The translations under genes and the position numbers were made by a program. DNA of 63,987 nucleotides, counting the filler, from Intoshia linei (lineage: Eukaryota; Animalia; Orthonectida): the NCBI GenBank assembly GCA_001642005.1. It is 9 parts of 9 records of this genome, joined end to end, with 100 filler letters (N's around TTAATTAATTAA, not from the genome) between each part and the next. Parts side by side here need not be neighbours in the genome. Positions count along the whole stretch, not along the records: positions 28,559 to 48,472 come from LWCA01000710.1; 8 more parts are not named here. One strand, written 5' to 3'. The notes below the pieces were generated by a model. That model made no database searches. It saw nothing but the letters and a program-made list of their open reading frames with translations, and was not told the DNA's origin. Position 1 is the stretch's first letter; every line of letters starts with the position of its first letter. Shown piece after piece: positions 1-63,987 of the stretch.

Positions 1-301
1 TTTAACATTAATTTGATTTAGTATTTGATATTTAATTAATATATTCTTGAAATTCGGATTAATTGTGAATTATAATAAATTTAAAAGTTATTAACCCTTA
101 CACGACAATAACATGTATAAAAAGAAAAAAGATTAATCATAAATTTACAATTGTTTGTATACTAGGTAGACCTAGTAACTAGGGGTCAACTATATTAAAG
201 TATGATTTATAACGAAAATAAAACCAGTAATATTTAAATTTTTTTAGTAAAATTAGTAATATAACATTTTTTTAATCGCTGTTATAATAATATAATAAAC
301 A

Positions 302-420
302 CTAGGTTCACTGTTATGTACTACGTAAAAACAGGACCTAGGTCTGCCGAGGGCACATTTTTATTCTACCAAAAAAATAAATTCACGTTGAAAATCTAAC
401 TTAAAAATCCACTATTCACT
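302..420 (-). mobile_element. Helitron-like non-autonomous element, 3' end
   Basis: On the minus strand an imperfect hairpin (plus strand ctgttatgta-c-tacgtaaaaacag) precedes a terminal CTAG followed by T. Near-identical sequence occurs at 19355-19430, and in + orientation at about 59740-59784. Confidence 0.65.
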
Positions 421-1180
421 ATTATCCATAAACAAGTGGTTCCCAAACTTGTTTCAGGTGGAACCATCATATGACATTACTTTAATTGTTTAAAAAAGGT
501 TATCTTCATTTCATATTTCACACAGAACTCAACCTACCAAAGTCTAGCTACCCGAAAATATAAAATAGTCACTCAATTTTTTTTTGCAACGATACCTTGT
601 GTAACATAGGTCCTAGATGTGACACCAAGGCTCTTAACCCTTTGAGGAATATTCGTTGACTTTAAATTTAAATACTAAAAAACGGCACAACTTAAATAAT
701 TATAATTACATAGCAATTAAAATATAATTGTATTGTTAGATTAACGCAAGTCGAACTTGAGATAAAAATTACGGAATGAGTGCATTATAAGTGATGTGCA
801 AATTATGTTATTATTAGTGCATTACAGTAGAAAATATATATACCTATAACTTATAAGCCAGGGGTTTCCACACTTTTTTTATGGCGGGCCTGTAATAAAT
901 TATAACAAAAAGCAAGCAAAAGTCAGAAAAGTTAAAATTTGATATGTTAAATAGTTTAACATTTCCAGCATGATGGCACCAATATCGTCAATATTAATTG
1001 GCTAATTAAAATTTTATAAAGTTAATACGGTTAGAAAAGTTAAAATTTTTTCCAAATGTTAGAATTTTTTTTTAAAATTTAATAAAATTAGATTTTGAAA
1101 TGTTCAATTATTTACATGTGCATTGTTTTTAAATTTTACAAATCTGAATCTTAATCAAATTTTAATCTAATAATCAGTTA

Positions 1181-2097
1181 ATGCCTAAATTTCCAAAGTC
1201 GAGACAAGAAAAAATTAATAATATTTTAAGAATATTTCCAAATGAATATAAAATGAAGGACAGCAGTTTAATTTGTATCAAATGTAATTGTGATGTATCA
1301 TTTGAAAAATTATAATATATGCAGAGTCATAGGTCGTCTGTTAAACACAAATCATTAACTTTGAATGATACTACTTCAATCCGTAAATATTGTAAATTAA
1401 AAAGTAATTTTGTCATTGACATAGTAGAACTTTTTGCCTCGGTAGATAACCCTTATACAAGTTAAACAACAAAAAGTTAAAGGAATTTTTTACCAACATG
1501 GCCAAATTTTTACCATCTGAAAATCGACCAGGTATATTTGAAGGAAATTGAAAGGATAAAATCGTGTTGTAAAGATAAATTAATATTGATGATGTTGGAT
1601 GATACCGATTTAAACGATGTTAAATATATAAATATAATTTTCGATACTTTGAAAAACCCTCAAAATTTAATGCTGTTTGACTGTGAAATGATTAAGACAA
1701 ACATAAATGGCCAAATTGTTCTACATAATGTGGATGACACTGCCAAATCTTTTAATATAAAGAGGGAAAATTTTGTTTTATTCGTAACTGATGCTGCACA
1801 GTAATTTTAATTTTTTTATCAATTGCAAATATATATAATATCAATATTAGATACAATACATCGATCACATCACAATTGAAAATGCTGTATCCAAATTTAT
1901 TCCATGTTACTTGCATAAGCCATCTAATGCATAACTGTTGCATGAAGCTTCGACAGAAATATACAATTGTTGACGAACTCATCAGCAGCATGAAATTTCT
2001 TACATTAAAGAATAAATCGCTCCGCGAATTGTTTTATGACATTGGTTATCCACCCAAACCAGTGATAACAAGGTGGGGTACTTGGCAATATTACTGA
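1181..2097 (+). pseudogene. Degenerate hAT-family (CGGBP1/DUF659-like) transposase with a 50-nt intron
   Basis: ATG at 1181 gives MPKFPKSRQEK...CIKCNCDVSFEKL*YMQSHRSSVKHK (Zn finger with an in-frame stop). Later motifs: LMMLDDTD, FVTDAAQ, HVTCISHLMHN, PPKPVITRWGTW. Contains a stop and a frameshift. Confidence 0.8.
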
Positions 2098-2847
2098 AAA
2101 TTTTAATAAAAATCGTAATGATTTGACTTTTAATTAGTAAAAATTTTTACCGGTCCGCTAAATATTTTATATTTACATATTTTAAAAGTTTACTAATTTA
2201 TTCTACTGATTTGATATTTTCAATAAACTTCCTCATAGCTGAATTTGATGAATTTGTTATTCTATCATTGACACAAATTATTCATTATAGGAAAATTATA
2301 GTCAGTAGTATTATTTTATTTTCAAGTACAAGGTTAATTTTAGTTAAATTTAAAACAAGCTATGTGGAAATGTCATTTATTTAGTACATAACATGTACTT
2401 TTTGCGCTAATCTGTGCTTTTTAGATACTTTAATGTATTTCGGCTAAATTACAGAATTTAGAAGCTAATACATTTTAGATTGTTTACTTAAACAATTATC
2501 TATCGCAGTGGTTCTCAACGTTTTTCATTACATGGACCCTTTAGCTATTTTATATTATTCGTTGACCCCCTATTATAAAAAAATTTTTTAAAATTTTTGA
2601 CCATAGTTTTTTCGATTGAAAATAGTTTTTATACAACTGTTTTAAAGTACACTTCTTGTTAACCCTTCAGTTAAAATTTTGACAAAATAATAAAACGAGT
2701 GCAAATTTGAATCGTAAAAGGTGACCAGTGGTTTTCAACTTTTTTGTGTTCGCGACCCCTTATAAACATAAAAAATTTTCGCGATCCAAAAATGTACTCC
2801 AAACATCTTATCAATTCACATAAATGAAAATATTAAAAAAGCATATT

Positions 2848-2947
2848 NNNNNNNNNNNNNNNNNNNNNNNNNNNNNNNNNNNNNNNNNNNNTTAATTAAT
2901 TAANNNNNNNNNNNNNNNNNNNNNNNNNNNNNNNNNNNNNNNNNNNN
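2848..2947. other. Assembly spacer 44N-TTAATTAATTAA-44N (also at 5616-5715, 28459-28558, 48473-48572, 50828-50927, 57413-57512, 61438-61537, 62870-62969)
   Basis: Identical 100-nt structure occurs eight times; the central 12-mer gives stops in all six frames. Confidence 0.97.
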
Positions 2948-3612
2948 ATTCAGTTGAGAGACATAATGATAGATTTTGCTAATTAATCATATTATTGGTT
3001 TCTTTAACCAAAATTTTGTGGATTTCATTAAAGCAAAAATTGTTCACCCAATTTTTAAAGATTTTAAGATAATATTGGTATCATCATTTGGTAGAGTTTT
3101 TAAGGGAAATTTTTTTGACCTAATTTTTAAGATTTTGCAGAAATTTTGGTCAGGTTTTGAAAATGGTCAATTCAAGAATTTATAAAATTTTATTTTTTTG
3201 CATCGTGAGTTACATTACATCATTAATGTGTATGTCTAATGATGAATGTATTGGCAAATAGAAACACTGTGGTCATGAAATACTGTTTGATAACAAATAA
3301 AGTGTATGGGACCCATACTGCATTGAAGTGGTTCTTAACCGGGGTGCATAATCAATTTTTGGAGGTTCACAGAGATATTTTCAATTTTTTTTAATTACAT
3401 TAATAAAATTAATTAATTGATATTTTTATTATTAACAAAAAGATTAGATATAAGACATAATTTCATCTTGTTAATACTTAATAATTAACGCTCATTGAAT
3501 TTATTCACAATCATTTAATAATCAAATTAAATTTGTATTTTAAACTAATTTAAGGTATACAAATTATTTATTTCAATATAGATTATCCTAGAGTTTTTAA
3601 CTTTTTCTAGGG

Positions 3613-4140
3613 ATGTCTAAAAAAAGACAATGAAATAACGATTACATAGAATTTGGTTTTACTTATCGTAATGATGCAGATGAAACCGAAAAACTTCAGT
3701 GCATTTGCTTTTCGGCGTTTTATGCAATAATACCATAAAGCCAAACCTCCTACGTAATCATAAGAATATAAAACACTCAAACCTCATTGAAAGTGTTGAA
3801 GTTATCGCTCGAAAAAGAAGACGTTTTGATATAGGATGAACAGTTGACAATTTATCATTTCTGCTCAATGTAACAAAATTGTAGAGGCATAATATCATAT
3901 TGCTTACATGTTTTCTAAAAAAAAAATATAGCATCATACCATCAAACCCTGTACTCTTAACATTGCAGAACTTCTACTTGGCGAAAAACAAAAAAGGGCA
4001 CTTAAATCAATTCCTTTGTAAAAGGATTAAAAATTTAGTTTACAATTGGACGAATCTACTGATGTGTTTGCAGGATATGTTGTGAGTGATAACATTAAGG
4101 AGGAATATCTGTTTTGTGAGTCATTAAATAAAACTACACG
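3613..4140 (+). pseudogene. Degenerate hAT transposase (Buster/Charlie, SCAND3/ZBED8-like)
   Basis: MSKKRQ*NNDYIEFGFTY...EKLQCIC at the start, SLQLDESTDV at about 4037 and IKEEYLFCESL after it; many stops and frameshifts. A TIR-like agtggttcttaaccgggg lies at about 3327. Confidence 0.8.
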
Positions 4141-5339
4141 AGAATTGATGTATTCGAGATAAATTATATATAAATTTTTTTGTGGGCCCTATAATTTACT
4201 ACTTTTTCCCTCAAATAGAAAACATTTTACATAGTCCCTTGATTTTTCTAGTAGCCCTTTGGGAAATATATTATATATATATGTATATATATATAATATG
4301 AGGGCCTACTTTTTTAATGTATTACTACATAGAATATTTTTATTTTTTTTGTAATATGGTATATTAATATTTCAGTTTTAACTTGGGTCTGTAGTCTAAA
4401 TTAAATGAACTAGTTAATAAATTATTTAATTTAAACTTAAACAAAATAAATACGATCATGTGATTTACGATATTGTGAACGGACATGAAATTGAAAAACA
4501 AACACATTTTTACATTCCGAGTAATCATGCAACATTTGTATTAAAAAGAGCAAATGTCAATCATCTCAGTGTAAAAGAGTATTTCGATCACTTTACTCAT
4601 TTTTGTTTAGTCTAATTATGACCAAGTCAGCAGGGATGGAAACAGCGCAGCTGTTTTTTGCTGTGCAGACAGTAAATGCTTTTTAATTTAACAGCAAGAT
4701 GTATTGCTATTAATAGCAAAAATAAACAGCAATATTTTATAATTTTTTAAATACAAATTTAAAGCTGAAATTACATATCTATGAATGTTGCAATATGATG
4801 AATAATAAATACCCAGATATTTTACCGGTCAGATGTAAAGCACATTTATTTAATTTATTAAAGGGAGATGTTTTCAAAAAAAATATTTTGATGATAAATA
4901 CTTTAAAAACAATTCAAAATTTCTTGATTTTTTTTAGGTTTAAGCTGTCCTTGGACTAACGAATAAAATTTCCGAGAAAATTATTGAGACTAAATATTCT
5001 CAAAGAAAGGTCCAGAAATTTGATGAAAGAATTAATCATGGATACCATTCAATAGTTAAACTTAATATTTAATTAAAAATTTCAAAAATGTCTGAATACT
5101 TTACTAGAAAATATGTAAACCCCTTTCTTTTGAGTTTTTGTAAAAATTGTTATTTTTGCATAGGAATTTTGTAGCGTGTACATAACAACGCAATGAATAT
5201 AAAAATTTACCTTTATCAATTTTTACTCAAGACATTCTTTATATATAAAATTATTCAAACACTTTTAAATATAATTTTGTGTTATTAAATATTTATCGAA
5301 ACTCACTGCAATTATATTTAAATTACAAAGTATTGAAAT

Positions 5340-5612
5340 ATGAATATAAAGAACGTATATAACTTGAAATTTCCAATTCCAGTTTTGGATAACGATTTTG
5401 AGACTTGGAGAAAATCAATCGAACTTTGGTCGAAAACTTGCAACCAATTGGAAGCCGATAAGGTCATTTCAATTATATTTTCATTAAATAGTCAAATTAG
5501 AAAACTCGCAGTGGACAAAAAAACTCCAGAAACTGTTATCATCTTGCTCGATTTATTGCAAAATATGAAGGGGAAAAAGTCAAGACGGTATGTGAAGCTA
5601 CAAGAGAGTTAG
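5340..5612 (+). mobile_element. Possible LTR retrotransposon gag N-terminal fragment
   Basis: PVLDNDFETWRKSIELW resembles gag N-termini; the ORF ends next to a gap. Confidence 0.4.
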
Positions 5613-5715
5613 CAANNNNNNNNNNNNNNNNNNNNNNNNNNNNNNNNNNNNNNNNNNNNTTAATTAATTAANNNNNNNNNNNNNNNNNNNNNNNNNNNNN
5701 NNNNNNNNNNNNNNN

Positions 5716-5903
5716 GGAGCATTATCTTGTTGAAAAATGTAATTTGTACCATAATGAAAGTGAGCAAATAGTAGTAGAAATTCAGATAAGGTAAAAATAT
5801 AATCCTCAGAGTTCTGATTTTCATTCAGAATCGCCAATTTGGATTTGCCTTTTTGTGAAAATGGTCCACAAACCATTACCGATCCACCTCCACTTTGCAA
5901 CAA
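5716..5903 (-). mobile_element. Tc1-like transposase fragment
   Basis: QSGGGSVMVCGPFS...YIFQQDNA, the typical Tc1 core up to the second catalytic Asp; truncated by a gap. Confidence 0.85.
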
Positions 5904-5963
5904 CTTCCCATTTTTATCTATAACATGACCTAAAAATTCAATGGTAGGACAACCAAAAATATA
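5904..5963 (-). mobile_element. Gypsy-like reverse transcriptase C-terminal fragment
   Basis: YIFGCPTIEFLGHVIDKNGK matches the F....VxFLGHxI...G RT motif. Confidence 0.55.
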
Positions 5964-6499
5964 GTTTTGTTTGGTTTCACAGTTAAACAGTACAACAGTA
6001 CCAGTGTTATTATTTCTTACTGCTATGTAAGTGGAAGTAGATTTGATAGTTTTATTTTTTTTTTTTAATTAAAAATATTTGTAGTTCTTCATTTTTACAT
6101 TTATCATTTTTACCAAGCGATCATTTATCAGATGTATTTAAAAAATAAATCTAAATCGAGTTATATTAGAAACAATATAAATTACTTCAAAATTATATTT
6201 GAGTAGAACGTAATCAGCAAAATTCTCTGCTTTTAAATTTTTTTCCTTTAGCATTGATTTTATGGAAAATTGAGAAACTCCTTTCTACACTAATCGACGT
6301 AGATTGGCACATAAGAAGCTTTGCATATTGGCTGGGTGTTATATCTTCTCTTGTTAAATTTTCAATGCTATTGATATCACTGCTCTAGTCTTTTATCAAG
6401 GTAAATTTTGATATTTGCTGGAAGTAAAAGTTTAAATTTTTTAAACTATCCAAAGCATCAGAGAGTGTGTAATTTACTGTACAAGATTCTGTAATTAAT

Positions 6500-7100
6500 G
6501 TATGTAAAAAGTGATAATTGTACATTATTTCAATCAATTCTCGACATAAATTGGTGAGATACAGCAGCTTTTGCTTTAGCGACTATCGTTCCATCATCAA
6601 AACATTCCACAATTGTTTTCACGTGAACAAAATAGGTCGAATAGTATTCAATCACTAATAACCAATCACCAAATCTGGTTTTGCAATATGTGGGAGGTAG
6701 AGGTATAGTGTAAATGCTTTTTTCGAGTGTCGCATTTGGAAAGATCCAAATTCAGCTGTGACATGAATGCGCTTCCTTCAAGGATATGTCCGATGTTGTA
6801 CTAACATTTAATGTATTTTCCATAATATTACGCATCAAATTCTTAGCATATTCAAATATTTTCTGCAAAGTAGTAATACAATTTCGTTTTATGGGAGCTG
6901 GCACAAGTGATTTTAGAGTATAATGAAAATTTTTCTAACATCGATTAATAGTACTTATACCGACATTAACATTATCCTATAAAAAATTTTTTTCTTTTAA
7001 GACTTTTTGAGAGTTAGTATACAGTTTTCATCGAATTTTATCTGGTTTATGATCTCTTTCTTTTTGATCGTTGTTCAACTTCGTCCTTGTAGTACCTCAA
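6500..7100 (-). pseudogene. Mixed degenerate transposase fragments (DUF659-type hAT plus IS630/Tc1-like N-terminal part)
   Basis: PLPPTYCKTRFGDWLLVIEYY at about 6640-6710 (hAT-like); FHYTLKSLVPAPIKRNCITTLQKIFEYA at about 6850-6930 (IS630/Tc1-like). Confidence 0.5.
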
Positions 7101-7717
7101 CGTGCTTGACATTTGACAAGTCCCGTTTTCAAGAACTTATTAACTATGTTAGACACGGTTGTCTAAGGCAAAGACAAGTGTTGCAATATCAGTAGTGGAC
7201 ATTAGGGTGTAAAATTTTTATATATTTTTAGAATTTAATGGGCGATTAGTAATCAATGTGTGTATTTTTAAAATATAAGCACTATGTAGAATTAACAATA
7301 TCTAATGATACTTATCCGAGTTGCACTCATTATTTTAAATATCCTTTGAACTATAATAATAATTAATCTATTTAACTATATTATATAAGGTAAATTAATA
7401 TTTTATATATTTAATTTTATATACAAGATGTGATGTGATAGATAATTATTTATTACAGGTATTAAAGCACCTCCATCGATAGCCATCCTTTACATTCTTT
7501 TTTGAAAGAGACATCAATCTTCCACAAAAATTGCACCTTTTTTCAGACAATTAGTCCAACTTCTTGACAAAACTTTACCACGGTCATTTTATCTTTTTCG
7601 ATTTCATGCAAATTAGCATATGTAATACTATTTAAATTATACATTTTAAGGTTGATAATAAATGTTAGTTTTATTACAAATTTACACGATTTATAGAAAT
7701 ATTAGATATGAGAACTA

Positions 7718-8449
7718 TACCATTTACAATCCAATTTTACTAAACTGAAATCTGATTTTGCAAAACTGAAATTCATTTTCGCAACTTTAGAAACTTAAAA
7801 TTTAATTATAAATAAATGTTTATTGTGTATTATACAAAATAAGTATATTATGATGTTATAAAATTATTCATGAAGATCTTCACCGCGGCTTACAGCACCA
7901 TAGTATCGCTCCACATGATTGGAGAAGTGAAGTAATTTTAGTGAGGTAAGGACATGTATTGCTTCATTAGCAATTCTTTCAAGAATTCGCATGCGATATT
8001 CACAAATTAATACACCATTTATTCTTTTATATGCGATTATATGAGGCATTTTATCCCTAATATAATAAGTATTTCAATAAGTAATAAGTACCTAAGCTTA
8101 ATTTTCACCTCGTTTTTGAAACAACTCTATGAAAGCTCGATTGGATTTAGCAAATATGAATAGGGGGCTAAGCGTATAACTTCAGCATCTTCACCAATTC
8201 TTATGACAGATTCAAGTTTGCTGTGAACAGGAGCATTGTCTATGACAAACGTAGGTGAGATTACGCCCATTTCGGTACATTTATCAATCAAACTTCTTAA
8301 CCAGTCATTGCAATCATTACCTTTAAATGAGCCGCGATGAGTCTTGAAGTTGAATATTCTACTTGCAGACATTGCAGCAATGCAGTGGATATTTGAACTT
8401 TTCGAACTTCATCAGATTTCAGTTTAGTGAAATTGGATTGTAAATGGTA
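7718..8449 (-). mobile_element. Internally deleted IS630/Tc1-type DNA transposon with ~38-bp TIRs and TA target duplication
   Basis: Left end taccatttacaatccaattttactaaactgaaatctga and right end tcagatttcagtttagtgaaattggattgtaaatggta are reverse complements, each flanked by TA. Internal ORF has FVIDNAPVH...RLAPYSYLLNPIE. Confidence 0.88.
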
Positions 8450-8479
8450 TACATAAAAATGAAAAAAAAGTTTAAATTA

Positions 8480-8880
8480 CAGACTTAAACTGAACAAGAC
8501 CCAATTACTGCAGTGTGAGTTCGTTTATTTGACGATCGTTGTAACCCACTTTCATCGCAATTAAATATATTTTTCTGTTTATATTTACTTAATTTTTATT
8601 TGTACTGTCCTCTAAAGTTTAATATGGATTCATCACCAAGTAACTTTGATTCAACACAGATAATTTTGGATGTAATGTTATGCCTTTTTTTAAAGGATAA
8701 GACCCATCCATTTGAAGCAACAAAATCTTTAATGTTATAGTTTTCTGCCATATCCAAAGCTCTTTTTTATAGGTTTTCATCTCGAATCGTGAAATGTTTA
8801 CTTCTTTTAACATTAAACCATTCAAATAATTCTGCGTCAAATATCTGTTTTGTAATTATTTTTAATTGGCTTCTTTTCAT
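8480..8880 (-). pseudogene. pogo/Tigger (CENP-B-like) transposase fragment
   Basis: ELFEWFNVKRSK...DFVASNGWVLSFKKRHNI...NIFNCDESGL, with stops. Confidence 0.8.
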
Positions 8881-8929
8881 GTTGATAGTTTTAGTTTTAA
8901 ACTATATAAAATACAATTGTAAAATAACA

Positions 8930-9060
8930 TATATAACATATTTGAAAAGGCTGATTCACATAGATAAGTGGTAGAAAACGGAAGAATGATCGTTATAGCT
9001 ATTTTTGATAGACATGGAAATTCTTTCTCCATTAAAAGCCAAAAAGTATCTAATGATTTC
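8930..9060 (-). pseudogene. hAT transposase C-terminal dimerisation domain fragment
   Basis: FWLLMEKEFPCLSKIAITIILPFSTTYLCESAFS motif. Confidence 0.85.
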
Positions 9061-9423
9061 TGTTTAAATAGAATTTTAGATGATAGGATAATAAATAGAA
9101 TGGTAACTAATATTATACAGTACTGTACAAATGTTTTGAGCATGTATATTTAAATTTACAAGTTTAACAATAAAGTATCTAAAATATAGACATCACAAAT
9201 TGGAAAAAATATTTGCTTATTAAGAATTTAATGCTGATCAATATACAATTTAAATTTTATCAATCGGTTAAATTTGTGAAAATCAAATTTTACAGATATA
9301 AATACATTTTTAAAAAAAATATGGTCGTACATATATGGTACATATGTTTTGAGCACCCAATTTAAAACCCTAATAAAAATAAATTTAGATTTGTATAAAT
9401 TAAAAAAACAAACATGCATAATA

Positions 9424-10200
9424 GATTTAATATTTTGTAGGTCCGCCCTTGTTCTTAATAACAGAGCCAATGCTATTATACAACGAATCATACAAATTTT
9501 TAATGCGAATATCCTTAATTTCATAGAACTCTTCTTTAGTAATAACCCAAAGCTCGTCTATTGTTTTTGGAGCCATTATTTTGATCCTTGTATTCAGGTC
9601 TGCCCAGTAATGTTCAATTATGTTAATATCAGGATTTTATGCGGGCCAATTTGGTAACAAATCAATAGATTGCGTTTCGAAAAAGAGAGTAGTGCTTCGA
9701 GAAGTATGACAGCTAGCCCCATTTTGTTACAACATATATCCAGGAGTGTACAGAATTGGTAGAGCTTCCAACATTACCCTTTGGTATTCAGCAGAATTCA
9801 TGTTACCATTCACTTTAATGATATATCTGCAACCATTAGATCGAATACCAGCCCATACCATAATTGAAGGTGAAAACTTAACGTTAAGAGTGATATATTT
9901 TGAATTGAATCTACAATTTTTTGATCTTCTGACATGATTTTGAATTAGGATATTAATGTATTTTAGCTTCATCTGAGAAAATAATGTTATTTCAATCGGA
10001 TTGAGTCGAATCACGCCTCATTCTACACCAACGATTTCTTTTTTGCATATGATTTATTGTCAATTTTGGTTTTTGTGCAGAAATACGACCAAACAAAGAA
10101 TTTATTCATAAACAACGCTTTACTGTGTCAAATGAGACGGTTTCAGATAGATCTAATTCATATCTTAACATATTACAGTGAATATTCTCAAATTTGCCGA
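9424..10200 (-). pseudogene. Degenerate Tc1 transposase
   Basis: VKFSPSIMVWAGI...MNSAEYQRVM...QNGASCHTS...WPA*NPDINIIEHYW. Confidence 0.85.
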
Positions 10201-10557
10201 TGTCGGGAAATCGAAAATCAGAAACGAATTTGAGAATCCTAATGATCGAAATTTAGAGAATATAAAGATATAATTTATATTCATTTTTTTAATTTTTAAT
10301 TTATATTGTTTTTTTATAAAAAATGCATCTATCCCTTTTTTTCTTTTCTAAATTTCTTTTTTTATAAATAAATTTTTCTATGTTCTTATTCAATTCATAA
10401 TAAGGATCAGTTATATTATTTGATTGATTTAAATAAAGTTTTATCGTTTGAATAGCCATTAAAAATTCTTCTTCACTAACTTTTTCTGGAATACTTTCCT
10501 TTTTTTCATCTTCATCTTCTTTTATTGTCTTAAGTTGATCACAGACAAACTTTTTAA

Positions 10558-10734
10558 CCCTTTCACTGTCTGATGCAATTTTATGTACTATCACCACACG
10601 TCTGGAATTTATGTTTTAATTTAAACTTGTATTATTTTTAAATAATTACCTATGTGAAAATTTATGAAAATAAAAGAGCAAAGTTTTACAAAATTATGCT
10701 GTGTATAATATAGAATACACAGACAGTGAAAGGG
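10558..10734. mobile_element. piggyBac-type MITE
   Basis: TTAA|CCCTTTCACTGTCT ... AGACAGTGAAAGGG|TTAA; a second copy lies at 21674-21815. Confidence 0.88.
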
Positions 10735-10913
10735 TTAAAGGCTTTTTTTAATATATTATTATTGTAAATATGCAAATTAAATATTCTTTATTTTTTAATA
10801 AGATTTATTGACATGAATAAATTAAAATTAATTTTACATTTAGAAAAAGTCCATCCTCATACGACTATTACATGCAAGATATGTTATTGTAATTAAATTT
10901 CATATTTATTGTA

Positions 10914-13563
10914 TTAGTTTGAAAATATCAAATTTCGATTGTATTCTATATTTGGACAAGAAAATTGGATAGATTTGATAATATATTGGATACCACATTT
11001 AATCTTTTCATTTTTGTATCCTTTAATTATTATTACATTTTTTGATGTACAATTTCGTAGTGAATCATATATTCTGATTTTTTTGTAATTCTTTTTATCG
11101 CAATCTAATTATATTTTATTTAAATATACGGGGATTTTCGACTACTTTTTGGTATGTTTGTAATAAAATATGTCAACTTTTGAATCTCTGACGGAATCAA
11201 TTCAAAGTAAAGTCGGAAAGGAATTAGTGGTCCCGTTTAGGCTTCTATCAAATACAGTGACCGAAATAATTTATAATATATTCTAATCAAGTTTTCAAGC
11301 ATTTCTTACAAAAATATAATTTTACGTTATTTAAATTTTTAAACATTGACGAATTAAACAAATGATTAGTATTTTTTTATGACATATGACCGATTAAAAA
11401 TTTTTTAAAATTTCAGTATTTTTTTATAAGTATCAAAAACCTATCAGGGTTGTATAATTCCTTATAAATTGTGACATTACTAGTGTATACAATACTACCC
11501 AAAGGATTAACATTAATAATCACATATTACCGTGTTCAAGTTGAGAAGTATCTCGTTTAAAGATATTAAATTGAAAATTTTTTCTTGGACAACCCATTTC
11601 AGCATTCTTTATTAAAGCTCGACGTAGGTCAATTATTTTATCATTTATTAAAAATTGTCGAATACAACCTAAAAATATTTTATTTTTAATAAGTATATCA
11701 ACTCTTATTATGTCCTAAAGTTATCAACGTTATAATTTGGGTTAAAACCATTTTTAAATCGAGAATAAACCTGTACTGTGCATTCCAACGATATAATTTT
11801 AGTTTCAAATTGTTTTTAGAAAATCTTTATATCGCTCACTTATAACGCAGAGATCCCACATAGTAGTGGTTTTATTTAAACGTATTTTATTTATCATTTA
11901 AATTGCCACACAAAAAGACAACTTATCTATGGTTATGGAAATTCCTTAATTTAGGTATTAATATGTTCCTAAATATTACCTGTATCTGGTATATACAAAA
12001 TATATACATTTTGACAACTCCTATAATGAGCCAAAATTTAGCCACTCGAGACAAATATGATTTATCAAAATTTTATTTTTGGAATATTTTTACCTTGTAA
12101 TGAATTTTTTTGCTTAAAAGTCCATGAATGTATCAAAGATTTTCGTTCATAATCTGATATTCCACCAACGAAAGCATTCATTATGTATTTATTTGATTTG
12201 ATTTTACTTTCAAACATTGTGTTGAATATATTAAACTCTGTTTTATTCAATATGCTATTTTTATTGTCATATAAGGATATATTAATTTTATTGAGGTTAA
12301 AATCAACGGCGAGTTTTATCTATATTTAATTTTTAATAATAATAATATTTCAACTACATTATATGTAGTGAGTATATGATGCATTTTTCACTTCATGTCA
12401 TTAGCAGAACGTGTGTTGAAGACACTTGAAAACATTTTTACTTAAATGTATTGAAGCAAAGTAACTATGGCCATCAATGATGACTTGTATTAAATTAAAA
12501 TTGAAATATTACCTGATAAAATTGATCAAGATAAATTCTGTTTTTCAAATAAACAATTGAATCAGATCCGCATATACGAAGTTGTTTTTGATAAATTTCA
12601 ATAGCCAAATAAGTAGATTCAAAAATTGACCTTTTTTGGGTATATATATGTGTATTATATTTGTGTTGAGGTATAATTGACATGTAAAATAAAATTCCAT
12701 TAATTGTTAGTGTATCAAACGAAAATTGTATATTTATTGTTTTGTATTTCTGAGCTGACATGAGGGGTTTTAAAATCCTGTCAATTTTAAAGGATAATCC
12801 GACGTAACCCATTTTATTAGTTATTATATGAAATGCGTCAGGATATTGACAATGTTTTCCGTGGAACCCTTTAAATGTAATTTTTTAAATTTTATTGAAT
12901 ATCATTACCTATATAGCATTGACAAACTTTTTCATCGACGCAAATGCCATTGATACACCCAGAACAAAATTTGTTAACATTGTTTGTATGACCCTTTTTT
13001 TTGTTTAAATTTTTGGAAAAACGTTTAATCTCACTATCCAATATTGGTGTCAATTGGTATGGGCATATGTAATTTTTTGCACATAAACATTGATCCAATC
13101 TATATAATAATATTTTAATTTATATAGTTATTTATGTATATGTATTCTGTATTAGTGCGGTTAATAAACCTTGGATAAATCTAACGTAAACAGCGAATAA
13201 ATAATGTACTGAAATTAAACTAATATTTAGCCACCAGAATTAAAGTTAGTGGTATACATCATACACCCCTTTTTATCGAGTTACCTTTCATCTAAATATT
13301 CAAAATTTTTAATTGTGTAGCATTTATCATTGCATGGAAAATGACACTTTTTTATGAAATATCTACAATTTAACCCATAAAAATTTTCTAAACATTTGCA
13401 GTAATATTCTTCTTTAATGTAATTGTAAATGCATGTTCCATTTATACAATTGCATTTTGTGGATTTATCTAAATTGTACTTTTAGTTTACGTAAAATTTG
13501 GCAACTGATTACACTAATGTTAAAATATTACAAGAAACTGAAATATTTATTTCTATAAATCAT
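10914..13563 (-). CDS. Multi-exon extracellular protein: EGF-like repeats, laminin-G domain and a degenerate C-terminal cystine-knot-like segment (Slit C-terminus-like architecture); 5' end uncertain
   Basis: EGF-like CNCINGTCIYNYIKEEYYCKCLENFYGLNC (~13370-13455) and CSGCINGICVDEKVCQCYI|GFHGKHC. LamG-like IQFSFDTLTINGILFY...YLAIEI, FVGG and GCIRQFLIN. Last exon 11104-10914 reads CDKKNY...NCTSKNV...KCG...FSCPN. Short GT-AG introns throughout. Confidence 0.6.
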
Positions 13564-13691
13564 GATAAATGTTTTATAATATATATAATATAGTATTATA
13601 ATAATATTTATTATTAAGTTGATGGTAATTTAGGGAAATATAGGTATATAAGAATAATAAAAGGGAATGCAAAATTTTTGAATTTATTTTA

Positions 13692-14216
13692 CAGTTTAAG
13701 TCCTTATTAATATTGAATTTCCACCATACTAACACCCTAGTTTACGGAATTTAATTTTTTTATCTAAAAACCAATAACTGGTCATATTTCTTGTCATTAT
13801 GAGTTTTTGAATAATACATGACGAAGTAATATACAAAACATTATCAACGGAGTCCACAGCAGTTTTTTAGGGTCCATCAAAAATTATATAAATTTTAAAT
13901 TATTTACAGAAACAAAATAAAGTTAAAAATATTATTTCCGCAATGTTGGTAATTATTTTTAATTAACATATGTAATTTAATATCTATTAAAAACTTGATA
14001 AAAAAATGTTATAAATTGAGGTTTAATTTTTAAAAAAATTAGTTTATATTTATCATAGTTACTAAAAATAGATTGTAGATCTTTAGAGATAAAATTTTAT
14101 TAACTGAATTTTTGGTTCTTACAAATTCGTTAAGAAAAAATAAATAGTTCAAAATTCTGTTAAAATGGAATTTCCGCTAACAAAAATTCCTTTAATAAGG
14201 ACTAAGTCTTAGACTG
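13692..14216. mobile_element. pogo/Tc1-type MITE (TIR CAGTCTAAGTCCTTATTAA-like, TA flanks)
   Basis: ta|cagtttaagtccttattaa ... taataaggactaagtcttagactg|ta. A related copy at about 18563-19001 shares internal ttaacggaattt motifs. Confidence 0.65.
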
Positions 14217-15870
14217 TATATCAAAATTAAGTATGTATTTATTTAACCGCCTTGCCCGTAGAATTCGTAAATTTTGATAGCTCTGATTTAGGTTTTTCTT
14301 TACCAATTTAAATTCTACTTTATATAATTTCAAAAAAAATATGAATTTTTGTTATTTCAGTTTTGAAGAATACAATTATTTTTTAATTGTAAATTAGAAT
14401 AATTTTGATTTACTTGCCATTGCGTATATGTTTAAAAACTACACTTACAATTCATAATGTTTGATATATAATATTTTTTATTTATATAATATTATTATGG
14501 AGATTTTCAATTGATTCTATTCATTTTTACTGACTTACCACAATACAAAGTATTTTGTAACTTCTTTAAAATTAACATTAAATTAGATTTGACAATAAAA
14601 GAATTTTTTAAATTTGGAAATTTGCTCCAAAAACTACTTATAATGATTGAGAAAATGAAAATCTCTATATGAGATAATACCACATTGATCAAAATTGACA
14701 TCAATTAGTCGGACGTTTCTAAGATATTCAGGGCTATTACATCGTGCTATACCAGGTTCGAGTTTATTTAATTTGATAAACTGCAAAAATTGTTTTGATT
14801 CGCTAAATTTTAGTTATATATAAAGTTTTATAAATTATAATGTTACATATATTGATTTATTTGTTAATGAATTTCAAAGTTTTAGATTGAGGTTATTGCA
14901 TCCGATTTTTAAATGGTTAAATAGTATTATCACATTGAATTCGTTAAACCAGGTGTTTTAACTGGATCAATGTGACCCTTAGGTGGTTTGAATTTTTAGA
15001 CGCGTCAGAGGTAAAAAATTGTGAAGTTGGAGCTATGCTACTTTTTTAATAATCCTTAATTAAATTTATTATTAATTTTAATATATCTAATTATTGTTAG
15101 AGCGACATAATCATTAATTTCTTAATTAATCATTGCTTTATGGAAAAAATTTTTTTCACCATATTAAATATTTTATAGATACAGTCGTCATCTCTATAAT
15201 GAACACTCCTCATAATGAATAATCGAAAAAAGTATTTTTTAGCATCAATGGTTTTCAAAAATTTTATCTTTTGACTATTTTACAACACTAAACGACAAAT
15301 CGGAACTTTTTTAAGCATTCCTGAATATGAATAGGAGAAAATGTAACTAATCCGATGGGCATACATGGGATTTTATATTTTTTCTCAATCGGTTTGTTGA
15401 AGAAAGATATAGGCCAAATAATTTCTGTTTTATCTATGGAAAATATCAACAAAAAAAAGTAATATTAAAGTGTCATTTAGACTCTAAATTTTAGAGAAGG
15501 TTCTCAATACAAATGTTTTTCTAAATTAAACGAATAAATTCGTTTTATGTATTTTTATTGATAACAACTATAAACTTTTAATTAAAAAGTTCAACGCATA
15601 GAGGAGATTTGACTTAAAGTCTAGACCCATTAAATTATTTTTTAATTCCGGCATTCCTGAATCTGGCAGTGGGGAGGTTAGGAATGTCCTTTAAAAAAAT
15701 AATTTATTATTTATTTATTTTTTATTATATTATAATGACCCCACGAGAAGCACTGAGGTATACTGTATTAGAAATGAAATGAAAAATTAATTACAAGTAT
15801 TGCAATGTATATTTAATTTATTATAATAAATTGAACATTTAAAAAATTATAAATTATTAATTCATTAATA

Positions 15871-16384
15871 CATTCATTTACTCTCTATAGTGAACAATGT
15901 TTTATTTTTTTAATTAAAGTTACCACAAAAAATACGTACTATCAATTTTAGTTTATTTGTGTTAAATGTAAAGCCAAAACTACTTATCTATGATGACAAA
16001 GAAAAATTTTCGGCTTAAAATTTATTCCAAATAAATTAATAGTGATAGTACGTATTTTAATAGTTAAATAGATGTAATTTTTCTTACCAATAATGAACAA
16101 GAAAGAAATTAAATTAAAAAATACCTTTCAATAGGTGAAAAGAAGAAAAATTTTGGAGTTTGCAAAAAGAAATCCAGTTATAATCAAAGAGATCTGTAAA
16201 GTATTCAGGATCTCAGTTGGCGCAATGAACAAAATTCTGAAAAATTAAATTATTTTTCATTATTTTGAACAAAATGATAAAAGAAAGGTAGTTCTATTGA
16301 AATCTTATATTTTGTTCACTATACTATTATAGTGAACAAAAATTTAAAATTCCACATTTTGTTCACTATAGGGAGTACGAATGT
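15871..16384 (+). mobile_element. Deleted pogo/Tigger element with a nested palindromic MITE
   Basis: TIRs cattcatttactctctatagtgaacaa / ttgttcactatagggagtacgaatg. Internal MNKKEIKLKKYLSIGEKKKILEFAKRNP is HTH-psq-like. Nested element aaaatacgtactatca...tgatagtacgtatttt at about 15929-16058 recurs at about 53550-53665 and 58040-58090. Confidence 0.65.
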
Positions 16385-19354
16385 ATTTTATAAGCAAAAT
16401 TTTTTCACATAATATTTGTATATAAGTAGATTTTTAGCTAATTAAAAAAATCTCAAAATTCCAAACTTGCAAATTATAAAACGCCTTGTTTGACAATCAG
16501 CTCTGCGGCTTAAATTTCTTACAATTTAAACATAATTATCTCAAACTAATTGAAATTAATCATTATAAAATATTGATAGGGTTTTATTGACCCTAGATAA
16601 CATATTATCTAAGAATGTCACATTGTTGATGAATCATAATCATTACCAATTACAATTCCATGGATTGTTTTCTAGTGATCTAAAATTAAGTAAATAAATA
16701 ATATTTGAATTTCGTTGGTTAGTACATTTTTATTTGAAAAAATTTTTAATTACATTTGAATTAGATTTTTTAAATATTTTAGAACAATAATCGGTATACT
16801 CGTTAAGTTGTTGTTTTTTAAAGATCTAAATTTATTTTAAATTTTAATTTTTTGATTGGCACTGTAATTTACCGATAATATTAAACATTTTAGTTGATTT
16901 AGATTTTATCTTTAATTTTTAAATTTATTTGACATTTTTAAAAACTTAAAATCACAATCATAAAAAAATCAAGTAACCATTTTGTTACCCAACATTTTAC
17001 ACATTATTACTGAAAAATGTTCAATAATGAATAGTCTTAGAATTGAAAAACATAATTCCAAGACTAATACTATAAATACGAATGAGTCTAAGATACACCA
17101 TACAAAATGTAATTACAAATATTTTATTGGATGTTTATGGAAAGAATCTTTTGTTAATTTACTCAAATGGTTTTCATCTAAATATCTAAAAAAGTTAATA
17201 TAAATTATTTACATTATTAATATCATCAAACGGTATTAGTCTTAACGAAATCTTCCTAAACGAAATGTGTTCAATTACTCGTCTAGACCTCTAATTATTT
17301 GCTTAATTACTTAACGAGCATTAAACATTTACAATTACATGCATTTTAAATAAATAATAATTGAAATAATGCGCCTATATTAAAATTTATGTAATTTTCT
17401 TGTAGATCAAAAAGATTACATCGGTTAAAACTGACTAAAATAATTGAATAAATTAAAACATACAATAATTCCAGCGAAGTAAATTCTTTTAAATCATTAT
17501 TATTGATATCATTGATATTATTTTTACTAACGTCTCTAGATTGATAAAAGTTAGTATATAATTTTTTAAATCACCATAATTTATTAATTATGATGTATAT
17601 ACATTTTTCTAATATTTTCAAGTAATCGTTTTGAAATGGCATCATCATTAAAGTGTATTTGTTTAATCAAGTTATTAGAGAATATTCTATATTTTTAAAT
17701 GCTTAAAATAATATTGAACAATACAAATTTGTAACGTAGTTTGGCCAAATGTATGGTAATTTTGTCAATTTATTATTGCCACAATCCAGAGTATCTTTGT
17801 AACATCTACAGTATTCAGGGCAAACTATATAAAGTAACTACATTATAAATGTACGACTTTAAAAAATATAATTTACCAGTTTCTTTTTTTTCGGTACAAC
17901 AAAAATTTTGATTAGACAACACGTTTCCTAAACATTAATTAATTAAATTATTTTAATTTGAGTAAAATTAAACCTACTTTTGCATCGTAGCTGATAACTG
18001 GAAATGTCCCACAAATTATTCAGTTCATTTTGATGAGGATTAAAGCAATGGATGTTTTTCCAAAAGTTTGAATTATTTTTTGTTTTCTCTTTTAATTTTA
18101 ATAAATTACAGTCGCATTTTATGTTATTATCCGATAAATTGCTAAATTCAGAGTATACATATTAAAAGTATATAAATTATTTTTAAAATTTACATAATTT
18201 TAACTCTTTTTGACAGGTTCAGCAAAGATTCGTCAATGCATTGAAAATGATTATTTGATAAGTGTCTAAACTATAAATTTTAGACATATCAACTGAATCA
18301 ATGTGTCTCAACCGGCACCAGCAAATTTTATGTGTGATCAGCAAAAAATTGAAAATGAGCTATATACCATTTGACAAAGGGTTAGTTAGATCAGATTTTT
18401 TTTAGACGGAAACAATTTTTTTTTTTAAATTTGCAGCTTTTCTTTTCAAAATTTTATACCATAGTAAAGATTTTCAGTTAGTACTAGAGTTGGAAATCGA
18501 TTAAAATGTATCGGTTAATTTTTTTTTAAATTTATAACGGTAAATCCTTACTTATATAAAGTACAATCTAAGTCCTTATTAACGGAATTTTTGTTGGCGG
18601 GAATTATATTTTAACGGAATTTTGAATTATTTATTTTTTCTGAACGAATTTTTGAATTTGTATAAACCAAAAATTCCGTTTATAAAAATTTTAATTTATT
18701 TTAAAATAACATTCAAATTATTTGATATTCAAGAATTTTTTTAATGCTCAATTGAATAAATTAAAGCCTCCATTTTAACACCAACTTAAGGACCAAGCAT
18801 ACGGCACTGGTAGTTCGCAATAAGTATGTTTGAATTTAATAATTTTTTTAATTACGCCATTGAAGCTACGTTGTCAAAGTTAATGTAAAATTTTCGATTT
18901 AAGGAGTAATATATAATAAAAAAATCAAAATATTACCTTAGTGACGTGTTCAGGTTTAAGAGGATTTTTTAAAAAAGTTTGAAAACCACTGACTTAGACT
19001 GTAATTTAGTCAAAAATGTATGTCCGTTGTATATTTGTTTGTTCCAGTTTATTTAAGAAAGTAAAAAGCGTAAAGTTTTAAGAATACCATTTCTAATAAA
19101 TTTTTTCGAAGATGATGTTTTATCGCAATTTTCATTTTCAGAAACTGAGTCCTTTAAGGTCAAAAACCACAATTATCTTTTTTTTAAAAATTCAAACGAG
19201 TCCTAGAATTATAAAAAATACACAATCTGATAAAGATTTTAAAATCATCACCATTATGATAAATTTTAATTTCAAAAGCTTGTACCTTCACGGCTAAATG
19301 CACAGATTACTCTTGTTAGTAAAAATCATAAAAGTTCTAGAATTTTATACAACA

Positions 19355-19776
19355 CTAAGTTGACTGTTATGTACTACATACAAACAGGACTTAGCTCTGC
19401 CGAGGACACATTTTTATTATACTTAAAAAATAAATTTTCATTAAAAAAAAAGGGTAATTTGTGGTTTTGGCTATGAAGATAACATTTTTTTAAATTTAAA
19501 TTTATGATAATGTTTAAGATTTTAAAATCTGTATCAGCGTATATATTTTTTTAAATTCTCCACCTTGTTTGATTTTCAAAAAAAAGTTCAATTGCGGTTT
19601 TTGACCCGTAAGATATGAGTTTGGGAGGTTGAAATTGTGTTTGCAAACACCCCCGGAAAAAACTGTAATTGAAATGTGGACTTCATAAATTTAAAAATTT
19701 TAACACGGGTAGTTATTTATATAAAGCTGAACACACACACAAACGAAAATCGCGTAGCATATTATATAAGTTAGGA
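19355..19776 (-). mobile_element. Apparently complete ~420-bp non-autonomous Helitron-like element
   Basis: Minus strand starts A|TCCTAACTTATATAATATGCTACGCG (matches 25944+) and ends hairpin + TTAG (variant of CTAG)|T. Inserted between A and T with no TSD. Confidence 0.7.
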
Positions 19777-21051
19777 TAAATTGTGAGATAGGTTTTAAAA
19801 TCATAAACATTATCATAAATTGCAATCCAAAAAAATGCATTTTTAAGATCAAATATAATATATAAATATATAATTTTAACGCTAGTATATATTTATATGT
19901 ATAGTATGTATGTCTTACAAACTATGGAGTTTTAAACAATTTGCAAATGTGTTATTGTTTAAACATTTGAACTTGTTATTATTTAAAAATCTAAAATATT
20001 AATTATTATTTTGTATTTATTTTTATTATTATTATTTACATTACACGTTCTCAAATAGCTGATTCTTTATTTATAGATCGTTTGTAATTTATAATTCATG
20101 TGCCAATACATGTACAATATCCACATGAAATTTACATTGGAAAGTTTCATATAAATTTTTTTAGAAATACAAAAATACCTTAATCAATTATAAAATATTA
20201 TCAGTAAGAGATAGCATCCAAAACCATATCATTTAGCCCCGTAAACGAGGCTGATGGTAGTTTATGTTAAATATTTTCTGTATCAGATCAGAGCCGTGGA
20301 AAGGTCTAATGGTTTACAACCTGCAGGAGACATAATATAATGTATACAAATGATCCGCATATTTTAATCATAATTTTACCTGAAAATTAGAAATATCACT
20401 CCTTGAGGTCTCAAAAATAATGGAGCTTCATTTTTTTTCAAAAATTGAGTATTATAAATAATTTGTTGATGAATGTCCTTCAAATGGCCTACTTCCTGGC
20501 CTACCACTGGTCAAAGAAGCCCAGAAATAACAATTTACCAAATCAATGAAATTCAAGGAAGATGGAACCCACAATCTTACTTTCGATGCATGTATTTATG
20601 TTTGAGAACGTCTAGTTTATATTTTTAGTTTCTATAAAATTACATTTCTTTTATATGATACAATTTATTAAACAGATCTTCATTTAAGTGGGACAAATTA
20701 TTGTACGACAAATCTCTAAATTCAAATAAATACAGTAAATAATATAAATAATAGTTTTATACATTTTTTGTAGTTTCAAATTATTATTAAAGGACCCCTT
20801 GTTTATTAATGCAATCATATTGTTATTCAAATAACTAAAAAATAAATTTTATTATGTAATATATATTATATATTCAAAATTTTATGTGCAATGCTCAGTC
20901 CAATTCCTGGTTAACAGAATTCCTTATTAACGATTAAATTTCCTAATTGATGAACGACATGATTTTTCTCAAGTACAAAATTCCGTTCATTTGGGGTGGG
21001 GTTTATAATGTAAACCCAGAATAAAAATAAAAATAATCTATTAATTAATTA

Positions 21052-22000
21052 ATCTTTTAAATACGTATATAAAATGGAATGTGTGTGTTACCGTTTATTT
21101 AAAAACAAGTTATAGAACTTGATAAAACTTAATTTCTAATACAGTTTTACGAGAGTGATGTTTTAATTCAAGTTTCATTTTCATAAATTGAGTTGAAAAG
21201 ATTGGAAAACCTAATTCTACGTTTTTTTTAAATGATATAAACACTAGAATTTGAATTAACATACATTCTGCACGCGTTTTAAAACCATTAACATTGTCGT
21301 TAATCTCAGCTTAGAAACTTTCATCTTCGTAGTGAAAACAATAATAAAACTTTTTTAAAAAATGAAGGTTAGAAAATTTAGGTTCTAGGTAGACTTTTAT
21401 AAAATATAAATTGTGGGATACTATTTAAAATTATAAGTATTTTCATAAATCGCAACAATAAAAAATTGCAGTTTTACGATGAAAACCCCAAATTACTTTT
21501 TTTTTAAAAAATGAAAACAGAATTTTTAAAAAAATTACATACGATACAGTTCTATCCAGTTAACACACACAACAAATTTTAATCTGAAAAAATGACGCCT
21601 TCACGGTCATAAAAGTACATTGGTATTAAATTTTTTAATTTTCTAACTTTTCTGATTTTATTAACACTATTAACTCTTTCACTGTCTAGAATTTATGTTT
21701 TAATTTAAACTTGTATAATTTTTAAATTATCTATGTAAAAATGTATGAAAATAAAAAAATAAAGTTTTTCAAAATGATGCTGTGTATAGTATAGAATACA
21801 CAGACAGTGAAAGGGTTAAAAAAAAAATTTGAAATAATTAACGATTCTAGAATTTAAAAAAAATTTTATTCTGATACAGTTTATTCCAGATGATCTAGAC
21901 AAAAAATTTCAACCCCAGAAATCTACGCATTCCCGGTGAAAAATAATTTTTAATATAGTAGCATCCAATATTTTTGAAATTTTGTGCAATTTAAACGATA
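21052..22000 (+). mobile_element. Helitron-like repeat family copy carrying a piggyBac MITE
   Basis: Shares blocks such as ttcacggtcaaaaa, ttattctgata..ttattcc and cccagaaatc.acgcattcccggtgaaaaa with 25944-26580, 30230-30400, 33439-33830, 53090-53520 and 55054-56820. Confidence 0.6.
21674..21815. mobile_element. piggyBac-type MITE, second copy
   Basis: TTAA|CTCTTTCACTGTCT...AGACAGTGAAAGGG|TTAA; internally similar to 10558-10734. Confidence 0.88.
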
Positions 22001-23544
22001 TAAAAATCAAAATAATCATGCTAAAATTTCATAAAACGTAAGTAAATAAAGTATGCGTTTCTTAAATAAATTTTTAATATTACATACTACTTAATAGTAT
22101 ATACAATAGCTAATAAAATACTGACTGTACTTGAATAGATTTTTTCTTAAATTTATCAAAAAAAAATAATAAAAATATATTTCCTTTTGATTTTTTCAGA
22201 TTTTTTTCCAGAATTACGTATTTACCAGAAGCGAATTCAAAATGAACATATTCTAAACAAAAATCCTCCATATGTTAATATTTTAATTAAAAATAATTTT
22301 AAAAACATTCCGTGAATAAGCAATTAGATTTTAATTGAATTTTTAATATTTATTAATGGTCAAGTATACTCGACTGATTGAAAATTTAAAATTTATGTCT
22401 ATATATAGTATTCCAGAGGGTCCCAGTCTTTTTAATACGAGAACCAGGATTGCACGCACAAAAATTAAATTACATTTTCTTTAAATTGTACAAATTTTGT
22501 AAGGATTCATTTGATACAAATTTAATGTTATTATTGTTTAATTTTCTAAAATATAAAAATGTTTGAAAATAAATTAAACAATTACAGATATTTAACCCAT
22601 ATAGGAAAATTTTTTGGAATTTCAAGATAATTTTGAAAACTACAATCAATTAAACGTTTTCTAGTACAGTGACAACCAATTGGACAATTTTCAAATATGT
22701 TGCAATTTTTTTTTATAAAAAAAATTTTATGTTTTATATCTAATTACAGTTATAAATGCTAAATTAAATTATTAATTTAGTCAATGCCGTGCCGCGAACC
22801 AAATCAACACCTGTACCCGATTGTGTTTAAGATGAAACTACTGTAGAAGTTGGTGGAGATATTGATAATAAAACAGACTATACTGTATACCTCTAGAAGA
22901 GTTGTCCAACTCAGTCACAAAACTAAAAAAAAATAGAAAAACAACATACATTCATAGAACAATTTTATTTTGTAAAAATTTTAACGTGTTTAAATGTTAA
23001 CCAATTGGGTTTTGATATGGAACTATACAATAAATTTAAAGTTTTAAAGTTTTTTTAATTGTATGAAATTGCTATAATAAATTAAATAATTGTAAAACCA
23101 TTTCGCAATTGGCACCATTCTAACTTTCATGCGCGGATAAGTATATTCACTCGGCAGTGATTATATTATTATTATTATGAAATAATAAGTTTTTAATTAC
23201 AAATTTCATGAATAATGGAGTAATTATCATTTTTCATGCACAAGTGTCTATATCTATCGATTGATATATTTTTAATGTATTGACTTTTAGAATCATAATA
23301 TCTGCATCTATGAAGCATTGTTATTCGGTTTTTCGAAAAAAAATCACAAGTACAGTACATATTATTTTCTGTCAGGTCTCTATATAATTTAATTATAATT
23401 GATGTATATAATGAGATAATACCGGAATATATGGGTTTTCTCAATGGAACTACTGGAATTACCCAAAACCCAATATTTTCATTTTTTACCACAGATCGGT
23501 TATGTTCAAAGGTGTTACCAACACGTGCTGGTATTAGCATCAAC

Positions 23545-23790
23545 ATTTCCCCTAAAAATCCCCTTCTACGATTTTAAAAAAAAACCTATGAGAAAAAACC
23601 TTTAATCAAACCACAAAATTAAAAATCCAATTTTACCAACCCTTAAGCCTATTTAGGGTAAAAATCTCTTTTCTTACATTTTTTGGAAAACTTTGATTTT
23701 ACCAAACCTTACAAGAAAAAAATCATAATCTAACCACAATACAAAAAACCTAAATTTTAGCAAACCATGAAAGAAAAAACTCTTTTTCCG
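23545..23790. repeat. Degenerate ~30-bp tandem repeats related to the foldback-like family
   Basis: Recurrent aaaatcc..ttttaccaa.cctt units like those at 37290-37560 and 42980-43220. Confidence 0.5.
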
Positions 23791-23972
23791 AGTACTTAGT
23801 TCTAAACCCCAAAAAATTTGTGAGACATACAAGCGTCATTATTGTTAGTTTACATTTTACAAATTAGTCATTTATAAATTTAAAAATATTTGCTGATACC
23901 AGCAAATCGACCAACCTTGGTTATGTTACATTAAATTATTCGATGACTACTTAAAATCTAATTACTAATGAG

Positions 23973-24307
23973 CAGGGGTGTCAATTATGCGGCCCTCGGG
24001 CCATTTATAATATAAATTTTTATTTTTTATAACAATTTTTTACACATATTTCTTATTTTATAGTTTTTTCATATATTTTTCATGATTTATTTATTCATTA
24101 ATATAATTTTAACATTATTTGTACACTTATTCCATTTTTATTGTTGCATATTTCATTTTAGGAATTAAAATTATCATAAATTAATTAAATCTGTTAGTTT
24201 TAACATAATTTTTTAACATAATCATAACTAAAGATTCTTTTTGTGCGGCTCGCGTAATAATTTTTTTCACATTTGGCCCGCCAAGAAAATTGAGTCTGAC
24301 ACCCCTG
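23973..24307 (-). mobile_element. hAT-type MITE, family A
   Basis: TIR CAGGGGTGTCA...TGACACCCCTG; 8-bp TSD ctaatgag/ctaaggag. Other copies at 34043-34283 and 52369-52681. Confidence 0.88.
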
Positions 24308-25943
24308 CTAAGGAGCATTACCGAAAAATTATCAATTTATTAATTTTTTCAAATTTTTCCATCATATTTAAAGCTTTTCTATAGAACTCAATATACATTT
24401 TATCCTATTCGCAATTTCTTATTTTTTTTATTTTTTTGAAAAATTAATTAATTTTACTTTATTAACATATTTTATTATTATGGATTGCTTTTGAAAAAAT
24501 TTTAGCGGATAATGAAGGCTCCACTGTTAGTTAGTTATTATATGTTAGTTATTAGTTATTTATTTTCCAATGTATTTCGTAATTTATGGTTTTAACCGTC
24601 AATATTTAAACATTAGATATACAATGTATATCTAATTATTGTATATTATACATGTATTGAAATTAATGAGACTACAGTTTTGTATAGTTTTGAAAAACGA
24701 TCTACTACTTGTAGTACAATTACAAATATATTTTATAAATTACACAATAAACTTGGGATTTAAATAATGAAAGTTTAAGTACAATAGTTTATTATCATGT
24801 AGTGATCTAAATATTAATTAATAAATTATTGTATCTATAAAATTTTGTAATAAAACCGTATTACATGCAATAATACATATATCACATATATAATTAATAT
24901 TCATTAATTTATTATATATATAATATTGCAACAACTCACAATACTTTCAAGTTGCTAATATTTGCCTTTCCAAAATTGACACATTTGATTTTGTTTGAAT
25001 TTAATAATCTAATAATTTATGAAATATTGAAAATAATTTAAATATAATCACAATAAGTGACTCCGTACTAAACATATTACCATCCAAATAATTACATGCA
25101 TACAAATAAGGCATACATAGCGAGCCTTACCTCATTATCTTAACTTAATATTTAACTACAATTTTCATGTACAATGTACATTAGGGTGTGCACTTTTTGA
25201 AAGAACAAAAAGTCTATTTGCATATAGATGTGTTTTTATTTTCTGATCACGAATATGCAAAAATAAATTAATTTAATTTAAGTTTTATCAAACAACATTT
25301 ATAATAATATTAATAATTAGTAGTAATAATTTATCGATATTAAAACAATAGTGATCAGTGATCACTGATGACATCGTTTTAAATTTTCATTGTTTGTTTT
25401 ATGATAGTCATAAATAGTGGATAATATGGTTTTGTAAAATTTTTGTTTTTACCCCCTAAAAAATTATTCACCCCTTGTGGGTAAATAATGACCACACGAG
25501 AAGCATTGAGGTATACTGTATTAGAAATGAAATAAAAAATTAATTACAAGTATTGCAATTTAGGTATATTATTGAAAGCATTAAAATTGATACTTTCCAT
25601 TTTGTTAGTATACATATATCTAAATAAATATACATAAAGTGATGTATATATGTATAACATGTTTAAAAATTGATACGAGAATTGGATATAAAATAAAATA
25701 AGATTATTACACATTCTCTAGTGACGTCAAATTATTAAAACTTTCACTTTCTACTGATTCAATTAGGTTATTAGATAAGTCTCTAAAATTGATTTAAATA
25801 TTCCATGATAAATACTTAAATATAGTACACCAAGTAGTGCATATGCATTGCATAGCCCGTCATTTCCAAATGGCGATTTAGTGTCAAGGGCGCGATTTTG
25901 AAATTTTATTTCATGATAAAATTATTTATTAAAAAAATATATA

Positions 25944-26580
25944 TCCTTACTTATATAATATGCTACGCAATATTTGCTTGTGTGTGTGTTCTACTTTATT
26001 TCAATAACAACCGGTCTTAGAATTTTATAAAGTCCACATTTCAATTACAGTTTTTTCCGGTGTTAGCAAAATAAATTTCGTCTTTCCAAACTCACATCTT
26101 ACGGGTCAAAAACCCCAATTATTTTTTTTTTTTTTAAAATCAAACGAGTTGGAGAATTAAAAAAAATTTATACGCTGATGCGGATTTTAAAATCATAAAC
26201 ATTATCATAATTTTAAATTTAAAAAAATTAAATCTTCAGGGCCAAAACCCCAAATTACCTTTTTTTGTAAAAAAAGCCCTAAAATTAAAAAAAATTACAG
26301 GTGGTACAGTAGTATCCCGTTAACACACAAAAAATTTCAATCTGAATAAATGACGTCTTCACGGTCAAAAAAGCATATTAGTATTGATATATTTTTTTCC
26401 GAAATATTTTATTAAAACAAAAAATGTAAAATAATTAACGGTCCAAAAATTAAAAAAAAGATTATTCTGATAGAGCTTATTCCTGTTGATATAAATACAA
26501 AATTTCATCCCCAGAAATCCACGCATTCCCGGTGAAAAATATTTTTTAATATATTATCAACCAATATTTTTCAAATTTAT
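25944..26580 (+). mobile_element. Helitron-like repeat family copy, 5' end intact
   Basis: A|TCCTTACTTATATAATATGCTACGC...tgtgtgtgtgtt start; colinear with the reverse complement of 19440-19776 and with 21480-22000. Confidence 0.7.
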
Positions 26581-28967
26581 AAATTTCATGTGTATAAAAA
26601 TCATTACATTGAAATGATATTGTGTAGTCCATTAAAAGAATGTTTTTTTATTTTTGATATTTTATTATTTGAGAATATTCTAAAATACACTTTAATATAA
26701 CACAATGCGTGTTAATTATGATTAGTTAATTTACAGATATTTAACACTTGTATCAATTTTCGAAATATCAGGAATTATCGTAATGTTATTATTAGAACAG
26801 TCTATTTTAATTTCACTACATTCACATCCCAGGGGACAATCTGAAAAGATTTATATTTTAACATTCTTTATTTGATTATACCGTGAATATTAATATCTAT
26901 ATTGCTGTAATCTTTAGACTTTTTGTCGAAACAGTTCACCGTATTGTTTGTACAATTACACCCAATTGGGCAAGCATCTAAATTCGTCACATTATTAATT
27001 GTGTCATCAGTTAAAATTTGTAAAAAATTTTTTAATTAATTGAGGCTTAGGCACCTTGATTAAACCGTAACCTACGTAATCATAAATGACACTTTTTTTT
27101 ACTCATGTTTTGATTTTATTTGGCATTGTTAAATGAAATTGTTGAAAATGTTTAGAAATCTGCCATAACCAGATACCATCAAAGGACGTTGCTTGATAAT
27201 TTTTGTACTGATCAACAGATGGATGATAAAAGTATCGACCTCATTATCAATTATCAATGCCAATGTAAACGTTTCATCCAATTGAATTAGAATGTAGAAA
27301 CATGTACAATATGCATCATTTATATTATTAAATTCAAAATTTCTGGAAATGAAAGGAAAACCAACAAAAGAAGTCAACCCACAAGAAGGGTGTCTTACTG
27401 TGTAAACGTTTCAATCTTTTAAAACAAATTTTTCAAAATAAGGGTTCAATAATCTGATAAAAACCGATTGAAATCAAAATAATATATGTACCAACATATA
27501 TAATGTATATTATAGAAATATGTACACATTTATAATTAAATTAATTAATTACCAAAGGAGGATAGAAAAAAAAGTATAAATATCAAAATCATTTAAAATT
27601 TAGATATAATTTAATAAATAAAGATGTAACTGTATTTTACATATAGCATATGCCACGTCATTTAATTAATATCATAAATTATATCGATAGTAAGTCATAT
27701 TAATATTATGAGATAATGTGTGACTACAATGTTGGGTCAAAATATTTCAATGTCTGTTGGTTCAATCAGAAATTTCGACAGATTATACTTTAATGTATAA
27801 TGTACGCATTCACATACCCTGTATAAATAATGTATAGTATTATATTTCATGCTCTAGAGACATTCGTTGATGATAAAATGCTAACAGTAAATTGAAAAAT
27901 TTTTCCTGCCGATAGTATTTCATTATTTATAGTTTCACGCATAATACATTACATGTACGACGTATAATGTAATGAAAATTTAATGACTGTGATGAAAACT
28001 ATTTAAATTACTATTGACGCAGATCGGTCGAAGGGATGACTGGTTCTTACAGTTTGATCATCATTTCTCGTTATTTATTTTTATATTCGACGCTGTTCCA
28101 GTCTTGTGATAACTGTAAATTTGGCTTTGTAATCTGCTTTAAAATTACTGGTCACAATACATTATTTATATGTAATATATTAATATTTTTAGTCATATTC
28201 TAAACAACGTAGGATTTAATTACAATAATAAATCAAAAACCAGTTGACGCGCCCGGATATTTTATAAATTAATTTTAAAAATAAAAAGAAATAGTTATAA
28301 TTAGAGTCGACATTTTATAGCACTAAAAATTCGATGATAATGCTAATTTTATTGACTTTATACAATTGTGACTCTGTAATTTTGTACAAAATTATAAATG
28401 CTAAAAAGTAGTTTTTAAGTCAATAAGTTACGTTGATAGTGCTATTTTTTTCATTTTANNNNNNNNNNNNNNNNNNNNNNNNNNNNNNNNNNNNNNNNNN
28501 NNTTAATTAATTAANNNNNNNNNNNNNNNNNNNNNNNNNNNNNNNNNNNNNNNNNNNNAATATGAAAAATATAATTTCAATAAAAAAAGTTAATTATGTT
28601 CAAAAAGTATCATACTTATAAAAAACATTGACCATTTTTTATAATAATTAATATTTTTATATTTTTCACATTGATTATTTAAAAATAGCTAAAAATAATT
28701 AGTAAAATACTTTGTTACAATTAGAAAAAAGAATGATTTAATTTACAGTGCGCGAAGCCTAGAACAGTCGTTACCAAACTTCTTTCACCATGAACTATTT
28801 GTCAAAGAAAAATGTGTGTGGACCGCATAATTTTTTAATTTTTAAAAAAATTGCTTTAATCTTGAAACAAGATTACCACAGTAGCACACACATGTTTCAC
28901 TGGACATGCATAAAATTTTTTGGGCACACCGGTTGAAAAACACTGCAATATATTAATTAATATTTAC

Positions 28968-29303
28968 ATTTAGCAATTTCACTAGAATCGACTGCATTCT
29001 ATATGAGGCAAACGGAATAACTTGCTCATTTAAATAATTTTTATAGATAATGTCACTCGTTCGCTTTAAAATGTCCATTACTGTTTCACGGCACATATTA
29101 TAACCATTATCTGATTCCATCATGTTAAACCTGTTTAAATTATATTAATATATAATATTTAATATTCAAATCTTATATACTATTTACCAGTCTTGATCAT
29201 TGTATTTTCCGCTGATGATTTCATGCACTATCATTGGTGTAGTTGACCCTGTCGTCCCCTTCCCTCGATCAGCTTTAGCTCTTGAAGTTGCTCCACGAGA
29301 CAT
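28968..29303 (-). CDS. C2orf81/DUF4639-like protein, first two exons (29303-29188, 29130-28968); remainder unresolved near the gap
   Basis: Spliced translation MSRGATSRAKADRGKG...VHEIISGKYNDQDWFNMMESDNG...IYKNYLNEQVIPFASY resembles the C2orf81 N-terminus (TRSKAEK...DIVPGRLSEAEW...FKVYLTQQCIPFT). 57-nt GT-AG intron with consistent phase. Not in the ORF track. Confidence 0.72.
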
Positions 29304-31468
29304 TTTGCAGAAGAATTTTCGTTACTAACTGTTTTGTTAATATACAATTATTTTTTGTTGTGTTTATATATAGTTACTAATACGGATTTATTACTTATTG
29401 TATAAATACATTTCATACTCATAAGAAAAAAAAGTCATCAAATGCAAGCAAATTGTGGGATAAATTGGAAACTGACATTTAACTTAAGTCTTAACGGGTG
29501 TAGAACTTACTTACAAGTTGTTATTAAAAACAATAGTATTGTATTAGAATTACCCAAATTCAAATCATTTTCAAAATGATAACAAAGTTATAAATTTCAG
29601 TTAATGTTAAATTTTAACAAATGTAAAAGCGTTAAGAAATCTTTAAAATCAATTCTACCTCATTTATTTTCGTTTTTAGTGAAAATATTAGTAACGATAG
29701 AGCAACTTTAGAGTAACTATCGTTAAACTCACTTCACTCTAGAATAAATATATTATGTTAATTCATTTTTTACATGAAATATAATGTTTGATATATAAGT
29801 TTCTAGTAGTACACTATTGAAGTTACTGCTTAATATCATTATCTCGTTACCAAATGTATTTATAACTTCATTTTTATGAGTTATACACCCGATTACGCTA
29901 CTATATTTATCACTGAAAAAGGATAATTTTTATAAAATTATAATAATTTTAAACGTTGATAAAATAAAAGGTAAACGAGGTAGAATTGAATTTAAAGTGC
30001 AAAGTGAACAACCAAACATGACGATCAACACAAGACTACTCAAAACATAACTAACACATTCGATGGTAACATTACATTAAATAAAGTTATATTTTAATTT
30101 TTATCTATGATTTAAATAATTTTTTTTTGTATTGTCATTTTTGATTAATACTCAACTTTTTAAGAGCTTACACTTAATTTTTAAAATTTTGTCACACCAC
30201 TAACATACATGTATTACACGTATATTAAAATTCGTTTTTAACTGGGAATATATGATTTTTTAGGTTTGAAATTTTTTCTCTAGATCAACTGGAATAAACT
30301 GCATCGGAAAAATTTTTTTATAATTTGTAGAACCATTAATTATTGATATTTTATTTAATAGTTAATTAAAAAAAATAAATAATTTGCTTTTTTGACCGTT
30401 ACTGTAATTTCGGAGATTTGGAATTTTTTCTCTCCATTAACTGGAAAAGTTAATTAACCTTGATTTTTTGTTAGATTTCATTGGCTTTTAGTTTTTTCAT
30501 TTGTGTTTTTGACTGAAGTTCAAATTTCTGAGAGATTTTACTTATTTTTCACTCTGGAAAAGAATCACTTAAAATTTGTGTTTTTTAAATTTTTGGGACA
30601 GATACTGAGCCATTCAGTACTATTGACTAGGTACTAGTAAAATTACACCAATGTATATGAGTCATATGATAGTATAACTGCTTACCAATCTGTTTTTAAA
30701 TAAAATTGTTTCATAATAAAGTGAGGATTAACCCTGTGTACTGGGAAATCTTCCTTTGTTGAACAAAATTTCAAATTTTGGAATGAATTCATTTTCAATC
30801 TTCCACTAACCGATAGTCGTAACGTAAATTACAATTTTACCGAATTAATTTAAATTTAAATGCGCAGATATATGAAAAAGCTGTCAGAATTTCATTATTT
30901 TGCATCAACGTGATTGTATTATGTGTTAGTTCAATTAAATTAATTACTAATTATAATTCCAAGTTAAATGTAACATTTTGTATTTACTTAATTCTAAATT
31001 ATCAGTTATAAATGTATATAAACGATAAATGTATTCATATTGTTATCTAATCCTTTAAATTCAACACATTAAACACAATAGTGACAATAGATTGTTTACT
31101 TTGTTCACTACCAACTAAAGAAAGTATTATTAACCTTTTATGATGGTCGATAAACAGATTCAAAAAATAGTTAAATTGTAATCTACATAAGTAAAAACAT
31201 GGCAACGAATTTAGAATTATATTTTAAAACTTTCAAAAAGTGTCAATAAAAGTGTTTATAATTGTTACGAAACATTAACGAGTACTAAACGTTCGAATTA
31301 AAATAACGTACGCGTTTACAACACGGAAAATACAATTTTACCGATAAACGTTTAAATTGAATACGGAACTTTTTTCAATTTAATTTCACCTTTATTTTAA
31401 ACATGTGCTAATTTCATTTTATTTCATTTACGTTTATTGTACATAATATTCATATAAATTTTAAAATT

Positions 31469-31515
31469 CAAAAAAATATAAAAGAAAAAGAAAATAGAAA
31501 AATATAAAAGAAAAA
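31469..31515 (+). promoter_or_regulatory. A-rich 5' leader of PABP copy 1 (candidate autoregulatory poly(A)-like element)
   Basis: aaaaaaatataaaagaaaaagaaaatagaaaaatataaaagaaaaa lies directly before the ATG. Confidence 0.6.
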
Positions 31516-33365
31516 ATGTCGAATCAATCAGCTTTCACTGAACAGAAGACCTTTAACCTTGAAGGTTGCAATACTTTATATGTCGGTGATTTGAGTTTGG
31601 ATGTGACAGAATCTGATTTGGAAGAATTGTTTAAACCGTTTGGTGATTTGTCGTCTGTTAGATTAGTCAGTCATGCTGATGGTACTAGAAGTGGAAATTA
31701 CGCTTATATAAACTTTATGGATAAAAATTGCGGTAATTTTTTAATTTATTACGTAATAATTATTGATAGCTCTGCAAGCAATGCGCAATTTGAATTATAA
31801 CACTCTTAATGAAAAAAGTATGAGAATCATGTGGTCTTTTCGAGATCCTTCCATACGAAAAAATGGTGTCGGTAACATTTTCATTAAAAATTTGGATAAA
31901 ATTGTCGATCAAAAAACATTATTTCAGACATTTTCTCATTTTGGACCAATCATGTCTTGCAAGGTAATTTTTTATTTTAATTTTAATAAAATTACATTTT
32001 AGGTTGTATGCGACGAACATGGTGTATCGAAAGGTTACGCTTTTGTACATTTCAGCAATTTGGACCATGCTAAAACAGCAATGAGTCGATTAAATGGAAC
32101 CAGATTGACCAAGGATGCTAAACCCGTTGAAGTCATGGAATTTATACCTAAGTCTAAACGAAACACTAGAGGATTTAATAATTTGTACGTCAAAAACTTT
32201 CCCGTTAGTTGGGAACAGGAAGATTTAAGTAAAGCATTTTCTGCCTATGGTGAGATTTTTTCATGTAAAATTTGCATTAGTAACAGTATGGATTCCAAAA
32301 AATTTGGTTTCGTTTGTTACAAAGACCCTACTCATGCTCAAAAAGCAATGAAAGAAATGCACGATAAAGATATTAAATCGAGCGATAATGAAGCTTTTAA
32401 ACTTTACGTTGTAGCTGCATTAAAAAAAAGTGAACGCGCTAGGCAATTGGCTGATCAAAAAGCGGTTAAACTGTCAAACATTAGAAATAATACGAGAGAT
32501 GTTAATTTATACATTAAATATTTGGATGATAAGGTCGACGATGTAGAATTAAAACAGCAATTTAGTGTATTTGGAGAAATTACTTCGGCTAAAGTTATGC
32601 GACATGAAAATGGCACTTCCAAAGGTTTCGGGTTTGTGTGTTTCGCTGAAGAAAGCGCGGCAACTAGTGCTTTAACAGAAATGAAAGGAAAAGAATTTTT
32701 TGGTAAACCTCTATATGTGTCTCTAGCTCAAAAAAAAGACGAACGAAAAACAGAACTGTCTCTTAGATCGCGACAATTTTCGAGACATATGATGGCAATG
32801 CACAACAATTATTTTACCGGTGCTATTCCTATGAATCAATACGGAATGTTCCAGCAATTGAGAATGCATGCAGATATGCAATTCCAAATGCCAAATAAAA
32901 TGAATTATCCAAAACCTGCAGAAATGCAAAATTATAATGGACAGTGGACAAATATGCATAGAAACGTTATAACTAATAATTTACTACCAAATCAGAATAA
33001 TAAAAAGGTTAGAATGTTCCAAAATTATTCCCAGTATCCTAATCAAAATGGATTACACGATATGAACATTTATTTTCAAAAGAATAGTGAGAAAATGCAC
33101 AATGACTATTTACATTCTATTCCCCAAAAAAAGAATAGCATTTTATATACATTTATTAGTGAATTTGTGAAAACCTATTATAATTATCAAGAGAACGAAG
33201 TTATTTCAGCTTTGGTTACTAGTATTCTTAGGGATTCTACTAATGTAGATAAGGAAAACTTTTTTAATTTGTCTAATTTGACTTTGAAAAATATGGTATT
33301 TATTTTAATTTTTATGTTTATATTATTTTTAGATTGATTCACACATAAATAGTAATCATATGTAA
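31516..33365 (+). CDS. PABPC: Cytoplasmic poly(A)-binding protein, copy 1 (exons 31516-31732, 31770-31963, 32003-33295, 33333-33365)
   Basis: Four RRMs ([74 protein letters not shown]), an N/Q/M-rich linker and a degenerate MLLE-like C-terminus. Introns of 37, 39 and 37 nt keep frame. Confidence 0.95.
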
Positions 33366-34042
33366 TCGAATTTATTAAATATATATTTATTTCGTTTTCA
33401 AATTTCAAATTTTACGTCAGCTAATTTGAGTAAATATTAATCCTTTACTTATGTAAAAGTGAATATCTAGTACCGTTTATTTATAAAATCGACATAGGGC
33501 CTATGTTATAATTTAAAAAAAACCATTTTCTAATACATTTTTTTACCAGGGTGTGCTTATATCGATCAAATAATTTTTTCATTTTCAGAATTTAAGTGCT
33601 TCAGGGTGGAAAACCCAATTTGCCCTTTTTAAAAATAAAATAACTCATAAATTTAATAAAATATACATTTTGGAACGCGTTTTAAAATGATTAACATTGT
33701 CTTAATATTATTATTTTATATAGTTTCAGCCTCAGAAACGCATATCTTTATGGTCAAAATCAGAAATGACCCTTTCTTTTAAAAATAAAATAAAGTGTGG
33801 AATTGAAAATATAATTAAAATACTTAAAACCTTCATAAAATTATCTTTTAATACAACCAAAAATTTGAAATTATAATTTCAAAACGTTACATTTTCACTA
33901 GTTGTACCAAGCATTTTATTTTGTTCTAGAGAATAGATAGAACCAACAAATCTGAAAATTATTTAAATTGAAGGGCGCAAAGACGAATATTTTTTTAAAA
34001 ATAAACCAATAATCGGAAAATTTAATTGATTGTATGTATTAG

Positions 34043-34283
34043 CAGAGGTGTCAGACTCAATTTTCTTGGCAAGCAAAATATGAAAAAAAAATTATTACGC
34101 AGGCCGCACAAAAAAATCTTTACTCAAAAAATTATGTTAAAACTAACAGATTTAATTAATTCATAAAATGAAGTATGATGGAATAAGTAAAAACTGTAAA
34201 TTAAGAAATGTGTAAAAAATTGTTATAAAAAATAAAAATATATATTATAACGCAGGCCGCACATTCCATAATTGACACCCCTG
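34043..34283 (+). mobile_element. hAT-type MITE, family A
   Basis: cagaggtgtcagactcaatt...attgacacccctg with flanks gtattag/gtattgag. Confidence 0.85.
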
Positions 34284-35710
34284 GTATTGAGCGAGAATCC
34301 ATGTGATTAATTTTTAAAAATTAATCTAAAAAATTTTTCTGATTCTGTGGAATCGTCGATTCGCTAGTTCCAAGGTGTTTCAAATTTTTTTTGGAGTGAA
34401 CCCGTAATTTTTGTATGGATATCTAATTTCTGAAAAAATTATCATTATATTCAATACGAATGAAAGATAATATTCCAACTACGGTGCAACCTTTTTAAGT
34501 AAAAACGATAAATGTTTGTAAATTTGTGCGTGATAGACTCTTTGATAAATAACAATAGGAAGGTTGTAAAATTAAATGTTAGTGAAATATTACAATTGCA
34601 TCATTTTGTAAATACATTGTATATGTCAAATCTATCAATGAAATATGTATCAATTTTAAATTAGACTAATTTATTTAATTGACATTGTATTGAAAAAATA
34701 TAATTTTAATTTGAACAGTTTTCCAATTAACGAGTCACATTATAAATTGTATTCAAATTTTGAATTAACCAGGGTTGACTTAAAGAGGTAGAACTGTACA
34801 AAGGTTATGCGTGGACAATTTTTTTAATTATTATTCAAATTACAAGTCCAAATTATATTTACGTTAAAATTAAATTTTTTGTGTTGGTACAGATTGTTCA
34901 TTAGGTATCACATCTCTTTTAAATTATGATAATTTAAAATACGGAGAAGGTAGATTATTTTAAAATGCGATACCCTAATGTACATGGTTAAAATATCGAA
35001 AATGATAACATTTACGTTGTGTACTAATGGATCAAAAGAAAAAATTAAATGAATGCTCTGTACCGACGATCAACGAAAAAATTTGATGGGTGGTCGGGTA
35101 ACAACTTAAAAACGTCGGTTCGTTTGCTGTGATTCATCCGATCATTAAACCAATATATCTAAATAAAGAACGAAAAATTTTTAGTCATTATAGGATGTTA
35201 ACGTGTAGGAGAACGCCTTAATCGACATTATTAATATATTAAAAAATTAAAAATTTCATAGTGTGAAATAGGATTAGAATGCTAGGTTAAAACATATTTT
35301 GCCTTGGAAATTTTTTTAATATTTTTGATTTCAGGAAACTTATTTGATTACAAACACATTATATTGAGATGAAAAATAAAGATTGTAACTCCTACAAAAT
35401 ATGGAATGTGGCTGCATTTTCCTATGTCTGATATGAATTGAAAAATTAAATCAAAAGACTGAAACAAAGTCAATTTACAATGTAAATTTTACACCAATAA
35501 TTCAAACCATGTGTACTTATCTGTGACGATAAAAAAGTAAATTGATTGCATTTAAAAACAATTATCTTAAGGCTCAAAAAAAACAAGTTAATTGTCTAGA
35601 ATTAAATGATGAAAAGTAATCAATCATGCATAAATTTTAAAACCAATTTTCATAAAATTTTTTAGCTCGGATTGTATTTTCGTAAAAAAACGTTGTAAAT
35701 AGTTTTTTTG

Positions 35711-35751
35711 ATAAAAGATAAAAAAAAGTAAAAAGACGTAAAAACAAAAAA
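35711..35751 (+). promoter_or_regulatory. A-rich 5' leader of PABP copy 2
   Basis: ataaaagataaaaaaaagtaaaaagacgtaaaaacaaaaaa lies directly before the ATG. Confidence 0.6.
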
Positions 35752-39687
<3,936 letters not shown>

Positions 39688-39898
39688 CCAGTATAAACTA
39701 AATTAAATTAATAATTTAAAAATAGATTTAAATTTTAATTGTCATTGTAGGTTAAAAGATGATTGAAAAGAATATAAATATATAGTTTTATAATTTTATA
39801 TTGTTAAAGTTTTTGTTAATTAAACGAATTAAAAAATTAGTTTTGAAAAATTGGATGGAATGAATATATTTTAAAATTTATAAACGTAACATTTAAAT

Positions 39899-40512
39899 TT
39901 AAATAGATGGACACCATTTGAACAGGTCATATTGAGATTCGATTTTCTTAATATTTAATCCTACTTTGAATTCACATGTAATGTTGTTTCTTTCAATGGT
40001 TTGATTTTGATAATTGCTAAATTTGACTTGACGATAATTTTTCTCGTGTTTGCGTCGTTTCCTATTGAAAATTTTTCTATTCCACAAATTTTCCGGTCTT
40101 TTTTTCTAAAAATGTATAATTTGGCTTTTTTTAAAGTTACCTGATGCAACTTGTAGTACAATCCACACGCATTGCAATTTAAATAATTATTTTCCATTCG
40201 ACGCCACATTGAAGTGGTTGTAGCGTTACAATTGGCACACACATCTTTAGATTTGACATTTGGTTTAATGTCCACAGGTGGGTTCAGATTCTCTAGGGGG
40301 GAATCGGCCTTTTCAAATAGACTAAAAATATCTGACATTGAACAGTCATTCGTGTAATCTAATTGACTATCCATATAATTGACTGTTATCAAATTTTGAT
40401 CCATTTGATTCAACTTTGTAAAACTTTCAGTTTGTGTCGCAACAGACAATTGGACCGTTTTAAAAACATTAACATTATTGGTACCAGAGAACATGGGATC
40501 ATAGTGGTACAT
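39899..40512 (-). CDS. GATA transcription factor, single zinc finger (exons ~40512-40141 and 40105-39899)
   Basis: CANC-x17-CNAC finger ([20 protein letters not shown]). A 35-nt intron 40106-40140 joins it to the basic tail [19 protein letters not shown]. Start codon uncertain. Confidence 0.9.
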
Positions 40513-40828
40513 TTTATCAACAAATTTAACAAGTTTCTGGCAAAATTTAATGAAATTGCGATACGCTATTATTAATGGTGTCAACACTGCATTAATTTTT
40601 TAATTTAATGATTTATTCGGAATCATCAAACGCTCAATTTACGTGATTCATACAATGGTAAATTACTTTGGAACGCAAAATAAAAAGATGCATACTAGAG
40701 ATTGGACCATACGTGATATATCCAACGATACTGCTTAGTTGAAAAAGACGGTATCGTGAGATGTGATGTCTTGAAATTTACAACGCACAATTAATTTATA
40801 ATTTGGTTTAATGAAAAATTGTATAATA

Positions 40829-41229
40829 TTAATCGTTTTCAAAACTTTTGTAAACATTTTTATATTTGGATGAGCAATTTCGAAATTTATTGTGCCTTTT
40901 AATGCAATCGGTTTCCTTGTCGTTTGGGTTGTACATGTCGGAAAAAAAGCATTCGAATGATTTTCTATACAAGTAACCGCATGGACCTCCCAGTATACTT
41001 CCTATGCAGGCACAGTTCCAATTTATACTACCGTCTGGTCTTCTCGCGCCACCGTCAATTTCGTTAAATTTTTGAGATGTTTCTAATTTAAATTTAGATT
41101 TTTCTTCCCATTGACTGTCTGTCAGTACAAACACTGTATCTTTATCTTAAATTTTTAGTTTTTAGGTTTATGGGGTATTTTATTACCAGATGAAACTTTT
41201 ATTTGCTTTTTATTTTGAATCATTGACAT
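40829..41229 (-). CDS. CHCHD4: Mitochondrial intermembrane space oxidoreductase MIA40/CHCHD4 (exons 41229-41187, 41145-40829)
   Basis: DKDTVFVLT, G..PDGSINWNCACIG, GPC-x9-C and C-x9-C twin CX9C motifs; 41-nt intron keeps phase. Confidence 0.9.
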
Positions 41230-41557
41230 TGATTATCATTCGATTTAAATAAAGTATGGTTTGTTTTAATTTTTATAAATAAAGTAGGGTGTCACTGTCA
41301 CACATGTTTGAGAAACAAGAATATTCAGTACGCAATTTCTTCAGTTGTACGATATTCATATGTTGTATCCAGAATCGAATCTATCGTATCACGAGACTCA
41401 TCTTCTAGGTAGACAAAATGGGGAAAATTTTAACTATCAAATCTAGACTATGTTTCAGTTTCATTCTTTTTATTTTTAGAAATGAAGAGTTAAATTAAAT
41501 ATCCAAATTTTTTTAAAAGTAAATTTTTAATAATTAAAAGTGTTTATTAATAAAATT

Positions 41558-44500
41558 TTATAAGTCTCTTTGTTGTATCCAAACATTATCCAATTTATCC
41601 TGAAGTAAAGAAAATTTTTCAGAGATAAAGTCATCAAAAAAAATATTCAATCCAATAAGTGAATTCTAAAAAATTTTATAAAATTTTGAATACAAAAAGC
41701 TTACAGAATTATCTATAACCAGATTAATAAAATCTACAAATTTAACAAAATCTTGATGCTGTTCAACAGATGGCAAAAATTTTTTAAATTTAGCTGCATT
41801 TATTTTTTTGTGACTACAAAGAATGTTGAAATAATGAAAATCAAGTCTATGGGGCATGGTAGGTGAAAATTTTACATTTTGAGACATAATTTCATGTGAA
41901 TATTTCCTGTCGAATAAAATTTGAACTGTTAAATTGACTAAAAAGTTGATAAGTGTAATGCTAGTAAAAGATTCAGAATCTTTGTCATCTTTAGTCCAAA
42001 TTTCGTTGTCTTGATTAAAAACTTCAAAATATGACATTTTTGTTAAATTTATACTCAAATTTTTCAACATTGTGTAAAATTTTTTCAATTCCTTGTCCAT
42101 CAGTATACTATCCTCATCATAATACTTTCGAATGTAGGTTTCAACAAAAATTGCAATGTTTTTTCTTACTTTATCCTTTGTAATTTTATGACGACTTAGC
42201 TTTATCGGTACAGTTTCTAGTTTTGTCCAAATTCCGGTTTCGAAAAAATTTCCCATTTCGGTATAATATTCTTTAGTGTATTTATAAATTATCCTTGTTG
42301 TGTTTTCCAAGTCTAAATTTAAAATTTTAACGAGTATGCTTGAATCTTTGAGTAGCATTCTGTAAATCTGACATTCTATGGGAATGTACGAAAGAAATGC
42401 GTCAAAGTATAATGCTATCGGATGGTGAGAACATAGTGTACATTTTTGGATTATCCAAAGAGGTTCCAGAGCAAATGTATTGTGTGTCATTACCGTAAAT
42501 AACAGATGGTATATAAATTGCGAATGGCGGATACCGATTTTAGCCATTAACCATTTTGAGTATGTTTTAGTCGATTCAGTCGCATCTAGAGGCTCCATTT
42601 GAACGTAAATGTTTTGTTTTTTTATCATTTCAGTTTTTTTTATAAATTCTTCATATTTTATGTCTTGAGACACTATTGAATGTGACGTATCCAATTCATT
42701 TTCTCGGCATTCAGTTACACATTTTAGAGATATGTGTAATAAGGTTAGTCCTTTACTAGCCATTTCGTAAACTGATTCGTCGTCTTCAAAATCAATGTTT
42801 TTACTCTCATTGGATTTTAAAAAATAAAAATATCCGAAAAACAAATTGTCGTAATGTCCCAAATCTTTCATGTGTTTTACATTCGCTTGGTACAAATATC
42901 CACTCTAAATGTATTATTAAAAATTGTTATTCAAATTTAATCAATTTACGAAAGGAAAAAAATATTGGATAAAAATGTTTTTTAAAAAAGTTTTGAAAAA
43001 GTGGGGTTTTCCCTTAAAGGTAGGTAAAATAGAAATTTTTCAAAAAAGTTTTGAAAAAGTGGGGTTTTTTCTTAAAGGTAGGTAAAATAGAAATTTTTCA
43101 AAAAAGTTTTGGAAAAGTGGGGTTTTCCCTAAAGGGTAGGTAAAATTGAATTTTTCAAAAAAGTTTTGGAAAAAGATGGATTTTTCCTTTAAGGGTAGGT
43201 AAAATTAAATTTTTCAAAAACCTTCCTCTTAATTCAACCCCAAAATAAAAATACAATTTTACTAACTCAATGGGAAAAATCCCATTTTTCCAATATATTT
43301 TTGAAAAAAACATTTTTAACCAAATCTTATGAGATTTAAGACAAATTTAAAATAATTAAACCCCTTTAATTTTGTCATAGATCTTTTATATTTTATGTTT
43401 CCTTTGGGCCCAAAAAAATAAAAATTTTGAAGAAAGGGTTCGTACACTATTTGAATCGGAACCCACTGGATTAAGAGGTTTTTTCAAATAAGATTTGGTA
43501 AAATTGGATTTTTCTCATAAGGTTTGAAATGGAATTTTTTATTTTATAAAAATTACGTTTTCGACTGTAAATACCCATATAATTATAATTTACCTCTATG
43601 GCTTTATTGATTCTTTCAATTAAATCGACATCCTTTGTTTTAAAATCATCGGGTAAATTTTTAATAGATTTTATATTAAGAGTTCCAGGGAATTTTATCA
43701 GCTAAATATTAGAATAAAGAAAAATATATAATATATCAGTAATTCTCAAACTTTTTTGATAAAGCCGCCAAAAATAATATTTTTATTGAAAAGAAACTTA
43801 TTTTTGTATAATAAAAATATTGAAGTCTAATTAAAAATCTAGAATAAGTTTACCGTTAACTGATAATTATTTATATCAAGTCTCAAGTTTATACTAATTT
43901 ATATATTTTTAATTATATTAAAAGTCCTATACGTCTAATAAATGGTTGTAGTTGCATGTAAATACTTGAGACGTTGAAACAATAAATACTCTTCATTTTA
44001 TTAAATTTAAAAAAAAATCAATTTTGCGCCTCATTTTAAGAATCACTGATACGCAAATTTCTATTTTTTACTTCAAATAAAAAGTAGCTATCTAAATTCC
44101 ACATTTCGGTGATGCTTTTGAGTTTCACAGACATGTAATAATTTTGAGTCAAGTAATTTTCATATTCTTCTATAACATTATTAGAACCTCTGGAATATTT
44201 AAACCAATTTATGATACAATTGAAAGCATTTCGAATCCCTAGACGTGTAAATAATAAAAATATATTTAAATTAACCTCCATTGCTTGATAAGGTAGAATT
44301 TATGTTGTCAATTATATTACTACACAAATTAACAATTTTAATCTGTTCGGGGTTAAAAAAATTGAAATAATCATGATTGTGTCTTAGTCCACTAGACAAA
44401 TAAGGTAAAAGTTGATGATATATATTGTTGACATCAACTTCTCTAACAGTGGATAAATAATGAGAATTTTCGTTATTTGGTATAGATTCAGCATTATATT

Positions 44501-46973
44501 TAAGCCAAAAATATTTATTCTTGGTTAACCATCCGGATCGATTATTACAACGGTAACTTACCTTCAATTTTGGTATAGATATAATAAAATATTCTATAAA
44601 CGTTTTCATATCGTTGGTATTTGTAAACTTGACGCATTCAAATTTTCCTATAGGTATATCTTTGAAAATCATTACAAAACTGTTATTTTTCTTGGTCGGG
44701 CAAGCACTTTCCATATTTGTGTAGTTTGTGCGTGTTTTACTGCCTAATTTGATAATATAAAAAATAACTGATCAAATTACCTACAATTGACAAGTAAATG
44801 CTTTTAAATAGTTTTTTTTCAACGGGAATAGAGAATATAGCATTTACTATATATTCTTGACAGTCATCTTTTAATTTTGTATTTATACAATCAAATAAAC
44901 CATATTCAGAAATTTGTTTTTTTGAAGAAATACTGTTAAATTGTCTACTTTTAAAATTATCAGATACTAAAGATGAGTCGTCCAATCTCATTTCAGAACT
45001 AGTACGATATTTTAATGATGAGGGAAAATGTATACATTTGAAAGCAATCTTTTTCAATTCATTTTGTAAACTGGAAAAAATTTCTGGAAGTATACTGTAA
45101 TTTTCAATATTACCTTGAGGAAAATTTAAAATGTTTGGTATATTTATTATGTTAAAATCATGAGTGTTTTCCAATTTTCTTGGAATTGTTGTATTGATTG
45201 TTAATACTGCAACATCTACCCATCTGCACAGATTAGATGGCCATCTGATGCTGGGATTTGTTCGGCCTATATTTTCAGGCCCATGAATTCTCAAAAATGC
45301 AGTTTGAAGTACATATGTAATTGGTCCATTTTTTAATCTTCGATTATACTCCTCATCTAGGTATCTGATGGGTAAGTCTACATTTACTACTTCGTAAACT
45401 TTCCAAGGATTTTTTTGTTCTTCTTCTTCCAATTGGCCAGAGTTTGTTACACTACTGTTTATTGGAATAAGTCTAAATCTAACTGCATAATATACTCCTT
45501 CTTCGACTATTATTTTGTAAAATAAATGGGTATTGTATATTTGATTGCAGTATGAAGAAGGTCTAGCACGAATTCCTCCAACAAAAGAGTCCATGCTAAA
45601 TATTTTATTGAAAATATGTGTTAACTTTTAAAATGTTATTTTATTTCAATGTTTCAATGTCTAACCATTTATTTAAAAAACTGAGAGGCCTTGAATTTTA
45701 AAAAACAGAAATTCTAGGATTATTTTTGCATGAAAGAATTTTATCACAAGTTTAAATACCAGATTTACATTATAACTGTCAAAAACGCAAATTATCATTT
45801 TATTTACATTACATTACGAACTACATTATGAGACTTACATTGTGAGATTCAATATCTGAGTGTATGCAATAAAGACTGATAAATAATTAATATTTGACTG
45901 GTAAATAATTTATATTTGACTGATTGATAAATTGATAATTGACAACAAAATTAATTTTAAAATCTCAAATTTATAAATACACCTTGCTCATTTAACATTA
46001 ATGTTTAGCATAGCATAATAAATCAAAATGAAATTTAAAATTAATTAGTTAATTAATTTAATACACTCATTCCAATATATACAGTAGTATGTATTAGGTT
46101 ATGAACAATTGACTAATTACAAAATGTGAATGCATTAAAAATTTTTAAATTAAAATACTGAAGAGGCCGTTTAAGCATATATTCCTTGATATCCGTTATT
46201 TTGACGAGTTTATGAGCTTTAAAAATATCAGTGAATTCGTTCATAGTTTCCAAATTGTAATAAGGCGATATTTCTCCAGTAAAGCATAGTAAATCAAAAT
46301 CGCTCTGATAGAAACTATCACTAAACCTTAATTCTATAGCTCGATAACTGGGGTAAGCATCTTCACCGTAATCTGAAATAAAGTGGTATTTTGAATTGAT
46401 GTTGATATAAATAATTAAAAGTTAACCTGGAAAATTAAAATGTCTTATTTGGATTTCATGGAGTCGGTTTTTAGCAAAAAAAGGGTGTTTATTTAGTAAT
46501 TCACATTTTCCAGTCATTTTAGACGTTCCAAATGCCCTGACACCATTGGGAATTTCAAATTTTATATTATTAGATAGCAACAAAGGGCGTACATTATCTA
46601 ATTTGTACGATTTTTTCAACCATTTATCGTTTAATAATGAATTGGAAACCCTCTAAACGTTGTTTAAAATTCTAATTTAATATATTTAAGTACTTTTAAT
46701 TCATCTACTTGCAATTTGCATACTCTGAAGTAATCATTTGGTCCAACCAAAGAACGCAATTGTTGGTAAGCTAAATTATTGTTCTCTACATTCTCTTCAA
46801 ATCGACTCAACAGTTTTAAAGATTCATTCAAGTTAACTAGATTTCGTGTATTTTTTATGTTTTCTATTTATATAAATTATGTTTATTTATATTTCACAAA
46901 ATTGTGTAAAAATGGAAAATTAAAAGTATTATACGTAAGGGTTACCATTTACGCTAGTATTAAAAGTTTGCAT
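41558..46973 (-). CDS. Allene oxide synthase (catalase-like)-PLAT-lipoxygenase fusion protein, predicted catalytically inactive; exons 46973-46946, 46863-46694, 46652-46427, 46372-46159, 45595-44781, 44743-44276, 44238-44072, 43701-43594, 42904-41705, 41665-41558
   Basis: All nine introns are GT-AG with consistent phase; total 3504 nt, 1167 aa. AOS-like: HPFFAKNRLHEIQIRHFNF, RAIELRFSDS, SGQLEEEEQKNPW, YLDEEYNRRLKNGPITYVLQ, DFNIINIP. PLAT-like: IYLSIVGSKTRTNY. LOX-like: WNLDSYF, LPDDF, WLMAKIGIRHSQFIYH, HPI, YY-x7-DKEL, FSPTMP, QDKL. Confidence 0.87.
42983..43220. repeat. Tandem repeat, about 4 x 58-59 bp, in AOS-LOX intron 8
   Basis: Unit caaaaaagttttgaaaaagtggggttttcccttaaaggtaggtaaaatagaaatttt. 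Confidence 0.9.
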
Positions 46974-48572
46974 ATTTTCACTTATTAACAAAAAACATAA
47001 ACTAAGTATGTAACATATTTTATGTTACAATATTTGAATCAGTTTCTCGAATGATTTTCCTAATTAATGCATATATTTAATGTTTACACATGTTGTATTT
47101 AATATAAATTATTGTCTACAACTAAAAAACTAAATATGGGTCAATGATCTACATTATTATATCATTTTAATGAATCTTAAAATACTTTTTTAATTGTTGT
47201 TATATTCAATGCTATTATTGTCAAATCTATTTATACTTTTATTTTAATATTGTAATAATATATCAAAATATTGCTTTTATAATATAGTCCTGCCATTTTC
47301 ACAGTAAATGTACGTTTTGATATACGTTCAAAAAAATAATTATAAATGTATGATTTTTATATATCAGGAATCGACAACCAGTGACCCTAAAGGATAATTT
47401 TGGTGGCCTTTTGAGTAAATATGTAAATTATTTATTTTAAAATTTTTAAACACTTTTCTACCATAATTAGCTCATTCTAATCATTTTAACTCTAAATTTT
47501 CAAATCGCCCTGGATATTATTTGTTGAATATACTACTAGAATCGTTTATCTTCAGTTAAAATTGAAATTTATCATGTGTAAATTTTCACAAACGGGGCCC
47601 GTATAATTTTTTGATCAAAAAAAGTGACACACGAGATGCAAAAGGTTGCCGACCCCTGTATATATTAACATGCACACTAAGGTGTCTCTAAAATAATTAA
47701 AAATTATATTTTTGAACATCCTTAAGTATATTAGTTATCAGTATAAAAAAATGATATTTCCAAAATATTAATCTATTTCAACCAATATTGAAGATTAAGA
47801 TAAATATTTAAAAGCCTGGGCATTTACGTAAAACATAAGATTTACTATGAGAATTTATAATAAGTATACAATGTAAGTTATTGGTAAAGTACCCGCTTGT
47901 AATGATATAGCAGAGCGTGCGTTACACAAATATAGCATTACTAAAAAGATAACATCTATCAAATCAGAAATTCAAATCATTATATCCCTAAACTAGTAAT
48001 CCATTCTTATATAATATGCTTTTTTTGTCTGTGTGTGTGTTATCGTTTATTTCAATAACTACCAGCGACAGCTAGAGGGACCGCGATTGTCATTTGAACA
48101 CAGTAGAAAATATAAATAAAACTGAATATGCTTTTTTAATATTTTCATTTATGTAAATTGATAAAATGTTTGGAGTACATGTTTTGTGATTGTATTAAAT
48201 TTTTTATGTTTATAATTATGTTTATGTTATTTATGTTTATGAAAATTTTAAAAATAAATAAATATCAACAATAACAAATAAATTACTTTATACAAATAAA
48301 CAATTATCATTTTCAACCAATTTATTGTTATTGTTAATATTCATAAAATAGTATGATAATGTAAAAAAATCTTTACAATAAAAATTATGTTATTACTAAG
48401 TTTTAATTAATTTTATTCATAAAATAAACAACAATAAGAATGGAATAAGTGTACAAATAATTTTAAAATTGTNNNNNNNNNNNNNNNNNNNNNNNNNNNN
48501 NNNNNNNNNNNNNNNNTTAATTAATTAANNNNNNNNNNNNNNNNNNNNNNNNNNNNNNNNNNNNNNNNNNNN

Positions 48573-50476
48573 TCTTAGGCAGTACAGACAGTGTTAAAAT
48601 TGGTGATTTTGGACTGGCGACTTGTACTTCTGCTCCGATTTTTAGATCAAATTATTTTTCCACTAATTCTGATGTACAACTGAATGACGAAAATGCATTA
48701 AATAGTCAAATCAATTTAATTGTTCCGCTTACAGGCAATGTGGGCACTGCCTACTATGTCAGTCCAGAAGTTTTGAATGGTGAATATTATGATTCTAAAA
48801 TTGACATGTACGCAATGGGTATCATGCTCTTTGAAATGTCTTATCGAAAGATGAATACCGGAATGGAACGATGTCAAGTTTTGACTTCCTTAAGAAATTC
48901 TACGATAAAATTTCCAGATGATTTTAGTGTAGATTTAAAAGGTCAAGCTGATATAATTAGAAAATTACTTAATTGGGACCCAAAAAAACGTCCATCTGCA
49001 GATCAACTTTTACAAGAAGGAGTTATTCCTGATGCACATTCTTTATCTACTTTTGACATGTACGTTAAAATTGCTTTAACGAGTCTTGGTTCAACGACAA
49101 ATCGAACCTTACTTCGGCGCTTGTTTACTCAAGAACAAATTTCCCTTAGTCAAAGCGCCAATTACCTGAAGCATGCCAAAAAGGGTCTCAAAATTGACAC
49201 TAAAGCTCTACTTAAACGAATGGAAACTAAATTCTTGATAGAAGATGTATTTAAAACTCATGGTGCGGTATCCATGTTTAATGTACCAATTTTATCTCCG
49301 CATACCTCATTGTACGACAGAGACAGTTCTAGTCTCTTGATTGAAAANTTTGACATGTACGTTAAAATTGCTTTAACGAGTCTTGGTTCAACGACAAATC
49401 GAACCTTACTTCGGCGCTTGTTTACTCAGGAACAAATTCCTATTGGTCAAAGCGCCAATTACCTGAAGCATGTCAGAAAGGGTATCAAAATTGACACTAA
49501 AGCTCTACTTAAACGAATGGAAACTAAATTCTTGATAGAAGATGTATTTAAAACTAATGGCGCTGTATCCATGCTTAATGTACCAATTTTATCTCCGCAT
49601 ACATCTTTGTACGACAGAGACAGTTCTAGTCTCTTGATTGAAAAATCTGGTCTCATTGTACAACTTCCCTATGATTTACGTTTTTCGTTTGCCATGTATC
49701 TTTCTACTTTGGATTTGAATGGTCTTAGTTTAAAAAGGTATACGATAGATCGTGTGTTCAGACAACGTAAAATGACTACAATGCACCCAAAGGAATATAT
49801 AGAGATTGCATTCGATTATCTTAGCTTTTCTAATCAGTTGGATGTAAAGTACGAATTAATCAAAGTTTTCCATTCAGTTACAAACAGAATAGTCAACAAT
49901 CGTTTATTGAATCTCAAAAATATCAAATTTGTCATTTGTATAAATCATCGTGTTTTGATTGAAACAATTTTATTGTCTATTGGTGTAACGCGAACTAATG
50001 TTTTGTCTTTTTTTAAAGAAATTTCAATTTTGTCAACTCACAATACCTCTGTTTTGAAAAATGCTATTAGGGACAAGTTTAAATCTCTTGATGTTTCTGA
50101 TGATAAATTTCAACAATTTATAAATTGTATTTATCAAAAAATTGATATTTCAGCTATTGATGAAACGAAATCTGGCGAAAGTGAAAATTCTCAACATGAT
50201 TGTTTAAATTATGTCAACTTTGAGACCGTCAATTTTTTTAAAAAATTATTTGCTCAAAATTCTAAATTAGGTAGTGTTTTTTTTGATACACTCAGAGAGG
50301 TTGTCGATAATATTATTTTTTATCAAATCTATTTTCAAAGTTTTAGTTTTGAAATTTCTTTAAATATGCTTTATAATTGTCACCTGTATTCGAAATTTTT
50401 CTTTCAAATTTCGTGTGTTGATTCAAGTCAAGATGATTCTCGTGTTTTTGCATCTGGTGGAATGTACGAACAGTTG
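48573..50476 (+). CDS. EIF2AK4: eIF2-alpha kinase GCN2, partial: end of kinase domain and HisRS-like domain
   Basis: VKIGDFGLA, LTGNVGTAYYVSPEV, DMYAMGIMLFEM, P.KRPSA.QLL, then HisRS-like GLIVQLPYDLR, KRYTIDRVFR, HPKEYIEIAFD, INH, ASGGMYEQL. 5' end lost in a gap; likely donor GT at 50477. Confidence 0.93.
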
Positions 50477-51370
50477 GTAATTCATTTTAATATTTAATTT
50501 AGTCTCACCGCAAATCGACCTACCAAGTTCGAGGTCACGAAAATTAAAAATAGACTTGAAAAAATTTTTCGCAATGGATACGTAGTATCATGTACAATAG
50601 TCGTCTAGGATGTTAACCTTCCATTTTAAATTTATCACACAAAATAGTTGTGATATTCAAGAATATATATTTTTAAAGGCTCAATTTGGAAAAACGAGGA
50701 AATTCCTATCTTTGAGATTAATTGTCGAGGTCTCGGAATCAGGGCCGTGGAGGGTAGCAGTAGCCGGGTCAGATAGAATTTGAAATTTAAAAATTGCGTA
50801 GCAATGAAAAAAATTCCGAAGGAATGANNNNNNNNNNNNNNNNNNNNNNNNNNNNNNNNNNNNNNNNNNNNTTAATTAATTAANNNNNNNNNNNNNNNNN
50901 NNNNNNNNNNNNNNNNNNNNNNNNNNNGGATAAATTGACCGATGCAATTTACCGTAAAAGACCTCGAATGTTCTCTAAAGGAGAGAATATTTTGTAGAAT
51001 AAAGGTTAATCAAAATTGTTATTATAGAAGTTTTAATTATAGTTATAAAAACGACATTACTTTGTGAATGACCTAATAATACTGAATTTTCAGATCGCTC
51101 TAGGTTTTATTTTTTTTAATATTTTAGAACCGTTTCTCTTCAGTTAAAATTGAAATGTGTCACGTGTAAACTTTTAAAAATGGAACCGTAGAATGTTTTA
51201 ATATAAAAAGTGGCACGAGATGCAAAATGTTGCCGACTCTGACATAAAATTAAAACGCAATTCCATATGGTTTGTTAGATTAAGTTTCCAACATTAGCTA
51301 TCTCTGTAAGGTGACATTAATTTTAAGAGTTATTATTTAAAAAAATATGGAAACGTCACCTTCAGCAAAA

Positions 51371-52190
51371 CTAACTATGTTGGTACCACTCGCCTCTGAT
51401 GATCACACCAAATACTTTGTATTTTATAATAATTACATCCAAATTTTTTCGATAATCTTGACGTGTAAAACTTTCTTTTGGTGAAACTAATAATTTCTGA
51501 GTTATTTCTTGACCTACCTTGTTGTCAACATTAGCAATCATTTTATTTTGATGTTTTTGTTTCATCTACGAATGATAAAATTTATTTCACATTTAAAAAT
51601 ACATATTCTCCTGGAGAAAAGTTTTTATTATATTTTTTCAACAAATCATCACTAATAAATCTTTGAGATGTAACCATTTGTTTATCCAACAACATTCTAA
51701 AATTACAACTATACATTAATAATACGTTACTTTTAATTATTTTTTATTTGAAATGATGCCAACTTGCAAATACCTCGATGATTTATAAGATTTAAGTTGT
51801 TTATATAATTTTCCAATATATTTTTCATTGTTTGAATAATCAACATTGGAAGTATACGGACAATGGGGGAATAATTTATGTTTAGAATTCAATGAATTTA
51901 TTGTGTAATCTGTACTTAGCTTCATCAACATTTTTTCCGTTATATTTTCCATTTCACATTCCATATTTTGAATATTATTTTGTAATTCTTGCACATTTAT
52001 TTCACCGTCATTTTTATTCAATTCAAATTTTAATTTTTCATTCAAATTTGAAATTCTATCTTTAATCTAAAAACATGATGTGTAATGGACCATTAATATT
52101 CATTAATAATACATGTACTATAAAATGCAATATAACAGGTATATTGTAAAATCTAACCTGTATGACCAATTCTCCTACTCCCCAATTCAT
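51371..52190 (-). CDS. Hypothetical coiled-coil protein (exons 52190-52158, 52066-51774, 51696-51603, 51565-51371)
   Basis: Phase-consistent GT-AG introns, including a 37-nt one, join ORFs 51737-52045 and 51371-51565. E/N/K-rich heptad-like segment. No family recognised. Confidence 0.6.
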
Positions 52191-52368
52191 TTCAAATGCG
52201 AATTAAATGTTGATTATTACTAAGATATGATATAATATTTATAAGTATTGTTTACCAAGCCTTTTGAAAATACATTTGCAATTAATTTAATTTACTTTTT
52301 TGAATTTATAAACTTTTCGAAAATTCACTTTAATAGTATTTTTACATGGTTAGGATCAAAGTCTAAAT

Positions 52369-52681
52369 CAGGGGTGTCAGACTCAATTTGCTCGGCGGGC
52401 CAAATGTGAAAAAAATTATTACACGCACAAAAATCTTTACTCAAAAAATTATGTTAAAACTTAGAGATTTAATTAATTTATAATAATTTTAATTCATAAA
52501 ATGAAATATGAAACAATAAAAATGGAGTAAGTGTAAAAATTGTAATAATGAATAAATAAATCATGAAAAATCTATGAAAAGACTGTAATATAAGACATGT
52601 GTAAAAAATTGTTATAAAAAATAAAAATTTATATTATAACGGGCCGCAAATGACCCGAGGGCTGCATAATTGATACCTCTG
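52369..52681 (+). mobile_element. hAT-type MITE, family A
   Basis: caggggtgtcagactcaattt...attgatacctctg with flanks gtctaaat/ctttaaat. Confidence 0.87.
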
Positions 52682-52689
52682 CTTTAAAT

Positions 52690-52990
52690 AATAGTTTTTC
52701 AATCGGTGCGCCAGAGCAAATTTTATTTGTGCCTAGTGAAAAACTGTAAAAAGTGATATCGAATTAAATACTATTTCACAATGCGTCAGTTACTTGAGAT
52801 TTTTTTTTGCACCGAAATAACTTTTTTTCTAACATTTGCAAATTTTTCTTTCAGAATCTTGTACTACGGTAAAGATTTTCAGTAAACACCCAATAAATAT
52901 AAAATTTTTAATATTTCGTTATTTGATTATGTCCCCAAATTTTTTAATTACTTCAAGTGTGTTCAATGGAAAAAAGGTTGAGAAACATTG
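52690..52990. mobile_element. hAT-type MITE of a second family, directly adjacent to the family A copy
   Basis: Degenerate left TIR aatagtttttcaatcggtgcgcca (compare the reverse complement of 28921-28945), right TIR ggttgagaaacattg, flanks ctttaaat/ctctaaat. Confidence 0.65.
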
Positions 52991-53758
52991 CTCTAAATAA
53001 TTAACCAATTATAGGCAAGGCCTTGTTGAAATGTTAAAAGTTGACTTGTCCGAAATTAACTTGTTGAACTGATATATTAAATATATTCAAAATTATTTTT
53101 CACCGATAATGCGTTGATCTTTAAGGTTGAAATTTTGCATTTGTATTAACTGGTATAATCTGTATCAGAATAATCTTTACATTTTGGTCGATTATATATT
53201 TCAAATTTTTTGTTTTACATAAAATAGTTTCATAATAAAAAAAATGAATACTAAAGTGCTTTTTTACCGTGAAGGCGTCAGTTTGTCAGATTAAAATATT
53301 TGCATGTGTTCACTGGATATAACTGTATCATCTGTAATTTTTTGTAAATTCTAGGGCTATTTCCATTTTTAAAAAAGAGGGTAATCTTGGGCTTTGGGCG
53401 TAAAAAACACTTTTTTGAAATTACCATTTATGATGATTTTAAAACCTATCCCAGAATGTATGTTTTATATAATTTTAGTACATTTATCATTTTTTAAATA
53501 TTGGGTAATTTGTGGTTGTTGTAGACTGACTGTCAAACCACAAAAGTGACATTTTAGTTTGTTTGGTGTTAAATGTAAAGTCAAAACTACTTATCTATGA
53601 TGACGAATAAAAATTTTCGGCTTAAAATGTATTCCAAATAAACTAAAAGTGATAGTACGTATTTTTTCTAGCCATTTTATTTAAAATAAACATATTTTTA
53701 AAAAAAGAGTATTACAACAAATAACACGTTTCAATTTATACTTGTGAAATATCTAAAT

Positions 53759-54818
53759 ATGTTTAAAGCTTACAGATCCGTCAATTTATTTAATAAAAAA
53801 TATAATTTATATCAATGTAGACAAGTATTTAAAGATTTTTTTAATTTTTATATTTAAATAGATTAACTTGTTTTCCCCAAATCATGCACAAACCAATAAT
53901 TTATTCAAAGATAAAGACATTGAACCATTCGAGTCTATATCATCCGATTTAAATCATTTATACAGTACCATACGCAATGTAATTACTAATTACATTAGAG
54001 CCCTGATACTGGTAAAATCTACCCTAAAAGATGTGGGGTCGGCCGAATTTTAATTTTATTTATTAATAGTTTTGGACTGCAAGTATTTGGAGTATTACTC
54101 ATTATAAATTACTATTTTATGTATAAATTTGAGAAATCACTGAATGTGATTTATGATGAGTAACAAAATTAAAATTTCCACGTGGATAAGATTAAAAGAA
54201 TGGGCACGAAAATTTGGAAATGTAGGCTCTGACAGAGCCCTAAATTTAACATTAAAAAGCATTCTATTCACTTTTATTCACACTGGTCTGATTATCATTT
54301 AAATTTAGGTTTTAAAACAAGTCATAAGGTTATTTGCAAATGGTAAATATGCTTGAACACACTCAAATTTTTTTATACTTAAAATTCTTGTCAATTTCAT
54401 TAGAAATCGACTTAATGATTAAACGGTTGATTTACGCAGCGGTGTAATATGAAAGTTTATTTGAGCTAATTCAAATACTACTTTTTATTTTTATTAACAT
54501 TTTAGAGTTTAAAGTGTTCAGCTCTACCGCTACTCTCCAATATGTCTACGTATTATTTTGATGGGAGTGGGAAATCATTCCGTCCAGCCTCAACTATTTT
54601 ATTAGCTAAAGCGTTTTTATCTAACAACAGGTAATATTTTTTTACCTCTTTTGTGAAGATATTTTAGTGAAAATGAGAAAATAACACACAAACAAAACCA
54701 AATTGCCGTTATTGCGGAAATGATTCACGTAGCAAGCTTAATTCATGACGATATCATTGATGAAGCTACCACGCGAAGATTGAAACCTACGTTAAATACT
54801 ATAAATGGAAATAAAAAG
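53759..54818 (+). CDS. PDSS1: Decaprenyl-diphosphate synthase subunit 1-like trans-prenyltransferase, 5' part (exons 53759-53824, 53862-53978, 54506-54630, 54668-54818)
   Basis: YYFDGSGKSFRP and IAEMIHVASLIHDDIIDEATTRR (first DDxxD motif); basic N-terminus resembling a mitochondrial presequence; two 37-nt introns. Downstream exons were not found. Confidence 0.87.
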
Positions 54819-55835
54819 GTTTTTAATCAATTATATAAGATGTTAAAATGTTATAAAAACATAAATAAATGGTATGCCATTTATTTAAAAACTAACAATC
54901 CCAAAAATTTAAAAAACGCAAATTCTAAAACAGTTTTTTATGGTGTAGAAAGTAGTATTAAAGTAAAAATTTCAATCCCCGAATATATAGATATAGTAAT
55001 GATTATTATCGGATATAATGGATAATTATCCATATATATCTGGTCAAAAAAGAATCCTTTACTTATATTAAAATGAATGTATGTGTTACATTTTGATGAC
55101 AAAATTAAGAGTACTAGAATTTAGAAACTGACATTTTCACGGTCAAACCCCCAAATTATACTTTTTTTAAAATTTAAAAAAATACTATATACAAATATAA
55201 TAATATAGAATTTAAGAAATTAAAGCGTCACTTATTCAGATTTAAATTTTTTATGTGTCTTAACAGGATACAACTGTACAATCTGTAATTTTTTTTAAAT
55301 TCTAGGGCTTTTCATTTTAATTTCATTTTAAAAAAAAAGTAATTTGTGGTTTTGATCGTGAAAATTATTCTTTTTGAGGTTTCCATTTATGATAATGTTT
55401 ATGATTTTAAAAAGTATTTCAGAATTTATGTTTAAATACATTTTAGGATATGTTTCATTTTTAAAACCAAAGGGTAATTTGTGGTTTTGACCATGAAGGT
55501 ATACGTTTCTGATGCTGAGATTAACGACAGTGTTAATTCTTTTAAATTGCGTTCCAGAATGGATGTTTTATTATATTTTTGGGTTGATTATTTTTTGAAC
55601 AAAAGGAGAAATTGGGTTTTTGACCCTAAAGGCCTCAAATTCAGAAACTGAAAAATGGATAAAACGGTATTAGAAATTGAGTTTTTTTAAATTCTGCGAC
55701 TGTCAATTTTTTCAATAAATGGTTACACACACAGACATTTATTTTTATATAAGTAAAGGAAAAAATATTAAATAACTATCCTAGATTTTAAAAAAACGCA
55801 TTATTCTGATATAGCTTATTCTAGTTGATCTAGAT

Positions 55836-56167
55836 CAGTGTTTCCGAAGGTGGGCGCCCACTTGGGGGCGCTGAAATATTTAAAGGGGCGGTACTCAGAC
55901 TTTTTCTTTTGAACATTGATCCTGATCTTGATAAGTTGTCACAGGCTCATCAACCTCAGGGTACTCATTAATTTTTGATACTGATTTCAATAAATATTTT
56001 ATATTGTGAATAATACGTTTTATCATTAAATTTTCTTGAAATCATGCGATAGTTTTATTTGTCTGTTAATTCTACTTCACTGCTTAGATCACTACCACAA
56101 TATATAATTTATTACAATGGAAAAGGTTTGACGATTTAACTGGAAAATAAAAGGTTGGGAAACACTT
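55836..56167. mobile_element. hAT-type MITE with perfect 8-bp TSD, inserted in a Helitron-like copy
   Basis: ATCTAGAT|cagtgtttccgaa ... ttgggaaacactt|ATCTAGAT. Homologous empty sites at about 21890 and 26490. Confidence 0.9.
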
Positions 56168-58189
56168 ATCTAGATACAAAAATTCAACCCCACAAATCGA
56201 TGAGTTTAAAAATAACTTTTAATATATTATTATTCAAAACTTTTGAATTAACTAATTTGTAAAATTAAAAATGAAAATTTAAGTATTCATCCTACTATTT
56301 CAAAAAAAGTGGTAGTTGACCGTATACATTTTTTTTAAAATGAAAAGAGACGTAGAATTTAAAAAACCCTAATTTTTAATACATTTTTCTGAATCACGTT
56401 TTATTGCAAATTATTAGAGATTATAGAGATTATAGAGATTAATTATAGAATTTTATGAAACATTCTGGGATAGTTTTTAAAATCATGAGCATTATCCTAA
56501 ATCGCAACCTCAAAAACTTGCATTTTCACAATCAAAACCACTAATTAACCTTTTCTTAAAAAAAGACAAGAGTTCTATAATTTTAGAAAAAAAACCGCTA
56601 ATACAGTTATTTCCAGTGAACATACTGAAAAAATATAAATCTCACAAATTGACATCTTTACGGTCAAAAAAACACTTTATTGTTTATTTTTTTTATTGTA
56701 CAAAAAATAAAAAAATATTGAATAACAAAAAATTCTAGATTTTAAAAAAAACATTAGTCTGACGCAGCTTAATCCAATTGACCTAAAGAAGAAATATCAA
56801 TCCTGAACTTAACGTATTCTGGGTAGTGATTGTGCCGGGACAAAATTCTCGGGATTTCCCGAAAAAAATTGAGACATACCTGTATTTTATTTATGTTTAT
56901 ATTACTATGAAAATATAATTATATTATAATATTTAAAATTTACCCTTTTCAAAAATACCATTTCAAGCCCTCATGCAAAAATTATCTTTATTCCATTAAT
57001 ACAAATTTACTAAATCTACATAAAAATTAATCTACATGGAAATTTAATCACAATACATACCTTGAAAAGCCAGCCCTTGACTAACTACAGTTTATACAAA
57101 ATAAATTAATAATTTTATAATGAATAATTTTTCTAACTATAAAATGTATGTAATTTTTATCCTCCATGTTTGAAACGACTATACACACTGTGTCAAATTT
57201 TTAGGCAAATCATATAAAGCTATGTAATACACTCAAGATCTAGCCAAAATATTTATTTTTTTTGTAATTCGGTGACTTGTAACAGATGCTAATATTATTC
57301 ATTAAAAAATAAATAGTTTATATGCAAAAAAACTAGTTATCTACTTATCGTTTTCTTACATAATTTAGTGTGTCAAATTATTAGGCAAATTTATAATGGG
57401 ACAAAAAAACAANNNNNNNNNNNNNNNNNNNNNNNNNNNNNNNNNNNNNNNNNNNNTTAATTAATTAANNNNNNNNNNNNNNNNNNNNNNNNNNNNNNNN
57501 NNNNNNNNNNNNTGCATGTAACCGATCTAATTTTTGTAGGCATTTGAAAGTATTTATGGTACTGTCATTACTTCACCCTTAAAAAATCTGAGAAATAGTA
57601 TAAATACATTTTTTTAATATAAGTGGAAAGGTTGCTCTTTAGGAGTGAATTCTATGGTAGAACACCTAACAGTGAAAAAATATACATATGATACAACAAA
57701 CTTTTTTAAATGTATCATTATGATACAACTTGTATGGGTCCAACAGTTACGAATTTGGCTTCATTAAAATTTCATCAACCTTATGCCCGTGTTGTATAAT
57801 TTCTGTAAGATGTTATATACGAATTACAGTTTTGTCAATGTAATGTGAAGAGAATATTTGGCCAAAAGGACTGGCTGTAAAGAAGATCAAAAGATCGTAA
57901 CAATATACTAATATCTAATAGCTACCTAAATCAATTCCCATAAACAACAAATCAATTGAAAAAATAAATATTTAAAGGCTAAAAATTGATAAATTAAATG
58001 ACAGATTAATTTATAGTCATTTAAACTAAAGTGGCCAGAAAAAATTCGTACTATCAATTTTAGTTTATTTGGTGTTAAATGTAAAGCCATAAAAATTCAC
58101 GGAACAGAATAGAAACAAGCCTATAATATAATAATGAAATCAATTTTTTGAAAACATACAATGTATATGAAATTGTAAATATTATGTGG

Positions 58190-59050
58190 AGAAATTAAAT
58201 ATTATCTCGGTATCTTTATAAACAGTAATGAACATTCTATTTTTATGTCTCAACACAATTATATTGAAAAGATTTTAGCTAAATTTGATATGCATTCTGC
58301 CAAGACAGAACAAGTACCGTTAGGTCCTAGTTACTCACTAAAAAATCTTGCAATTTCAGCAAATGATAAACAACAAAATACCAATGTCACCAATGCACAT
58401 TATAGAATGCTAATTGGTTCCCTTCTCTATTTGTCGATCTGTACTAGACCCGATATAACCTTGGCTGTAGGAAAACTGGCTAAATATTGTAATACGCCGA
58501 AAGAATCTACTGGAATGCTCAAAAGATATTCTCAGATATTTGAAAAGTACATTAAATAATAAACTGAAGTATTTTGAACATGAACCAGAAAATGAATTAA
58601 TAGCCTATACTGATGCATCCTGGGGAGATGACCCTTTAACTCGTAGATCAACCACGGGAATTTTGATATATTATAATAAAAATTTTAGTAGATTGGAATT
58701 CTAAATTACAAAAAGTATGTGCGCACAGCAGTCAGAATATATAGCAGTAGATTACACTCTTAGAAAAATTGTATGGTTCAGACAGATATTAAATGAAATT
58801 GGATTTAATCAAACTGATCCTACTGTCATTTACGAAGATAATACAGCGTGTATCTCCATGTCTAAAAGTGAATCAAAATTTTAAGCTAGCAAGCATATAG
58901 AAATCAGATATCACTACATTAAAGACAAAACAGCCGATGGGACTGTCAAGCTAATATATATTCGATCTGAGAATCAACTGGCAGATATTCTGACCAAGCC
59001 TCTAACAAAAATCAAATTCATATCTATTCTTAAAAGATTAATGAAATAAA
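58190..59050 (+). mobile_element. Ty1/Copia retrotransposon remnant (RT C-terminus and RNase H), frameshifted
   Basis: YYLGI, SQHNYIEKIL, YRMLIGSLLYLSICTRPDI, AYTDASWGDD..TRRSTTG, YEDN, KHIEIRYHYI, NQLADILTKPL. Confidence 0.93.
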
Positions 59051-60131
59051 CAGATCTAAAATAAAGTTAGTTAATATAAATAAAATAACTAAAGTAATTA
59101 TTAATAAATATTTTTGATATTAACAACGTGTTTCTTAATTTCACTTCATTTGAACCTTTTATTGTATTTCATCCTCTGATGAATATTATCCCAAATGATA
59201 TAAACAATAAAATAAGTTTTAGGTCTAATAAGTTCTAAATTAAACTACGGCAACGAATTTATATAAGTTTTTATACTAACTTAATTTAACTTAAAACATG
59301 TTATACTCATTGTTTGAAAATGCCAAATGGAAAAGTAACATTCACAAGAAAAAAGGCCAAAAGTATGGACACATTTTAAACATCAATCATTTTTATATTA
59401 TAAACCTTTGCGATAATGGTAAAATTCGACTGAAATATTTATAAAGTGAAGATTCAATTAATTATTGATACATAATTGGTATTTTTAAGTATTTATTAAA
59501 TTGGTACTGAATATATGTCATCACATTGAAAATGACAAAATAGATTTTTATAATTTTATTTTTTCTGGAATTTATGCTAGTTATGACAAATTTTAGGATT
59601 GGACTGTTTTTACTTAATTTTTAATATTATACACACATTCTGTCGAATAAATTAAAAAAATGGGATAATAATTGTTTTTCAAATTCTTTACGCAAATGTT
59701 TCCAAAACAAAATTAAGATAGAATAATTCAGGACTCAGGATAGACTAGGTGCTGTTTGTACGTAGTACAAAACTGCCAAGCTAGTTGTAAATATAAAATT
59801 GTTAATTTTAAATATATTTTTTAAATTCAAAATTAATAATTTATTTTATTTAACTTTCCCGAAAGATAGATATACAGAAAAATACATGCGAAGAAAAGCC
59901 TATGAATCAAAGTCCTTAATATCTAAAAAATTCAAATATCCGAAATTATTTGATAAAAATAACAAGTATTCGGTTCATTTCAACTATTAAAATGCAAACA
60001 TAAAATAGACGGACACAGAATATTTTAAAATTTATTGAGTTTTTTAGTGATATGAATTTTACAAAATTTTGAAGTGTTGTATAATTTATTTATGAATACA
60101 TCGATAAATTAATATATACATGTAGTATACA

Positions 60132-60690
60132 TTAATTAAAAGAATTAAAATCATCTATCAATCTACAATGGTCAGCCCGATTTGATTGAAAATTCCAATT
60201 CATGCTTTCAAATTTTGAAAACACGGGTTGTAGAAATTTTAGATAAGCCAAATTTACATCAGAATATAAATCTAATAGGATATTAGCACTATTAACATAT
60301 GAAGTACTGTTTTGAATGTATAAATTTAAAAATGTCTTGATTAAATCAAACTGATCTACAATAACCCCAATGGCTTTAGATTTAACTAACCATCTTGTTT
60401 TGCATATAGGAATAAATTTTAATGGAGATCTTTCATTGTAAATAATTTTATAGAGATTTCTGTATTGTTCTAATCGTAGAGGAGACTTATTAACAAAAGC
60501 AAAAGTGGATTTGATCAAAATTTCGATATCGTGAGGGATTACATCAAATGCATGTGAGCAAAGTAAATTCAGAGAATGGCATATTCATTTTAGCAAATGA
60601 TATCCGGTATTAATAATTTTAATTTAGAGTATAGGGAATTATATGGACCGCAAAGATTTGAAGCACCGTCGGTTGTAATGCTAATTGAGC
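60132..60690 (-). pseudogene. hAT transposase fragment
   Basis: ITTDGASN, ICHSLNLLCSHAF, FVNKSPLR and CKTRWL motifs. Confidence 0.8.
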
Positions 60691-61847
60691 TAGAAAAAAA
60701 TTTAAAAAAATAAACTGTATAACTAAACATGGAGAACAGTATTATAAAGGCGGTACCACGTTAAAAAGCTCAAACGCCGATTTCCGTTAAAATAAAGTTC
60801 AGTTTTAATTTCTTCATAATATTTATACAGTGATATTTAAAATGACACGCAACTCGAATAGATAGCGTTAAATATTTTTGATTGCGAATTAGTTTTTCTA
60901 TTTTAAAAATACACACTTTTAGTGCTAATTGCCCTTGATTCTTTGATGGGTGTGACACCCTAAAGTACATATAACTCTGGCATATTTAAATTTGCCTAGT
61001 AAATAAATCTATAGATTAAATTTGTATAGCGGTTACATCTAAAATTTTATGAGAATTTATTTATATCTTAGTTATGTCAATTTTAAATATCGTTACAAAA
61101 AATTTGAATCTTCATTTTATATTTATAATTACTTCTTATTTGTAATATAGTTAATTTTACATACTTGATAAGGTAAGCAGTGTGAAGGGTAAATTTGAGT
61201 TTAGCACTATTGTATATTTTTGTAAATATTGGATTAATTGTTGACATTGATTTCCAGGCAAAATACATGGACATGTCATTGATTCTAGCCTTTTGCGTAT
61301 GAGCGACTTTCGACCAAAACGGTAAATAACCATTGAAACCACATACAAGGAAACTTACGGAAAGTTACAATTTTATGAAAAATTGGAGTTCTGATTTTGG
61401 AGTCAATATCGGTGATTCCTGGGAAGATAGCCATTGTNNNNNNNNNNNNNNNNNNNNNNNNNNNNNNNNNNNNNNNNNNNNTTAATTAATTAANNNNNNN
61501 NNNNNNNNNNNNNNNNNNNNNNNNNNNNNNNNNNNNNCTAAATGAAAAAATTATTATAATTATATTATAAATATATATTAATTATTATTAATATATAAAA
61601 TGTTCAAGTGTCCCTTTGAACATCACATACTACATTATAACTTTAATATAACATTATCGTCGTTTCAAGTTAAAACCAAAGTGAAAAATTTATATTTTAA
61701 ATTTCTTTTCGCTTAATTTTTCACAATAACTGAAACATTGAACGGTTGGAACATGTAAATATATTTGTATATAAGTTTACCAGAACTAACTAAAATTAAA
61801 TTTAAAAATGTAATTCATATACGTACTAGTAGTAGTGTATATCAATG

Positions 61848-62471
61848 TTTCTCAAAGTGGTCCACAGAAAAATTTTGGTAGTTCTCATAGAGCTTTAAAA
61901 CATCATTTAAAACTTTTATTATTATTATTTATTATTATCTATTATTAAAAATTTTTCTATTTCATACTGAGGTAAGTTGGATTGTTAAGGGTAATATTCG
62001 GAAAAGGCTGGTAATTTTATGGGAAGCTCAAAAAAATAATACTTGAAACCATAATTATTTTACAAAGTTTAAAAAATATAGACGTAAAGTCAAAAATTTT
62101 CTATCTTAGAGATATTTTTAGCGTAATTCATGGCATTTTCACATAAAAAGGAAATTAACTGGATGACCGAGGTACTATGAGATTGCAATTTAATCAATAT
62201 TTTGTGTTAATTACACTGTAGGAAAAACCAAGAACAAATAAGGCATTGACCAAAAAATAGTTTGTATAAATGTAAATTTAGTTTAACTTTTTTTTATTCC
62301 TTGTTTTACAACGTTAAAATAAATAAATAAATATTGAAATAAAAGTAAGTATATTCGTTAATATATAGTTTCTTCCGCTAATTAGAATTTGGGAAACGTT
62401 GGTTTATGGTGGTCCACAAAACTTTTTAGAATAACATATTCTCCACAAAGAAAAAAAGGTGAGAAACACTG
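61848..62471. mobile_element. hAT-type MITE
   Basis: caatgtttctcaaagtggtccac ... aaaggtgagaaacactg with flanks gtatatat-like on both sides; boundaries approximate. Confidence 0.6.
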
Positions 62472-62969
62472 GTATATATAAAAAAATTTATAATTGTACT
62501 AGTGATTGATTTAACCGTAAAAAATATAGTATCATCATCAAAACCCCAGATGACTCTTTTTTAAATAATGAAAACAACCATAGAATTTAAAAAAAAATTA
62601 CAACTGATACAATACTTATATATGTCTCTGTGTGTGTTTTTATTATAAATGATTATTATTCAAAAATTTTCTGGCACTCCAAAAACTGGTTTGCACCCCA
62701 GGTTAAGAACTTATATCTTACACGTTAAAATAAATACAAAATAATTTCAAATATAATTAGTTTTTCCAAGGTTCTGGGACTTAAAAACCGATTTGATATC
62801 GCTACAGTGATAGAACACTGTTATGATATACTAATTTAATTATAAATAATTACAATTTTCTAATTAAAANNNNNNNNNNNNNNNNNNNNNNNNNNNNNNN
62901 NNNNNNNNNNNNNTTAATTAATTAANNNNNNNNNNNNNNNNNNNNNNNNNNNNNNNNNNNNNNNNNNNN

Positions 62970-63690
62970 TATGTACACAAGTCACTATACATTATAGGGT
63001 TTCGGGCATCGATGGTTATCTTAATGATGTAAACACAAATAAATAATGTACACAACTAATCACGGGTTGCATAAAACATTTTCAAAATGTTCAAAATCTC
63101 ATGTTTTATAAAACGCAATTCCATTAATTTCATAAACATTTCTGGCGAAAAAAGTTTGTTGACCTTGATTTGGTAAAAAACTGAAAAAAAAAATGTACTA
63201 AAAAGTATTGTTCATGAACATAGAGATGAAAACATTTTTAATGCAGACGAATTTGCTCTATTCTATCAATGTCTGATAGAGAAAACGCATTAATATAAGT
63301 ATACAAAAAGTTTGGGCGCGAAATCTAGCAAAAATAGGGTTAAAGTTATGGCTCGCAGTAACATGACTAAAAAGTACAAAAAAACTTTATGTGATGGCGA
63401 ATCAAAAAATCCCAGATGCATGAAAAATTTTTTATTTTGATTAATATCTATACTAGTTGACTATTCAGCAAATAAAAAAGGTTGGATGACCGTAAACCTC
63501 TTTACTGAATAATTAATAAAATTTAATTAAGAAATTAAAAATTTCAATTTTANCATGAAAAATTTTTTATTTTGATTAATATCTATACTAGTTGACTATT
63601 CAGCAAATAAAAAAAGTTGGATGACCGTAAACCTTTTTACTAAATAATCAATAAAATTTAATTAAGAAATTAAAAATTTCAATTTTACAT
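62970..63690 (+). pseudogene. pogo/Tigger transposase remnant
   Basis: ISGEK, DENIFNADEFALFYQ, KSSKNRVKVM, SKNPRC and YSANKKGWMT motifs with stops; tail duplicated around the single N at 63553. Confidence 0.85.
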
Positions 63691-63987
63691 ATAAGGTATT
63701 GTAAAAAGTAAAAATTTATAAAAAAAAATAAGTTTGTTAACATACTTTTTCCGCTGACTGTATAAGTAAGGAATCCTTACTAAGGATACGATGTATTATT
63801 CTTTTTCATGAAAATCGTGATAAAAATTAAGTTCATTTAATTAATCGTGATAAAAACTTACACGATTATAATAATCGTGTGAAAAAATATGTGCATCGTT
63901 CCAAATTCCAGCCTTTTTTGTTGATAACAAAGGGTGAACAAAAAAGCAGATTTCAATGTTTTTAATCGTATAATTATAATAGGGGAT

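Follow-up and report, generated by a model that had tools for sequence, protein, structure and literature searches.

A divergent AOS-PLAT-LOX fusion homologue of Intoshia linei as a candidate double pseudoenzyme

The hypothetical protein encoded by locus A3Q56_05025 of Intoshia linei is a homologue of the fusion proteins that join allene oxide synthase to lipoxygenase (AOS-LOX), in which most of the heme and iron ligands of the two active sites have been replaced. In the predicted gene model, AOS, PLAT and LOX domains follow one another within one polypeptide, since the pieces run colinearly along a single strand, the domain junctions fall within exons (AOS and the first PLAT strands share exon 5, PLAT and the LOX start share exon 6), and the nine introns are consistent in phase. 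The original prediction of a fusion homologue was thus correct, with further support from a family profile and from structure matches. Its second part, that both active sites are dismantled, holds for most of the ligands, but the third His of LOX has probably been kept. Because neither heme binding via Tyr nor canonical binding of the catalytic iron would be possible in such a protein, we consider it most likely (a probability of about 55%) to be a double pseudoenzyme, whose retention may reflect a non-catalytic role that depends on the fold.

The gene occupies positions 41558-46973 on the minus strand, within the 19,914-bp LWCA01000710.1 part of the window (the whole stretch of DNA analysed, 63,987 nucleotides including filler). 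It is already present in GenBank as the hypothetical protein A3Q56_05025 (OAF67249.1, 1128 aa, 100% match), and no Pfam domain was found at E<=1 in this protein or in the exons. Our model joins 10 exons across 9 GT-AG introns whose phases agree, in a frame free of internal stops, as had been predicted, whereas the predicted length of 1167 aa was corrected by a recount to 1158 codons (Table 1). OAF67249.1 differs from this model in its first exon and also lacks the 36-aa exon at 43701-43594. Both alternative first exons (46973-46946 and 47938-47893) are joined through GT-AG sites in phase 1 to position 46836, and the gene span reaches 47938 if the first exon of OAF67249.1 is taken. The missing exon 8 lies where colinearity with the family profile would place it (positions 520-567), and it carries the LOX F-P...L-P-D-D motif, which comes after the PLAT domain; the score of the exon was reached by one of 2000 shuffles, and by none of the 2000 in the colinear slot. 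Exon 7 alone gave no significant sequence match. The short introns agree with the genome median of 57 bp (PMC6543705), and those of 370-689 nt are unusually long. The next gene, a MIA40-like twin-Cx9C ORF, lies approximately 420 nt downstream.

Table 1. Coordinates of the predicted exons and nearby features, as positions in the window.
Feature	Position	Strand	Evidence and remarks
Candidate exon 1	46946..46973	-	Met + 8 aa, ends in phase 1; OAF67249.1 starts instead at 47938-47893
Exon 2, N-terminal helical arm of AOS	46694..46836	-	Identical to OAF67249.1 residues 16-63
Exon 3, AOS distal-heme segment	46427..46652	-	Family profile positions 62-108, 16.6 bits
Exon 4, AOS beta-barrel segment	46159..46372	-	phmmer against 1u5u residues 106-176, E 0.003; family profile 43.4 bits
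Exon 5, rest of AOS with proximal helix, linker, first PLAT strands	44781..45595	-	1u5u residues 177-348, E 2e-12; family profile 128.7 bits
Exon 6, rest of PLAT-like beta-sandwich and start of LOX helical domain	44276..44743	-	AF2 strands; covered by the 3dy5 alignment
Exon 7, N-terminal LOX helices	44072..44238	-	Identical to OAF67249.1 residues 639-693
Exon 8, 36 aa, phase 0 at both ends	43594..43701	-	GT-AG sites; missing from OAF67249.1; LOX F-P...L-P-D-D motif
Exon 9, 400 aa, LOX catalytic core	41705..42904	-	Family profile positions 711-976, 36.3 bits, 9e-14
Exon 10, last LOX helix and stop codon (41560-41558)	41558..41665	-	MAFFT block
AATAAA hexamer, likely polyadenylation signal	41543..41548	-	10 nt past the stop codon, read directly
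58-bp tandem repeat, 4.2 copies	42978..43220	.	Tandem Repeats Finder, 89% matches; within the 689-nt intron separating exon 8 from exon 9

The AOS domain is homologous to catalase-related allene oxide synthases with the small catalase core. It matched the coral AOS 1u5u by phmmer (E 7e-24) with colinear exons, and the family profile recognised three colinear AOS exons, leaving the domain ungapped. The predicted model superposes on the coral AOS structure with a VIA-align Z of 36.8 and an rmsd of 2.6 over 323 residues at 23% identity. According to the published analysis of cAOS heme residues, which include the propionate arginines R64, R102 and R360, cAOS chemistry does not require Asn137 (PMC5617202), a residue whose column we found to be variable among the family relatives. 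The substitutions predicted earlier for this domain were all recovered, with phmmer, profile HMM, hmmalign and MAFFT in agreement on the ligand columns. Coral His67 is replaced by Ile97 (46553-46551) and the adjoining Thr66 by Glu96 in the MAFFT and hmmalign columns, and Asn137 by Phe169 (46283-46281) within an otherwise conserved D-L-x-x-x-T-G-E motif. On the proximal side, Arg349 is replaced by Phe383 and Tyr353 by Gln387 in the phmmer extension, in hmmalign and, at high posterior, in the profile HMM; both positions lie in a stretch (residues 378-398) that AF2 models as one continuous helix. Tyr406 as the proximal Tyr was offered by MAFFT alone and needs a 19-residue insertion. Among the heme-propionate arginines, R102 is kept as Arg133, R64 aligns to Lys94, and R360 to Ala394, the last by ungapped extension only.

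The region of exon 9 is homologous to the LOX catalytic helical domain. Pfam Lipoxygenase (PF00305) gave no match at E<=1 in the exons or in the whole OAF67249.1, and it gives 81-218 bits for the Lingula, Branchiostoma and Tubulanus relatives. Against a profile of 18 fusion homologues, which was the only sequence search to give a significant match, the exon scored 36.3 bits, with 9e-14 for the single piece and ~1e-11 after correction for 151 pieces. Foldseek matched the LOX part to the 8R-LOX structures 3fg1 and 4qwt (E 3e-13), with 3fg1, 4qwt and 5-LOX in the range of E 1e-11 to 1e-13, and 27 of its 30 ESM Atlas neighbours are LOX proteins (score 0.94). In the LOX domain, pLDDT is only moderate and drops under 50 over long stretches. 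The protein keeps W-L-M-A-K and E-P, motifs that line the LOX active-site helices.

The iron site of this domain is largely replaced. In the profile alignments, the two His ligands of the LOX helix correspond to Val831 (42493-42491) and Thr836 (42478-42476), as had been predicted; His820, His826 and His834 are located near these lost ligands. The third iron His is probably retained as His1030 (41896-41894), judging from the aligned sequence, and the ligand Asn corresponds to Ser1034, with the alignment anchored on the conserved Phe1024 in a segment left unaligned by hmmalign. The original reading of this segment was H>R and N>H, which the anchored alignment corrects. The premature end of the protein was confirmed: the C-terminus is about 22 residues short, the tail with the iron-binding Ile carboxylate is absent, and VIA-align places residue 1128 of the model opposite residue 1044 of the 1066 in 3dy5. 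The LOX tail motif (P-Y-x-Y-L...I) was not found in any frame of the whole LWCA01000710.1 contig.

The tentative PLAT assignment comes from the structural model. Pfam PLAT/LH2 (PF01477) had no match in the exons or in the whole OAF67249.1, and the PLAT region (family profile positions 399-507) scored only 0.5 bits. AF2 predicts seven strands at residues 456-561 (pLDDT ~85), which align within 3dy5. An alignment of AOS-LOX homologues served as input for the AF2 model, so its fold is not independent evidence. The AOS-PLAT linker of about 55 aa, encoded in exon 5, was modelled with low confidence.

The best structural match of the whole model is the AOS-8R-LOX fusion of Plexaura homomalla, 3DY5 (AOS 1U5U; LOX 2FNQ/3FG1), with a Foldseek E of 6e-32 and a VIA Z of 35.3 over 801 residues for the whole model; it also matches the AOS domain best. 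The two proteins share the domain order of catalase-like AOS, PLAT/C2-like domain and LOX. In contrast to the coral fusion, the Intoshia protein (only ~15-23% identical) has lost five AOS residues (Tyr353, Arg349, His67, Thr66 and Asn137) and, in LOX, two of the three iron His, the Asn and the C-terminal Ile; its AOS-PLAT linker is ~50 aa longer and its LOX part is below Pfam detection. The LOX-less catalase-related hemoproteins, including the Mycobacterium avium 33-kDa protein (3E4W; VIA Z 24.2) and the bacterial and cyanobacterial cAOS, have the same catalase core and are numerous in the phmmer match list. Unlike the Intoshia protein, they are stand-alone, keep the heme ligand set and have no PLAT-LOX fusion.

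The tree places the Intoshia protein within the metazoan clade (SH-aLRT 98), where sequences of nemerteans and leeches lie close to it. The nearest sequences found are bilaterian AOS-LOX-like predictions from Lingula anatina (XP_013388118.1), Tubulanus polymorphus (XP_074652621.1 and XP_074651699.1), Branchiostoma (XP_066267927.1 and XP_035693140.1) and Helobdella robusta (XP_009019320.1); these belong to the same clade and share 33-27% identity with it in the AOS exon. Nemerteans, a host phylum of the orthonectid, carry several AOS-LOX genes. The searches made found no experimental characterisation of the bilaterian AOS-LOX-like predictions. In the amphioxus protein XP_066267927.1, Asp stands in for the distal His and Gln for the proximal Tyr, LOX ligand positions are occupied by Leu, Asn and Thr, and the last residue is Pro. 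In the Lingula AOS-LOX-like protein, the three His are replaced by Arg, Arg and Tyr. Amphioxus copies from two species fall in one 90% identity cluster. Unlike the Intoshia protein, all of these bilaterian relatives still match Pfam Lipoxygenase and PLAT and have a full-length C-terminus, and among those compared Intoshia alone combines the loss of all AOS residues with truncation of the LOX tail. The case is nevertheless less singular than the original prediction implied, since the amphioxus and Lingula proteins also lack ligands and Intoshia proteins in general evolve very fast, which lowers the surprise.

The family conserved columns are retained to 59% in AOS and 43% in LOX, and some of the ligand loss could be part of this general divergence, with 41-57% of conserved columns changed. 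Structural core residues are kept, including W811, K815, E840, P855 and many Gly, Pro and Trp residues of AOS, and the Intoshia end branch is 2.1 compared with a median of 0.67. With a stop frequency of 0.084 per codon on this strand, the chance of a 412-codon open stretch is 2e-16 and that of a 296-codon stretch 5e-12 (the two largest exons). It is solely from this intactness of the frame that we infer purifying selection on the gene. The protein collections searched contained neither an orthologue from another orthonectid nor a transcript-derived protein for this gene.

We propose vertical descent from the AOS-PLAT-LOX fusion gene carried by cnidarians, amphioxus, brachiopods, nemerteans and annelids, with the arrangement of three domains and many residues of the structural core preserved in the predicted Intoshia protein. 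Relaxed selection would produce a similar picture if a parasite whose genome is extremely reduced had no more use for the ancestral AOS-LOX pathway, so that the active sites and C-terminus were gone and the frame not yet broken. The very long end branch, the truncated C-terminus, the absence of any remaining Pfam match and of a transcript-derived protein in the collections searched, and the 370-689 nt introns (one with a tandem repeat), unusual against the 57-bp median, are consistent with it. However, so extensive a change, with eight of nine ligand positions and roughly half the conserved columns replaced, implies a long time, during which neutral drift in 26% GC DNA is expected to give stops and frameshifts, whereas all nine introns have kept their GT-AG sites and phase and the core residues of both domains persist. 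On balance, relaxed selection appears unlikely. A gene-model artefact, meaning at least two genes or fragments, or a different true transcript (for example with an overlooked intron in exon 5 or an alternative 3' end), is suggested by the disagreement with OAF67249.1 at the first exon and exon 8, and by exon 7 and the PLAT part, which have no significant sequence match of their own. It appears highly improbable given the domain junctions inside exons 5 and 6, the colinearity of all pieces on one strand with the family profile, the ungapped AOS domain, the short introns of the size typical for this genome (PMC6543705) and the AATAAA straight after the stop codon.

The protein could also still be enzymatic, its chemistry non-canonical or its metal or heme ligation rewired, for example with iron on His1030 and His826/His834, or with a cofactor-independent lipid reaction. 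The probable third LOX His, three more His on the ligand helix, the kept W-L-M-A-K and E-P motifs, the dispensability of Asn137 in cAOS (PMC5617202) and the common occurrence of relatives with partial ligand sets, and hence a family tolerant of variation, would allow this. We find it quite improbable, since the profile alignments place Val and Thr exactly at both helix ligands, the terminal carboxylate ligand has no counterpart, and the His, Thr, Arg and Tyr of AOS are all replaced by residues unable to ligate or hydrogen-bond likewise; of the propionate arginines, R64 corresponds to Lys94 and R360 aligns to Ala394 by ungapped extension. For a double pseudoenzyme, lipid binding, scaffold and decoy functions are pure speculation; binding to membranes or lipids, by way of PLAT and the two fatty-acid channels, is the least speculative candidate. 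A bolder and rather doubtful extension is that the ligand-less AOS-LOX-like proteins of Intoshia, amphioxus and Lingula represent a recurrent, maintained bilaterian class of lipid- or oxylipin-binding non-catalytic proteins, the orthonectid member binding or sequestering host polyunsaturated fatty acids or oxylipins instead of making them.

This analysis provides a name and domain architecture for a public hypothetical protein recognised by no Pfam model, and corrects its GenBank gene model by a 36-aa exon. The ligand-less amphioxus and Lingula proteins suggest that automatic names in the AOS-LOX-like family overstate enzymatic capacity, and non-catalytic members may be common. If the double pseudoenzyme reading is true, one of the most reduced animal genomes has kept a 1150-codon frame for a two-enzyme fusion with both active sites degenerate, a rare case that would speak for the AOS-LOX scaffold having a non-catalytic role that depends on its fold.

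The allene oxide synthase (AOS) domain is firmly identified in the minus-strand gene at 41558-46973. Its exons are colinear with 1u5u, the AOS domain of the Plexaura homomalla AOS-8R-LOX fusion (residues 106-176, E 0.003; residues 177-348, E 2e-12), which matches the whole public protein at E 7e-24. The AlphaFold model aligns with 1u5u over 323 residues (Z 36.8, rmsd 2.6; AOS-domain pLDDT about 90); the predicted fold is not fully independent evidence, since the AF2 input alignment consists of AOS-LOX homologues. Single exons and the whole public protein gave no AOS, PLAT or lipoxygenase (LOX) match in Pfam. Against the PDB, the LOX part retrieved a bacterial LOX at E 0.25 only; with a profile of 18 fusion homologues, the 400-aa LOX exon reached 36.3 bits (9e-14). 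Foldseek placed the complete coral fusion 3dy5 at the top (E 6e-32), with 8R-, 5-, 12- and 15-LOX structures next in line, and 27 of the 30 ESM Atlas feature neighbours of residues 694-1128 were LOX clusters. A seven-strand sandwich is predicted for the candidate PLAT domain (pLDDT about 85), whose sequence signal is weak (0.5 bits). In the PDB, phmmer found no match to the PLAT exon, and the distal-His exon gave spurious leucine-rich-repeat matches only. A homologous-protein search, queried with the LOX exon and also with public-protein residues 480-1128, returned only the protein itself; its length window and word index make it poorly sensitive to fragments and very distant kin. The AOS-PLAT linker (public residues 397-450) is Ser-/Lys-rich with pLDDT below 50, and is about 50 residues longer than those of the coral protein and other homologues.

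The public protein (P0001) was mapped onto the window and the splice sites were then re-derived, giving ten exons and nine introns (109, 41, 54, 563, 37, 37, 370, 689 and 39 nt), all GT-AG, with consistent phases and no internal stops. The original prediction of a single stop-free frame with nine GT-AG introns thus held, except for its length, which is 1158 codons plus a stop as opposed to the proposed 1167 aa (1128 aa in the public model). Most introns agree with the median of 57 bp reported for the orthonectid Intoshia linei (PMC6543705). The 689-nt intron carries a 58-bp tandem repeat (4.2 copies), and short tandem repeats of 14 and 22 bp occur in the 563-nt intron; the gene's 37-54-nt introns contrast with these two. 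The public start at 47938 lies 1 kb upstream of the one proposed originally, and either of the two candidate first exons, or both, may be used. An AATAAA hexamer follows 10 nt past the stop codon.

HMMER, run in full against 1.84 billion representatives, retrieved P0001 (1128 aa) with 100% identity to the largest AOS exon, and a cluster look-up gave its public name as OAF67249.1, 'hypothetical protein A3Q56_05025 [Intoshia linei]'. The gene is therefore already predicted publicly, yet unnamed and without a Pfam domain; we found no literature pairing 'Intoshia' with 'lipoxygenase' and no description of a ligand-less AOS-LOX. OAF67249.1 reads 44071-42905 as one 1168-nt intron and so omits exon 8, which encodes 36 aa in phase 0 with a conserved LOX motif. 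In the family profile this exon fills the colinear slot, where the F-P...L-P-D motif follows PLAT (positions 520-567); its score was reached by one of 2000 shuffles, and by none of 2000 in the colinear slot. Over exon 8 the originally proposed model is accordingly better than the public one. The searches were made with single exons and with P0001, which lacks exon 8.

Features of the AOS-LOX gene and its neighbours
Feature	Position	Strand	Evidence or remark
RRM paralogue, multi-exon, several RRM domains, like poly(A)-binding protein	31516-33337	+	PF00076, E 4e-33; tandem with next
RRM paralogue, multi-exon, several RRM domains, like poly(A)-binding protein	35752-39687	+	PF00076, E 1e-32
GATA zinc-finger ORF	39961-40587	-	PF00320, E 2e-11
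Small ORF, C-A-C and twin C-x9-C, MIA40/CHCHD4-like by pattern only	40829-41134	-	no Pfam match
58-bp tandem repeat	42978-43220		in 689-nt intron
Exon 8	43701-43594	-	skipped by OAF67249.1
AOS-PLAT linker	about 45036-44875	-	residues 397-450
14- and 22-bp tandem repeats	45809-45943		in 563-nt intron
First exon, original	46946-46973	-	phase 1, GT donor, spliced to 46836
First exon, public	47893-47938	-	phase 1, GT donor, spliced to 46836

The two RRM paralogues are alike in their N-terminal and middle exons. Immediately downstream of the AOS-LOX gene comes the small MIA40/CHCHD4-like ORF, next to the GATA ORF.

The active sites were aligned by four routes: phmmer to the coral chains, a family profile HMM, hmmalign with a ligand-complete profile, and MAFFT. 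At the heme residues listed for coral AOS (PMC5617202), Thr66-His67 corresponds to Glu96-Ile97, Asn137 to Phe169, Arg349 to Phe383 and Tyr353 to Gln387. Only in the MAFFT alignment does Tyr406 fall in the Tyr column, by means of a 19-residue insertion; Tyr406 was rejected as proximal ligand because neither the three other methods nor the unbroken predicted helix agrees with it. Gln387 is favoured by the high HMM posterior through 383-387 and by the unbroken model helix 378-398.

The numbering of the coral protein shows that, in the H-x4-H-x4-H helix of LOX, the ligands are His two and three. Val831 and Thr836 stand in their place, and the first His, which is no ligand, persists as His826. In the second ligand helix the ligand His is probably kept as His1030 and the Asn is probably replaced by Ser1034, according to an ungapped alignment that takes the conserved Phe1024 as its anchor; hmmalign left this segment unaligned, and our confidence here is moderate. 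The shifted alignment proposed earlier (H>R, N>H), being less parsimonious, was dropped. The protein stops at R-N-x, just ahead of the ~22-aa tail, and VIA-align matches residue 1128 of the model to residue 1044 of the 1066 in 3dy5. The P-Y-x-Y-L / I-P-N-S-I tail is absent from every frame of the contig, and no further 3' exon with a LOX tail was found in its six frames.

Ligand loss also occurs outside Intoshia, in amphioxus and Lingula. In the AOS domain, the amphioxus proteins XP_066267927.1 and XP_035693140.1 carry Asp in place of the distal His and Gln in place of the Tyr; their LOX ligand positions hold Leu or Tyr, Asn and Thr, and they end in Pro. In a second amphioxus group Val replaces the Tyr, and Arg and Ala stand in the LOX ligand columns; the three His positions of a Lingula protein are Arg, Arg and Tyr. 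Several such proteins lacking heme and/or iron ligands (in our numbering P0003/P0092, P0007/P0098 and P0019 from Branchiostoma, P0002 from Lingula) are automatically named 'allene oxide synthase-lipoxygenase protein-like'. One amphioxus form lacks the ligands in AOS and LOX alike. Copies from two amphioxus species share one 90% identity cluster, which hints that ligand-less forms may be maintained.

A maintained AOS-PLAT-LOX scaffold without catalytic activity, or double pseudoenzyme, is the best reading, with a probability of about 0.55. In a frame otherwise unbroken, with correct splicing and a conserved structure, eight of the nine ligand positions have changed. Relaxed selection, with the gene heading for loss, appears rather unlikely. 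Tempering the pseudoenzyme reading is the heavy divergence against which the ligand loss must be set, with 59% of conserved columns kept in AOS and 43% in LOX. In the AOS-domain tree the protein falls within a metazoan clade (SH-aLRT 98), loosely with nemertean and leech sequences, on an end branch of 2.1 (median 0.67), and its composition is deviant. In favour of coding constraint is the open frame itself: in this AT-rich piece (28559-48472, GC ~27%) stops occur at 0.084 per codon, and open stretches of 412 and 296 codons have chances of 2e-16 and 5e-12.

A rewired or non-canonical enzyme, to be weighed between the His at 1030 and the substitutions elsewhere, is still more doubtful. An artefact of the gene model, for which the differing lengths and first exons of the models would speak, is very improbable: exon 5 joins the end of AOS to the start of PLAT and exon 6 the end of PLAT to the start of LOX, so that the fusion does not depend on splicing alone. 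The observation behind the original prediction is real and was largely accurate; its interpretation as a double pseudoenzyme is reasonable, though supported only in part. For the double pseudoenzyme, membrane or lipid binding would be the least speculative role; a decoy for host oxylipins is speculation.

The finding is of moderate significance, as a degenerate new variant within a known fusion family in the genome of a fast-evolving parasite; it gains something from the wider occurrence of ligand-less AOS-LOX-like proteins among bilaterians.
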